Source of the DNA: an uncultured Methanosarcinaceae archaeon
Lineage (GTDB): Archaea; Halobacteriota; Methanosarcinia; Methanosarcinales; Methanosarcinaceae
Assembly: GCA_963847185.1 (NCBI GenBank)
Contig: CAWJYV010000008.1
Location: forward strand, 704,001 to 768,000
Length of the DNA stretch: 64,000 nt
Direction of reading: 5' to 3'
Shown here: in pieces, positions 1 to 64,000 of the stretch
Layout of the letters: each line of letters opens with the position of its first letter
Numbering within the stretch: the stretch's first letter is position 1
The notes under the pieces: model-generated
Databases searched by the model: none
Told to the model about the DNA's origin: nothing
What the model saw: the letters and a program-made list of their open reading frames with translations, nothing else
Position numbers and translations under genes: made by a program

Positions 1-1113
1 AGTAGCAAGTATCATCTCCATCGCACCTCTTGCATTCATTGCAAAACCCACTGCAATTGACTGCCTCCAGGGCATCTTACTTATCATCAAGCCGAGTGCC
101 ACTCCAAGTACCTTACCCAGACATGCAACGATAAGAACTGCAAGCACTAGGACCAAATCAAATGATTCGACAAAATTAGCCCTCAAACCGATTGAAACAA
201 AATATAGAGGAGCAAAAAAATACATCACGAACTGATAGACCATCTCATGTGCATCTTCACGCTTGTCAAGATTCTGAGAGAAAGCAAGACCCACTAAAAA
301 AGCACCGAATACGGAGTGAATTCCTATCAATTCAGCACAGGCTGCAGCCAACAATACAAGAACAGTCGTAATTCCAAGGAATGAGCCAGGCCAGGGTAGG
401 TGTGATTTGAACCATTTTTGAGATCTTTGAGCCAGAAACCGGCCTATCGTAATCATGAAGACAAATAGTAAAAGCACCAGAACGAAAGTAATGTAAGGCG
501 GAATATTCATGACGCTCTCATGTGCGAAATTGCTCAATATAAAAGCAAATAGAGACCAACCTATAAGATCATCAATGGTTGCAGCGCCAGTAATGATCAT
601 TCCTATATTTGTCTTCATCAGGTCAAGATCCATCAGGGTTCTTACAATAACCGGAAGGGCCGATATAGACAGTGCCGTGCCCATGAACATCGCAAAAAAT
701 AATGTTCTGCCATAAAAATGCTCTCTCCATAGATCCGGAAATAAAAAGACCATCCCGATACCCATTATAAATGGTACTACTATACCCATTAAACTGGCCC
801 AGGCTATATTAGTGCTCTGTTTTCTGATAAGATCAAGGTTCATCTCCAAGCCTGCAGCGAATAAAAAGAAAAGCATGCAGATCTGGATAAGTGCATCCCT
901 GCCCTGAAAAACGGCACCTGTATCCGGGAATAATAAGTGATAAGTGTCAGGGCTAAGCCATCCCCAGACAGTAGGGCCGAGAATGATACCCCCAAAAAGC
1001 TCACCAAAAACCGCAGGAAAGCCAAGTCTGCTCATTATATGCCCACAGAACAGAGCCATAAGAAGCATCACAGCGATCTCAAGGAAAAAAATTACCATAT
1101 CCTTTGGGATCAT
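1..1113 (-). CDS. cation:proton antiporter (CPA2/Na_H_Exchanger family), runs off the left window edge
   Basis: Hand translation from ATG 1113: MIPKDMVIFFLEIAVMLLMALFCGHIMSRLGFPAVFGELFGGIILGPTV...LFAAGLEMNL...GTALSISALPVI...AATIDDLIGW. Probably absent from the ORF track because no stop lies in the window. Confidence 0.9.
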   Translation of the reverse strand, partial: MIPKDMVIFFLEIAVMLLMALFCGHIMSRLGFPAVFGELFGGIILGPTVWGWLSPDTYHLLFPDTGAVFQGRDALIQICMLFFLFAAGLEMNLDLIRKQSTNIAWASLMGIVVPFIMGIGMVFLFPDLWREHFYGRTLFFAMFMGTALSISALPVIVRTLMDLDLMKTNIGMIITGAATIDDLIGWSLFAFILSNFAHESVMNIPPYITFVLVLLLFVFMITIGRFLAQRSQKWFKSHLPWPGSFLGITTVLVLLAAACAELIGIHSVFGAFLVGLAFSQNLDKREDAHEMVYQFVMYFFAPLYFVSIGLRANFVESFDLVLVLAVLIVACLGKVLGVALGLMISKMPWRQSIAVGFAMNARGAMEMILAT

Positions 1114-1551
1114 ATAGTCTCACCATAATGTTTTTGCATTTAACATGGATATTTAAAGGATATAGCCATGGTTCTCACAAATTACATCTAAACAATTGCT
1201 AAGTAAATTTTTTTTCATCCGCAAGTTTGTCTGAACCATACAGAAAGAACCCATAGGCCGCTTATTGATCTTATCTAATATAAACTATTGCTTATCAGAA
1301 AATGAGTTTTCTTACTTTTAAGTATATAGATTTAAACGCAAATATTGGTTTCAGGCATCGAAAACCTGACTAGAGTCGAGATTCAGGTCAGATATTGTAT
1401 AACATATTATTTGTATAAATGTGCGGAAATTAAGTAATTTGTCGTATAATTTTAAGATCCATTAACCAAGAGTATTAATTAGTAGACAATAAATCAAAGT
1501 GGGTTAATTCTCACCTAACACAAATAACAGAGATCTGATGTAAAGACTTAC

Positions 1552-2197
1552 ATGGGGAGTATAGAATATTTCGCGGATCTTTTTCTACATTTTGACACTC
1601 ATTTCAGTGCAATAACAAGTGAATATGGTCTACTTGTATATTTACTGTTGTTCACACTTGTTTTTTGTGAGACAGGCCTGGTGATAACTCCTTTTTTACC
1701 TGGTGACTCTCTGATCTTCGCAACAGGGGCTTTGGCTGCTACAGGTTCTCTAGAGTTATTAACTATATTAATTATTCTATGTATAGCAGCATTGCAGGAT
1801 ATACGGTCAATTATCACATAGGCCATTTATTAAGAAATACGATGGCGAACCATGAAAAAATGAGGTTCATTAAAAAGGAACACTTTGGCCGTACTCAGGA
1901 ATTCTTTGAAAAATATGGGGTGAAAACCATAATAATAGCTCGCTTTATTCCTATCATCCGCACTTTCGCCCTTTTTGTAGCAGGAGTAGGAACAATGCCT
2001 TATTCAATTTTTGTTAGCTACAATATAATAGGTGGAGTAGATGAGTAATGTCATTCCTTTTAGAAGGATACTTTTTTGGAAATTTGCCGATTGTAAAGAA
2101 TAACTTCAGCTTTGTGATAATTGGAATAATTTTTATTTCACTACTTCCAGGCATTGTCACATATATCCAGAGCAAACGTGCTTCAAAAATGATATAA
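1552..2197 (+). pseudogene. dedA: DedA/VTT-domain membrane protein, frameshifted
   Basis: FCETGLVITPFLPGDSLIFATG, ARFIPIIRTFA.FVAG and GYFFGNLPIVKNNF motifs spread over several frames (breaks near 1790 and 2040). Confidence 0.85.
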
Positions 2198-2550
2198 AGA
2201 GCGAAGAAACCATACATAAAGGAAGTATTTTCACCAAATTTCTGAAAGTAAAAGCTAAAATCGAATACTTTTACCAGATCGATTAATCCCAGATTTTTTA
2301 GTATTTTTAATATTGTTTTCATCTCGATTTATACCATGTTAATAATTATCTGTAGATCCTCCAGTTTGTTGAAAGGTAAGATATTAAACAATTAGAAGTT
2401 CAGTTTTATAACTGATCTTTCGTTGCATTCCTGCTGGGGAAGTTTAGTTTTATAACACTTTGCTTTTATGAGTTTAATGTAGTTACTAGATTGAAAATAA
2501 TCCAAGTATAAACTGCATCGAGATGAGAAGCTAGCTGGTATAACTTATAT

Positions 2551-3428
2551 TTGAATGCTGGAAAAACAACACAAGTGAAAAATACAGAACACGGAGAATC
2601 ATATGTGACTGTCGGATATGCTGATCTTGGAGACGGAAAGCTCTATTATGAAATAGAGGGAAAAGGGGAGACGCTTGTGCTTTGCCATGCGGGTTTTGTT
2701 GACAGCCGTATGTGGGATGATCAATGGGATATTTTCACACAAAATTATAGGGTTCTTCGCTTTGATATGCGCGGATTTGGAAAATCGGATCCTGTAACAG
2801 GTCCCATTTCTCGCCGTAGAGATCTGTATTGTTTATTGCAGAAACTCGGGATCAAAAGTGCACATTTATTGGGTTGCTCAATGGGGGGGAAATAGTCATA
2901 GATTTTACGCTTGAACATCCAGAGATGGTATCGTCGCTGGTTACAGTTAGCGGAACTCCAAGTGGCTTTGAAATGCAGGGCGAACCTCCATCCGAAATTC
3001 TGGAAATGCTACAGGCACTTAAGCAGGGTAATCTCAAGAGAGTAAGTGAACTGCAGATCAGGCTCTGGATTGACGGAATTTACCGTCAGCCAGAACAGGT
3101 AGACCCTGAAGTTCGTAAGAGAGCGGCTGAGATGAACCGGATAGCAGTAGAAAACGGAACATGGACTAGAGCTGATGCTAATCCGTTAAATCCGCTAAAT
3201 CCTCCGGCTGTTGAGAGGCTGACTGAGATTGCCGTTCCTGTACTAGTTCTGGCTGGTTCACTGGATCATCCGGAAGTCTTCAGAGCCGCTAACCTGCTGG
3301 AGAATGAGATAAGGGATGCAAAAAAGATCATTTTGTCGGATACTGCTCATATACCAAATATGGAAAAACCTGCCGAATTTATCCGGATAGTGCTGGATTT
3401 CTTAAGTGAGATTTCTGAACTTAAATAA
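2551..3428 (+). pseudogene. alpha/beta fold hydrolase, split by a frameshift in a G7 run
   Basis: LCHAG, FDMRGFGKS and GCSMGG nucleophile elbow, then GSLD and TAHIPN in another frame; break at 2881-2890 (atggggggga). Confidence 0.85.
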
Positions 3429-3694
3429 CGGATATTATATACAAGAATTGAGATATGGACTGGCAGCCCCTGTTTTCAATGTATATTTGATGTATTATAG
3501 AACACAAAAAATAGAATCAGTCTTAAATATGGGCACAACTGAGTTACTATAAGCTACACTCCAAATTAGTGCCCTTTCTATCATCTGACCCGACTGTGCA
3601 GAAAGTTAAGAAAGGTTCTAAACAGATCGGTTCCAAGTAAACCGATTCAAAGCAAACTTTATCTGAGATGAAAATATCTTATAAGAGGATAGCA

Positions 3695-4009
3695 ATGCAG
3701 CAGTATAAATTAAAACGAGGCTTTAAACCTGAGATTGACAGGATTTGCTCGGTAATGCAGGAAACTTTTCCCGCAGAAATCTCCAGAAACGGAGAATACC
3801 TTGAGACATCCTATGGAGCTATGTCAAAGATAAAGGTCTGGATCGAAAACAAGATGATGTGTGTGGACACCGTTTCCGACAAGACAGTAACAAATGACGA
3901 GGTTGTCATGCAGACCAATAAAGCTTTCCGGGATTTCCTTCTCAAAGCTACAGGATACACTGCTAAAGAGCGAATAAAAAATGCTAAAAAGGAAGTCGGA
4001 GAAGAATAA
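3695..4009 (+). CDS. conserved archaeal protein (DUF5611-like)
   Basis: MQQYKLKRGFKP...FRDFLLKATGYTAKER; ATG follows a GAGGA Shine-Dalgarno. Confidence 0.75.
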   Translation: MQQYKLKRGFKPEIDRICSVMQETFPAEISRNGEYLETSYGAMSKIKVWIENKMMCVDTVSDKTVTNDEVVMQTNKAFRDFLLKATGYTAKERIKNAKKEVGEE

Positions 4010-4075
4010 AACTCTTGACAACCAATTCTTATTTTAATTGTACCATCTCCACATCCCTTACCTGGAGGTATCTTT

Positions 4076-4588
4076 TTGAATATGGATTTTCTGGAAAAAC
4101 TGAAGAGCTTTGAGATCCCCACCTGCCTTCGGGTCTGCTGTGGGACCGACGGCTCTGTGACCTTTCTCTTAGAGATTATGACCCGAAAGCCTGTAACCGT
4201 AACAACCGAATCTCAGTACACAGTTAAAGCCGATAAAGAGATGGCTGCCCTTCTTGAAGTGGAAGAAGGCAGTGAAGTAAATGACAGAGTAGTCAGGCTT
4301 TCTGCAGGAGATACGGTTTTCGTGCAGGCAAGATCCCTTTCTCCCCTGAAACGCATGCCTGAAACAATGAAAGAACAGCTTATGCGTGCGGATATCCCCA
4401 TAGGCCGGATACTGCGCAGCCACAACCTGGAGACCAGGCGTGACATGGGTGAACTTGAAATTCTGGAAGGAGAATCCACTTTTGACGGAATCCCGGTCCT
4501 TTCCCGCTCCTACAAAATAGTCCATGACAATCATGTCCTGATGTGGATCAACGAGCGCTTCCCCATAGATAAACGCTGGGGATTATAA
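4076..4588 (+). CDS. chorismate pyruvate-lyase-like protein (DUF98 family)
   Basis: TDGSVTFLLE, ADIPIGRIL and INERFP motifs; GGAGGT SD upstream. Confidence 0.8.
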   Translation: MNMDFLEKLKSFEIPTCLRVCCGTDGSVTFLLEIMTRKPVTVTTESQYTVKADKEMAALLEVEEGSEVNDRVVRLSAGDTVFVQARSLSPLKRMPETMKEQLMRADIPIGRILRSHNLETRRDMGELEILEGESTFDGIPVLSRSYKIVHDNHVLMWINERFPIDKRWGL

Positions 4589-4773
4589 CAGGAAGAAGAG
4601 CTGTAGAATAAATCTAAGAAATCTATGCGTTTTTAGATCCAACCTTTCTATTTTTTAGAAATATATTTACGGATTTTCCGGCAGTCTATATATATTTTTC
4701 TTCTGTCAATCACGCCAGTCGAAACCTTTATATCTCTGCTGTGATATTTTGGAGATGCTCTTAGAGCAACAGT

Positions 4774-4845
4774 GCCTTGGTGGCTTAGAGGCATAGCGCG
4801 TCCTTGGTAAGGACGAGGTCGCGGGTTCAAATCCCGCCCGAGGCT
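4774..4845 (+). tRNA. tRNA-Thr(GGT)
   Basis: Cloverleaf GCCTTGG...CCGAGGC-T, anticodon arm CGTCC-TTGGTAA-GGACG, T-loop GGTTCAAATCC; TATA box cctttatatc upstream. Confidence 0.96.
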
Positions 4846-5684
4846 TTTTACTTTTTTGTTTTTCCTTTATATACTGCAGGTTCAAAGCCTACTTTCGTTA
4901 GAAGGTAGACGAACTATGGTGGGTATATATAAGCTAAATTTCTGTACATTTGGGACTTCTTGAAATTTCTTCATATTCAAAGAGAATAAAGAGCTAATTA
5001 CTCCTCAATTATTCCCAGTAACGCAGAATATATTCCAGCATCACATGATCCTTTTTAAACGAACCCTCCCGGATATTGGGATACACGTTTTTATCTTTCA
5101 AATTTCAAGAAGGGGTTATGATACAGGATACAGAACAGATAATCCCAATGAAGTAACAAGCATACCTCCTTAGACAATATGTGTACAAGACTTCGACATA
5201 AATATCTAATCTATAAAAGTATATATCAAAGTACAACTACAGTAAATTAATGAATTTCAGTTCTCTTCATGGGATTCTTTTCTTCTCGATATTTTTTGTT
5301 GTGGCAACGAATATAAGTTAGATGACAAAACAGGGGTTTTACAGAACTTTTAATGTATTTGGTGAACTCACACACCAGTACCTGTTCCAGCATAATAAAT
5401 CAGGTTTATACGCATAATACTCGATTTCTGTTTGTATCGTGAAAGTTACCAGAGAAGATCTTTTCAGCATAATTACCTCAAAAATAGATACCCTACTTCT
5501 TTCAAATGACTCACACACTATCAGATTTTTAAAATTAATATATGGTTAATTATATAAATACTGGCAGATAATGCATACAGTCTCTAGCAAGGTAAATTTG
5601 TTTAGGGATAATAAAACAGATAATTGGACTTAGCCAGCTTGAAGCGACAAAAACTGAGCCCTTGATTATCAGAGAAGGTTCTAA

Positions 5685-8324
5685 ATGGAAGAAAAACTGA
5701 GAAAATCTGATACCGAGCTAAAGAGCATAGATGAAACACTGAGTAAGAGAAATCAATGTTTCAAGCTGAAATTTGAGACCAGTCTCCCAGATTCTCAGAG
5801 GGTAGAAAACCTTGAGTTGGCTGAAATTATTGATGTACAGGCAGTCCAGTCCCTCATGGATGACTTTTATAAATTTGTTCACATTACAATGGCATTGCTT
5901 GATCTCAAAGGAAACGTTCTGGTAGGTGTAGGGTGGCAGGATATCTGCACCAAGTTCCACAGAGTTCATTCCGAAACATGTAAGCACTGTGTAGAAAGCG
6001 ATACGAAGCTGTCCGCAGGCGTTCCTCTGGGAGAATTTAAGTTATACAAGTGCAAAAACAACATGTGGGACATAGTAACTCCAGTTTTCTCTGGTAGCCA
6101 GCATGTCGGCAATATCTTCTCAGGACAGTTCTTTTTTGAAGATGAGCCTATAGACTATGAGCTTTTCAGATCCCAAGCAAAAAAATACGGCTTCAATGAA
6201 GAGGAATACATCTCAGCTCTGGAAAAAGTTCCACGGCTGAGCAGGGACACTGTTGAAAACTAGCATGTCCTTCTTCATGAAACTTGCTAATATGCTCTCA
6301 CAGCTAAGCCACAGTAACATCAAGCTGGCCCACTCGCTGGAAGAACGTGATACCCTGGTGGATGAGCTGCAGAAGAATAGAGAAGATTTCGACCGTGCCC
6401 AGGCTGTAGGAAATATCGGAAGTTGGCGTCTGGATGTATGCAAAAATGAATTAAAATGGTCCGATGAAAATCACCGTATTTTCGGCATCCCAAAAGGTAC
6501 TCCTTTGACTTATGAGACTTTTCTTTCAACAGTTCATCCGGATGATAGGGAATACGTTGACAAAGAATGGAAGGCTAGCTTGAAGGGCAAACCACATGAC
6601 ATCGAGCACCGCATTATCGTAGACAGTAAGATCAAGTGGGTACGTGAAAAAGCATATCTCGAGTTTAATAAAGATGGAGCTGTCGTCAGCGGTTTTGGTA
6701 TAACGCAAGATATAACCAAGCGCAAGCATGCTGAAGAAGCCCTTAAAAAAGCACATCAAAATTTAGAAGAAAAAGTTAAGGAACGTACAGCAGAGCTTGA
6801 GAAAGCTTACAACTTGTTGAAGGAAAGTGAAAGAGGTCTTGCTGAAGCCCAAAAAATCGCTCATATTGGAAATTGGGATTGGAATTTTGTAACTGGTGAA
6901 GTATACTGGTCTGATGAATTATATCGTATTTTTGGACGCAGTCCACAAGAGTCAGGCGCAACTTACGATGAATTTTTAAATTATATCCATCCCGAAGATC
7001 GAGACCTTGTGAGTAATGTTATCAAAAAATCTTTAAAAGGAAGGCCTCGTGAGATTGATTATAGGATTATCTGCCTAATGGGGAAGAACGCACAGTACAT
7101 GGACAAACTGAAGTTATTTTTAACCAGGATAATATCCCAGTTAGAGCAAAAGGAACAGTTCAGGACATTACAGAAAGCAAGCTTGCACAGCAGAAACTGC
7201 AACAAAGTGAGGAAAAATACCGTTTCTTTGTACAGAGACTTTAAGGGAATCATACTATTCGTCGAAAGAGAGTGAAAAAAGTCTTGCAGAAGCTCAGAAG
7301 ATGTTTTTTCACTGGAAACTGTTAAGGAAATTCAACTGATAAAGCATATGGGGAAGAGGAACTATGTATCGAATGAGTTATGGACACAATCCTTGTAGTT
7401 CCTGAAGATAAGGAGATATTTTTGAGAAGCAGATCGACAACAAGACTAGTGACTAATGCAATTAGGAGACTATTTAGAGGAGAACCGTATGAGTGCAGGA
7501 TTATAGAACTGAATATGCCTAATGGTAAAAAATGTATGGTTTATGCAAATGAGCGAAATAGTCTATAATGAAAAAAATATGCCGATATACACCGGCTTAA
7601 AGTAATATGACATCACTGATGGAAAAAGAGGCTGAAGAAACTCTTAGAAACCTTGAAATAATTCGTAAAAAGGAAATCCATCACAGGATCAAAAATAACC
7701 TGCAGGTTATTTCTTCTCTATTAGATCTTCAGGCTGAAAAATTCAAGAACAGACAATGTGTGAAGGATTCGGAAATTATTGAGGCCTTCAGGGAGAGCCA
7801 GGACAGAGTGACATCAATTGCCTTGATTCACGAGGAACTACACGAAGAGGAAGGAACAACCGATACTCTTGAATTTTTCTCTATACCTGCAGAGACTCGT
7901 TGAGAGTCTATTTCAGACATACAAATTTGGAAATACTGATATCAGCCTAAATCTGAGCCTTGAAGAGAATGTTTTCTTTGACATGGACACTGCGGTTCCA
8001 TTAGGGATGCTTGTTAATGAGCTCGTATCTAATTCTCTCAAATATGCATTTCCGAACAGGGAACAAGGAGAAATAAAGATTAAGCTTTTTGGAAAGAAGC
8101 TGAGCAACAATAAAAGAAGAAACTTACTGAGAAGAGGTACTAAATATACTCTCATCGTCTCAGATAATGGAGTTGGAATTCCCGAAAAAATTAACTTTGA
8201 AAACTCAGATACACTTGGCCTGCAACTTGTGAACCTTCTGGTAGATCAGTTAGATGGCACTATCGAACTAAAAAGAGATCATGGAACAGAGTTCATAATA
8301 TCATTTAACAATATGGAAATATAA
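5685..8324 (+). pseudogene. PocR + PAS sensor histidine kinase (HisKA_2/HATPase), fragmented
   Basis: PocR (GWQDICTKFHR...YKCKNNMWD), PAS repeats (IGSW...WSDE..RIFG), EIHHRIKNNLQVISSLL, NELVSNSLKYAF, DNGVG and LGLQLV over at least five ORF pieces. Confidence 0.9.
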
Positions 8325-8414
8325 GTCAAACTTTTTTCTTTCTTTTGTACTCTTCCATAGAAAGAGATCTTTTGAGTTCTGAGGATCTTTTACTTCTTTG
8401 TGCCTTCATCCTCC

Positions 8415-8645
8415 TTTACAGCAAGTGTTCCAAGTTATTCTTCATTCGTGATTACAGGGAAGAATGATAAGAAAAGCCATTGGCATCAGAACCTTCTACA
8501 GTATCTACAGCCAGTAATGTAAAAAGACAACGCAAGCACTATTGCAGCTAAAGCAACTGAAGGAAATGAAAAGTCCTCAGGGTTTGAATTAGTATTTGGA
8601 CTTGTTTCTCTACTATTCGTATTCTTTAAATTTAAGGAAAGATAA
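8415..8645 (+). pseudogene. orphan 3' end of a PGF-pre-PGF/PGF-CTERM surface-protein gene
   Basis: Hand translation with frameshifts: FTASVPSYSSFVITGK...ASEPSTVSTASNVK/DNASTIAAKATEGNEKSSGFELVFGLVSLLFVFFKFKER*. Confidence 0.65.
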
Positions 8646-8928
8646 TCTTCCCCAATCTTTTTTGAAAATAAATATACTGATTTATAGAAAAACTTCGATA
8701 ATATCAAATAATAATAAAAGCTTTGAATATTAAGGCTATAAGTTTTCGAAGACTCAAAACTTTTTATCATTTAAGTGATATCGCAGCCTGCTTAATGATT
8801 GATGTTGAGGTTTTTCTTGTGTGGAATACAAAAAATCGTTTTACAACATTAATATTTGTCACTTTACTGTTATCTCTACAAGATAAGATGAAGGGTCAAA
8901 TATTGGTGGCTTTGAGGAGTAGGTTATA

Positions 8929-10626
8929 TTGAAATTTTTGCTGTTCATATTCCTGCTCATGTGTCTGACCGGAACTGCATTGGCGGTTGATATTCCGGTA
9001 GGATACGTATCTGGTTACAGTTTGAATTCATCGGGAACGACGTACGTATTAAAGGGAAACATATTGGCAAACACAACCGCGTTTTCCGTAGAAGAAGATG
9101 ATATCGTTTTCGATGGTAATGGACATACGATAGATTGCGGATTAACTAGTGCTGGTATAGGGATAATAAGCAACAACCACAGCAACATCACTATAAAAAA
9201 CGTAAACGTCATACAGCACAATTCGAGCACGTCTTCATATGGGATCCTCACCAAAAATACAGCAAAGACTCTAATAAGTAATTGTTCAGCATCAAGTATA
9301 GCAGGGTCCGGTGTATATGTCAGTGGATCCACTGCAACAGTTGATAGATGCAATATATCATCAATTAGCGATAGATCATTGTATATAGTTGCAAACGATT
9401 CACGTATAACAAACTGTTCGGCTGTGTCTGACTCGAATTACGCGATATGTCTTACAAATGCGAATAATAACACATTGTCAAATTGTACAGGCCGCTCGAA
9501 TACAAGTCGTGGAATTGATTTCAAGACATCAAATTACAATAATGTATCTAATTGTGCTGGGTATTCAAATACGAGTGACGGTCTTTCTTTTTCGTCATGC
9601 AGAAGCAATACTGTTCATACCTCGATTGGGTATACAAATTCGAGTAAAAATAACGGAATATTTCTAATGGATTCATCTCATAATACATTCATAAACAGTA
9701 CCGGATCATCTCACCTCAAATTTGGAATTTACTTATATAATAATACCACATACAACACATTTATAAACTGCTTAGGGGAGTCTTTTGGAAGAGAAAGCAT
9801 CTATCATGGAATATGGTTTAAATTTTCATCTGCTGCATGCTGCGGAACCAATATTTATAAAAACTTTACCAGTCGATCCACACTCACAACAACATGTAAC
9901 GATCCAAATAAGATAATTTGTCTTGCTATGGGCGACTCAATTACTGCAGGCGGTGCGGCTGGGATGCCTTACGGTGCATACATTCATTACGCTAATATCA
10001 CACTAGGCGACAGTGGCTATGTGTTTTATAACAGAGCAATTGCTAATGAAACCGTCGCATCAGGAAGAATGCGATTTTTAGATGAAATGGCAGTGTTTAA
10101 TCCTAAATATGTGACCATTATGTACGGTGCCATTGATTTGAGAGATAAGCGTTCTCAGCAATCTATTATCGACGATATTTTGTGGATGGCGTCACAGGCT
10201 AAAGCGCATGGGGCTATACCCATCATTCTGTTGACCCCCGTTAGAAGAGGTTTAGAAGAGAATACAACATACCTAGACCAGAATTTGTCTACACAAGCGC
10301 TTGCGGCCGGTTACTATGTGTTTAATGTGTATGATATAATCGATACGGTCCCCAATAATGGACAATATGATGCATATAATTCCACGAATTGCGTAGACAG
10401 CATACATCCGACTCAAGCAGCTAATAAATTGATAGGGGAAGTATTAGCGAACTATATCATAGATTTGACAGTTAGCAATGCAAGTTGTTCTGCGTCAAAA
10501 ATAAACACGGAAAAAGCATTGACAAACGCTTCTGAGAAGAAAAACATGAGCATTCCTGGGTTTGAAATAGCCTATGGTATTGTCTGCTTGTTTGGTATAT
10601 TCCTGTACAGAAGACAAAGGGTGTAA
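8929..10626 (+). CDS. surface protein: right-handed beta-helix (NosD-like) + SGNH/GDSL domain + PGF-CTERM anchor
   Basis: Signal peptide, Asn/Ser-rich parallel beta-helix repeats, GDSIT and DSIHP motifs, IPGFEIAYGIVCLFGIFLYRRQR tail. Confidence 0.88.
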   Translation: MKFLLFIFLLMCLTGTALAVDIPVGYVSGYSLNSSGTTYVLKGNILANTTAFSVEEDDIVFDGNGHTIDCGLTSAGIGIISNNHSNITIKNVNVIQHNSSTSSYGILTKNTAKTLISNCSASSIAGSGVYVSGSTATVDRCNISSISDRSLYIVANDSRITNCSAVSDSNYAICLTNANNNTLSNCTGRSNTSRGIDFKTSNYNNVSNCAGYSNTSDGLSFSSCRSNTVHTSIGYTNSSKNNGIFLMDSSHNTFINSTGSSHLKFGIYLYNNTTYNTFINCLGESFGRESIYHGIWFKFSSAACCGTNIYKNFTSRSTLTTTCNDPNKIICLAMGDSITAGGAAGMPYGAYIHYANITLGDSGYVFYNRAIANETVASGRMRFLDEMAVFNPKYVTIMYGAIDLRDKRSQQSIIDDILWMASQAKAHGAIPIILLTPVRRGLEENTTYLDQNLSTQALAAGYYVFNVYDIIDTVPNNGQYDAYNSTNCVDSIHPTQAANKLIGEVLANYIIDLTVSNASCSASKINTEKALTNASEKKNMSIPGFEIAYGIVCLFGIFLYRRQRV

Positions 10627-11350
10627 TTACATAAGAGAAAAGTAGAGGTAAAAGAAAAGAATCGAGAGGAAAAAATCCTCACTTCACTATTTCTTTTTTG
10701 AGAATCATTCAGCCCATCCAAAATCAGTTAACGGTAACAATGTTACAGTAGTCTTTCCTCAGAGTCTGGAGCTATACTCTGAAGATTTGTAAGCGTGGGA
10801 AATCAATTCAAAATAGTCTTCAGGAGCGTTCTAAACTTGCTGTCATCCTATTGAGATTCTAAAAGAAGTACTGCATCAGGACATCAGCTTTTAACATTCC
10901 TGTTAAGCATTCATCAAGCAGACAGAACCTATCCATACTCTAAACAGTGAGCATAGAGCCCTAAAATTAACATATACTTTTTTCTCAGAACTCACAGCGT
11001 AGAATATCCTACAGGCGATCTTATTCTTTTTTAGATAGGCTCTCAGACACATGATTTCTTTTCTGATTCATCCCGCAACCCAAAACACTCTCAAATGCAT
11101 ACATGGAACAAAGATATAAATATTTTAAAGAGGTAAATCTTTTACAACTTTTCTAATTAATTTCAAAAGAAGGGTGTTGTCATGTGAGTAGAACATATAT
11201 TTAAGGAACCTGCCCACAAAATTCCAACTCTTTTTGATAACCCCTATGGGTGCTCATGGGCCTTAAATGGTTTCGTGAAAACGACTACATTCTTGAATAT
11301 ATCCAAAAAATAGGATTTAGAACTTTATCTAGCCAGAAGGAGTCAAAGGT

Positions 11351-14074
11351 ATGAATAAAACTAAAGGAGTGAAGGCAACATCCCAACTTGTTGGGTTGCT
11401 GCTTTGTATGATATTAATTCAGACCGCATGTGCGACCGAAAATCAAAATCAGTTCATTGTGAATTTCCCCAATAATTCCACGTTAGAGAATACAACTATT
11501 GATAATTCTACGATGGAAAATGTAACTATTGAAAATCCGCCAATTGATGATTTAGGTAACTTTACGATAATTGATTATTCAGACAACGATACTATAGTAG
11601 ATCCTTCTTACTTCCATACATATTTAACTGCAGGATACAGCGCCCAGTTCTCTGTGAGTTTCACTAATAACGGTAATGAAAATCTAGTTTTAACGCCAAA
11701 AGTTATAGCTACAGCCGAGATGAACAGCCTAGATGAAAGCTGGATTACTATATCTCCGGCAAATGCGACGGTAGCTCCGGGTTCAGTACAGTATTTTACA
11801 ATTGAAGAAAATGTACCTTGGGATGCATCAGGCGGCAGCTATTATGGAAAGATAGCCTTCACTGACGACATTACGCCTAATACCGAAGGATACGATACTG
11901 ATGCTCAATATGTTAATCAAATGTACCTTTATACTTACGTTTATAGCCAGCCTAAGATAGAGCTTCAGACAAGTTATATTTCGGATAATTTTGAGGCTGG
12001 GACTGAAAACGAGTACAGAATAAAGATTAAAAACGTAGCAACAAGAGACATCACAATCAATCCCACTCTGAGCACATACAATGAATATTATACAGATTAC
12101 GAGCAGGCATTTGGCAACGATGCAATAGAAATTTCTGCACCTTCAACTATAAAAGCAGGTGAAATTGCTAACCTGAGTATACGGGTACATGTTCCTGAAA
12201 ATGCAACAGGAAATTATAACGGGTATATCAACATGAATGTTAATGGGAAAGCTAATGATGGATATGCCTCCGGAATAAATCTCTATTTCAGTGTTTGGCA
12301 ACCTCCAGCTCCTTTCGTGAAAACTTTTTACACTACGACCGACGATCCTATAATTATAGAAGTTTCAGGCGATATGTACAGGTCGGATAACGAATTGCGT
12401 GTCTCACAGGAAAAAGATAAACTCCCATTTGAACTAGGAATGACATATAATTCCAATCCTGTTAATATGACTTTTGTGAATTCATCTGAAAGTGGCAGCG
12501 CCGATGTTCAAGAAAACTATAACTACCCAATATGGGCAAATGGGAACAAAAAAATTTATCAGAATGTCCGAGATCACTATACAGCAACCTACATCGTACC
12601 CGGAGCAATAGGGGAGTGGGATCTTGCTATTCTTCCAAAAGGTGCGAATAACTTCCAATACTCAATAAAGATAGCAAATGATAACCTGGAAAAAACATGG
12701 AATGTAACTAACGAGAATTTAGTACCAGGAAATTCATCTACTGGAAACGCAACTGATGAGAATACATCTACCCCAATGGATGTACCGGAATCGGAAGTAC
12801 TTATTGCAGATTTCAGTACCAATGTATCAAGTGGTTACGTTCCTCTTACTGTGCAGTTCACAGACAATAGTACATTAAGTAGGCTTCAGAGCTCCATACC
12901 ACCGACATTATCTGGCGAAGGGCAGAATATTGCTGATGAACCAGCAAATAACATATCAGATAGTCAGGAAACCAGTGGAGACGACTACTTATACGGCACT
13001 GCAAATGTTGAAAGTATACAGGTTATGACACTGGAATCTTTTCCTGTACAAATACAGGTAGTAGCAGAAGGTTACCTTCCTAATGGCTGCCCTAAAATTG
13101 ATGAAATAACTGTTGAAAGAGAAGAAAATACCTTCAATATTAAAATTAGTACAAAGAGCCCGAAGGATGCAATGTGTACACAGGCAATTGTGCCTTTCAG
13201 TAAAACTATACCTCTTGAAGTCCAGGGACTCAAAGCTGGAAACTATACTGTGAACGTGAATGGAATAATGGGATCTTTCGAGCTTGCAGTTGATAACACA
13301 TTAGACGAGTCTTCCAGTGCTATAACGCCAAGACAACAGGTAATAACCGAAGCTGACAACGGAACAAGCATAAGTCTCAAAAAAGGAGAGAACTTTACAC
13401 TTAAACTTAAGGAGAATCCGGGCTTCACAGGCTATTCCTGGGAACTCAACATGAGTCCTGGGCTTGTCATCCTCAGTGAAGAATATGAAAATCAAAATCC
13501 TCCAGATATGTATGACGGTCCGTTGACTCATTCATGGATAATCGAAGCTGTGGGTCAGGGTGACCAACAGGTAAACGGCATATATAAGAGGCCATGGGAG
13601 AGTACAACTGGCACGGAAAAAACCTTCATACTTAATGTCACGAGCATCTCTCCGGATACAATATCAAGAATCTGGAACTTTGGAGACGGATCTACTTCAA
13701 CCGAGCAGAATCCGGTACACACTTTTACTACAGCAGGAAATTATACTGTTAGTCTGGTAGCAAGCAATGAAAATGAAACCGCTACAAAAACCGCTACAAT
13801 AACTGTTCTAGAACAAACACTACCTCCTGTAGCTAACTTCAACAGCAATGTCACTAGCGGTCGTGTTCCACTTTCTGTACAGTTTATAGACCTATCTGAA
13901 AATGCAACAGAATGGAACTGGGACTTTGGAGATCAAACTTACTCAACAGAGAAGGACCCTGTACATACATACTGTGAGGCCGGGAAATACACTGTCAGCT
14001 TGACAGTAAATAACGAAAATGGGATAGGCACGGAAGAAAAACGCAAATGTATTTTAGTGTCCAAAAGAAAATAA
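11351..14074 (+). CDS. secreted multidomain protein with Ig-like N-terminal domains, chagasin-like (I42) inhibitor domain and PKD domains
   Basis: Signal peptide; LKENPGFTGYSWEL...YKRPWE (I42); WNFGDG/WDFGD PKD motifs. Confidence 0.85.
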   Translation: MNKTKGVKATSQLVGLLLCMILIQTACATENQNQFIVNFPNNSTLENTTIDNSTMENVTIENPPIDDLGNFTIIDYSDNDTIVDPSYFHTYLTAGYSAQFSVSFTNNGNENLVLTPKVIATAEMNSLDESWITISPANATVAPGSVQYFTIEENVPWDASGGSYYGKIAFTDDITPNTEGYDTDAQYVNQMYLYTYVYSQPKIELQTSYISDNFEAGTENEYRIKIKNVATRDITINPTLSTYNEYYTDYEQAFGNDAIEISAPSTIKAGEIANLSIRVHVPENATGNYNGYINMNVNGKANDGYASGINLYFSVWQPPAPFVKTFYTTTDDPIIIEVSGDMYRSDNELRVSQEKDKLPFELGMTYNSNPVNMTFVNSSESGSADVQENYNYPIWANGNKKIYQNVRDHYTATYIVPGAIGEWDLAILPKGANNFQYSIKIANDNLEKTWNVTNENLVPGNSSTGNATDENTSTPMDVPESEVLIADFSTNVSSGYVPLTVQFTDNSTLSRLQSSIPPTLSGEGQNIADEPANNISDSQETSGDDYLYGTANVESIQVMTLESFPVQIQVVAEGYLPNGCPKIDEITVEREENTFNIKISTKSPKDAMCTQAIVPFSKTIPLEVQGLKAGNYTVNVNGIMGSFELAVDNTLDESSSAITPRQQVITEADNGTSISLKKGENFTLKLKENPGFTGYSWELNMSPGLVILSEEYENQNPPDMYDGPLTHSWIIEAVGQGDQQVNGIYKRPWESTTGTEKTFILNVTSISPDTISRIWNFGDGSTSTEQNPVHTFTTAGNYTVSLVASNENETATKTATITVLEQTLPPVANFNSNVTSGRVPLSVQFIDLSENATEWNWDFGDQTYSTEKDPVHTYCEAGKYTVSLTVNNENGIGTEEKRKCILVSKRK

Positions 14075-14278
14075 AATTATTGAATAAAAAATGAACGAGA
14101 AGATTAAATCAGTCTCTTCTCACTTTTCCCTTTTTAAGAATTATTCAACCCATCAAAATCAGTAAATGATGACAACGTCACAGTATCCTTTCCTCATATT
14201 CTGGAACTACATTCTGTGCCAAAACCTGATTGATCCTTTTTTGCCTGAGTTCGCCAGGATACCCAGATAGAAATTTTT

Positions 14279-15017
14279 GGTATTGGTACTTAAGTATTGT
14301 ATATATATTATGAGTAACTATATTTCTGTATGAACTGTCCAAGATGTAAGAGTCCCGATCACAAAAAGAACGGTAAAGTTGATGGCCGTCAACGCTACAA
14401 ATGCTCTGATTGTGGATATAACTATTCAGTAGAGATAAAATCAACTGCTAGTTCCGCATCTGTTAAGAGAAAGGCTTTACAACTCTATCTTGAAGGATTA
14501 GGTTTTCGCTCAATAGGACGTTTTTTGGGAGTAAGTCATGTTTCCGTCCAAAGATGGATAAAGAAATTTGGTCAGGAGCTAGAGGAACTAAAAAGCGAAA
14601 ATGAGATCTCTATTGTTGAAGTGGATGAGATGCATACTTACATCGGTAACAAAAAAAATATTGCTGGATCTGGATTGCTGTTAATAGATTTGGGAAAAAG
14701 TTCATCAACTGCTCTTTTGGCAGCAGAGGAACAGAAACTGGACAAAAACTGTGGGAAAAATTAAAGGAAAAAGAGATTGAAAAAGTGATGACTGATCACT
14801 GGAGGGCATATGCAGAATTTCTTCCAGAAAAGATTCATACTCAATCCAAAGCAGAAACGTATACTGTTGAAGGATAACGGCATATTAAGGCACTTTCTGG
14901 CAAGATTGAGGCGAAAGACAAAGTGTTATACTAAGAGTCTTGAAATGCTAAAGTACTCGGTTCTCCTCTTAATGAAATACAGAAATAATGAGTTAACTAT
15001 ATTTAAGTAACAATACC
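14279..15017 (+). mobile_element. IS1-family insertion sequence, probably non-autonomous
   Basis: Terminal IRs ggtattggtacttaagta / tatttaagtaacaatacc (16 of 18 matching), 8-bp target duplication AAATTTTT at 14271-14278 and 15018-15025. Confidence 0.93.
14330..15010 (+). pseudogene. IS1 transposase (InsA-InsB) with A8 slippery site and an extra inactivating frameshift
   Basis: CPRC...RYKCSDC zinc ribbon, HTH, VEVDEMHTY; A-run at 14651-14658; MTDHWRAY; premature GGA TAA at ~14872-14877 before NGILRHFLARLRRKTKCY. Confidence 0.88.
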
Positions 15018-15150
15018 AAATTTTTAATTCCTAAGTTTCAAAGGGGGCACCTGATACAAGATACAACAGATACTGCAAATAATCAGTCAAGTCAGTATTC
15101 AAAAATCAGCTCAATGCAAACTTCTAATATCTCTAGATCGTGATATCAAT

Positions 15151-15404
15151 ATGGAACCCTCACAAATTATTGGCTCATCATCTGCCTATCCCTAGTGCTT
15201 CGATTCCAAAATAAATTCCTTATTTAATAGGAAATTCATGATTAATAGGTAGAGGTTTTATGAACATACTTCGGAATCGCAGTACTAGTACTCATTGCAG
15301 CCGGATGTACAGATTCTGGAAAATCTTATTCAGAAAAGAAGTCCTCACAAGAATCACAGCCTGCTGAACAACTCACACCAGTATTCGCTACAAAATCGAT
15401 GTGA
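15151..15404 (+). pseudogene. small lipoprotein gene relic interrupted by a MITE
   Basis: Removing the insert and one CTAG restores LTNYWLIICLSLVLIAAGCTDSGKSYSEKKSSQESQPAEQLTPV (lipobox IAAGC); the upstream ATG is out of frame. Confidence 0.65.
15192..15288. mobile_element. 97-bp MITE-like insertion bounded by CTAG
   Basis: ctagtgcttcgattccaaaata ... tacttcggaatcgcagtactag inverted ends (18 of 22 matching), non-coding interior, precise interruption of a reading frame. Confidence 0.75.
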
Positions 15405-15629
15405 ATTATAGATTACAGGCCATTCTTATTTTCCCAGACTTGGTCAGTATCTGGGTATCTATATCTATTTTGCTAATTACTCAATTTTTTGCTTACACGG
15501 ATGGAATTCCTCTTCATTAATTGAATTGATAGTCTTCCCACCTTACTATTAATCAAAATTGCGCTGGAGCACCTCGCTGCAAGCTGGCAGAATATTCAAT
15601 TGGAATAAACCAGCGACTCTTGACAACAT

Positions 15630-15650
15630 CCAAAGAAAATTATATATACC
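15630..15650 (+). promoter_or_regulatory. BRE/TATA promoter of the MC1 gene
   Basis: caaagaaaa-ttatatata, about 50 nt upstream of the ATG. Confidence 0.55.
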
Positions 15651-15696
15651 TTTAATTTAATGAGTCTCTAATAACATATTTTGCGAGATGATCCTT

Positions 15697-15981
15697 ATGT
15701 CTGACATGAGAAATTTTGTTTTACGAGATGTAGAAGGTAATGAGCACGGAGTTTTCACTGGAAAACAACCTCGACAGGCCGCCCTGAAAGCTGCTAATCG
15801 TGGAACCGGGACTAAATCAAAACCGGATATTATCCGACTCAGGGAACGCGGGACAAAGAAGGTGCACGTTTTCAAGGCATGGAAACAGGTTGTCAAAGCC
15901 CCAGAAAATAGGCCTTCCTGGATGCCAGAGAAAATCAGCAAGCCCTTTGTCAAGAAAGAGAAAATAGAAACAATTGAGTAA
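15697..15981 (+). CDS. mc1: non-histone chromosomal protein MC1
   Basis: RNFVLRD..GNEHGVFTGKQPRQAALKAANRG...IRLRERGTKKVHVF...WMPEKISKPFVKK. Confidence 0.96.
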   Translation: MSDMRNFVLRDVEGNEHGVFTGKQPRQAALKAANRGTGTKSKPDIIRLRERGTKKVHVFKAWKQVVKAPENRPSWMPEKISKPFVKKEKIETIE

Positions 15982-16083
15982 AATATAGTTTTCCACATAT
16001 ACCTTGAAATTCGATACAGTTATCATTTTATATTTTCATTCAAAAAAAGAACAGTAAAAAATTGAAGTGGCGAAATCGCCACA

Positions 16084-18057
16084 TTATTTTGTTACAGTGA
16101 TATAGCTGGTTGTTGTTTTAGTATTGCTACCGACCCCATTCTTTACCGTCAAGGATACAGTGTATTTACCGGTTTTTGTGAAGGTGTGCGTAGCATTCTG
16201 AGTCGTAGATATAATGCCGTCACCAAAATCCCATTTCCACGATGTAGGATTTCCAGTGCTCTTGTCTGCAAATGTTACTTTTAATGGTGCTTTACCAGAT
16301 GTTACACTAGCAAAGAATGCTGCTACAGGTGCTTTGGAGGCTGTTACAGTGATATATCCTGTTTTTGTTATACTGTTTGAGCCATATGAATTGTTGGCTA
16401 CCAATCTTACGGCATAAGTCCCTGCCTTTGTATAAGTGTGTGTGGCGTTTTTGGTTGAGGAATCAAGACCATCACCGAAATACCACCTTACTGAAGTAGG
16501 GTTATTTGTACTCAGATCAGTGAATTTTACAGTCAGAGGGTAAGTGCCGGATGTTTTATTTACCGTAAAATCTGGAACTGGAATTTTAGATGCTGTGTCT
16601 TCTGTTACGGTGATATACTGATATTTTGTTAGTATACCAGAACCACCACCAGTGTAGTCTTTTAGATTAACTGTATATTTTCCGGCTTTTTCATATGTGT
16701 GTGAAACTGAATTACCATCATCTTCACCTGTATTTTCAACTACACCGTCACCAAAATCCCATTCTCGTCCGTAAGCAGATTGACCGGAGATATCTGTAAA
16801 TGTTACTGTGAATGGTGCTTCACCATTTGTTTCTTGTGCTGTGAAATCGATTACATCTATAGCGTAGCTGTAGATACCGATGGGTATGTAACCAGTTCTA
16901 GTTGTCGTATCATTACCAGCCGAATTCTTTACAGTTAATGTGACAGTGTATCCGCCCTGTTTACCATATACATGAGTTGGATTCTTCTCAGTAGATGTAT
17001 TTCCATCACCAAAATTCCAAGACCATGATGTAGGTGAGCCTGTGCTATCATCAACAAATGAGATTACATCTGTCGCGTTGATTGAATACTCATCTGTTGG
17101 CACCATAGCCCATCGTCTTTCGGCTTCGGGTGAATGAAAAGCTGCTGTGGGTTCTTCTGTTACGGTGATATACTGATATTTTGTTACTGCACCACCACTA
17201 CTACCACCGTCATAATTACGCAGTGTGACAGTGTATTTTCCGGGGTTTTTATAAGTGTGTATTATAGAAGAAGCATTGTCGATTTCGCCAACATTTTCTG
17301 CTGTACCGTCACCAAAATCCCACACGCGAGCATAAATATTATTAGCCTCGCTCAGATCGGTAAACATAACAGCAAATGGTGCTTTTCCGGTTGTTCCGGT
17401 GCTTGTGAAATCAATTGCGTGTGGATTTATCGGGCCAACGCCCACAAGTACATAACAAGTTCTAGTTATCGTATCGTTACCGGCAGAGTTTTTCACTGTT
17501 AATGTGACAGTGTATCCACCCTGTTTACCATATACATGAGTTGGATTCTTCTCAGTAGATGTATTTCCATCACCAAAATCCCAAGACCATAATGCAGGCG
17601 AGCCTGTACTATCATCAATAAAAGAAACAACATCCGATATCTCTATTTCTCCTTCGTCTGTTGTACCACTAAGTAATAGATCGGCTTCAGGCGAATGAAA
17701 TGCAGCTACGGGTTTTACAGTGGTTGACCCTGCAGTTACAGTTATATATCCTGTCTTAGTTGCTGTATTGCTACCAGAAGAATTCTTCACAGTGAGTATA
17801 ACTGTATATTTTCCAGCTTTTGTGTAAGTGTGTGTTGCATTTCGTGTAGATGATTCTATCCCATCACCGAAATTCCATCTCCATGAAATAGGACCTCCAG
17901 TACTCAGGTCACTAAATGTAACTTTTAATGGCATAACTCCAGAGACTGTGTTTGCTTTGAAATTAGCAGTTGGTTTTGCTGCCATAGCAACTGATGATAT
18001 GGAGATTAGGCAAACAACAGTCAGAGCTGTTAAAAGGATTTTGTGTTTAGTGTTCAT
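16084..18057 (-). CDS. secreted multi-PKD-domain protein (about 7 PKD repeats)
   Basis: Signal peptide, repeated W.FGDG and HTY.K.G.YTV.L motifs. Confidence 0.92.
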   Translation of the reverse strand: MNTKHKILLTALTVVCLISISSVAMAAKPTANFKANTVSGVMPLKVTFSDLSTGGPISWRWNFGDGIESSTRNATHTYTKAGKYTVILTVKNSSGSNTATKTGYITVTAGSTTVKPVAAFHSPEADLLLSGTTDEGEIEISDVVSFIDDSTGSPALWSWDFGDGNTSTEKNPTHVYGKQGGYTVTLTVKNSAGNDTITRTCYVLVGVGPINPHAIDFTSTGTTGKAPFAVMFTDLSEANNIYARVWDFGDGTAENVGEIDNASSIIHTYKNPGKYTVTLRNYDGGSSGGAVTKYQYITVTEEPTAAFHSPEAERRWAMVPTDEYSINATDVISFVDDSTGSPTSWSWNFGDGNTSTEKNPTHVYGKQGGYTVTLTVKNSAGNDTTTRTGYIPIGIYSYAIDVIDFTAQETNGEAPFTVTFTDISGQSAYGREWDFGDGVVENTGEDDGNSVSHTYEKAGKYTVNLKDYTGGGSGILTKYQYITVTEDTASKIPVPDFTVNKTSGTYPLTVKFTDLSTNNPTSVRWYFGDGLDSSTKNATHTYTKAGTYAVRLVANNSYGSNSITKTGYITVTASKAPVAAFFASVTSGKAPLKVTFADKSTGNPTSWKWDFGDGIISTTQNATHTFTKTGKYTVSLTVKNGVGSNTKTTTSYITVTK

Positions 18058-18493
18058 TTTTCTTCCACATAACGGTTATTTTTGAAAGGCATGCACAATT
18101 GCGTAAAGTTCGAACCTTTCATAAATCATTTACACAACAATATAATGTACAAATAATAATTACATGCCACATGTCTAAATTAAGTCTAGATCATTAATTC
18201 AATATTAACGTCGCAACTAAATAGAAAAATAACTCTTATATTAATCAACAAGTAAAATAGTTTCTAATCATTGTTACTTATTAACTTTTATTTTTGAGTC
18301 TAAACATAATACATCTTTTGAAAAGCTACTCTGTTCCCTTTTTCTTGTTTTTTAGACTAGATTAGAAGATGTAATCTAGTCATTATCTTTGGGATACTAT
18401 CTAAATAATGTTAGTCTAACGGGGTAATTATATATAACTAAAGTTTTTATTATGTCTTGAAAAACGTCTAAATAAATTAAAAATGGGGGAAAT

Positions 18494-18901
18494 ATGAAAA
18501 TAAGAGTAGTTAGTTCTAGAGAGGAAATTATTACACTGAATCCAAATGAAAAAGTAGTACATATGGCCTTCAGACCTTCGAACAAAGATATTTTCTTGCT
18601 GGTTGAAACCTGCCCTAAGATTGAGGTTATTCAGTTACCGAAATCTTACAAGGCTACATTCTCAAAGTCCATTCAAATGTTCCTTGAGATGCAGAGAATT
18701 CAGCTACTTGAAGGGGATGTCTGGGGTCATAGGAAGGATATTAATGAATATTATACCGTTCCTTCTTCAGTAATTGAAAGAATTAAGGAAATGAAAATGG
18801 AAGGCAAATCCGCTGAGGAGATTGAGACAAAGATCTCAAGAGAAAGGAAGCTGAATCCTGGAATGATCGCTTATATCCTAACCAAGGAAATTCCTGCCTA
18901 A
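18494..18901 (+). CDS. DUF1699 family protein
   Basis: MKIRVVSSREEI..LNPNEK.VH.AFRPSNKD...LLEGDVWGHRKDINEYY. Confidence 0.88.
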   Translation: MKIRVVSSREEIITLNPNEKVVHMAFRPSNKDIFLLVETCPKIEVIQLPKSYKATFSKSIQMFLEMQRIQLLEGDVWGHRKDINEYYTVPSSVIERIKEMKMEGKSAEEIETKISRERKLNPGMIAYILTKEIPA

Positions 18902-19077
18902 ATCCAATTAGTTGCACGTAACTTGGTTAAACTCAATTTCCTCAGAAATCACAAGATTTCAGAGATAATATTTCAGAGATAATAATACAGAATTCAAGGA
19001 AATAGATCAAAAAAAATCTGTCTTCGATGGCTAATATCGGGCAAATAGTGACTAATGATAATATCTGAGGTAATATA

Positions 19078-19410
19078 ATGAAAAAGATTAGCTTATTAGT
19101 AATGGGCTTGCTAGTTATGTCAATAGTGGTGATGTCAGGATGTGCTGATAAAAAATCTGACACTTCTGCCCCTACAGAGGAAAACTCTAGTAACGTGTCT
19201 AATGCCACCATGCCTCCAGGAGTAGAAAGCCCAGGTAACATGTCACCTAATTCTACCATACCTCCAGCTGGAAACCCAGGTGAGATACCATCCAATTCAA
19301 CAATGTCTCCAGGAGGCATTCCACGTAACAACTCTACCATGCCACCAGAAGGAGTTCCACCAGCTGGAAACCCAGATGAAATGCAGAATTCTACTAATGA
19401 AAGTCAGTGA
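19078..19410 (+). CDS. small lipoprotein with Pro/Asn/Ser-rich repeats
   Basis: GAGGT SD, lipobox VMSGC, repeated N(A/S)T(M/I)PP and PPAGNP units. Confidence 0.8.
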   Translation: MKKISLLVMGLLVMSIVVMSGCADKKSDTSAPTEENSSNVSNATMPPGVESPGNMSPNSTIPPAGNPGEIPSNSTMSPGGIPRNNSTMPPEGVPPAGNPDEMQNSTNESQ

Positions 19411-19430
19411 AAAGTCTGGTAAATAAGCAT

Positions 19431-19470
19431 AGGGGATGGTAGTCGGTTAGATTTTAACCCTACTACCCCT
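19431..19470. terminator. hairpin between convergent genes
   Basis: aggggatggtag...ctactacccct stem followed by T-tracts. Confidence 0.5.
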
Positions 19471-19568
19471 TACCTTGACTTTTTTATTGTTTTTCAAAAT
19501 AAGTGATTCACTTTTTTGACACTACGATGTATTCAGATACTTTTCTAGTACTATATCCTTTTGAATTC

Positions 19569-20504
19569 TTAGAGTTTTACTCCTGTTGCATCAAGAAACG
19601 CATCTTCCAACGAGAGAGAGTTTTCCATAAGTTTGAAGACTCTGCCTCCTTGCTCAACGATTAGCTTATTAATTTCCGGTTTAACATCTATTTTTGAATT
19701 TACAAAAATTTCCAAAATATTTTCAGTTTTCGTTTCGGTTTTTACAACAAAATTCAGACTTTCAACGAATGAAATTATTTCAGGGGATAGATTGTAAACT
19801 CCAATTGTAATAACCCCATTTGATTCAAGGTGACGTATCTTTTCAATTGTACTTTCGGTTATAAGCTTGCCTTTATCCAAAATCCCTACATGAGTACAAA
19901 TCTCCTGTACTTCCAGAAGGTTATGAGACGAAAGAAATATTGTAATTCCATTTTTATTGCAGTCACGAAGAATTTCCCGTATTTGCCGGATTCCAACAGG
20001 ATCAAGACCATTTGTGGGTTCATCGAGAATGAGTATTTTAGGCTTATTCAAAAGAGCCTGTGCAACTCCTAACCGAGTTTTCATACCGTGAGAAAAATAG
20101 CTCACTTTTTTGAGCATCCCATTTCCAAGTCCGACCCTATCCAGCAAAACCTTTGATTGCTCCAGGCTCTCTTTTTTGCTCAGGCCTTTTAATCTGCCGT
20201 AATAGATCATGTGGCTTAAGGCAGTCCGTTCATCGTAAAAACCAGAATCCTGGGGAACTAAGCCCAAAATCTGTTTAACTTTTCCAGACTCTAAAGACAA
20301 GTCCATGCCATCAACAAAAATCTGTCCCTGCGTAGGTATGGAAAGCCCCGATAATAACTTTATAGTAGTTGTTTTCCCGGCACCATTTTTACCCAAAAAG
20401 CCGTAGATGCTCCCTTTTTCTACATTAAGGGAAAGATCTTCCAAAACAAACTGGGAGCCATATTTTTTGTGCAGGTTTTTGGTAGAGATAATAGTAGTAA
20501 TTAT
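19569..20504 (-). CDS. ABC transporter ATP-binding subunit (ABC-2 exporter type)
   Basis: GKNGAGKTT, FSHGMK, LILDEPT and SSH motifs; the frame extends 20 codons above the TTG at 20444 to an ATA overlapping the permease stop. Confidence 0.9.
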   Translation of the reverse strand: MITTIISTKNLHKKYGSQFVLEDLSLNVEKGSIYGFLGKNGAGKTTTIKLLSGLSIPTQGQIFVDGMDLSLESGKVKQILGLVPQDSGFYDERTALSHMIYYGRLKGLSKKESLEQSKVLLDRVGLGNGMLKKVSYFSHGMKTRLGVAQALLNKPKILILDEPTNGLDPVGIRQIREILRDCNKNGITIFLSSHNLLEVQEICTHVGILDKGKLITESTIEKIRHLESNGVITIGVYNLSPEIISFVESLNFVVKTETKTENILEIFVNSKIDVKPEINKLIVEQGGRVFKLMENSLSLEDAFLDATGVKL

Positions 20505-21250
20505 AAATCCCTCCTTTTGATTGCTATCAAGCTCATGGACAAAAAGACCAATGTGTACAGGAGCATTGAAAACAGGCTTTCAAAAGCTGTGAGATATCCA
20601 GATCCTACAGAAAGGCTCTTCATTAACTCTAGATTTTTAACACCGTAAAAATAAGGTGTAATATATTCCAGATAACTCTCATCTCCTCGTAAATAGAAAG
20701 AGATCAAAATTACAAGAAAAACAGCAGATATCACAAGGGAAATTTTATTGTTTGTGGATAGAGTTGAAATAAATATAAAGATACTTATAAAGCACCCCAG
20801 GTAAAGACTTGAAGAAATTAAAAACAAAATTGTTTTCTCAAATTGAAATGCATTGCCTGCAGAGTACTGATACACCAAGCTTAGAAGTGCAATCACAAAG
20901 GAAATGGTCGCAAATACACTAAAAAGATAAAAGAACTTTCCTAAGATAAAGGATGATCTTTGAACTTTGGAGATTATGTACCTTACTGATCCAGTTTCAA
21001 TTTCATTGCTTACTATATCATAAGAAGTTATCATTATCATAAAAGGCCCGATAGATAATACAATCAGATATGAAATCCAAGTATAAGGAATACCTTGTGA
21101 ACTTGAAAATAAAAAGGGCAAGGCAGTACTGTAACGCATTGCTACAAAACAAAGAAAGACAAGAATCCCACCAAATATCCACACATACTTACTTTTCGAA
21201 CCTTTCAGTATTTCATCTTCTCCAATAATTTGTATTTCCGAGAAATTCAT
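20501..21250 (-). CDS. ABC-2 type transporter permease
   Basis: Multi-TM, YDIVSNEIETGSVRYIISK..RSSFILGK motif, C-terminal KRRDL; alternative TTG start at 21340. Confidence 0.88.
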   Translation of the reverse strand: MNFSEIQIIGEDEILKGSKSKYVWIFGGILVFLCFVAMRYSTALPFLFSSSQGIPYTWISYLIVLSIGPFMIMITSYDIVSNEIETGSVRYIISKVQRSSFILGKFFYLFSVFATISFVIALLSLVYQYSAGNAFQFEKTILFLISSSLYLGCFISIFIFISTLSTNNKISLVISAVFLVILISFYLRGDESYLEYITPYFYGVKNLELMKSLSVGSGYLTAFESLFSMLLYTLVFLSMSLIAIKRRDL

Positions 21251-22015
21251 AAACTTCAGTCCTGTTTTATTCCTGCTTAAATTGTGAGTAAACATTGAAG
21301 AAAAAGCATATTTCCGAAATTTTGCCAATAGTTTTTCCAATTAATGTCTCTCTAATAACCGCACCTATAACTCCTCCCCATGTTTGGATTTAAAACCGAA
21401 AATATCAAAAATTCAAATAATATGGTTCCGACCAGAAATCCCTGTAAACAGTAAATCACGTTTTTCATATTACCAAATTCCAAAACAAATGCTGGTCTAG
21501 AACTTACAAGGCTAAATGGAACAGATTAGTGCAAAAATAATAGATATACTCAGGGATTCCCTGCCTGAATGTACGGTTGAATCGCTTTACCTAAATGAGA
21601 GTGGGAATGATTTGAAAAAGTACTTATTACTTTTATATGTTGTGGCTGAGTTGTCGATTTCTTCTATTTTTCTAAATATCCAAAATATGCGATTATTTCG
21701 AGAGCAGGCGACAAATTAAGCATCAATATACAATAGTAGCTTGCATAAGATAGCATATCAAAAATAGCGATAAGACTTTCTTATTTTATATTAACATTTA
21801 TCTACAATTACTTCCAGACATTATTCATGCAGACCTAAAAATTACCGGTGAAAGTCTCAATCATTAATGGTAGGTCTGGTTTAACCAGCCTACTCGTCTC
21901 ACAGGGCGGGTCTATTTCTCCCGCCCATATCCACAGCTTTTCTAAAAATGCTCTTAACAATGAGATCTAGAAGCAATAGAACTTACGCACCTTAACTTAC
22001 AAAATCAAGAAAGGG

Positions 22016-22441
22016 TCAAAGTCCTTCGTTTGATGCTACAGTTGTGAGTTTTGAGAAGGTTACTCCTTTGAGGGCCAATATAGCTTCTGCAAGCTCTTTA
22101 ATTTCTTCGCCGTCTCCGGCCAGAACGATAACCTCGAAGCAGTTATCATGATCGAGATGAGTATGCACTGAAGATTTTATAAGGTGAGAGTAGTGATGCT
22201 GAATATCTCCCAGAGCATTTGAAAGACCCCTTTTTGTGTGGTCATACATGACTGCAATTGTCCCTACTCGATGGCCTTTGATTTCCCCCATCCACTCATA
22301 GTGAGAAATATAACTCCTGATGGCATCCCTTATGCCTTCAGAACGAGAAGAATAGCCTCTTTTTTCAATAATTTCATCAAATTTGTCTAGAAGATTATCG
22401 GGAAGGGAAACCCCTATCCTCATTAATTCTGTTTCCATCAT
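22016..22441 (-). CDS. nikR: nickel-responsive regulator NikR
   Basis: RIGVSLP...[15 protein letters not shown] ribbon-helix-helix; H-x-H-LDHDNC nickel site. Confidence 0.96.
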
Positions 22442-22519
22442 ATCACCAAGAATTTTACGTTTATCTAAGAAATAATTGAGAATATTTCAAGTATTACTAT
22501 TTATGTTTTTAAACTTAAT

Positions 22520-23662
22520 TACGAATATAAAAAAGTTGATTGACAAATACTCTGTTCATCGATTATATGAATGTTTGGGAATAGGGAATCCACAAAATCC
22601 AGGACTGAGAAAGAAAAGATACGTTGAAGAAGAATGGACTTGGAGTTAGACGCATAAAAAAGCAAATGGCAAGTATGTGATATACCGCGATATCTTGGGG
22701 ATAAAACGAAGAAGATAGGTCTTCGTTGTTCCATGCGGGTTGATTATATGTATTTAGTTGGTAAAAAATCGGAAATGATACTGTAGCATCATAAAAACGA
22801 AGGTCTTTTCCGGTTGGTTTTTCCAAAGTCCCTGAATCCTGATTTGTTTGTCACAAAGCTACCTTTTGATTACGGGTAGGGGAAAAACCGTTTTTGAAGC
22901 TTGCAGGAGAGAAAATGTCATTGGAACTTGATGGGCCTCCTTTTCTATGTGAGCGTGAAGGACTTCCCTTACTCTTTGAACTCGTAGGAGAGCCTTTCTG
23001 GGAGTTTGCTGATTTTGGCGAAGCCTTTATTGGGCTGCCAGCGTTTCTTTCTTCCTTGTAGGCCCTGCAGTACGTCTTACGGGTGCGAATGTTCTTGCCT
23101 TTGTGTTGGAATTGGTATAAGTCAACCAGCCATTTATTTTCCTTTTAACCTGTTTTACTCCCTGTTTTGTCCCTACCCTATGCGAGTTTCACCAAGCTCA
23201 TTTTCAACGTTAGTTATTACACCTGAAACCCCTTTTTGCACACATACTTTTTAGTCACAGGAGCTCTTTGTTTTGAGGACTTTCGGAGAGCGTTATCTAC
23301 CTTATCTGTAGCGGTTTCATCATCTACAACTTCAGACTCCACAGCAACATAAGTAGGCTCTATGACAGGCTCATCCCCTATGGAGTCCCAATATTCCTTT
23401 ATTTTCTTCCCTTTTTTAATACATCTGTTTTTGTTCGGGATATGCCCTTTTTTATAGTGGATTTAATGCTTGATGTCGGTTCTTCAGATCCAGGTTCCGG
23501 GGGCTCGCGGATTTTTTGATCAAATCTAACAGAATAGCCTACTGATATATTTTGCCATTTTTGATAATTATTTTTTATTTTTGAGTTTTTTATTTGAAGC
23601 CTTTCGAATTACTATTTTTTTAATGTGGTAAACCCCTCTCTTAATTTTTCACTTATCTTCAA
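22520..23662 (-). pseudogene. decayed gene for a low-complexity protein with a hydrophobic C-terminus
   Basis: GGGAGA SD + TTG at 23662; protein-like stretches (IREPPEPGSEEP, EYWDSIGDEPVIEPTYVAVESEVVDDETATDKVDNALRK) broken by stops and frameshifts; family not recognised. Confidence 0.4.
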
Positions 23663-23809
23663 TAATTATCTCCCAATTTCTCATAAATAATGACTGTCTA
23701 TAATGTATTATATAAAAGCTAATTGAAAGTTACATCTTCAATAATTATCGTAAAACAGGATAATGCAATCTGTATCCTTCTTTTATATTACTTATTCTTT
23801 TTTAACAGT

Positions 23810-24138
23810 AAAATATATATGGTTTTATCTCTTACTATTAATATTGAATCAGTTATCTCTCATTAATAGCAATGGGTATGAAGATTAAAAGTCAGTGCCT
23901 TCTAAAATTGGATTGGGGAAATATTCAACAATTTACTGGAAATTTGTAATTGATTAATTCTAAAAATATGCTCGATGATCCAGATTCGAACTTAATATGT
24001 TTTTACGTCTCTTCTAGTTGAAACTTCTCTCTAATTTGAAGAAGATATGAATATTCGTTAATGGGAGTTTGATATCAGTGTTTGTTTAGCTTATGCTATC
24101 GCTTCGACAAACATTGATATTGTAATAGAGGTGGATGG
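23810..24138 (+). promoter_or_regulatory. promoter and long 5' leader, copy 1
   Basis: Collinear similarity with 31320-31665; hairpin 24072-24120 just upstream of the GAGGTGG SD. Confidence 0.6.
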
Positions 24139-27100
24139 ATGAATAAAAACAAAATAAATCTCATGTCTACATCAGCTCATTTTTCTGATTTTCCTCTTAA
24201 CCTGGGAAATTATAAAAAACGTTTATGTTCAATATTCCTGGCTTCAATCTTGATGATTGTTATGCTGGTTGGTATTGCAAGTGCAGTTCCATATGCATAT
24301 ATCTCAAACCATTATGATGGTACTGTCTCCGTAATTGATACTGCAGACAATACTGTTCTAACTACTGTGACTGTAGGAAGCTATCCTCTTGGTGTTGCAG
24401 TTAATCCAGCAGGAACAATGGCATATGTAGCGAACTATAATGCCGATACTGTCTCTGTAATTGAGACCAATACAAACACCGTTGTAGCCACTGTGCCTGT
24501 AGGGGACAGTCCTATGGGGGTTACAATTAACCCCACCGGAACAAGGGTATATGTGACTAATGAGATCGGTAACTCTGTCTCTGTGATTGACACTTCAAGT
24601 AATACCGTTATAGCTACGATGACCAGTCCAGGAACCGGTCTTTACGGTGTTGCAGTTAATTCAGATGGAACAAAAGTATATGCAGTGAAATCAAATATTA
24701 ACGGTGTATCTGTAATTGACACTACCACAAATACTGCTGAAAGCACAGTGACTGTAGGAGGTTCTCCTAAGGGAATTGCCGTTAGCCCTATAGAAGCAGT
24801 CGCATATGTCGCAAATTCAGCCGATGACACTGTCTCCGTAATTAATACCGATACAAACACGGTCATAGATACTATTAATGTAGGGAATGGTCCCTATGCA
24901 GTTGCTTTTAATCCAGATGGGACAAAAGTATATGTCGCTAACTACTACGGTGGCACCGTCTCAGTAATTGATACTAGTACAAAAACTGTAACAACTACTG
25001 TGACCGTAGGAGTTTTACCTATGGGAGTTGCAGTCAACATTGACGGAACAAAGGCATATGTAGTAAACTCTGACAGTGACAGCGTTTCCGTAATTGATAC
25101 AGACACAGATACTGTTACAACAACTATAACTGTGGGAAACACTCCTCGTTGTTTCGGGCAGTTTACTGTTTTTTTCACACCAAGTCCATCTTACAGCGTT
25201 GACAAAACCGTTACGGATGTTGCTAATAACGGATCCTCTGCACATGCAACAAAAGCCGTAGATGTCATAAAGTACCAGATTTCTGTGAGTAATTCTGGAA
25301 ACGTTGACCTTACAGGGGTATCTGTTATTGATTCTTTAATCTCTTCTCTGGCAGTATCTTCAGGAGATAATGCACCTACAGGAACTCTGGATGTAGGAGA
25401 GACCTGGGTTTATACTCCAACTTATACTGTTACTCAGACAGACCTGAATAATAAAGGTGGGGACGATGGAGATATCGACAACAAAGTAACTATTGACTGT
25501 AATGAACTTGATGCAATAAACGACAGTACAGAAGTACTTCTGGATTACAACCCTGCTTATTCCATAAACAAAAGCATTTCAGATGTTGCCGGAAAAGGTC
25601 CAGGAGCAAATGTAACTGTGGCTGGAGATGTGATCACATACAAGATTAATGTAACAAATGATGGAAATATTGATCTTACCAGTGTCACCCTCAATGATCC
25701 CCTGCTTGTGTCTCCACAACTTTCTGAGTCCAAAACTGCCAACAATATTCTCGAACCCGGAGAAAAGTGGACTTACACCGGAACTTATACTGTAGTTCAG
25801 GATGACATCGTTGACAATGGAGATGGAGACGGATTTTTCGATGGCGGAGGAGACGGGATTATCAATAATACAGCAACTGTTGATTGTGCTGAACTTGATG
25901 CAAAGAATGCCAGTGCAGGAGCACACATTGATCAGACCCCTTACCTTGTTAGCAAGACCGTTACAGACGTTGCCGGCAAAGGTCCTGACGCAAATGTCAC
26001 TGCCGCCGGCGATGTGATCACTTATGAAATTAATGTAACAAACTACGGCGGTCTGCCATTTAAGCTTGTATCAGTTTATGATTCTCTCTCTACGAATACA
26101 TTTACAGGCCCAACGGAATCAGGCGCTTCTAACAAAATCCTCGATCCTGGAGAGAGCTGGATCTATACCGGGAATTACACTGTCAATCAGTCCGACCTCA
26201 ACACCAATGGTGATGAAGATGGGTTTATCAACAACACAGCTACTGCTTACTTCTATGGAGGAGTAAAGCTAAACGATGGGTTTGTTGGATTTAAATCCTC
26301 CAGTGCAGCAGTTCCTGTAGAGCAGAGTCCCAATTACACTATTAATAAGACAGTAACCGATGTTGCAGGAAATGGCCCTGAAGCAAACGTAACAAAAACT
26401 GGAGATGTAATTAGCTATCAGATCAACGTTAGCAACACCGGAAACCTTGATCTGACAAATCTAAATATTTCTGACTCTCTGATCTCTCTTGCAGATCCGG
26501 TTGAGTCTCTGATTACTGATGGAATTATCAATCCCGGAGAGAACTGGACATATACAGGAAATTACATCGTTACTCAGGAAGATATAGATAATAACGGAAA
26601 TTATGAGGGTGAAGGAGAAGAAGAGGGAATTATAAGCAACACTGCAACTGTTAGCTGTGACCAGCTTGAAGAGATTTCAGATGATGCTGAAGTACAAATA
26701 GACCAGGCTCCATTTTTGGTTAACAAGACTGTAATAGATGTAGGGGGCAAAGGTCCTTTAGCAAATGCCACAAAAGCCGGAGATATAATTACTTACAGGA
26801 TTAACTTGACAAACTATGGCAGTTTGCCTTTTAAGCCTGTATCTGTTCACGATTCTTTAATTGCCACTACAGGGCCAATCGAGTCAGGCGCTGCTAATAA
26901 AATCCTTGATCCACAGGAGAACTGGACTTATACCGGGACTTATACTGTCAATCAGTCTGATCTCAACAATAATGGAGGAGGAGACGGTTTCATCAACAAT
27001 ACAGCTACTGGCTTCTTCTATGGGGGAGTAAAGAAATCAGAAATCGTATTAGCAGGAAAGAAATCATCCAATGCTACAGTTCAGGTAGAACAGAACCCTG

Positions 27101-30100
27101 CTTACTCCATTAATAAAACAGTTGTTGATGTTGCCGGAAATGGGTCTGATGCAAATGCAACAACAGCTGGGGACATAATCAGCTATCAGATTAACGTCAG
27201 CAATACTGGAAACATCGACCTTGTCAATGCAATTGTTTCCGATCCTCTGACTTCTCTTGAAGCGCCAGTCGGAGACGAGGAAGATGTGGGAACTCTCAAT
27301 GTAGGAGAAAGCTGGATTTACAGTGCAAGTTACAGTGTTACCCAGGACGATCTGAATACTAAAGGCGGAGAGGACGGCTTCATTAATAACACAGCAACTG
27401 TTGACTGTGATCTTCTCGATCTGGTAAATGACAGTGCTGCAGTTCCTCTTGAATGGAACCCTGTTTACAGCATTAACAAAACAGTTTTTGATGTTGCCGA
27501 AAAGGGTTCTGAAGCAAACGCAACCTCTGCAGGAGATGTAATCACTTACTGGGTTAATGTTACAAATGACGGAAATATTGACCTTACCAATGTAAACGTT
27601 TCAGACGCCCTGATTTCCCTGGATGAGCCGATCAGAGAAGGTGAACCTTCTGAAACTTTGAATGTAGGCGAAACATGGAACTATACCGGGACTTATACTG
27701 TTACTCAGGCAGATCTTAACAGTAATGGTGATGGAGACGGTTTCATTAACAATACAGCAAGTATTGTTTGTGATCAGCTTGAAATGAAATCCTCCAGTGC
27801 TGCAGTTCCTGTCGAACAGAACCCTGCTTATACCGTTAGCAAAATCGTTGTTGACGTTGCTGGAAACGGGTCTGAAGCAAATGTGGCAAAAGTAGGAGAT
27901 ATTATAACCTACGAGGTTAACGTAACCAATGATGGAAACATTGACCTGACAAATATGAATGTCTCTGATTCTCTGTTTACTCTTGAAGATCCATCCGGAG
28001 ATGATGAAGGTTCAGGAACTCTAAATGTTAGTGAAAACTGGACTTATACTGCAAACTACACTGTTACTGAGGAAGACATGAACAGTAACGGCGGGGGAGA
28101 CAAATTCATCAACAATACCGTAACTATCGCCTGTGATCAGCTGGATCAGGAAAACGATAGTGCTGCAGTGCCTATAGAACAGAACCCTGCTTATACTATT
28201 AACAAAACGGTTGCTGATGTTGGAGGAAAAGGTCCTGACGCAAACGCAACTGTCGCAGGAGAGATAATCAACTATCAGATTAATGTGACAAATGAGGGAA
28301 ACATTGGTCTTAACAATGTAAGCGTTTTTGACTCTCTTGTTGAACTTTCTAAAGACTCGGAGTCAAAAATCCTTAATGGACTTCTCGAGTTAGGGGAAAT
28401 CTGGACCTACCTTGGAAATTACACTGTCAATCAGTCCGATCTGAACAGTAATGGTGATGGAGACGGTTTTATTAACAACACAGCAACCGTTGACAGTGAT
28501 GAGCTGGATCAGGAGAACGACAGTGCTGAGGTATTTGTCGAGCAGAATCCTTCTTACAGCATTAACAAAACCGTTGTTGATGTCTCTGGAAACGGCCCTG
28601 AAGCAAATGCAACTTCTGCAGAAGATATAATCAGCTATGAGGTTAATGTGACCAATGATGGAAACATTGACCTTACGGGTGTCAGTGTTTCAGATTCCTT
28701 GATTGAACTTTCAGGACCTGTCGAAGATACTGGAGATATTGGGATTCTCAATGTAGGAGAAAGCTGGATTTACTCTGGAAATTATACAGTCGATCAGTTT
28801 GATCTGAACAGCAATGGTGAAGATGATGGTTTCATCAACAACACAGCAGCCGTTGACTGTGATCAGCTTGATCCGATAAATGACAGTGCTGAAGTGCCTG
28901 TCGAACAGAATCCTGCTTATAACGTTAGCAAAACCGTTGTTGATGTTGCCGGAAGAGGTTCTGAAAGCAATGTAACCTCTGCAGGAGATGTAATCGGCTA
29001 CCAGATTAATGTGACAAACGACGGAAACATTGATCTTAACAACATAAATGTCAATGATTCTCTGATTAATCTCACGGGTCCATATGGAGATATGGGTCAT
29101 TACAAGCTCTTCCAATCACCAGAAACTGTACAGGGATATAATCATGGTAATGGAATCCTGGACGTTGGAGAAACTTGGACTTACTTTGGAAATTACACTG
29201 TCAATCAGTCTGATATGAACAGTAATGGTGAAGGTGACGGTTTCATCAATAACACAGCAACCGTTGACTGTGATGAACTGGATCCGATAAATGACAGTGC
29301 TGAGGTACCTGTCGAGCAGATCTTTGATTGTTCACTATACAAGTCTGTAATCGGAGCAGATAATGCCGGAGACGGTATAGTCGACAGGGCCGGAGATGTA
29401 ATAGAGTACAGGATTGCAGTAAAGAATGAAGGAAATGTGGATCTTACTGGTGTTTCAGTGAACGATCCGCTTATTCAGCTGATAAAATCTGCTGGAGACG
29501 ATACTGATCCTGAAGTCCTGAACGTTGGAGAAACCTGGAGATTCGACGGAAATTACACCGTTACTCAGGATGATATAAACTGCAATTGCGGAGGAGATGG
29601 CTTCATCGACAATACTGCAACTGTAAGTTGTAACGAGCTTCAGAACGAAAGTTACAGTGTACAGCAGCCTATTGTTCAGAAGAGGAGTCTGGTGATATCC
29701 AAATCTCTGGTCGGAGTCGACAATGCAGGAGATTTCATAGTCAATAGAGCTGGAGATATAATCGAGTACCAGATTGCAGTAAAAAATAATGGAAAAGTAG
29801 ACCTTACAGGAGTTTCAGTAAGCGATCCGATGGTCCAGTTGACAGGTCCTGTTGGAGACGAAATTTGTCCTGGAGTTTTGAACGTTGGAGAAACCTGGAA
29901 GTTCTACGGAAACTATACTGTAACCCAGGAGGGTCTGGACAGTAATGGTGGAGATGATGGCTATATAGATAATACTGCAACTGTGAGCTGCACCAAGCTT
30001 TTAGACAAAACCAGCAGTATAAGCGTTCCAATCATTCTTCCCAGAACAATTGGCTCTGGTATAGATTCCGGTTCTAACAACACAGATACGGATGATGGAA

Positions 30101-30873
30101 ACTCTGGAAGCGATAACGACAGTGGCGATAGCGACAGCAGTTCCGGAGGTAGCAGCAGTAGCAGTAGCGGAAGTAGTGGTAGAAGCGGCGGTGCAGGTTT
30201 GTCTCCAGAGCCTGCCAAAAACGTTGAGGTAAAGGAGATTTCACAGGCATTTGTCACAAGTGGAAATTCTGTCACTTTTAACTTCCCTAAGAATGCCACT
30301 TCTGTCACATCCGTTACATTTGATTCAAAGAGGACTTCCGGCAAGACAACAACTATTGTTGAAATGCTGAAAAACAAATCCACACTTGTTTCAAAACTGC
30401 CTTCCGGAGAAGTTTATAAATCCTTAAACATCTGGGTTGGAAACAGCGGTTTTGCAACTTCTCAGAATATCGAAAATGCTGTAATTGGTTTCAAGGTCGA
30501 AAAGGCCTGGCTGCAGGAAAAAGGAATTGACAGCTCTTCAATAGTCCTCAATAGGTACAATGACAAAAAATGGAATGAACTTCCAACCACTCTGCTAAGT
30601 GAAGATGACAAATATATTTATTTCACAGCAGAAACTCCTGGATTCTCTCCATTTGCAATAGTTGCCAATACCGCAACAACAGAAACCAGCGATGCATCAA
30701 TACCTGAATCCAGCACTGAAGGTGTTCAGGAAAATACTGAAAGTGCAGAAGCGGATGTGGAACAGCAGGCTGAAAATGAAGGAAACACAAGTACGAACAA
30801 CGAAACTCCTGGATTTGAAATGATTTACGGAGTTACTGGCCTTCTTGCTGTATTCGTGTACAGAAGAAGATAA
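24139..30873 (+). CDS. giant cell-surface protein: YVTN beta-propeller + 13 DUF11/DUF7507-like Ig repeats + PGF-pre-PGF + PGF-CTERM
   Basis: Seven YV(T/A)N...VSVIDT blades; repeats K.V.DV...GD.I.Y.INV.N.GN.DL...GE.W.Y...INNTATV; YFTAETPGFSPFAI; TPGFEMIYGVTGLLAVFVYRRR. Confidence 0.93.
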   Translation: MNKNKINLMSTSAHFSDFPLNLGNYKKRLCSIFLASILMIVMLVGIASAVPYAYISNHYDGTVSVIDTADNTVLTTVTVGSYPLGVAVNPAGTMAYVANYNADTVSVIETNTNTVVATVPVGDSPMGVTINPTGTRVYVTNEIGNSVSVIDTSSNTVIATMTSPGTGLYGVAVNSDGTKVYAVKSNINGVSVIDTTTNTAESTVTVGGSPKGIAVSPIEAVAYVANSADDTVSVINTDTNTVIDTINVGNGPYAVAFNPDGTKVYVANYYGGTVSVIDTSTKTVTTTVTVGVLPMGVAVNIDGTKAYVVNSDSDSVSVIDTDTDTVTTTITVGNTPRCFGQFTVFFTPSPSYSVDKTVTDVANNGSSAHATKAVDVIKYQISVSNSGNVDLTGVSVIDSLISSLAVSSGDNAPTGTLDVGETWVYTPTYTVTQTDLNNKGGDDGDIDNKVTIDCNELDAINDSTEVLLDYNPAYSINKSISDVAGKGPGANVTVAGDVITYKINVTNDGNIDLTSVTLNDPLLVSPQLSESKTANNILEPGEKWTYTGTYTVVQDDIVDNGDGDGFFDGGGDGIINNTATVDCAELDAKNASAGAHIDQTPYLVSKTVTDVAGKGPDANVTAAGDVITYEINVTNYGGLPFKLVSVYDSLSTNTFTGPTESGASNKILDPGESWIYTGNYTVNQSDLNTNGDEDGFINNTATAYFYGGVKLNDGFVGFKSSSAAVPVEQSPNYTINKTVTDVAGNGPEANVTKTGDVISYQINVSNTGNLDLTNLNISDSLISLADPVESLITDGIINPGENWTYTGNYIVTQEDIDNNGNYEGEGEEEGIISNTATVSCDQLEEISDDAEVQIDQAPFLVNKTVIDVGGKGPLANATKAGDIITYRINLTNYGSLPFKPVSVHDSLIATTGPIESGAANKILDPQENWTYTGTYTVNQSDLNNNGGGDGFINNTATGFFYGGVKKSEIVLAGKKSSNATVQVEQNPAYSINKTVVDVAGNGSDANATTAGDIISYQINVSNTGNIDLVNAIVSDPLTSLEAPVGDEEDVGTLNVGESWIYSASYSVTQDDLNTKGGEDGFINNTATVDCDLLDLVNDSAAVPLEWNPVYSINKTVFDVAEKGSEANATSAGDVITYWVNVTNDGNIDLTNVNVSDALISLDEPIREGEPSETLNVGETWNYTGTYTVTQADLNSNGDGDGFINNTASIVCDQLEMKSSSAAVPVEQNPAYTVSKIVVDVAGNGSEANVAKVGDIITYEVNVTNDGNIDLTNMNVSDSLFTLEDPSGDDEGSGTLNVSENWTYTANYTVTEEDMNSNGGGDKFINNTVTIACDQLDQENDSAAVPIEQNPAYTINKTVADVGGKGPDANATVAGEIINYQINVTNEGNIGLNNVSVFDSLVELSKDSESKILNGLLELGEIWTYLGNYTVNQSDLNSNGDGDGFINNTATVDSDELDQENDSAEVFVEQNPSYSINKTVVDVSGNGPEANATSAEDIISYEVNVTNDGNIDLTGVSVSDSLIELSGPVEDTGDIGILNVGESWIYSGNYTVDQFDLNSNGEDDGFINNTAAVDCDQLDPINDSAEVPVEQNPAYNVSKTVVDVAGRGSESNVTSAGDVIGYQINVTNDGNIDLNNINVNDSLINLTGPYGDMGHYKLFQSPETVQGYNHGNGILDVGETWTYFGNYTVNQSDMNSNGEGDGFINNTATVDCDELDPINDSAEVPVEQIFDCSLYKSVIGADNAGDGIVDRAGDVIEYRIAVKNEGNVDLTGVSVNDPLIQLIKSAGDDTDPEVLNVGETWRFDGNYTVTQDDINCNCGGDGFIDNTATVSCNELQNESYSVQQPIVQKRSLVISKSLVGVDNAGDFIVNRAGDIIEYQIAVKNNGKVDLTGVSVSDPMVQLTGPVGDEICPGVLNVGETWKFYGNYTVTQEGLDSNGGDDGYIDNTATVSCTKLLDKTSSISVPIILPRTIGSGIDSGSNNTDTDDGNSGSDNDSGDSDSSSGGSSSSSSGSSGRSGGAGLSPEPAKNVEVKEISQAFVTSGNSVTFNFPKNATSVTSVTFDSKRTSGKTTTIVEMLKNKSTLVSKLPSGEVYKSLNIWVGNSGFATSQNIENAVIGFKVEKAWLQEKGIDSSSIVLNRYNDKKWNELPTTLLSEDDKYIYFTAETPGFSPFAIVANTATTETSDASIPESSTEGVQENTESAEADVEQQAENEGNTSTNNETPGFEMIYGVTGLLAVFVYRRR

Positions 30874-31319
30874 TAAACCAAACACTGCTCAAATCTGGCA
30901 GGCGGGATATTACCCTGCTTTGTCAGATTTGAAAATTTTTTGCAGTTTTCTTTTTGATTTTTTTCTTTTGAATCTATTGTTTACAATTTTCGTTTTCAAA
31001 AATGCTCTCAAGTTTACAGTTGCGCTTCAAAGTCAACATTAGTAAACTTTTGTTTTATTTTCCCTTAAAGTTTCTTTTTGGTGTCATTTTCTCTATCGTC
31101 ATTATATGTTACTGAGTTTGTCAGATATGACAAATTGTGAGCTTAGCCTGTTAAACACAATTAAGTACAATTGGAATTTTCTCATTCAATTTCCTTCGAA
31201 AAAATTAATTTTATTCATTAAGTTATATGATCCACATTATAAAATTTACAATAGTTAAAAATTAATGTTTCTCGACAAAATCATTTATTAATTTATATAT
31301 TTTCTCATATTTTCTAATA

Positions 31320-31665
31320 GCAATATATTTATCCTTTTATCTCTTATACTTAATATTGATAAAGTAGTCTCTCATCTAATTTACTCTGTATGGGAGTTGA
31401 GTGGTTCATCTTCTCGAATTGGGTGGAACAGAATAAATTTCACATGATATTGGAAATTTATGAATTGATCAAATCGTAGAATATATTCAAGAGGAACATT
31501 CAATTTCGTATATAATTTCAATTTTTGTATGTTCTCTTACTGGATACTTTTTCCCTCAAATTTGAAAGAGATGCATATGTTCCACTAAAGGGAGATTGAA
31601 TTGTTGTTTGGTTAGCTTATGCTATCATTTCGACAGACACTGACTTCGTAACAAGAGGTGGATGG
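31320..31665 (+). promoter_or_regulatory. promoter and long 5' leader, copy 2
   Basis: Shares ttttatctctta..taatattga, ttagcttatgctatc and agaggtggatgg.tgaataa with copy 1. Confidence 0.6.
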
Positions 31666-34600
31666 TTGAATAATAAATCAAAAACTAGGATTATAAGCGG
31701 TCGATTGTCTGCTGCCATACCAAAAATGGATGATTCTATGAAGCGAAAAATGCCCTCACTTATGTCTTTATTATTGGTTAGCATATTTGTCACAATATTA
31801 TTTGTGTCGACAGCATCTGCTGAACCATACACAGTTGAAAAAACTATTCTGGATATTTCCGGAAATGTATCTGAAGTAAATATAACAAAAGCTGGAGATG
31901 TAATTAATTATCAGATTATCGTGACAAACGATGGAGAAACCACTCCCGAAAGCGTAACCGTTATCGATGATTTGGATCCTACTGTTGCTTCTTCAGATCC
32001 TTTAGAATCACTAACTAATGATAGTGTTCTCGAACCAGCAGAAACCTGGACTTATTTTGCAAGTTACACTGTCACACAGAATGATATGAATATTAACGGT
32101 ACAGGATCTGGAGTCATTAACAACACAGCAAGTGTTACCATTGACGCGCTGGATCCAATAAATGATAGTGTTGAAGCACCTATAATACAGAATCCCTCAT
32201 ATACAATTGATAAAACCGTTACTGATGTTGCCGGAAATGGTCCCGAAGCAAATGCAACAACATCTGGAGACATAATCAGCTATCAGATTAACGTCAGCAA
32301 TACTGGAAACATCGACCTTGCCAATGCAATTGTTTCAGATCCTCTGACTTCTCTTGAAGCGCCAGTCGGAGACGAGGAAGATGTGGGAACTTTAAATGTA
32401 GGAGAAAGCTGGATTTACAGTGCAAGTTACAGTGTTACCCAGGACGATCTGAATACTAAAGGCGGAGAGGACGGCTTTATCAACAACACAGCAAGTGTTG
32501 ACTGTGATCTTCTCGATCCGGTAAATGACAGTGCTGAAGTTCCTCTTGAATGGAACCCTGATTATAGTGTTAGCAAAAAAGTTGTTGACGCTGCAGGCCA
32601 AGGACCTTCAGGATATGTGACAGCAGCAGGAGACATTATAATCTACGAGGTTAACGTAACCAATGATGGAAATATTGACCTTACAAATATGAATGTCTCT
32701 GATCCTCTGTTAATTCTTGAAAATCCAGTTGGAGATGATGGAGATTCAGAAACTCTAAATGTTAGTGAAAACTGGACTTTTACTGCAAGTTACACTGTTA
32801 CTGAGGAGGATATGAACAGTAATGGTGATTGGGACGGATTCATCAACAATACCGTATCCATAGTCTGTGATCAGCTAGGTCCGAAGACCGACAAGGCTGA
32901 AGTACCTATAGAACAGAATCCTGCGTACACCATTGACAAAACTGTTATTGATGTTAATGGAAACAGTCCTGACACAAATGTAACCGCTGCAGGAGATGTG
33001 ATCAACTATCAGGTTGATATAACAAATGAAGGGAATATTGGTCTTAAAAATGTAAGTGTTAATGATTCTCTGATTGAGCTTACAGGACCATTTGAGCATT
33101 ATCCACTACCACAGTTAACACAATCAACACAAACAGTTCAGGTCTCACAGGAACTAGGTAACGGAATTCTTGAAGTAGGAGAAGTCTGGACCTACGTTGG
33201 AAATTATAGTGTTCTTCAGTCCGATTTGAATAATAATGGTGACGGAGACGGCTTCATCAACAACACAGCAACTGTTTACTGGGATGGACTGGATCCAATA
33301 AATGACAGTGCTGCAGTTCCTGTTGAACAGAATCCTGCTTACAGCATTGACAAAACAGTTATTGACGTCTCTGGAAACGGCCCTGAAGCAAATGTAACCA
33401 CCGCAGGAGATGTCGTCACTTACCAGGTTAATGTTACAAATGACGGAAACATTGACCTCAACAATGTAATTGTTGATGATCCTCTGTTTGTGCTTGAAGC
33501 GCCTATCGAGTCCCTTAATAGTGATGGGGTTCTTGAAGTAGGAGAAATCTGGACTTACTTTGGAAACTATAATGTTCTTCAGTCCGATCTGAACAGTAAT
33601 GGTGATGAAGATGGCTTCATCAACAACACAGCAACCGTTGACAGTGATGAGCTGGATCAGGAAAATGACAGTGCTGAAGTATTTGTCGAACAGAATCCTG
33701 CTTACGCTATTGACAAAATCGTTCTAGATGTTGCTGAAAATGGACCTGAAGCAAACGTAACTTCTGCAGGAGATGTAATCAGCTACCAGATTGACATTAA
33801 CAATACAGGAAACATTGACCTTAACAATGTAATTGTTGATGATCCTCTGGTTATGCTTGAAGCGCCTACAGAATCCCTGAATGCTGATGGGATTCTTGAA
33901 GTAGGGGAAATCTGGACTTACTTTGGAAATTATAGTGTTCTTCAGTCCGATCTGAACAGTAATGGTGACGGAGACGGCTTCATCAACAACACAGCAACTG
34001 TTGATTGTGATGAGCTTGACCAGGAAAATTACAGTGTTGCAGTTCCTGTCGAACAGAATCCGGATTACTGTTTCTACAAGTCAGTAATCGAAGTCGATAA
34101 TGGTGGAGACTGTATAGTCGACGACGCTGGAGATATCATTAGGTACAGAGTCGTAGTAAAGAATGACGGTAATGTTGACCTTACTGGTATTTCAGTAAAT
34201 GATACTCTGACCTCACTTAGCGAACCCACCGGAGACGATGCTGATCCTGGAATTTTGAACGTTGGAGAAATCTGGAAATTCTACGGAAACTACACCGTTA
34301 CTCAGGAAGACATTAACACTAACGGTGGAGGAGACGGAGTTATAGAAAACATCGCAACAGTAAGCTGTAACGAACTTCCAAGCCAAGATTGCAGTGTAAG
34401 TCAGCCGATTGCTCATGATGCATACTTGCGCATTTACAAATCAGCAATTGGAACTGATAACATTGGAGACTGTATAATCAACGAAGCTGGAGACATAATC
34501 GAGTATCGGATTGCGGTAAAGAATGATGGAAAAGTCGATCTTACCGACGTTTCAGTAAACGACCCCATGATTTCTCTTGAAGGCCCTGTAGAATCAAAAG

Positions 34601-35220
34601 TTGCTGATGGGGTTCTTACAGTTGGTGAACTCTGGGTCTACGCAGGAAATTACACTGTAACTCAGGAGGACATAGACAGTAATGGTGGGGAAGACGGTTA
34701 TATCGACAATACTGCAATTGTAAGCTGCAACGAGCTTTCAGACGAAACCAGCAGTATTGGAGTGCCAATAGTCTTTACCAATAACCTGAAAGAAGGTGCA
34801 GATTCTGAATCTAACAACACAACTGTTGATGATGAAACGAATAACACTGCAGAAGACAATTCTAACAGTAACGACAACAGTAGCGATAACGACAATGACG
34901 ACAGCAGCAGTGGAGGAAGCAGCGGAAGTAGCAGTCACAGCAGCAGTGGGGGCAGCAGTGGAACCGGTACTGCTCGGGTAATTTCCAACAATGACGAAAC
35001 CGATAAAGTAAACGAAAGCTCAGTGGAAGAAAATGTCACGGAAACACAACCTGAATCTAATGTTGAAGTGATCCCGGACAATACTGAAAGTACGGAAGCA
35101 GATGTTGAACAGCAGACTGAAACTGAAGGAAGCACAAGCACACAAAAAGAATCTCCTGGATTTGATATGATTTATGGAATCATTGGCCTGCTTGGGGTAT
35201 TCCTGTACAGAAGAAAATGA
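31666..35220 (+). CDS. cell-surface protein with 8 DUF11/DUF7507-like repeats + PGF-CTERM (paralog of upstream gene)
   Basis: Same repeat consensus, Ser/Asp/Asn linker, SPGFDMIYGIIGLLGVFLYRRK tail. Confidence 0.92.
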   Translation: MNNKSKTRIISGRLSAAIPKMDDSMKRKMPSLMSLLLVSIFVTILFVSTASAEPYTVEKTILDISGNVSEVNITKAGDVINYQIIVTNDGETTPESVTVIDDLDPTVASSDPLESLTNDSVLEPAETWTYFASYTVTQNDMNINGTGSGVINNTASVTIDALDPINDSVEAPIIQNPSYTIDKTVTDVAGNGPEANATTSGDIISYQINVSNTGNIDLANAIVSDPLTSLEAPVGDEEDVGTLNVGESWIYSASYSVTQDDLNTKGGEDGFINNTASVDCDLLDPVNDSAEVPLEWNPDYSVSKKVVDAAGQGPSGYVTAAGDIIIYEVNVTNDGNIDLTNMNVSDPLLILENPVGDDGDSETLNVSENWTFTASYTVTEEDMNSNGDWDGFINNTVSIVCDQLGPKTDKAEVPIEQNPAYTIDKTVIDVNGNSPDTNVTAAGDVINYQVDITNEGNIGLKNVSVNDSLIELTGPFEHYPLPQLTQSTQTVQVSQELGNGILEVGEVWTYVGNYSVLQSDLNNNGDGDGFINNTATVYWDGLDPINDSAAVPVEQNPAYSIDKTVIDVSGNGPEANVTTAGDVVTYQVNVTNDGNIDLNNVIVDDPLFVLEAPIESLNSDGVLEVGEIWTYFGNYNVLQSDLNSNGDEDGFINNTATVDSDELDQENDSAEVFVEQNPAYAIDKIVLDVAENGPEANVTSAGDVISYQIDINNTGNIDLNNVIVDDPLVMLEAPTESLNADGILEVGEIWTYFGNYSVLQSDLNSNGDGDGFINNTATVDCDELDQENYSVAVPVEQNPDYCFYKSVIEVDNGGDCIVDDAGDIIRYRVVVKNDGNVDLTGISVNDTLTSLSEPTGDDADPGILNVGEIWKFYGNYTVTQEDINTNGGGDGVIENIATVSCNELPSQDCSVSQPIAHDAYLRIYKSAIGTDNIGDCIINEAGDIIEYRIAVKNDGKVDLTDVSVNDPMISLEGPVESKVADGVLTVGELWVYAGNYTVTQEDIDSNGGEDGYIDNTAIVSCNELSDETSSIGVPIVFTNNLKEGADSESNNTTVDDETNNTAEDNSNSNDNSSDNDNDDSSSGGSSGSSSHSSSGGSSGTGTARVISNNDETDKVNESSVEENVTETQPESNVEVIPDNTESTEADVEQQTETEGSTSTQKESPGFDMIYGIIGLLGVFLYRRK

Positions 35221-35512
35221 ATCAATATGGAAATTGCGAAAAGTAAAGTAATTATTTAAATATAGTAGCGGTGCCAGAAGGCGCCGTGAAAATCTTTTTT
35301 TACACCTTTTTTAAATTTCTTTTTAGATCTTAACTATTCTTTATTCAGGTTCGCTTATTTTCGTTTTAGAGTTTATGATCTTCTGAGTTTTTCATCTTCC
35401 TGGTACCTTTTACTTCTTTTTATCACTCTTTTCATCTAGGTTACAGGAAAGTATTTATAAACAATTTATCTGTACATTGAAGTGGCAAAATAAATAACCG
35501 GAAGACGTTTTC

Positions 35513-36703
35513 ATGATTTCAGAAGCCTCTTACGATGTCATTGTTGTGGGTGCAGGCCCTGCAGGTTCCACTGCTGCTCTTTATGCTGCAAAGAATGGAG
35601 CCTCTGTTCTTCTTCTTGATAAAAAAAAGGAAATTGGAGACCCTATTCAGTGTGCAGGTTTTCTTCCTGATGCTTCGGAAGTTCAGGCTCTTCTTCCTGA
35701 TGCTGAACTGCCGGATTCCCTTATAAATTATCCTGATTCCTGTGTGCTCCAGCATATCAAAACTCAGCGCATTATCCCCCCTGATTGCAGAGTCAAAGAA
35801 TTCTCCGTCAAAGGCGTTGTCCTTGATAGGCGCAGATATGACCAGTTTCTAGCTGAACAGGCCGCAAAAGCCGGGGCTGAGTTAATGGTCAAGACCCGCG
35901 TGACAAAAGTGGAAGGCACAAATGTTGAAATCTCTGGATTCTTTGGGAAACACACTGTCAAAGGCAAAGCGATTATCGGAGCTGACGGCCCTAATTCTTT
36001 CGTCGCAAAATCAAAGGGTCTCTCCTGGAAACCGGAATCAAAAGAGACTTCTGTTGCCATTGAATATCAGATAAGAAACGTTAATATCGATCCTGATGCT
36101 CTTGAGATGTATTTCGGAAAAGATTTTGTTCCCGGAGGGTATGCCTGGATTTTTCCGGAAGGTGAAGATCGGGCAAACGTAGGCATAGGGATTCGAAGCG
36201 GAATGGCTGAAAAAGGAGTTCCTGCAAAAGAATACCTGAGTCGCTTTATACGGAACCATCCTCTAGCCAGTCACAAGCTGAAAAAAGGTATTATCACAAA
36301 TATCATTGCAGGTATCATCCCTGTAAGCGGAGCCCCGGAGAGAACTGCTACAGACGATTCTCTTATCGTGGGGGATGCAGCAGGGCACGTGATTGCAACT
36401 AACGGAGGCGGTATTCCTCCCGCAATTATTGCAGGTAAAGCGGCAGGCGAAACTGCAGCCTCGTTTGCAGCCGGGGAATGCAAACTGCAGGATTATGAGA
36501 GGCGCTGGAGGAAACAATTCGGTTCAGCACTTGAGACCTCGGTTCAGGCAAGGCAGCTCATGGACGGGATCATGAAATCCGACGCTCTAATGAATGCTGC
36601 TTTCAAGTTTATTTCCCCTGAGCAGATAAAAGTCATGCAGTGCGGAAAACTTCCGGGGCCTGTGAAATTGGGGCTTCAGGCTCTGAATAGAGGAAAAAAA
36701 TAA
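35513..36703 (+). CDS. geranylgeranyl reductase family flavoprotein
   Basis: YDVIVVGAGPAGS, GADG, PGGYAWIFP and VGDAAG...GGGI motifs. Confidence 0.92.
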   Translation: MISEASYDVIVVGAGPAGSTAALYAAKNGASVLLLDKKKEIGDPIQCAGFLPDASEVQALLPDAELPDSLINYPDSCVLQHIKTQRIIPPDCRVKEFSVKGVVLDRRRYDQFLAEQAAKAGAELMVKTRVTKVEGTNVEISGFFGKHTVKGKAIIGADGPNSFVAKSKGLSWKPESKETSVAIEYQIRNVNIDPDALEMYFGKDFVPGGYAWIFPEGEDRANVGIGIRSGMAEKGVPAKEYLSRFIRNHPLASHKLKKGIITNIIAGIIPVSGAPERTATDDSLIVGDAAGHVIATNGGGIPPAIIAGKAAGETAASFAAGECKLQDYERRWRKQFGSALETSVQARQLMDGIMKSDALMNAAFKFISPEQIKVMQCGKLPGPVKLGLQALNRGKK

Positions 36704-36817
36704 TGAGTATTCTAATTTGATGATACTAAGGTAAAATGGAGAAAAAGCAGTCAGTATTAGAATTTGAATGATACTAAGGCAATAATGAATACTTGAAATG
36801 GAAAATTTTCCCTTTTC

Positions 36818-37144
36818 TCAGGATTTTCCTTCTGCTGCTTTTATCTTTCTTAACTCGGTTTCGGCGTCTTCTTTATTATACCTGGCTTCAGGATAAACGG
36901 GCCTTATTTCAAGTGCTTTATCAAAAGAAGCAATAGCGTCATCATACCTTTTTAGAATCACAAATTCAAGCCCTCTGAGGTTCCAGGCTCCTGCAAAATC
37001 GGGTTTTAATTCCAGAACCTTATCAAAATATTCTATCTTTTTTTCAGGATCCGTTTCTCCTACGGCAAGCCCATACCATTCCTCTACGGTTTTTCCTTCG
37101 ATTTTCTTCTTAAATAACTTGTCCAAAATACTCAAAGATATCAA
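36818..37144 (-). CDS. tetratricopeptide repeat protein
   Basis: AWNLRG...YDDAIASFDKALEIRP TPR pattern. Confidence 0.85.
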   Translation of the reverse strand: MISLSILDKLFKKKIEGKTVEEWYGLAVGETDPEKKIEYFDKVLELKPDFAGAWNLRGLEFVILKRYDDAIASFDKALEIRPVYPEARYNKEDAETELRKIKAAEGKS

Positions 37145-37283
37145 TCCCCATTAAGAAATTGATCCGGAAGGTAGAAATAGATAATCATGTCCGTCAGGCA
37201 AAGTGTTAGAATGAAGGCACAAATCCTGAATACTGAGTAAAAAGAAAAAAATTGGAAATTTTTTAAAAATTAAAAATTGCCTG

Positions 37284-38198
37284 TTATAATGAAAGCAATT
37301 GAGTTTCATTTAACAGGTTTGCAAAGTCAGAGGTAATTTCCAATTTGGTAATATTTTCTGAGGTAGTTACGCTATAAGACACTCCGCGTTCGCTTGAATT
37401 TGCCTGATAGGTTTCGATGTTCCTGGTTACGTTGGATTCAGGGTTAACGAAAATGGCTGTCTGAGTGTAACTGCCGTTATCCAGTTTTTTGAGGTCCGTA
37501 TAATACTGGTCAGCGGGGATATCCGTTGTATTGGTTTTTGTTACTACTCCCTGGTAGATTACATTCTCAGGGTTTACCAGGTTCAAAATCTGGTCGTATT
37601 TAGTTGAAGATGTAGCGTTTCCTTCCAGCACATCTATTACTTTTTCAGCGCTCTCGCGTGGACCAAAAATTACAGGACTTCCGACTACGTTCCATATATC
37701 ATAAGTGTTATTTGTCCTTGCAAGAAGATTATAACCATCATAAGGAGCTGCACCCCAGGGAACTAAAATTTTCTGTTCCGGAATCTGGTGCAATTCGAAA
37801 CCGCTTCCATCAGGATAACTTGCACTGTAACGTTTTGTGACATCAGCATTGTAGATAGATTTCATACTCGTTACATTTCCGAATATTGATTCAAGAGGGG
37901 TCCCTGTTGTTCTCTGAAGGTCCACGTAACTTGCACTTATCGTCCCTTCTGGAGACATGTTCAAGCCGTCGGCGATAGAATTGAACTTATGATATACTTG
38001 CTTTCCCGGAACCTGAGAAAAGGATATCGTGGAATTATCCACAGCTTCAGAATTAGAAGTGTTACTCTTAATATTATCGCTATCGTCATCTAAGCTCTCA
38101 ATAAGTACCGCACAAGCTGACAGAACCATTGTTGCGGCTAAAAAAATAGCCAGATATTTCTGGTTTTTTGTTGCTGGATCTTTTCGTTGTTTCATCAA
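37284..38198 (-). CDS. hypothetical membrane-anchored or secreted protein
   Basis: 304-aa ORF with GAGGT SD and one N-terminal hydrophobic segment. Confidence 0.8.
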   Translation of the reverse strand: MMKQRKDPATKNQKYLAIFLAATMVLSACAVLIESLDDDSDNIKSNTSNSEAVDNSTISFSQVPGKQVYHKFNSIADGLNMSPEGTISASYVDLQRTTGTPLESIFGNVTSMKSIYNADVTKRYSASYPDGSGFELHQIPEQKILVPWGAAPYDGYNLLARTNNTYDIWNVVGSPVIFGPRESAEKVIDVLEGNATSSTKYDQILNLVNPENVIYQGVVTKTNTTDIPADQYYTDLKKLDNGSYTQTAIFVNPESNVTRNIETYQANSSERGVSYSVTTSENITKLEITSDFANLLNETQLLSL

Positions 38199-38386
38199 TG
38201 AAACCTCATAATATAAGGTGTATTATTCTGAAAGATTCTGAAAGTAGAGAATATATTTTTGATATGTTTATGTATTGCCTTAAAAAAGCTTCCTATATAT
38301 TTTTTTCGCTGTGTAAAAATATTTCGCAACATATGGGCTTTTAAGTGAAGGCACCTGATTTTTCAGTAACGATGAAATCCTCATTT

Positions 38387-39820
38387 TCAGTCCAGAGTCA
38401 AAATTTTGAGCATATTTGTGCCTCCGGGTTTTCCTGAAGAAGGACCCTGAGTAAGAACCACAATATCCCCTTTCTTTGCAAATCCCATTTCTTCAGCTTT
38501 TTTTGTTGTTTCCTCTTCCCAGCTTTCAATTGTCTCCCTCACAGTAATAGGATAGACTCCGTAGGATAGAGAAAGGAAGCTGCAGGTTTTCGGAACGCGG
38601 CTGAAAGCAAGGATCCAGGGGTCGGGCTTGAAGCGTGAAATTCTGCGAGGAGTTGCCCCACTTCTCGTTGGAGTCAGTATGGCTGCAACAGGCAGTTTTT
38701 GCAGGGCTTCATACACCTGGAAGGTTATTACTTCATCTACTGACATTTCCCTGGCTGTGATACCTTTAATCATTGTATCGAGCCCCCATTTTGTTCGGGA
38801 ACGCCAGTTTTCGGTTGTTTTTGCAATTTTTGCCATCATCTCAACAGCTTCCACCGGATAATGACCAACGGCCGTTTCTTCCGAAAGCATGACCGCGTCT
38901 GTTCCATCAAGGATTGCGTTGGCAACATCTGTCGCTTCTGCACGGGTAGGTCTTATGTTATCTGTCATGGAAGCCAGCATATGAGTGGCTGTAATTACGG
39001 GAATCCCAAGAAGTTTTGCACTCTGAATAAGCTCTTTCTGGACAGAGGGAACTTCCTGAATAGGAATTTCGACCCCAAGGTCACCTCTGGCAACCATGAG
39101 AGCATCTGTTACTTCAAGGATCTCTTTTATGTTCTCTACAGCCTGTCTGCGCTCAATTTTCGCGACGATATATACGGATTTTCCTCTGGCTGCTGCAAAA
39201 TCCCGGACTTTACGGATATCGTCTGCATTTTCTACAAAAGAGATACTAAAGGTATCAATTTCTTCGTTCAGGGCGAATTCCAGAATTTTGAAATCCTTCT
39301 CAGTTACCGGATCAAGGAAAATTTTTGCTCCAGGCAGGTTCAGCCCTTTATGTGAATAAAGCTGTCCTCCGATAAGAACCTCGCAGAGTACATCTTTTCC
39401 GGATACCTCAAGGCAGCGGAGCTGGATAAATCCATCACTTAAGTAGATAAGGCTTCCTGGAGAAACGCTCTCCGGAAGCTGCTTATAACTTACAGGGATA
39501 CGTTCCGAATCTCCAGAAAAGTTTTCCACAGTAAGGGTCACGAGATTTCCTTTATGGAGCATGAGTGGTTCTTTTTCCAGTTTGCCTATACGGATTTTCG
39601 GGCCTGGAAGGTCGGCAAGAATAGCAATTGTTCTGTCAAGCTCTTCTGCGACCTTGCGGACTCTTGTGATCACTTCTCCATGGCTTTCGAAGTCCCCATG
39701 GGAAAAATTGATCCTTGCCACGTTCATGCCAGCAAGCACCAGTTCCCTTATCATTTCTTCGGAAGATGAAGCTGGGCCTATAGTGCAGACGATTTTTGTT
39801 TTATGGTCCGGAATTTGCAT
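38387..39820 (-). CDS. pyk: pyruvate kinase
   Basis: KTKIVCTIGPAS, ARINFSHG, DLPGPKIR, MVARGDLGVE and PTRAEATDVANAILDGTDAVMLS motifs; start could be TTG 39838. Confidence 0.97.
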   Translation of the reverse strand: MQIPDHKTKIVCTIGPASSSEEMIRELVLAGMNVARINFSHGDFESHGEVITRVRKVAEELDRTIAILADLPGPKIRIGKLEKEPLMLHKGNLVTLTVENFSGDSERIPVSYKQLPESVSPGSLIYLSDGFIQLRCLEVSGKDVLCEVLIGGQLYSHKGLNLPGAKIFLDPVTEKDFKILEFALNEEIDTFSISFVENADDIRKVRDFAAARGKSVYIVAKIERRQAVENIKEILEVTDALMVARGDLGVEIPIQEVPSVQKELIQSAKLLGIPVITATHMLASMTDNIRPTRAEATDVANAILDGTDAVMLSEETAVGHYPVEAVEMMAKIAKTTENWRSRTKWGLDTMIKGITAREMSVDEVITFQVYEALQKLPVAAILTPTRSGATPRRISRFKPDPWILAFSRVPKTCSFLSLSYGVYPITVRETIESWEEETTKKAEEMGFAKKGDIVVLTQGPSSGKPGGTNMLKILTLD

Positions 39821-39985
39821 GTTCACACGGCCTTTCAATATTTAATTTTTCAATTGACCTTTTTCCTGATAATTCTTTGAAATCTCTGGATCGACGTTTC
39901 CTTTTTTCAGGATTGGGTAACTGATTTATCCATTTCGCAAGATTTCACTTCAGTTTATTCAGGCATTAGCTCTTATGCAATTTTC

Positions 39986-40909
39986 TTATTCCCCTTTGTA
40001 TATTTTCAGGGCCTGTTCGACGCTTGAGTCCTCAACAGTTATAGCGTAAACTGCATTGCACATGCGGACAGCTTCATCAAGGGATTTCTGGTGGATATTT
40101 CTTCCTGTTGCGTTCCCCTTAGCTCCTGAGATGTGGATCTGGTCATATAACTTTTTCAGGAAAGCTTCAGCCTCATCACTCGTGCCGCCTGCACAAACAA
40201 CTCTGGTGCGTCCGGCTGCTTTGACAGCTTCTTTGAAGATCTCAGCCGATTTTGCCCCTTCCTTTTTGGGGTAATTGACCTTTACAAAATCAGACCCAAG
40301 ACAGGCTCCAACGCCTGTAGCCCCTGCAATCAGGTGAGGATCCTTTTCGTCCTTTACTGCAGTTCCACGGGGGTAGATCCAGAGTACTGAAAGCATTCCG
40401 TGTTGATGGGCATCGTAGACTACCTGGGCAGCCTGTACAAGCATCTCGGCTTCGAACTCACTGCCGAGGTAAATCGTATAACCTACACCAAGAATATTGA
40501 GCCCGCTGTTCTCCTTAAATTCAGCAACCTGGTCCACGTCATACCAGAGGTTGCTAAAGGGATCGGCCTGTGAAGTTTCTACAAGGTGGGTTTTTGAGTT
40601 TACTTTAATAAGATACGGTATATCTCTGTAATCCATCCCATAACGTGCAATTAGCCCAAGCTGGGCTGCAAAAACTCCTATTTTTGCCTTGGATGCTATT
40701 CTAAAAAGGTGTTCTGGATCAGCATCGTCTTCAGGTACTCCTTCTCCATAAAAATCGTCATTTAGATGCTCTACTTTCTGATCGCCTGCAAAAAGCATGA
40801 GTCTGTCCGTGCCTTTTGTGATCTCCATATAGTTCTTTATGTATGTTTCACGCATTGCTTTCGGAACGTCTAAAGGTACGATTACGTTTTCTTTGTTGAT
40901 TGAAACCAT
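39986..40909 (-). CDS. class I (DhnA-type) aldolase, likely fructose-bisphosphate aldolase
   Basis: FAGDQKVEH, WIYPRG, LGSDFVKVNYP Schiff-base Lys, AGG and GRNIHQ motifs; co-oriented with pyk. Confidence 0.88.
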   Translation of the reverse strand: MVSINKENVIVPLDVPKAMRETYIKNYMEITKGTDRLMLFAGDQKVEHLNDDFYGEGVPEDDADPEHLFRIASKAKIGVFAAQLGLIARYGMDYRDIPYLIKVNSKTHLVETSQADPFSNLWYDVDQVAEFKENSGLNILGVGYTIYLGSEFEAEMLVQAAQVVYDAHQHGMLSVLWIYPRGTAVKDEKDPHLIAGATGVGACLGSDFVKVNYPKKEGAKSAEIFKEAVKAAGRTRVVCAGGTSDEAEAFLKKLYDQIHISGAKGNATGRNIHQKSLDEAVRMCNAVYAITVEDSSVEQALKIYKGE

Positions 40910-41312
40910 TTGTATAAACCTCAGTCTGATTGAGTAGCAGTAATTGGATTGTACTTAATACTGTGAAACCTTATTTATTTATTACCTATATTCCCTCTTA
41001 CTAGCTTTATAATTTTTTGCATTCAGTATTGAGGGTTTTTGAGGTTTTATATCTGTTAATTATACTGTTGAAATTTCCAACTCTTCAAGAAGATTATAAA
41101 ATCTATTTAATTAAAAGCTAGTATGTTCAGAAAACTTAAAAATCTGATCAGTTAGTAGATTTTATGTATTTAAAAACTGAAATTTAAAACTTAACATATA
41201 ACAAAAGAAATTTTGAAAAAGTCTTATAAGAGATAAATTCAAGAAAAAGATCTAAAAATAAATTAAAGTAATAAGTATTAGAACAAAATAGGTAAAAATG
41301 TAAACATTTCTA

Positions 41313-41385
41313 CGCCGCTTGCAGGGCTCGAACCTACGACATTCTGGTTAACAGCCAGACACTCTACCAACTGAGTTAAAGCGGC
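41313..41385 (-). tRNA. tRNA-Asn(GTT)
   Basis: Reverse complement GCCGCTT...TCTGG-CTGTTAA-CCAGA...GGTTCGAGCC...AAGCGGC-G. Confidence 0.96.
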
Positions 41386-41460
41386 TTTCTGATTGGACAT
41401 CTATTCTATCCCTTACTCTCAAACCTTATTATAAAAGAAGGTTTCCTGATATAAAGCTTA

Positions 41461-41535
41461 TGGGCCTGACCGGATTTGAACCGGTGACCGCTCGGTTATG
41501 AGCCGAGCGCTCTAACCTGACTGAGCTACAGGCCC
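41461..41535 (-). tRNA. tRNA with CAT anticodon, most likely tRNA-Ile2
   Basis: GGGCCTG...CTCGG-CTCATAA-CCGAG...CAGGCCC-A; intronless, G1-C72 pair, so not the initiator; Ile2 versus Met is inferred. Confidence 0.88.
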
Positions 41536-41639
41536 TGATTGTTTCTAATATAGTAGTCTTTAGTAAGGCTTTAATAATAAACTTTTTGCATGTGTTTCTA
41601 TTTACTAGAAAAAGCGCTATAATTTATGCAAAAACTTCA

Positions 41640-41712
41640 CGCCGCTTGCAGGGCTCGAACCTACGACATTCTGGTTAACAGCCAGACACTCTACCAACTG
41701 AGTTAAAGCGGC
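41640..41712 (-). tRNA. tRNA-Asn(GTT), identical second copy
   Basis: 73-nt sequence identical to 41313-41385. Confidence 0.96.
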
Positions 41713-41940
41713 TTATGCTATCGGATGTGCTTATTATAGCCACCCTATCGCGAACACTCTTAAAGCGACGATCTTATTTATATATTTCGCTTGGAGCAGT
41801 TGTCACAAACAACTTTACAGATACTTTCTAAAGTACTTTCATGTGCAATCTTATTTTATCTGCTCCAGCTTTCTTTTTATATCATTCCCTATCAGAGGCA
41901 TCCTTTTTCCTCTTAAGTGATATAAATTTGATTATTTGAG

Positions 41941-41958
41941 CCAAAAAACCTTATATGC
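41941..41958 (+). promoter_or_regulatory. BRE/TATA candidate for the microprotein operon
   Basis: ccaaaaaacc-ttatatgc, divergent from the tRNA genes. Confidence 0.55.
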
Positions 41959-42274
41959 CTTCAGGAATAATATATTTACTTATCTGTTGTAGTATTTTAC
42001 AACAAAGTCGGACAGATTTGATTTTTAAGCAGTAAGTTTCCAGTTTGGATATAAATGCTTCTACTGAGGCCCTGTCCGGGGGAATTTATTCCAATTAAAG
42101 TTCGAAGAAGGTCAAAAACGTCTTTAAACTAAACTTCAAGGGTTAAGGTCGGTTACTTCATCTAACTGGAAATATTTTAAATTCTTTGTAGTTTTCCGGA
42201 AAATTTGCGGTTCTATTGGAATCTGACCTAATAAACCTTGCAGTTTTAAAAATGGAAATCAAGGGGGATTATTC

Positions 42275-42415
42275 ACGAAACTACTAAAAATATGCCCAAA
42301 ATGTCACGCAAAAATGATGCTGAGTTCAGACGGAAAAAGAGAGATCTGTAACGTTTGCAGGTACTGGACAAAAGTAGGTACGGCAAGGCTTGATTCGATC
42401 ATGATTTATGAATGA
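42275..42415 (+). CDS. zinc-ribbon microprotein 1 (46 aa, non-canonical ACG start or start-loss allele)
   Basis: (M)KLLKICPKCHAKMMLSSDGKREICNVCRYWTKVGTARLDSIMIYE*; AAGGGGGA SD just upstream of ACG; two CxxC pairs. Confidence 0.7.
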   Translation, partial: TKLLKICPKCHAKMMLSSDGKREICNVCRYWTKVGTARLDSIMIYE

Positions 42416-42445
42416 GGATCTTGAGTGGAGAGTGACAGTTTTTAT

Positions 42446-42601
42446 ATGTTTTGCACTGTATGTAAAACTATCTTGAAACGCCAGATTCTGGGCTCCAATG
42501 TCTTCTACTATTGCCGAAACTGTGGATGCGTGAGCTCGGAAGCATATCTGTCAAAAGAAGTAAACACGTTCGATATTCAGGAATCAGCATCTGCCAATTA
42601 G
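42446..42601 (+). CDS. zinc-ribbon microprotein 2 (51 aa)
   Basis: MFCTVCKTILKRQILGSNVFYYCRNCGCVSSEAYLSKEVNTFDIQESASAN*; GGAGAGTGA purine-rich site upstream; CxxC...CxxCG. Confidence 0.78.
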   Translation: MFCTVCKTILKRQILGSNVFYYCRNCGCVSSEAYLSKEVNTFDIQESASAN

Positions 42602-42801
42602 GTATCTGCTGTTTCTTAACTACGCTTGCTGAAGATGCTAAACTTTTGTGACAGAGACTCGATATGGTAAAAGTATTTTTGAGATTAGATTCGAAAAAAA
42701 GAGATTTTTTAAAAGAATCCCATGAGACTCTTGTTTTCTTTTTTTAATTTTAAGTCTCAGAGATTCTTTCTATTTTTTGTCCTGTTATTGAAACTCTTTT
42801 T

Positions 42802-43851
42802 TCAATTTCCGGCTTTGAGCAATTTACAGACATTTTCTACTTCTGTCCTGAACTCTTCCTGAGTAACTCCATAAAGGCCTGCAAGATACATGGCACCTCC
42901 TGCACCTGCACCTTCCTTAATCGTCCCTGTCTCGTACCTGTGTAGCCCTTTGAGAGCGGATTTTCCAAATCCAGGATCAGCAACGTAGACCACTGGAACT
43001 TCCAGGGTTCTGGTAAGTTCGATAAAGTTTGCAGATTTATCCTCCACCACATAACGGGTAGTTGCTATTGCAAGCTTTTCTGTATTGAATCCCAGATGTT
43101 TGATCACGGCATAGACTGCTGCCATCTGAGTCCCGCCTGCAAGCACAATGCTTGTTTCCGTACCCTGAAAACCTGCAACAAGACCTACAACAGCAGGCAT
43201 CATGGGGTCCCCCATGCAGGCAATAGCTTTCATGGGGTCGTCTTTCAGGCATCCAAAGGTCAGGCCTGAAGCTTTCATGCCTTCTTCAACAACCTTTTTC
43301 TTAAGCTCAAGAGGGTTTTCATCCGCGCTACTGCTGACATTACCATTGTATCCCAGTGCCATTAAAACCCCCATTGCCGTTGTTGTACCTCCGGGGATGC
43401 TTTCTCCGATGACTACATGGTCTGCCTGGTTTCGGAGCCTTTTTGCCAGGAGTTTTGCTCTCTCATAAATGCCCTGTACGTCCTGCACTGCAACAGGCTC
43501 CCTTATATCTTCTCCCGGCTTTGCTTTTATGTCAATACAGGGAACTTCTGGAGTTACAATAAGACCGGAGTTTATGAAATGGTAGGGGACATCCGTAAGC
43601 TTCAAGGCTGAACGGGTCATGATTGCAGGAGTTGGAGTGTCATAAGGGGGAGTCATGGGAAGCACTGGTACACTGATAATTCCTCCTGTGTCCATAAGCT
43701 CCGCATCCCCTGCAGGTGTATAGTCCGTAAGTTCAGCTGTTTTCCCTGCAGCTGAAAGCTTCGGAATATGTGCAGTTTTAGTATTGGAAAGCACGCATAG
43801 AAACATTGGTTTTTCAGGTTTTCTGGTTACTTTCGGTTCAATCCAGGCCAT
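42802..43851 (-). CDS. cobT: archaeal-type nicotinate-nucleotide:base phosphoribosyltransferase CobT
   Basis: [27 protein letters not shown] and KEGAGAGG motifs. Confidence 0.92.
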
Positions 43852-44461
43852 TTCATATCTCCTCTACGGAATAAGATGAAGATTAAAACAAATACTTTGA
43901 CAAACATTAAAGCAAATATTAAAGTGAGCATTAAGTAAAGGTTAATTCCAAGAATACTTGTTTCGGGATTTTTTATGGGCAATTGAATCTTTTACAGCTG
44001 TTCGTAGTGAAATTACAAATGTAACTTCCCCGAAATCCAATGAGAATTCTTCAACTTACTATTTAACATTTATCCATATACAAATATATTTTACTTTTCT
44101 TCAACTTAAGTTTTCTTTATTTCATCTAAGTTTCGGAGGCAGATGCTTATCTTGTGCCTAACTTTTGATAAAGATCAATTGATTCACTCTACGGTCGCAA
44201 TTCATATTCTGATAATTTTGATTCTCATAGCTGCCAGGTACGAGGTAATCAGACTTCAAAGTTATACTTGCAGAAAAAATAGAGTTAAAGAGAATCGCGT
44301 GAAATTGAGTCCTTTGCCGTCAGATTCTCAATTTCTACGCTTTTCATTTTATTAATTTTGAAGTTATTATGCAGAGCCAGGATAAGTCACAATTCGGGAT
44401 AGATCTGGACACTGGCTTTCCGGACTCCGAATTAAAAAAACTTTTATCGTTTTTTTCACAC

Positions 44462-45904
44462 TTAATATGTTCTTGCCACATACACGCGGGTTTTGGTTTC
44501 TCCCCCGCAGACAGGGCATTTTTCTTTCTGATCCGTTCTCTGCTCTAAAGGTATACCAAGGATTCCTGCACCTATTATATCTTCCATGGCAAGCCCGCAC
44601 TCTTTCTTGCCACACCATGGAATTGTTGCAACACCTTTCTGTATTTTTTCCTTTACCTCTTCAAGCTCCATGCAATCAAATATATGGTTTTCAACTTCTG
44701 CCTTTGCCTTTTCGTAAAGGCTTTCGTGAATTTCCTCAAACTTTGAACTTACACGGATATCGATATCAGAAAGTGGAATCTGCTCTTTTTCTCCCGTGTC
44801 TCGCCTAACGGCCACGGCAACTTTATTTTCCAGATCTCTTGGACCTATTTCAAGCCTCAGGGGTACGCCTTTCATTTCCCATTTATAGTACTTGGCTCCT
44901 GGGCGAAGATCACTTGCATCAATTTCAACTCTCATACCGGCTTTCTTCAGACGTTCCTGAACATCTTTACAGGCTGAAAGCACCTCTTCGGCTCCTTTTT
45001 TGAATATTATCGGGATAATTACAACCTGCACAGGAGCAATCTCAGGAGGCAAAACCAGCCCTTTGTCATCTCCGTGGATAGATATTGTAGCTGCAATAGA
45101 TCTTTCTGATATTCCGTAGCATGTCTGGTGCGCATAGCGCTGTTCTCCATCAGGGGCTTCGTACTTAATATCAAACGTCTTTGCAAAATTATCCCCCAGG
45201 TGATGGACAGTGCCTATCTGAAGAGTCTTTCCATCGGGCATAACGGCATCAATTGCATCTGTATAGTCTGCACCCGGGAATTTGTCCCAGTCAGGTCTTC
45301 TTGAACGGAGTACAGGTACTCCCAGTCTGCGGTAGATTTCGGTATATAACTTAACAGCTTCTTTAACCTGGGCTTCCGCATCTTCCCATGTAGCGTGCAC
45401 TGTATGGGCTTCCTTAAAGGAAGTAATCTCCCTGAGCCTTATTAGAGGACGGGTGTGTTTTGTTTCGTAGCGGAAAGTATTCACTATCTGATAGAGTTTA
45501 ATAGGGAAATCTGCGTGGGATCTTACCCACATTTTGTACATAGGGTAAATGGCAGTCTCACTGGTAGGGCGGAGGGCAAGAGGGATGTCAAGAGGGTCTT
45601 TTCCTCCGTGAGTTACCCAGTAAACTTCATTCTCAAAGCCTTTAATATGCTCGGCTTCTTTCATGAATTCGTTTTCAGGAATAAGCAGAGGGAAGAGAGT
45701 TTCCTGATGTCCGCTATTATCAAGGATTTCCCTTATGATGTTATAGGTATTTCTCCGGATTGCAAAGCCGAAGGGGTACCAGACATAAAGTCCTTTTACA
45801 GGATAGCGGACATCCATTATTTCGGCCATCCACAGGAGATTATTATACCATTCGCTGAATTCATCTTTTGGAGGAAGTGCTGCTTCCTTTTCGCTTTCTG
45901 CCAT
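44462..45904 (-). CDS. proS: proline--tRNA ligase (archaeal type)
   Basis: [36 protein letters not shown]-terminal ARTY. Confidence 0.98.
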
Positions 45905-46140
45905 ACCGTCACCTTATTATCGCAATCTGAATTAATGTTTAAATTCGGTCAAATTCTATGAAATTCGCGTGAATTCCAGCATCACGCCTTAGTATCAGTC
46001 TTGATGTTTTTGAAAAATTAAAAATGCTTTTAGATTGGTTTTAGGGCTAATATTTGCCTTTATTGGAATAGAAGTTAATAACCATATGGGAGCTACATTC
46101 CCAAAACTTCACTTATATTTTGAAAAATAGGGAAAAAGAA

Positions 46141-46785
46141 TTAATCTCCTCCAAGGGGCTGAACATTGTCCGAAACGTCGTGTGCAAGTTCGGATTTATC
46201 AATATCGAAAACGATCATACCGGTATTCAGCTTTTCAGCCTCTTCTTTTGAGAGTTTGGTAACAATGGCTTTCTTCGAAATGATTGCACTGTTTCCCAGA
46301 GGATCCTCGATGATGACCGTAATTTTTTCCTTACCTGCGATAACCTCTTCGAGCATATGCAGGAGTTCCTGGCTTCGGGAGAATTTCTCCTCATCTTCCT
46401 GTACCCACCTGCTTGCGGTCATAAGTACACTCTGCACCCGCTGCAGTATGCCTTCGATGTTCGTGATATAAGATTCCGATACCGTGCCAGGTTCGATAAC
46501 AATTCCCATTTCAGGGATGCGAATTGTTCCTGAGGTTGAGCGGATGACCCTTGCGTCCAGGTCTTCCGGGGTCTCAACTGACATTTCATAACGCATAGGT
46601 TCCTTACTGGCGAGGATCATAGTGTCTGCAAAACGGAAACTGCACTGGCACTTTGCACTGATGTACATAACTTCCCCGAAATAGGGGATATCATCCCTTT
46701 GCCAGTTCATCACCAGATCATTGTGACATAGCGGACAGGAGATCCTTGTCTCAAAACTTTCCTGTTTAAAATATTTATGATTCAA
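46141..46785 (-). CDS. ZPR1 zinc-finger domain protein
   Basis: CPLC, DIPYFGEV, YITNIEG and IEDPLGNS motifs. Confidence 0.93.
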   Translation of the reverse strand: MNHKYFKQESFETRISCPLCHNDLVMNWQRDDIPYFGEVMYISAKCQCSFRFADTMILASKEPMRYEMSVETPEDLDARVIRSTSGTIRIPEMGIVIEPGTVSESYITNIEGILQRVQSVLMTASRWVQEDEEKFSRSQELLHMLEEVIAGKEKITVIIEDPLGNSAIISKKAIVTKLSKEEAEKLNTGMIVFDIDKSELAHDVSDNVQPLGGD

Positions 46786-47162
46786 TATTTTCCACCAAAG
46801 ATTTTGGATCTGTCAATTTTTATACCTGTGGGAGTTACAATCACGGTATTTCCTTTAACACCTGCGATATCTCCGTGGACATCGATAACAACATCTTTCA
46901 GCTCTTTTAAAACCCTATCCCTCAGCAGGTCGTCGCTCCTGATGTTTGAGATATCTATCATCAAGATATTTCCGTTGTAGATTTCCTGCTTCAGCTGGGA
47001 TACCTGGTTGATACTTGAGACTTCTGCAATCTTAAAGTAGGTTTCTGCAGGCTCGTCCTCGAGAACCTCTTCATATTTGCTGAGGTCAATTTCAGTGTAG
47101 TCGTCGGCACTGGTTGTATTTTTCACATTGCCGCCAAGGATTTTGTCAATGAGTTTTGCCAT
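46782..47162 (-). CDS. sepF: cell division protein SepF
   Basis: EIYNGNILMIDIS...GDIAG...VIVTPTGIKIDR; ATGA-type overlap with the ZPR1 gene. Confidence 0.9.
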   Translation of the reverse strand: MAKLIDKILGGNVKNTTSADDYTEIDLSKYEEVLEDEPAETYFKIAEVSSINQVSQLKQEIYNGNILMIDISNIRSDDLLRDRVLKELKDVVIDVHGDIAGVKGNTVIVTPTGIKIDRSKIFGGKY

Positions 47163-47337
47163 CTATGCACGCCTTTTCTATTTTTTTAAATTTGGATAGT
47201 ACTGTGCTATATTGAAATCTATATTAATTAATTTTGCTATTATAAAGCTGATCTTGATTTTCCTTCTGATTTTCAAAGAATTTTGTTCCCAATCAGCAGG
47301 TTTCGTTTATTCAATTATCTGTATTTTAAGAGTATTT

Positions 47338-47823
47338 TCAGAGCTCCATATTCCAGAGCTTATCTCCTACATATGTTATCGACTTTATGGCTTTCCCTGA
47401 ATCGGCTTCAACCATCTGTGGCCCCTCCATAAGGGCTCTTCCTATTGCAAGAGGTTTTTTATGGGTCTCTTCTACAATAATTACGAGATCTCCCTCTTTT
47501 ATTTCAGGGTCAGCCCCCACAACTCCCGGAGCCATGATATCCGCTCCATTTGAAACGAAACGAATAGCTCCCTTATCCACAGTTACAAGGCGTTTTTGAA
47601 GTTTCATCTCAAGAGCTCCGCGGACTGTAGGAAAAAGATGTCCTTCTATTTCGAAAAGTAGAGGTTTGCCATCTACAAGGATAAGAGAGTACTCATCAAG
47701 GGTAACTTTTTCCATGACCTTATTTTCCAGCTCTGCCATTGCTTCTCCGAAAGTGGAGACAAGGTCTTTTAACATTTTATTCTTCGCATTTTTCCTCAGC
47801 TGAACTCTTGACTTTACTTTCAA
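47338..47823 (-). CDS. PUA-domain RNA-binding protein
   Basis: FPTVRG...VTVDKGAIRFVSNGADIMAPG...YVGDKLW. Confidence 0.92.
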   Translation of the reverse strand: MKVKSRVQLRKNAKNKMLKDLVSTFGEAMAELENKVMEKVTLDEYSLILVDGKPLLFEIEGHLFPTVRGALEMKLQKRLVTVDKGAIRFVSNGADIMAPGVVGADPEIKEGDLVIIVEETHKKPLAIGRALMEGPQMVEADSGKAIKSITYVGDKLWNMEL

Positions 47824-47933
47824 TTAATCACCTGGTTTTGGCATATTGAGTATTACTGTAGCATAGGGTTTTTGTGCCTTTTAAAGCTTATGTGATACTT
47901 TAACTATTTCCTAAATATGGTTCTGTGTCTTTT

Positions 47934-49088
47934 TTACTCAAGTTTTACAAAGAACATTGTAAGAAGCGCAATGGCACCTCCAAAAAACACGGTCTTATAG
48001 CCGAAGGGTTCCAGAAAGAGGCTTCCTAAAACCGGGCCTAATCCGAGACCTGCATAAATTGCGGTATTGAATAGTCCCATTGCAAATCCACTGGAGCTAA
48101 TTTTTGCCGTAGCTGTGATCAGCCCTATGACTGCAATTCCTCCGCCTGCTCCGATAAGAGAGAAAGCTACTATCGGCGTTTTTACTGAAAGCAGAATACC
48201 TGTGCCCGCAAGAATTACCCCGGCCTTAACTATGCTTTTATAATCCATGTTCATCCTGCCTGCGATCAGAGAACTCAGCATTGCAGTCAGGTACGAAGCC
48301 GAGATTGCCAGTCCAAGTTCCGGTTTTGTCAGAAAGCCAGCACTGTAATCCGGATAATTTGCAGTCACCAGGCCTGTGGTTCCATAGAGAAGGACTGAAA
48401 TTCCCCAGATCTTTCCGAAACTGCTTTTTAATAAGGTTTCCCAGGCTTTTTTCAGGTAGCTTTCAAGTTCGAAAAGCAAAGAGGGATCTTTCCGATTTCC
48501 TTCTGGATAATTGCCGGTTTGAAAAGCGAATACTTTCTTTTTTCTGTTCGAAGACAGCATTTCTCCTGTTTCTGACAGGAGGAATATAAAAGAAATGCCT
48601 GTTAAAAGCGTGAAAAGGCCTATTGCGGTCTTAATCTCTATCTCTGCAAGTATTCCAGAGAGGAAAACTCCTGCAGCCAGTCCGGCATTCAGCAGAAAAT
48701 TAAATTCTCCAAGGCTTCGTTGACTATCCTTCCATTCAGCAAGCATGGAAAAAGCAGCAGGAAAAAAAGCCCCACATCCAATGCCTTCCATAAACCTGGC
48801 AATTCCAAGGACCCACAGGTTGCCAGAAAAGGAAATAACAAGGCCCGAAAGCAGAGTAAGAAGCACACCAAATCCTATCACTTTCAGGTTTCCGATCCTG
48901 TCTGCCAGGATTCCAAAAGGCAGAAGGGCTAGCAGGGCTCCCATAAAATATCCTGAATATAGAAGATTTGAGGCTACGGAATCGCCGCTATTTGCCCCTG
49001 CAAGCTCCGGAAGGATGGGGATTACTGCATTGGAGAGTCCCTGGATAGCAAAAACTGAAGAATATAGTATGAGTTTTTTGAAGTTCAT
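47934..49088 (-). CDS. MFS transporter
   Basis: About 12 hydrophobic segments, GILADRIG motif A, ARFMEG. Confidence 0.92.
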   Translation of the reverse strand: MNFKKLILYSSVFAIQGLSNAVIPILPELAGANSGDSVASNLLYSGYFMGALLALLPFGILADRIGNLKVIGFGVLLTLLSGLVISFSGNLWVLGIARFMEGIGCGAFFPAAFSMLAEWKDSQRSLGEFNFLLNAGLAAGVFLSGILAEIEIKTAIGLFTLLTGISFIFLLSETGEMLSSNRKKKVFAFQTGNYPEGNRKDPSLLFELESYLKKAWETLLKSSFGKIWGISVLLYGTTGLVTANYPDYSAGFLTKPELGLAISASYLTAMLSSLIAGRMNMDYKSIVKAGVILAGTGILLSVKTPIVAFSLIGAGGGIAVIGLITATAKISSSGFAMGLFNTAIYAGLGLGPVLGSLFLEPFGYKTVFFGGAIALLTMFFVKLE

Positions 49089-49139
49089 GGGCTTTCAGAT
49101 TCTTACATTTTCAGCCTATACTGATTTTTCGCAATCAAA

Positions 49140-49331
49140 CCTTTATCTCAGTGGTTTTCAGGATCTTTCTCTTCTTCTCTTCTACTCTTCTCACTATTCT
49201 TTTTATTACTATTACTTCTTATTTTCCTCTTACTATTTCTCTCTATTTTTTCGTTTTCCCGTTTTCACTTATTGTTTTTCTGAAAGCTATCTTTACTCTT
49301 TTTGTGCTGTTTTTACTCTTTTAAAACTGTT
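49140..49331. repeat. pyrimidine-rich low-complexity spacer
   Basis: Degenerate ttttact(c/a)tt units between the two MFS genes. Confidence 0.5.
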
Positions 49332-50456
49332 TTACTCTTTTAGTATAAGAACTCCTGCAAGAATGCAGCCATTTACTATGAACATTTTTTCGAAACTTAG
49401 AATGCCTGTAAAAAATCCTGCAATAATTGGGGCAAGAGAGATTCCTGCATAGGTTGTTGTATTGAAAAGGCCCATCACAAGGCCCCTATCTGCGTTCATT
49501 CTGGCAGCAGCCAGAGCAAATCCTACAGCTGCAATACCGGAACCTCCTCCAAGGCATGAGAACCCAAGAAATGGGTATTTTATGGCAAAAAGGGCTCCAA
49601 GGGCTGAGAATATTATTCCTATTTGAATCACTGTTTTTTCCCTGACTTTGAACCGGCCTATGAGGAGAGATGTGATCATGGCACAGACGTAAAGGCTTGC
49701 GATAGAACCTCCGAGCTGGGTTTTTGTAAGGGTACTCAGGCTGTAATCCGGATAATAGGCTATAAGAACTCCTATAGTTCCATTGAGCAGGAAGGAACTG
49801 ATCCAGATTCCCGAATCGTTGCAGTAGAGGAGTTTTTTAATTTCTCTGTAGGATTTTCTAAAGAGATTTCCGGGAGACTCAGGCAATTTATCTAATTTAT
49901 CTTCATCTGGAAAATGAATCAGTTCTCTGTGTCTGGGAATTAGAGATATAGTAAAAATAAAAGCAATAAATGTAAATATGAGGATTGCTCCTTTAAGGTA
50001 GGTATCCGCCATCAAGCCTGAGAAAAGAGCACCTGTTGCCAGACCGGCGTTTATTAAAAAATTGAATTCTCCTATGTAGTACCCCGGATCTCTGTATTTT
50101 GAAAGCGTGGCAAATGCAGCCGGAAAAAAGGCCCCACAAGCAACTCCTTCTATGAATCTTGAAATCAAAAGAATCCAGAGCTTCTCTGAGAGAAGAATAG
50201 TCAGGCCTGAAATTACCGTCAGAACAACACCAAACCCTATGAACCTCAGATTTCCGAACCGATCCGCCAGAATTCCAAAAGGAAGCATTGTAGCCAGAGC
50301 CCCGAGGAAATAGGCGGAAAAGAGTAGACTTGAAGCAAGTCCTCCGGAGGAGCTGCTGTCCAGGTTTGCAAGCTCTGGTAGGATAGGAATGACAGCACTG
50401 GAAAGCCCCATAATTGCAAAACCGGCTCCATAAATTAAAAATCTGTCAGGGTTCAT
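49332..50456 (-). CDS. MFS transporter (tandem paralog)
   Basis: GILADRFG, SRFIEG, GAFFPAAF shared with the neighbour; ATG 50456 chosen by alignment with the paralog. Confidence 0.9.
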   Translation of the reverse strand: MNPDRFLIYGAGFAIMGLSSAVIPILPELANLDSSSSGGLASSLLFSAYFLGALATMLPFGILADRFGNLRFIGFGVVLTVISGLTILLSEKLWILLISRFIEGVACGAFFPAAFATLSKYRDPGYYIGEFNFLINAGLATGALFSGLMADTYLKGAILIFTFIAFIFTISLIPRHRELIHFPDEDKLDKLPESPGNLFRKSYREIKKLLYCNDSGIWISSFLLNGTIGVLIAYYPDYSLSTLTKTQLGGSIASLYVCAMITSLLIGRFKVREKTVIQIGIIFSALGALFAIKYPFLGFSCLGGGSGIAAVGFALAAARMNADRGLVMGLFNTTTYAGISLAPIIAGFFTGILSFEKMFIVNGCILAGVLILKE

Positions 50457-50711
50457 AGCACTAAGAAATCTTGATCCGGTATATAATTTCTTGTCAAAAG
50501 ACCTTACAAAATCTCTTTTTAAAGTATTCGGCTTCTTGATGCAAATCCTTAAGGATTTTTTAACTATTTGCAATATTTTGGTTCATTGTACAGTTGTCTT
50601 ATAATACATACTTAAAAAATTAAATAAGCATTGACTCTGTTATATCGTTTTGTTATTATAAATTCGTCGAAGAGAATGGATAGCTATTTATATAATTAGT
50701 TTGAATAGGGG

Positions 50712-50830
50712 TAATGTAAGTAATGTGAGCGGGAAATCTTTTTTCACATACCATACCCCCCACTCCCCATATGACCCCCCACTCCCCAACCCGCTCGCAC
50801 TACTTCTACTCATAATTTTGAAGCCTTTTT
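50712..50830 (+). ncRNA. candidate small RNA: closing stem with two ACCCCCCACUCCCCA motifs
   Basis: TATA box tttatataa at ~50687-50695, stem 50716-50733/50790-50809, exact 15-nt repeat, T-tracts downstream. Confidence 0.6.
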
Positions 50831-51039
50831 CAGTTTTAAGCATACCAATTTTTTGTTTCTTTTCTTCTTTCTATTAGGTCGTCTTGAATACATTCTTATA
50901 TTCTCTTATCTTCCTTACTTAATCTAATAATAATATAAGTTTCCTATTTTCAGGGCGGATTTTTCTGAGATGCTTCAGATTCTTATTATTTAATAAGTTA
51001 ATTCTGAATCTTCCAATTTCTCATACTCTCCTTGTTCGA

Positions 51040-51400
51040 TTAGTTTTTTACATTATCCCAGGCTCCTCCATCGTTGTCCATCAGGAGGGCAGTCATAAAA
51101 CCTACCTCAACAAGTCCTATCCGGAGTCCTGCAAGGGCTTTCAGACCAAGAAAGATCTCTACAAGGCAAGGGCACAAGTAATTCAAGAAATCCGGCATTG
51201 TCATCTCATTCATTGCAGCTTTTGTGACTATATCAATATCGCGGTCATATTCGGGTTTCACAGTTCCTTCTATGGTTGCGAGGATCTCTCTAAATTGTCT
51301 GCTGATCTTTACGACTTCGAAAGCAGCTTTTCCTACTGCACTCATAGTCACTACAGGAGGCAGAAGTGTTAAGGAAATAATCACATTTCTCTACAACAGT
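51040..51400 (-). pseudogene. C-terminal relic of a canonical membrane pyrophosphatase
   Basis: TMSAVGKAAFEVV...RQFREI...EGTVKPEY...DIVTKAA and MDNDGGAWDNVK motifs; no N-terminal part. Confidence 0.82.
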
Positions 51401-51504
51401 ATCCCATTCAATTGATGGTTATACTATTCCATAGACTCTCACTTAAAAGACAGGAAAGAAAATGCTACAAAAAAGATAGATTATTGAATCAAAATTATTA
51501 TTTG

Positions 51505-51533
51505 AGAGTCTCAGACTGTGGTCATGAGACTCT
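51505..51533. terminator. hairpin downstream of hppA
   Basis: agagtctca...tgagactct 9-bp stem. Confidence 0.45.
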
Positions 51534-51609
51534 TCAGGAGAAAAGGCCTTACAACATTGCTGTTGTGAGGCATGATCTCATATTCTTTTATTATTCTTGC
51601 ACATCTGCA

Positions 51610-54048
51610 TTACTTTGCTGGGATTCTCATTCCGTAGAATGAACGCCATACAAAGAATAAAGCAACCAGAAGGAAGAAACCGCCTACATACGGAGCCACA
51701 TTTCTGAATGACTCGGATATAGCGATTTCCATTGCCAGTAAACCAAACAGGGTGGTGAATTTTATTATCGGGTTCAGGGCAACGGATGAAGTGTCTTTAA
51801 ATGGATCACCTACGGTATCTCCCACGACTGTTGCTTCATGTAAAGGTGTACCTTTTTCCTGCAGGTCCACTTCCACCACTTTTTTGGCATTGTCCCAGCA
51901 TCCGCCGGCATTGGCCATGAACACGGCCTGGAATAACCCAAACACTGCGATGGAAATCAGGTAAGACACGAACAAAGATACGGAGTCATTGCTTTTTACG
52001 GGGGCTGAAAGGCAAGAGAATGCCAGGGTAAATGAGAAGATGGCGATAAATATATTGAACATACCCTGCTGTGCATACTGGGTACAGATCTTTACCACTT
52101 CTTTTGATTTTTCCGTAGATGCTATCTGGCTGGCATTTTCGTCCAGCTGGATGTTCATCTTGATATATTCAACCGCACGGTATGCTCCGGTAGTTACAGC
52201 CTGCGTTGATGCTCCGGTAAACCAGTAGATCACAGCACCGCCGGCTAAAAATCCGAAGATGGTATAGGGATTGAGCAAGGTCAAAATTTGTTCTGGTGCT
52301 ACTCCAAGAACGTCCTTAATAACCAGAACCAGGGAGAAGATCATGGTTGTAGCGCCGACAACGGCTGTACCTATTAAGACTGGCTTGGCTGTAGCTTTAA
52401 ACGTATTTCCTGCTCCATCGTTTGCTTCCAGATAATGTTTGGCTTTATCGAAATCCGGTTTGAAGCCAAACTCCTTCTGGATCTGCTGGGATACATTAGG
52501 AATTGATTCTATCAGCGAAAGCTCGTAAATGGACTGAGCGTTATCTGTTACAGGTCCATAACTGTCAACAGCTATTGTAACAGGACCCATTCCAAGCATT
52601 CCAAAAGCTACAAGGCCGAATGCAAATATGGAGGGATAGATCATTATCTCGCTCAGGCCGAATCCGCTGGCGTAATAGGCAACAAACATCAGTGCCAAGA
52701 ACACCATGCCGATCCAGAATGCGCTGAAGTTACCTGCAACTAATCCGGAAAGGATGTTCAGGGAAGGACCGCCTTCACGGGAAGCTTTAACGACTTCGGC
52801 TACATGCAGTGAGTTAGGGCTGGTAAATATTTTGGTAAATTCGGGAATTACAGCCGCTCCAAGGGTTCCGCAGCTTATAATTACTGAGAGTACAAGCCAG
52901 AGTTTCTCCAATTGGGGAGGGACTCCAGAACCAGGACCTAAAAGTAAATAGCTTACTGCAAAGGTTACTACGATAGAAAGAATAGAGGTAATCCATACCA
53001 GGCTTGTCAGGGGCTGCTCAAAATCGAAATCATCTTTGTTGCCAAATCTTACCTGGCTTAATGTTCTGTTGATATAGAAAGATACTACTGAGGTAATTAT
53101 CATAAGTACACGCATGACAAAGATCCAGGTCAGCAGGATACCTGTCAGCTCAGGCTGTACAGCCAGAACGATGAAGGAAACAAGGGCTACACCGGTTACA
53201 CCATAGGTTTCGAATCCGTCTGCAGTTGGTCCTACGCTGTCACCTGCATTATCTCCCGTACAGTCTGCAATAACTCCTGGATTACGTGGGTCGTCTTCTT
53301 TTATTCCAAAGACTATTTTCATCAGATCGGAGCCAATATCTGCAATCTTGGTGAATATCCCGCCGGCAATACGTAAGGCACTGGCTCCCAGGGATTCTCC
53401 TACTGCAAAACCTACAAAGCTTGCCCCGGCTAAGTCCCGTGGAACAAACAGCAATATAACTAACATCATTATGAGTTCAACGCAGACCAGAAGCACTCCT
53501 ATGCTCATGCCTGCATCAAGAGCAATATTTAACAGTTTCAGAGGTTTTTTTTCCAGGGAAACAAATGCTGTCCTGCTGTTAGCCAGGGTATTCATGCGAA
53601 TGCCGTACCATGCGACAGTATAGGAACCCAGTATACCTATTATGGCCCAGGCCAGGATAAGCAACACTCCACTAAGAGGTGTTTTCTGCAGGAAACCATA
53701 ATAAAAGGCTATACAAATGCCGATAAAAGCAAATAATATGCACAGTAGTTTGCCCTGCTGGATAAGATAGGTTTTGCAGGTCTCATAAATTATGGCAGCC
53801 ACATTCAGCATTGACTGGTGGGCCCTCATTCTTTTTACCTTTATGAACTGGTAAAAACCGAATATCATGCCTAATACACAGACCAGAATCCCATAGAGCA
53901 ACAAATTATTTTGCTCCGGGCTCAAATTAGGAATCTTAAGAGTCGCCTCACTGGCAGCTGCTATTGCCGGTGTTAGCGACAGCATGGCTAAGCTGAATAG
54001 GCCTTCAACCATTGCCTTGCCCATTCTATTTTTGTTTATGATTTCCAT
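51610..54048 (-). CDS. hppA: membrane-bound ion-translocating pyrophosphatase (long, divergent clade)
   Basis: GGIFTKIADIGSDL, EDDPRNPGVIADCTGDNAGD, DSYGPVTDNA, DGAGNTFKA, GGCWDNAKK and GDTVGDPFKDTS motifs. Confidence 0.95.
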   Translation of the reverse strand: MEIINKNRMGKAMVEGLFSLAMLSLTPAIAAASEATLKIPNLSPEQNNLLLYGILVCVLGMIFGFYQFIKVKRMRAHQSMLNVAAIIYETCKTYLIQQGKLLCILFAFIGICIAFYYGFLQKTPLSGVLLILAWAIIGILGSYTVAWYGIRMNTLANSRTAFVSLEKKPLKLLNIALDAGMSIGVLLVCVELIMMLVILLFVPRDLAGASFVGFAVGESLGASALRIAGGIFTKIADIGSDLMKIVFGIKEDDPRNPGVIADCTGDNAGDSVGPTADGFETYGVTGVALVSFIVLAVQPELTGILLTWIFVMRVLMIITSVVSFYINRTLSQVRFGNKDDFDFEQPLTSLVWITSILSIVVTFAVSYLLLGPGSGVPPQLEKLWLVLSVIISCGTLGAAVIPEFTKIFTSPNSLHVAEVVKASREGGPSLNILSGLVAGNFSAFWIGMVFLALMFVAYYASGFGLSEIMIYPSIFAFGLVAFGMLGMGPVTIAVDSYGPVTDNAQSIYELSLIESIPNVSQQIQKEFGFKPDFDKAKHYLEANDGAGNTFKATAKPVLIGTAVVGATTMIFSLVLVIKDVLGVAPEQILTLLNPYTIFGFLAGGAVIYWFTGASTQAVTTGAYRAVEYIKMNIQLDENASQIASTEKSKEVVKICTQYAQQGMFNIFIAIFSFTLAFSCLSAPVKSNDSVSLFVSYLISIAVFGLFQAVFMANAGGCWDNAKKVVEVDLQEKGTPLHEATVVGDTVGDPFKDTSSVALNPIIKFTTLFGLLAMEIAISESFRNVAPYVGGFFLLVALFFVWRSFYGMRIPAK

Positions 54049-55989
54049 TTAGCCGATCACTTCTCTCTAAATATTTTAAAAAATAAATTGAAATTTGAAT
54101 TATTAAAGCCTCATTTCCGACGAAAGCGTAATCAGTTGTTTTTTATATAAACTTTTTTACTCGTTTAGTCTGGCCGATGTTTTCTCCAGTGATTTTGTAT
54201 ATGAATCCCTTCTTCTTACTAATATTATATGTCTCTTTCTGAAGAGTTCTAAAATAATATATACTGAAATAATCAGCAGGAAATAATTTTTAATAGTATA
54301 AAAAAGAAGAGGCTGAATTTAAAAAGATTTTTCGGCATTAATTGTGAGAAATTGAAAGTTTTGATCAGTTGTGAAAGAAGCTCGGCAAGGAATATTATAA
54401 AAAAGTTAACTTATTACTCTGCGTGATTGTATTCTATAGCCTCAGCTAGAATTATCATCTGTCTCTCTAAAATTGACAGCCCCAGCTCTCTAACTCTTTC
54501 CACTACCGTTGATTACCAGTATTGTAAATCTTAATTGGCTTTAGCTTTACCTCTATAGCATCTTTCAGTTATGTCTAAAGCCATAGAATTATGGTCCTGT
54601 TGTTTTTCATTAGGTTCATTGATCCTAGATACTAATCCTGAGGCATTGATCCATTTTCTGATAATTCAAACGATGTCTAAAATTTTCAGCCAGAAGAAAG
54701 AGTTTTCCAGAACACACAAACTTGATGCTGCAGATATTTTTTAGGTACGGAAGGATCTTACAACATGCTTTATTTCCTTAGCTCGACTTGATTTGCGCTT
54801 TTTTCCATGTAGCATTGCAGCAGCTTTGATCATATCGATTTTGATGTGCATATGCGTACGGTTTATTGTCGGTGAAGTTCTTTTATCTCTTTCTTACTAT
54901 GCTCTTTTGGCCGTGTCGGAAATGTGGCACTTGAGCTTGTTTGAAGTGACGAGGTAGTGTAAGAGATAAAATATCAATTAAAAGGCAAAGATCTTGGCTG
55001 CGGAAATATAGTGCAAGTGCAACATACTGTGCTCTGAAGAGTTGATAGTTTGGGTGCCTGCAGATGTGCTGCACCTGCTCTTATTCAGATCTTATTTTCC
55101 CCATGAAACATTCCTGCAGGTTCTGAGGCTTCAGTTTCATGATCGGCAATGTCGGATGCAGGAGTGTCAGGGGAAATGAAGATATTTATTGAGACCGGAA
55201 ATCCTGATACAAAGAGCTGGATACTTAAAAGTTCAGGCCGGCAGTCAGGTCTCACATAATTCTTAAGCATTGTGGAGTTGTTTTTGCACTCTGTTTGTGG
55301 TCCGGGTTTTTCTCTTCCTTTCTTGCTTTCTATTTTTTTTCAAAATTGTGCCCTGTTTTCTGATCTTTTCTCGATTTTTATCATCATACAGCAGGCACTG
55401 TATCCTTCTTCCTGTAGTCCTCAAAAATTTTTCGGCCATTGGGACTAACTTCTCAAACAGCTGGACTAAATCCAGAAAAGTTTTGGTCATTATTTGTTCA
55501 ACTTTATTTATCCTGGTTCTAGAGCAGAGGTCATAAAAGCATAATCCGAAACTGCAATAACCGGTTGCTTTTCTACAGCCCAAGCTACTTTGAATACACG
55601 GACAAATATTAAGAACAAAAATGTATGGCAATAGCTGTTAACAATCGCTCCGTTCTATCCTTTAAGTAAGCCTCCTCATTACACATAATTAGTTATTCGT
55701 ATAACTATTCACACACTACGAGTTTTATTTTGCATTCCAAAAAGGAATACACTTTCCTATTTGATAGTAATAGACTAAAAAGCTTTCGTTTTTTGGTTCT
55801 GTGAAGTCAGTGGCTGCTAGATCATTTTAGAATTAGCTGTAAAAATTAGGCTACTTTTCTGGAACGTATTTCAAAGTTTGCTCGCTAAAATTCGTCGAAT
55901 TTTTTATGAGAAGTTCTTAATGAATGGTAATTACTAAATCATATAAAATCATTGAAAATAAAATAGTCTTCATATGTTGTAGAAATGCA

Positions 55990-56226
55990 TCATTTTTTCT
56001 GCTCTTTTTTATAAAGTTTGTAATATTCGTGTATGAAGTTAATTAAGACAGCCAATATTGGTAATAAGAAGATTATTAAAACCACTTCAAAGGTTGAGTC
56101 AAAACCAGAATTCGAGACTGAACCTGTACTCGCGACTGAACTGGAATTCAATAAAGCAGTTGAGCTTGAATTTAACACATCGGTTGAATTATTTAATATA
56201 GAGGTTGAATTCAAATCTAATGGCAT
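55990..56226 (-). CDS. small single-pass membrane protein with Asn/Ser-rich N-terminus
   Basis: Repeated LN(S/N) units, one TM segment, basic tail YKKEQKK. Confidence 0.6.
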   Translation of the reverse strand: MPLDLNSTSILNNSTDVLNSSSTALLNSSSVASTGSVSNSGFDSTFEVVLIIFLLPILAVLINFIHEYYKLYKKEQKK

Positions 56227-56334
56227 ACTGTAGTATAAATATTGTAACTATAAAAAATCGACGAGCTCTACAGTTCAGCAAATTTCCTAAAGAAGGTAAT
56301 AGAAAAGTTAAAGTTGAAACAGGTCTGGGAGAGA

Positions 56335-56793
56335 TTAATTAACTCCCTTTACCTGCAGTAACTGGAACTCTATTTCGTCCGGAACTGTGGCAAGGAATAC
56401 AAATGAATTGTACCCGAGTTTTTGAACTTCTTTTATCGCACTTGCCTGGCTTTCGTTCAAATCCCTTGAGTTGCTTACGATACAAAAGGATTTTCTGTTT
56501 CCTGTGTTGACAAGGAAATTAAATACATTTCCGTGGGTATTCAGGAATGCAACCAGGTTCTTGAGTTCATCCCAGGTATTGCACATATGGATGTTTCTGG
56601 ACCCCATGTTCTCGACATACCAGTCCTTGCTCACATAAGAGTAAGAAGCATACTGTTCGTTCAGTTCATCAAAGGCTTTGATAATTTTATTTATGTCTTT
56701 CTTCAGGTTTACCCATTTCCAGTTTTGTGTAGTGAAATAGCGGGCAGCCACTATTTCAAAAATTGCCTGCTTATCTTCATTTTCGAGTCTCAT
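56335..56793 (-). CDS. conserved hypothetical protein
   Basis: MRLENEDKQAIFEIVAARYF...; co-oriented directly downstream of the pterin-binding gene; start could be 56808. Confidence 0.75.
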   Translation of the reverse strand: MRLENEDKQAIFEIVAARYFTTQNWKWVNLKKDINKIIKAFDELNEQYASYSYVSKDWYVENMGSRNIHMCNTWDELKNLVAFLNTHGNVFNFLVNTGNRKSFCIVSNSRDLNESQASAIKEVQKLGYNSFVFLATVPDEIEFQLLQVKGVN

Positions 56794-56831
56794 TCTCTCA
56801 CATCTCATATTTCATCTGTATTTCTATTCGC

Positions 56832-58313
56832 TTAGAATGCATCATCCTGGGCATAACTTCTGTTAAAGCGCAGGGCAAGTTCGGCTTTTTCCAGTTCCCT
56901 TCCCAGGTATGCGGCATGGTCCAGGCGGGAAACCAGTTTTAATTCAAGCAGTGTATCCATGACTTCCCTGGCATTTTTCCCTACGATTGAAGCTTTTTCA
57001 TGTTCAGCTACAATTGATCCGCTATTTCCGCTTATACTGTCCGGTACAATTCGGATACGGATAGGACCTTCAGGATCTACACGCCAGTTCTTTGAAGATT
57101 TGGCCCGGATTGTTTTTTCCGGTAGGGGATAGTCGGGTCTCCTGCGTTTTTCTTTAATGCAGAGCAGATCAAGCCCCAGGTCCTTTGGAGAACTCTCCCT
57201 TATTCGAGAAAGCTGCATCATCCAGGAAGCCTTCTTAAGTTCCCTTATGGAGCCCTGTGCCTTGTCGCTGAACTCAGGGGTGAATAGGACACTTGCTCCA
57301 ACTTCTACTCCTATCCCACAAAGTGTAGCATTAACTCCTATGGTATCTACGTCTATAAGTTCCGTAACATTGCCAACGCCGAAAAATACAGGAATCTGAG
57401 GGTAAATCCTGTGGAATTCATGATAACGTACAATGGACTCGGTTATATTATGGCCTATAGGGTCAAGGACAGGATCAGCTATGATTTTCTCAATTCCAAG
57501 GCTGCGGGCAGCTTCAATGTTTCTGATGAGGCTTTCCAGGCTATTCCCTTCATCAGGAATGATAACAGCTGCAATTCCTGCATTGGCAACAATAGGGCCT
57601 GCAGCTTCCATATTAGTGCTGTTCAGGCTCAGGACGAGATCTGCTCCTGCGTCTACTCCTTCTTTTATCAGTTCAGGGTCTAGGGTGTCAATACTTATTG
57701 GAACCAATGTGAGGGTTTTTGCAAGGGATACGGTTCTTCTGACCTGTTCGGGAAGAGTATTGAGTGTAGCTCCTAGATCGATAATATCTGCTCCCCTGGC
57801 GATAAATGCTTCTATTTTTCCCTGAAGCATGGAAGCATCCATTTCCATGGCTCCCACAATCTCTCCCATGACTTTCATGCATGCATTTCCTCCAAGCTTT
57901 ACTTCTCGCAATGTGAGGAATGAGGAAGCTTCTTCCTCTGTTTTTCTTATAAGTTCTATGGCCATTTCTTTTCTTACGTCAGCAAGAAGTTCACATGCCG
58001 GAACTTTTTTGGAGAACTCTGTTTTTTCAGCAAAAGGTAATACAAAACCAAGGTCATAAGCATGCTTTGGACCAAGCCGGATTTTACAAGCCAGTTCCTC
58101 AGAAACTTTTGAAAAATCTCCTGGCACAAGTCCTGGAAGAAGAATAAGATCGTAATTTTTTGGAAGATTTGCTTCTTGAAATGCTCTGATAAGCTTATTT
58201 GGGGTGATAAAGGCGGCAATATCAATATCTACAACTAAGATATCGGCTTTTTCTCCAGCTGCTTTTCTGACTGTGTTTTCCGCAAGCCGTCCCGTTGCTA
58301 CCAAAATATTCAT
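56832..58313 (-). CDS. dihydropteroate synthase-like protein (pterin-binding barrel + DUF4346-like C-terminus)
   Basis: MNILVATGRLAE, GADIIDLG, PISIDT, IIADPVLDP, GNVTELIDVD and LDHAAYLGRELEKAE motifs. Confidence 0.9.
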   Translation of the reverse strand: MNILVATGRLAENTVRKAAGEKADILVVDIDIAAFITPNKLIRAFQEANLPKNYDLILLPGLVPGDFSKVSEELACKIRLGPKHAYDLGFVLPFAEKTEFSKKVPACELLADVRKEMAIELIRKTEEEASSFLTLREVKLGGNACMKVMGEIVGAMEMDASMLQGKIEAFIARGADIIDLGATLNTLPEQVRRTVSLAKTLTLVPISIDTLDPELIKEGVDAGADLVLSLNSTNMEAAGPIVANAGIAAVIIPDEGNSLESLIRNIEAARSLGIEKIIADPVLDPIGHNITESIVRYHEFHRIYPQIPVFFGVGNVTELIDVDTIGVNATLCGIGVEVGASVLFTPEFSDKAQGSIRELKKASWMMQLSRIRESSPKDLGLDLLCIKEKRRRPDYPLPEKTIRAKSSKNWRVDPEGPIRIRIVPDSISGNSGSIVAEHEKASIVGKNAREVMDTLLELKLVSRLDHAAYLGRELEKAELALRFNRSYAQDDAF

Positions 58314-58436
58314 GTTTTTTAGATAGAATCTCTAATAAAAAAGCATATCTATTTGAAAGAGTATCGGATAAAAAAGTGTCAGGAGAGAAAAGCTCGAAGT
58401 TTTAAGCTTTAAGTATCGAGCTTTTGCCTGACTGGT

Positions 58437-59615
58437 TTAATTTATGAAGTCTATGATTGACTCGTCATGTCTCTTCCTGAGGGGGCCTGCAGTGTCTCTC
58501 ATTCTGCCGGAAGATGTCATTTTTCCGACTCTACTTTCCTGAACCCTTTCATCCATTCTTGATTCCAGGATTCCGGACCCTGCCTGAGGGCCCAGAATCT
58601 GGGCAGACTGAACCCCCGTCATGATCGCCATTACTCTGACCTTTCCTTCGTAATCATCTCTAATCCGTGCGCCCCAGATAACATTGGCGCTCGAGGAAAG
58701 CTCATATGTGAGCATGGAGGCGATTTCTTCGGCTTCCTTCAGGCTCAGGTCAGGCCCCCCGGTTACGTGAACAAGACTTCCGGTTGCACCTTTGTAGTCG
58801 ACGTCAAGTAAGGGATGGTTCAGGGCAGTTCGCACAACTTCATTACTCTTGTCCTGGCTCTTTGACTCCCCGACAAGCATGACTGCAACTCCTCCGCAGC
58901 TCATAATTGTCCTGATATCAGCGTAGTCAAGGTTTATCAGAGAGGGTACTGTGATTGTTTCTGTGATCCCTTTTACGGTTTCGGCAATCAACTGGTCCAT
59001 CACTGAGAATGCCTGATCAATAGGAAGATTTGGCACGTAATTCAACAGTCTATTATTGTCCAGAACAATAACGGTATCTGCTGCCCTTCGCAGGTCTTCA
59101 AGCCCTTCTTCGGCCTTGAAGATGCGGGCCCTTTCCACTCTGAAGGGGCTGGAGACCATTCCCACGACAATTGCTCCCTGTTCTTTTGCTACTTCAGCAA
59201 CCACTGGAGCAACACCTGTCCCGGTACCTCCTCCCAGACCTGCGGTGATAAATACAAGGTCTGCATCCTTTAATACTTCTTCAAGAGTGCCTCTTGCAAG
59301 TTCCGCAGCTTTCTTTCCCATCTCAGGATAACCGCCTGCTCCCAATCCTCTGGTGAGAGTTTTTCCTACCAGGATCTTCTTGTCAGCCCTGACGTTATCA
59401 AGGTGCTGCTTATCTGTGTTGATACAAACGGTTTCTGCACCTTCGATTCCTATATTGTAGAGCCGGTTTACGGTATTGTTCCCGGCACCCCCGCACCCGA
59501 CAATCATGATTCTCGGTTGCCCGAATTCTTCAAATTCGTCATCAGAGGAGGCATTTTTTCTATATTCCTTCTCTTTTTCGCTGAATTTCATTGCTTCCTG
59601 TACTATAGATTGCAA
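58437..59615 (-). CDS. ftsZ: cell division protein FtsZ
   Basis: [22 protein letters not shown] tubulin signature, INLDYAD. Confidence 0.98.
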
Positions 59616-60501
59616 TTTATCCCCTCGACTGGATTTGTGTCTAATAGTTTGTTTGACTCCCCACCCGTTTATCGGGGGTCACATATCTGTCACTACTTTT
59701 GAGTGGAGTTACTTGATAACTTTAAAAACTAGATAAAAGTTTTTTATCCGTTATCTATAATAAGTTGTCACTCTAGTGAACTTAAACGTTTCGGACATAT
59801 TTAAACAACATGATGGGATTATTTATTAAGTTTAAATAGGTCACCCATAAATCTCATATATGCACTCTTTTCTTTCCTTATCTTTAAATTCTCAACAAGG
59901 AAAGGTTCAATACTGCAATAATATTTATATATAGTAATCCCCTATTTTCTTGAAAGCTCAGTTTTCTCAGAAAGTTTCTCCTGATTATGCAAGTCAGGGC
60001 AGCATTTCTTTCTTATTTTGTAGATTTTTTTGATGCCGCACCAGGCTAGAAGTACTTACCATCTGACTTCAGCTATTCGTTTTTCTTGAGACTTTCATTT
60101 ATTACTCTTTACAATTTAATGAGACTGTTTATATTATTACTTTTAAGTTGAATTCTCCTCTTAAAAACTTTTTCGGTATCATTCAAAGATTTCGAGGCTT
60201 TTGATTAATTTTTTGCGCAGTCTGACTGTAAATATATCTGAATGTTTATATATTTACAATCTTTTATTGCCAATTTCTTCTTTTTTATATATTTTTTTAA
60301 TCCGAAGTTCCAAAATTAATTCATATGGATATATGCATAAGAATATTATTCAATTTTTCGGAAAAATATAATCAATAACCGTTTGAATATTTTATTATGT
60401 TTTAGAGTGTCGGGAAACCTTTAAAGCTGTAAACCGTTTTTAACTTGATTCTTAACATTTTGGTTTAAAATCTTTTAATTCTTTATATTGGAGTTAGAAA
60501 C

Positions 60502-61164
60502 GTGTTGAAGGCATTAATTTTCGATATGGATGGCGTTCTCGTAGACTCTATGCCCTTCCATGCAGCAGCCTGGAAGAAGGCTTTTCTCGATATGGGTATG
60601 GAAATTAAAGATGAGGATATCTATGAAATTGAAGGTTCAAACCCTCGAAATGGGCTTCCCCTACTTATCCGAAAAGCCAGAAAAGAACCTGAAATATATG
60701 ATTTTGAGAAAATCACTTCAATCTACAGGCAGGAGTTTGGAAGGATCTTTGAACTTAAAAGTTTTGAAGGCATGAAAGAATGTCTTGAATTGCTTAAAAC
60801 TCGTTTTCTGCTTTCTGTAGTCTCAGGTTCGGACCGTTTGATCGTTCATAGCATTGTTGGTCAACTTTTCCCTGGCATTTTCGATATTGTGGTCACAGGA
60901 GACGACGTCAAAAACTCAAAACCTGCTCCTGATCCTTTTCTAAAAGCAGTAGAACTCCTAAAAATCCGAAGAGAAGAATGTATCATTATTGAAAACGCCA
61001 TTCTGGGCGTGGAAGCTGCAAAAAGGGCTGAAATTTACTGCATAGGAGTTCCCACTTATCTGGAACCTTCACAGCTTGACAGAGCAGACATTGTACTGGA
61101 TGATCACAAAAAGCTAATGGAACATCTTCTCAGCCTTGAGTCTTCACTCAGCTTCAGGACATAA
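60502..61164 (+). CDS. HAD-superfamily phosphatase (beta-PGM-like)
   Basis: FDMDGVLVDS, KPAPDPF and IENAILGVEAA motifs. Confidence 0.93.
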   Translation: MLKALIFDMDGVLVDSMPFHAAAWKKAFLDMGMEIKDEDIYEIEGSNPRNGLPLLIRKARKEPEIYDFEKITSIYRQEFGRIFELKSFEGMKECLELLKTRFLLSVVSGSDRLIVHSIVGQLFPGIFDIVVTGDDVKNSKPAPDPFLKAVELLKIRREECIIIENAILGVEAAKRAEIYCIGVPTYLEPSQLDRADIVLDDHKKLMEHLLSLESSLSFRT

Positions 61165-61197
61165 AAAAATTTCAAAAAAGTGTGGCCCCCTGGAGGG

Positions 61198-63111
61198 TCA
61201 CAGTAATCTAACAGTTTCCAGGTTTGTAAGAGCTCTGGTCTCAATCTTGAGTTTCTTGTATATAGAACTTGCCAGGTCGACACAGGCTTTTTCATCCCCG
61301 TGTTCCGTGAACACTCTTTCAGGACGGGGTTGCATTTTCTTTATGTACTCCATAAGCTGTCTCCTGTCTGAGTGTCCTGAGAAGCCGTCTACGACCTGCA
61401 CTTCCATATTCATTTTAAGTATCTCTGTGCCCCCGCCTTTTCCTGGCATGGGGATTTCCTTCCATCCTTTCTGGATCCTGCGTCCTACAGTCCCATCTGC
61501 CTGGTACCCTACAAATACAAGGGTATTTCGGGGGTCTTCGGCAAAGGCTTTGAAGTAATCCATAACCGGTCCTCCGTTCATCATGCCTGAAGTAGAGAGA
61601 ATTACACAGGCGTGAGGATTCTGAATTATCTTCTGGCGAGCTTCGTGAGAGTCAACAGGTTTGAAGCATTCGGAAAGGAAGGGATTCTGGCCTTTCTGGA
61701 AGATCAATTTCCTCAGGTCATTGTTCAGGTATTCAGGATGTGTCGCATGGATTGCAGTTGCTTCCATGATCATTCCATCCAGGTAGACCGGGACCTCAGG
61801 AATCAAACCTTTCCTTATAGACTCTTCGAGCACTATCATTACTTCCTGGCTTCTACCTACAGCAAAAGCAGGGATTAGGGCGATTCCTCCACGTTCTACT
61901 GTGTTCTTGACTACCATTTGCAGATGTCTTTCCGCGTCTTTAAGCGCAGGCTGGAAAGCATTGGCGTTTCCATAGGTAGCCTCGCTGACCACAGTTTCAA
62001 CTCTCGGGAATTTATTTACAGCAGGATCAAAAAGCCTGGTTTTCTCGTATTTGTAGTCTCCCGTAAAGACTACGTTATGAAGCCCGTCTCCGATATGGAA
62101 GTGGGAAATTGCCGAGCCAAGGATATGACCTGCGTTGTGGAAAGTCAGCTTGATATCAGGCGAAATATCCGTTACTTCTTCGTAGTCCAGAGGAATCGTG
62201 TGCTTGAGAGTTTTTGTTATCATTCCTGATTCGTAGGGAATCTTCTTCCCTTCTTTTGCTGCCACGTCGATATAGTCTAGCTGGAGCAAAACCATCAGGT
62301 CTCTTGTGGGAGGCGTGCAATATACAGGGCCTTCATATCCATATTTGAAAAGCAGAGGGACAAGTCCCTGATGATCCATGTGTGCATGAGTAACTATCAC
62401 GGCATCTATCTGGTTTAAGGGAAAAACTTCAGGAACATAAAGATAAGGAGTCATGTTTTCGTCCGAGCCTACGTTGACTCCGCAGTCGATCAGGATTCTG
62501 GACTCTGGAGTTGAAAGCAGGAAACAGCTCCTTCCAACTTCTTTGCATCCCCCAAGAGATGTAACTCTTACCCACTGATCTTTAGAAGTACACTCTCTGT
62601 GAATTTTCCTCCCCACGGACTTAAGGATTTCTTTTCTTTCTCTGAGGTTGTTCTTCATGAATTCCCGGATATTTTTTACTGTACGGGATTTAATCGGAGG
62701 AGTCCTGACAACTTTTGGAATCCAGCCGATTTGTTTTGTAATCTCTCTAAGGGTCGCTCCGTGCTTTCCTATCACAAGGCCCGGTTTTTCGGCTTCAATA
62801 ACCACTTCTCCGGAATCGGGGTCAAAATAGTAGCTTGAGATTACTGACTCTTTTGGAACAACTTCTTCGATTATAGAAATAGAGTCCTCGGGAGTTGCAA
62901 GTACTCTTGGATCCGGGCGCATAGCTATCCTTGTCCTGAGCTCTTTTGCCAGGTTGCGAATGATGTTCCCGTCATCTGCGAATTTGCGGGGCTCTTCAGT
63001 GTATAACACAAGTTGAGGGCCCTCGAATTCTACATCAGTAATTGTAACTCCTGAGGGTAAATTTTTCTCAATTTTATGTTTGAGGTCTAATAGCACGTCT
63101 TCAATAGGCAT
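61198..63111 (-). CDS. fttA: KH-domain beta-CASP ribonuclease aCPSF1 (transcription termination factor FttA)
   Basis: KH domains (GLVIGKHG), LGGCKEVGRS, THAHMDH, AGHILGS and FSGHSD motifs. Confidence 0.96.
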   Translation of the reverse strand: MPIEDVLLDLKHKIEKNLPSGVTITDVEFEGPQLVLYTEEPRKFADDGNIIRNLAKELRTRIAMRPDPRVLATPEDSISIIEEVVPKESVISSYYFDPDSGEVVIEAEKPGLVIGKHGATLREITKQIGWIPKVVRTPPIKSRTVKNIREFMKNNLRERKEILKSVGRKIHRECTSKDQWVRVTSLGGCKEVGRSCFLLSTPESRILIDCGVNVGSDENMTPYLYVPEVFPLNQIDAVIVTHAHMDHQGLVPLLFKYGYEGPVYCTPPTRDLMVLLQLDYIDVAAKEGKKIPYESGMITKTLKHTIPLDYEEVTDISPDIKLTFHNAGHILGSAISHFHIGDGLHNVVFTGDYKYEKTRLFDPAVNKFPRVETVVSEATYGNANAFQPALKDAERHLQMVVKNTVERGGIALIPAFAVGRSQEVMIVLEESIRKGLIPEVPVYLDGMIMEATAIHATHPEYLNNDLRKLIFQKGQNPFLSECFKPVDSHEARQKIIQNPHACVILSTSGMMNGGPVMDYFKAFAEDPRNTLVFVGYQADGTVGRRIQKGWKEIPMPGKGGGTEILKMNMEVQVVDGFSGHSDRRQLMEYIKKMQPRPERVFTEHGDEKACVDLASSIYKKLKIETRALTNLETVRLL

Positions 63112-63219
63112 TAAGAATCTTCCTTTTTATCAAAAAATGAAAAAGTATGTGAGTATTAAAAAAAATAATAAATTGAAAAAGATGTTAGTTTAAGTTAAAA
63201 TAAAAACCAACAATTTAAG

Positions 63220-63855
63220 TTATTTAGCTAATGAAGCCCTTCTGGATTTTACTTCTTCAGGGTCCAGTCTAGTGAATGCCTCCTTGGTAATTACCACCAC
63301 ATCGATATTTTCTCCAGATGCTGAATCCCTTTTAGTTGCATTGTGAATAGCTCGGATAGTAAGATCAAGGCCTTCCTTTACAGTCATGTTTTCTCTATAT
63401 TGGTCCTCAAGCACACCATAAGCCATGGGAGAGCCAGAACCTGTAGCTGAGATCCTTGTCTCTTCTATGCTTCCTCCAAGAGGGTCGAGTGAGTAAATGG
63501 CAGGTCCATTTTTGTCAACTCCTCCTATAAGGAGCTGGACCATCATTGGGTAGTAACGGTTAGCATTTAAGAAATTTGACATCAAGGTTGCAATTCCTTT
63601 GATTGTCATTGTTTCGTTCCTGCGCATCTTGTAGAGCTGTGATTCTACATTTACAAGCCGCACAAGCTGCTGGGCGTCCCCTACCGAACCGGCAGTGGTC
63701 ATTCCTACAAGGTCATCGATCTGGTAAACCTTCTTTGCAGTTTTACTTGCGATGAAATTCCCCATTGTAGCTCTCTGTTCGCTTGCGAGCACGATACCAT
63801 CGGTACAAACTACTCCTACGGTAGTTGTGCCCTTTAAATAGTTGTCATTATCCAT
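63220..63855 (-). CDS. psmB: proteasome beta subunit
   Basis: Propeptide-G/TTTVG, GSVGDAQ, TGSGS and RDSASG motifs; usual neighbour of aCPSF1. Confidence 0.97.
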
Positions 63856-64000
63856 AAACATACCCTCATAGTATAAGTTGAAAATGAGAAAATATTGCTA
63901 AAAAAAATGTTTTAGTGAGGTGAGCATTTTCAGCTTAAATCGCAGGATTTAGCAATCTACTATCTCATTATTAATATCGATATATATAAGTTTTCCTCTT

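Follow-up and report, generated by a model that had tools for sequence, protein, structure and literature searches.

Two small zinc-ribbon genes in tandem

The window analysed here is a 64,000-nt stretch of DNA from an uncultured Methanosarcinaceae archaeon (contig CAWJYV010000008.1, positions 704,001 to 768,000), and all positions below are counted from its first letter. Between a divergent tRNA-Asn/Met/Asn cluster and a convergent CobT-like gene (42802-43851, minus strand) it carries two small genes on the plus strand: ORF1 (42275-42415), which runs over 46 codons from an ACG to a TGA stop, and ORF2 (42425-42601), with a GTG start, 58 aa and a TAG stop at 42599-42601. The genomic context, tRNA cluster and CobT-like gene alike, gave no functional lead. 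Each gene encodes two CxxC knuckles of the zinc-ribbon type, CPKC-14-CNVC in ORF1 and CTVC-16-CRNC in ORF2, at the place where an earlier note on this DNA had reported two co-oriented small frames with a four-cysteine pattern. The note read ORF1 as 46 aa from an "(M)"; the length holds, but the first codon, at 42275-42277, is ACG and not a Met codon. ORF2 had been given as 51 aa from an ATG at 42446, 30 nt past ORF1. That ATG is internal, and since ORF2 starts at GTG 42425 the actual gap is 9 nt. Ribosome sites had been proposed before both genes, and Shine-Dalgarno-like sequences are found there: AGGGGGA (42262-42268) upstream of ORF1 and TGAGGAT (42413-42419), overlapping the ORF1 stop codon, upstream of ORF2.

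Syntenic copies of the locus were read in 46 genomes, 40 from the genus of the window and six from a sister genus, with one locus per genome; a first set of 20 syntenic orthologs is contained in the counts given below as 20, and the extended set in those given as 46. On comparative sequence evidence, ORF1 and ORF2 are real genes, each evolving as a protein. Over 20 orthologs, dN/dS is 0.108 for ORF1, against 1.6 and about 1.9 in the other two frames, and 0.176 for the first 44 codons of ORF2, against 1.15 and 1.22. Third positions are variable in 39 of 45 codons of ORF1 and 41 of 44 codons of ORF2. The four cysteines are invariant in the 26 aligned ORF1 sequences and the 21 aligned ORF2 sequences, while TGT and TGC are both in use at all eight Cys codons of the pair (20 orthologs). 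Both genes are intact and under purifying selection in 20/20 syntenic orthologs, and ORF1 keeps exactly 46 codons in all 46 loci. The proposal that such a tandem exceeds chance is thereby borne out.

The pair is largely absent from annotation: just six protein clusters of ORF2 occur among 5.8 billion sequences, one of them from NCBI, and an annotated ORF1 exists only in cases where an upstream ATG, itself spurious, shares its frame by chance (P0077 and P0085). Orthologs of ORF1 and ORF2 in Methanosarcina mazei may already be contained in the sORF catalogues of PMC11456600 and PMC12704099.

GTG 42425 aligns with the start codon of all 20 ORF2 orthologs, which is ATG in 17 and GTG in three (the window, L002 and L011). 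ORF1 ends in TGA in 44 of 46 loci and in TAA in the other two; GG follows the stop directly in 19 of the first 20 orthologs (the exception is L019), and the distance from ORF1 stop to ORF2 start is 9 nt in 18/20. Lengths of ORF2 orthologs range from 57 to 79 aa, with a C-terminal tail that is shorter in the window than in most. An intact ORF1 stands beside a decayed ORF2 in one genome (G062) and in a duplicated copy within the genome of the window, so the two proteins do not strictly depend on each other.

An invariant ACG at the apparent start of ORF1

From the upstream in-frame stop to the first CxxC of ORF1, the codons ATG, GTG and TTG are all missing, and an ORF scan recovers only a 33-aa ATG frame (42314-42415) that lacks the first Cys pair. 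The codon at the start position is ACG in 46/46 loci. It lies 7 nt from the end of the G-run in 38 loci and 8 nt in the other eight, and the GGGGG of the ribosome site is invariant in 20/20 orthologs. This ACG aligns with the ATG of the paralogs and of a second module in the same genome, and paralogs that start with ATG have G-rich sites equally far upstream. Across the 46 loci, all four synonymous codons occur at the two other invariant Thr positions of ORF1, and every invariant multi-codon residue except the one at ACG varies synonymously. ORF1 apparently has ACG as a near-cognate start codon, without a usable canonical start; the position and conservation of the codon are observed directly, and from them we infer that initiation takes place there.

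Bacterial infC has a conserved AUU start that is used for control. The likeness lies in a near-cognate codon conserved at a position set by the Shine-Dalgarno site, an arrangement which implies deliberately weak or fidelity-sensitive initiation. ORF1 differs from infC in its codon, ACG, in its archaeal host, in being a microprotein gene and in having no known feedback loop. No relevant account of initiation at ACG, whether in archaea at large or in Methanosarcina, came up in the literature searched.

Three other readings of the ACG were weighed. It could be an internal Thr codon of a longer ORF1 that begins at a canonical start eight codons or further upstream, a reading that we regard as unlikely. 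An ATG stands in frame at -24 nt in 20 of 46 loci, so that a longer form could exist in some species, and public annotation holds 82-aa and 90-aa forms that begin at far-upstream ATGs (the two entries mentioned above). Yet in 23 loci the closest ATG upstream stands in another frame and in three there is none, and because its frame varies in this way this ATG does not mark a conserved N-terminal extension. In the window this ATG (42252-42254) is part of an A-rich element (42243-42259, plus strand) that is conserved at the nucleotide level, and it would open an 11-codon uORF overlapping the ACG. Nineteen of the 46 loci have no in-frame ATG, GTG or TTG upstream of ACG, and in 14 an in-frame stop lies at most five codons upstream, in L052 immediately before the ACG. 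Indels occur among orthologs in the upstream stretch, one of which, between ribosome site and ACG in L009, breaks the upstream frame; the strict use of ACG, unlike that of the other invariant Thr codons, also speaks against an internal position.

Less likely again is that ORF1 is an untranslated relic, kept as a leader of ORF2 or homogenised by gene conversion from ATG paralogs. The canonical start is indeed missing, the same genomes contain ATG paralogs, and ORF1 nucleotide identity to own-genome paralogs (0.70-0.80) overlaps that to orthologs (0.75-0.98), values which, taken alone, may be compatible with homogenisation. Conversion should sometimes import an ATG, however, and none of the 46 loci has one; the low dN/dS (0.11), the third-position-biased variation, the intact 46-codon frame throughout and the retention of a strong ribosome site at an ideal distance all argue against a relic. 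C-to-U editing of the mRNA, turning ACG into AUG for canonical initiation, would explain why ACG is kept strictly in place of other Thr codons, and plants are known to edit organellar start codons in this way. We know of no such mRNA editing in archaea, and no difference is listed at 42276 in the covering RNA contigs (X2 record 5, X3 record 8 and X4 record 12, and two from relatives), although this evidence is weak because rare variants are lost in contigs, which may also stem from DNA. We give editing very little credence.

A promoter-like motif and a structured leader

A sequence near ORF1, TTTTAAAAAT, had been put forward as a TATA candidate. A better promoter candidate is a conserved BRE/TATA-like motif about 324 nt upstream of the ACG, at 41943-41958 (plus strand), in which an A-rich BRE-like run precedes a TATA-like octamer, TTATATGC (41951-41958). 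Across orthologs the octamer reads TTATAT[CG]C; it sits 312-336 nt upstream of ACG in all of the first 20 and at a leader-compatible distance of at least 280 nt in 43 of 45 loci scanned. Its position and composition suggest an archaeal promoter. A scan for bacterial-type promoters and terminators, which is not made for archaea, gave no hits.

Downstream of this motif lies a conserved structured RNA, leader domain 1 (41975-42093, plus strand), described by covariance model R1. A hairpin, P1, is followed by a long-range stem, P2 (GGACAGG/CCUGUCC), that closes a junction with hairpins P3 and P4, and after these comes a single-stranded GGGGGAA. Model R1 finds full-length matches in 46/46 module loci, with a single match in the window's own genome, at 41975-42093, and one copy per genome in 20/20 genomes of the genus; in these 20 genomes it has no match upstream of the second module or of solo paralogs. 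Over the 31 modelled pairs, the share of paired alignment cells is 91.5%, falling to 31-56% once the partners are slid, and 16 of the 31 pairs show a compensatory change in the model-fitted alignment. Independent single-sequence folds reproduce the architecture, with a different P3 sequence in the sister genus, and RNAalifold on MAFFT alignments recovers it in part. The structured leader mentioned in the earlier note is thereby supported. Rfam 15 reported nothing but tRNAs at E <= 1 over 40000-44000 and nothing relevant at E <= 10 over 41940-42700.

Two further elements lie between domain 1 and ORF1. At 42108-42128 (plus strand) a small conserved hairpin (an RNAalifold helix, columns 146-151/158-163 of alignment A3) is followed by a short T-run. 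Two of its pairs show compensatory change, and one pair is mismatched in the window; the T-run has three T in the window and three to four overall. This hairpin is possibly an attenuator or pause site. Domain 2 (42131-42247, plus strand) is a predicted long imperfect hairpin that appears in the single-sequence folds of all four orthologs printed; it is weakly supported because RNAalifold on its MAFFT alignment gives zero consensus pairs. To see whether leader structure could mask the ribosome site, 20 leader folds were computed without a control; the mean pairing probability in them is 0.59 for the G-run and 0.23 for the ACG.

As a conserved, structured, aptamer-like domain upstream of the genes that it would regulate, domain 1 is probably cis-regulatory. 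The hairpin and T-run that follow it might serve as the expression platform, should the domain be a riboswitch or a protein-binding leader.

Evidence from RNA libraries and the 3' end

The RNA evidence consists of assembled metatranscriptome contigs, which may include DNA and whose ends are not transcript ends. One contig of 412 nt spans 42252-42663 and thus both genes; 42252 as a transcript start was rejected for the reason just given. Two further contigs from two samples of one study (X3 and X4) run unbroken from 42000/42003 to 42296/42307, and by bridging this distance they link the leader to ORF1. These contigs bear on a further reading, in which the RNA at 41975-42093 is an independent small RNA ending near 42125 and the promoter of the operon lies nearer ORF1. 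We consider this improbable, if not negligibly so. A promoter-like motif directly upstream and the small hairpin with its T-run directly downstream would suit such an RNA, some 30 nt ahead of the ACG there is an A/T-rich element, TTTAAAAA, and one RNA contig starts at 42252. Against it stand the two bridging contigs, the T-run of merely three to four T, and the occurrence of the RNA as a single copy found only in front of the ORF1-ORF2 module in 46/46 loci; a transcript starting at the ACG would, moreover, leave the conserved ribosome site untranscribed.

Between ORF2 and the CobT-like gene, an inverted repeat with T-tracts at 42711-42780 is a candidate terminator. The hairpin and T-tract described there in the earlier note are present, and the surrounding 201-nt region folds with a z-score of -2.26, but the element is conserved only in the closest relative: in all other relatives, sequence conservation ends inside or just past ORF2.

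Paralogs and distribution

The same genome contains a second module, ORF1'-ORF2', with 45-47% identity to the first, whose neighbours offered no functional lead. The pair architecture is old: ORF1-ORF2 pairs were also read in sampled loci of four other genera. Genes of the ORF2 type occur in 119 of 151 genomes of the family and in 13 of its 16 genera, and ORF2-type proteins in 33/33 family genomes as compared with 1/87 genomes of other families in the order. Solo paralogs have been duplicated as cassettes of only 164-228 nt and not within a larger mobile element.

Some database proteins look like fusions. In P0004 and in eight of 13 longer matches examined (of 17 listed), a single protein covers both ORF1 and ORF2, or else a solo paralog plus the DNA downstream of it. 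A gene-fusion (Rosetta-stone) argument based on them was dropped. Their likeliest origin is gene calling under a TGA=W code, since W stands exactly at the genomic TGA position, all of them come from short metagenome contigs, and TGG occurs at the ORF1 stop position in 0/46 genomic loci.

Comparison with known zinc-ribbon proteins

The AlphaFold2 model of ORF1 is a three-stranded ribbon (strands 13-16, 22-25 and 31-33) with a mean pLDDT of 74, and that of ORF2 has strands 18-22, 25-29 and 36-38 with a pLDDT of 85-90 in the ribbon core. Each protein is thus predicted to fold as a single Cys4 zinc ribbon, which would be expected to bind zinc. Prediction of a complex of ORF1, ORF2 and two zinc ions scored 0.01, a value that speaks on neither side of the question of binding. 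Pfam and NCBIfam profile searches gave sub-threshold generic zinc-ribbon matches, with no model reaching its cut-off; the ESM Atlas returned generic zinc-ribbon look-alikes only; and Foldseek against the PDB found nothing at E <= 0.001 for either model, its neighbours being generic zinc ribbons with non-significant E-values from 0.08 upwards.

The nearest structural neighbours of both models are the N-terminal zinc ribbon of archaeal TFS/TFS4 and the eukaryotic Rpb9/C11/A12.2 proteins. The best match of ORF1 is TFS4 (7oqy_Y; rmsd 1.4 A over 30 columns), and ORF2 superposes on Rpb9 chains with an rmsd of 1.4-2.1 A over 33-36 columns, at structural E-values of 0.08-1 that are not significant. 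The corresponding profiles stay below their cut-offs (PF02150, 14.9 vs 25.2 bits; TIGR01384, 17 vs 64.75), and ORF1 and ORF2, with one ribbon each, lack a second, C-terminal catalytic ribbon with an acidic loop. What is shared may simply be the zinc-ribbon fold in its generic form. With the ORF2 model, the Foldseek list is headed by ZifS (TTHA0897) from Thermus thermophilus (PDB 8yoz), a small zinc-finger protein that stands alone; E = 0.076, an rmsd of 6.2 A and 18% identity do not demonstrate relatedness.

Haloarchaea contain one-domain zinc-finger micro-proteins of the C(P)XCG type, such as HVO_0758, HVO_2753 and Brz of Halobacterium, for some of which regulatory phenotypes are reported (PMC6562870, PMC10716476 and PMC2253796). 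ORF1 and ORF2 resemble them as archaeal proteins of fewer than 70 aa with a single four-cysteine zinc site that often go unannotated. The C(P)XCG motif itself is not shared: counting the residue after each knuckle, ORF1 has CPKC-H and CNVC-R, ORF2 has CTVC-K and CRNC-G, and only one of the four ends in G. There is no sequence relationship either, the best NCBIfam match of the HVO_2142 type reaching 10.8 bits (E = 0.35) where the cut-off is 90. A conserved pair, an ACG start and a dedicated structured leader further set the present genes apart. Closer in taxonomy are the CxxC-x17-CxxC small proteins of M. mazei (the A00184/A01980 group), for two of which zinc binding was shown by ICP-MS (PMC12704099). 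They come from the same genus and are likewise unannotated Cys4 microproteins with several paralogs per genome. They form a different family, with a reported spacing of 17 as opposed to 14 and 16 here; the cloning primers given in PMC12704099 code for an N-terminus that begins with MAFND, unlike that of ORF1 or ORF2.

Proposed mechanism

Given the observed conservation and coding selection of the pair, the position of the ACG, the leader structure and the occurrence of that leader with this module alone, we consider it probable that the locus is a bicistronic microprotein operon with a structured leader, in which ORF1 is translated from ACG and each product forms a Cys4 zinc ribbon; this is the best explanation overall. 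Transcription would most likely start about 25 nt downstream of the motif at 41943-41958, giving a leader of about 300 nt, the first 120 nt or so of which would fold into the conserved multi-helix domain. ORF1, 46 aa long, would be translated from the ACG 7 nt after the GGGGG Shine-Dalgarno site. As ACG is a weak near-cognate start, ORF1 output would be kept low, and it may hinge on the structure of the leader or the fidelity of initiation. Translational coupling to ORF2 is probable, since its start lies 9 nt past the ORF1 stop and its ribosome site covers that stop.

The C-terminal tail of ORF1 is invariant, and this peptide resembles a docking motif. The most likely role of the proteins would be that of a small zinc-ribbon adaptor pair for nucleic acid or for the transcription or translation machinery, with their own leader RNA possibly among the targets; the proteins may thus have the regulatory role supposed in the earlier note. 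More tentatively, and with a probability that we put well below that of the operon as such, the locus may be a translational-control device in which a new leader RNA, acting as a riboswitch or as the target of a zinc-ribbon protein, gates initiation at an obligatory ACG. If so, synthesis of ORF1 would be a readout of some signal in the cell, for instance the supply of zinc or the fidelity of initiation. The leader would then represent a new cis-regulatory RNA family, and no earlier case of a natural ACG start kept across archaeal genera is known to us.

Significance

Pipelines limited to ATG, GTG and TTG (and CTG) starts cannot call genes that begin with ACG. The published Ribo-seq analysis of M. 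mazei, according to its main text, allowed only these starts. The ORF1-ORF2 pair contributes two microprotein families that are for the most part overlooked in standard annotation. Methanosarcina is the main genetic model for methanogens, and small zinc-finger proteins are emerging as a class of regulators in archaea. For the study of non-AUG initiation in Archaea, ORF1 is a clean test case provided by nature, with the ATG-start paralogs of the same genome as built-in controls, and its leader is a candidate new cis-regulatory RNA in a domain of life with very few known.

Two conserved microprotein genes

The two plus-strand frames that an earlier note had claimed in an apparent intergenic gap are present, between a divergent minus-strand tRNA cluster (tRNA-Asn(GTT), tRNA-Met(CAT), tRNA-Asn(GTT); 41313-41712) and a convergent minus-strand CobT-like gene (42802-43851). 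ORF1 runs from an ACG at 42275 to TGA 42413-42415 and carries a single CPKC-14-CNVC pattern. ORF2 (42425-42601) starts with GTG and encodes 58 aa with CTVC-16-CRNC. The note had started ORF2 at ATG 42446, 30 nt after ORF1, but ortholog starts align with GTG 42425 (ATG in 17 and GTG in 3 of 20 orthologs), so this ATG is internal and the intergenic distance is 9 nt. A GGA-type ribosome site overlaps the ORF1 stop. With these gene boundaries corrected, the observation is real and its reading as a hidden operon is supported.

A DNA search of 41 genomes matched 23 of 24 further genomes from the window's genus and none of the 16 from other families. Both frames are intact in 20 syntenic loci, with ORF1 invariably 46 codons long and ORF2 57-79. 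Pairwise Nei-Gojobori estimates of dN/dS were 0.108 for ORF1 (1.64 and 1.88 in its shifted frames) and 0.176 for the first 44 codons of ORF2 (1.15 and 1.22), and variable columns fall mostly at third positions (39/45 in ORF1, 41/44 in ORF2). The Cys conservation and purifying selection that the note had looked to are found, with TGT and TGC both used at every one of the eight Cys codons. ORF1 and ORF2 are conserved protein-coding genes. In the window and its closest relative ORF2 ends at TAG 42599-42601 (58 aa), while most orthologs are 15-20 residues longer and the profile match extends beyond the window's TAG; this lineage has a shortened form of the variable C-terminal tail.

A probable ACG start for ORF1

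The note wrote ORF1 as beginning with "(M)", but the codon at 42275 is ACG and the frame holds no ATG, GTG or TTG from the upstream stop to the first Cys pair. ACG occupies this position in all 46 loci compared, from 46 genomes (40 of the window's genus, 6 of a sister genus). Paralogs have ATG at the aligned position; those compared are solo ORF1-type genes (L022, L023, L025, L026), 46-aa database proteins annotated as Methanosarcina hypothetical proteins, and a second module in the same genome. No two of the 45 nucleotide sequences used for codon comparison are identical. One invariant Thr codon of ORF1 appears as ACA 38, ACT 4, ACC 2 and ACG 1 times, the other as ACT 36, ACC 5, ACG 3 and ACA 1 times, and all other invariant multi-codon residues vary synonymously as well, which indicates that the ACG is held at the nucleotide level.

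The G-run ends 7 nt before the ACG in 38 loci and 8 nt before it in 8. An upstream in-frame canonical start is missing in 19/46 loci, and 14/46 have an in-frame stop at most 5 codons upstream; in one locus (L052) TAA immediately precedes the ACG and leaves it as the sole near-cognate codon 5' of the first Cys. Some 24 nt 5' of the ACG lies a conserved ATG, which shares the ORF1 frame in 20 loci, is in another frame in 23 and is missing from 3. Since its frame is inconsistent, and one ortholog has an indel between ribosome site and ACG, this stretch is conserved at the nucleotide level and not as protein. Judged from these comparisons, ORF1 most likely initiates at ACG. C-to-U editing of the codon is not indicated, as RNA-library contigs over 42276 list no difference there, although this is weak evidence. 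In the literature searched, nothing pertinent on ACG initiation in archaea or Methanosarcina turned up; the main text of a Ribo-seq study of M. mazei reports only ATG, TTG, GTG and CTG starts.

A structured leader RNA

Sequence conservation extends upstream beyond the ORF1 ribosome site. A BRE/TATA-like motif (octamer at 41951-41958, plus strand) lies 312-336 nt 5' of the ACG in 20/20 orthologs. Independent single-sequence predictions from divergent species give the same fold for the block that follows (41975-42093): a 5' hairpin, a stem GGACAGG/CCUGUCC closing a junction that holds one or two hairpins, and then an unpaired GGGGGAA. The inner hairpin has a wholly different sequence in the sister genus. 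In a 35-sequence MAFFT alignment 91.5% of cells pair, versus 31-56% with slid partners. The covariance model built from this alignment is found full-length in 46/46 module loci and has a single match in the window's own genome, at 41975-42093. Genome-scale searches gave one match per genome in 20/20 genomes of the genus and none in 95 genomes of other genera; the sister genus gave 0/6 at this scale and 6/6 in local searches (E 0.0014-0.35). Compensatory change was seen in 16/31 pairs (66 cells versus 17 in shuffles) in a model-fitted alignment that is biased towards structure and in which a single palindromic hairpin accounts for 14/60 rows as partial antisense hits. Rfam has no match for the leader.

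A small hairpin and short T-run follow this domain. Beyond them four single-sequence folds contain a long hairpin, for which no consensus structure was obtained. One ACG-type module (L075, genome G172) is without the approximately 140-nt second leader region seen elsewhere; its first domain ends about 25 nt 5' of the ACG, with the promoter-like octamer 168 nt upstream. RNA-library contigs extend from 42000/42003 to 42296/42307 without a break, and another spans 42252-42663. This is consistent with one leader-ORF1-ORF2 transcript, of which contigs are no proof.

Paralogs and distribution

The window's genome contains a second complete pair, ORF1'-ORF2' (contig 7, 394706-394976, minus strand; 1311-1635 of locus L030), with ATG starts in both genes and 45-47% identity to the window pair. 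No leader RNA was detected at this locus, and the leader model is absent upstream of the second module and of the solo paralogs for which loci were available. Two further ORF1 copies occur in this genome. One is an intact ORF1 with ACG on contig 10 (83165-83419, minus strand; L021, L029, L035), beside an ORF2 remnant that has ATT where the start codon would be and is interrupted by stop codons; this is a decaying copy of the module. Natural loss of ORF2 is also seen in genome G062 (L103), where leader and ACG-ORF1 are intact and ORF2, some 300-500 nt 3' of the leader match, is a pseudogene by frameshift and stop. The 3-kb surroundings of two solo ORF1 paralogs on contig 10 (L028, L029) are unusually gene-poor, nearly without ORFs of at least 70 aa.

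Four other genera also have ORF1-ORF2 pairs in the loci sampled. The ORF2 profile was found in 119/151 family genomes (13/16 genera), and in 33/33 family genomes versus 1/87 genomes from the order's other families. Against 1.84 billion proteins it retrieved only 46 representatives at E <= 0.001, mostly of 40-80 aa, the long ones being repeat proteins. ORF2 itself is nearly missing from protein databases, with 6 clusters in 5.8 billion sequences. Solo ORF2-like genes with a differing C-terminal tail exist too. Five loci of other family genera (L048, L056, L058, L059, L061) carry stand-alone ORF2-like microproteins with no ORF1 upstream, whose conserved tail ends in an extra Cys (G-V-x-A-C-V); these may represent a third subfamily. 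Several database proteins from short metagenome contigs (P0004, P0078, P0081-P0084, P0086, P0090, P0092) have W where ORF1-type genes have their TGA stop, and continue past it. Such apparent two-ribbon fusions are most likely gene-calling artefacts of TGA read as W, the ORF1 stop being TGA in 44/46 loci and TAA in 2/46.

Possible function

No Pfam or NCBIfam model matched ORF1 or ORF2 at cut-off, and only weak generic zinc-ribbon matches were seen. AlphaFold2 predicts both as three-stranded zinc ribbons, ORF1 with a mean pLDDT of 74 and an invariant but poorly modelled C-terminal tail, ORF2 with a core pLDDT of 85-90. Foldseek returned no significant neighbor for either model; the nearest were the N-terminal ribbons of TFS4 and Rpb9/C11 and a small Thermus zinc-finger protein. 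The CxxC-x17-CxxC zinc-binding group of M. mazei, as described in PMC12704099, is a distinct family. From these predictions, ORF1 and ORF2 are probably small zinc-ribbon adaptors that would act jointly on nucleic acid or on the transcription/translation machinery. A regulatory role is plausible, if unproven. The locus merits bench work for its ACG start, kept across two genera, and for its dedicated, unclassified structured leader.
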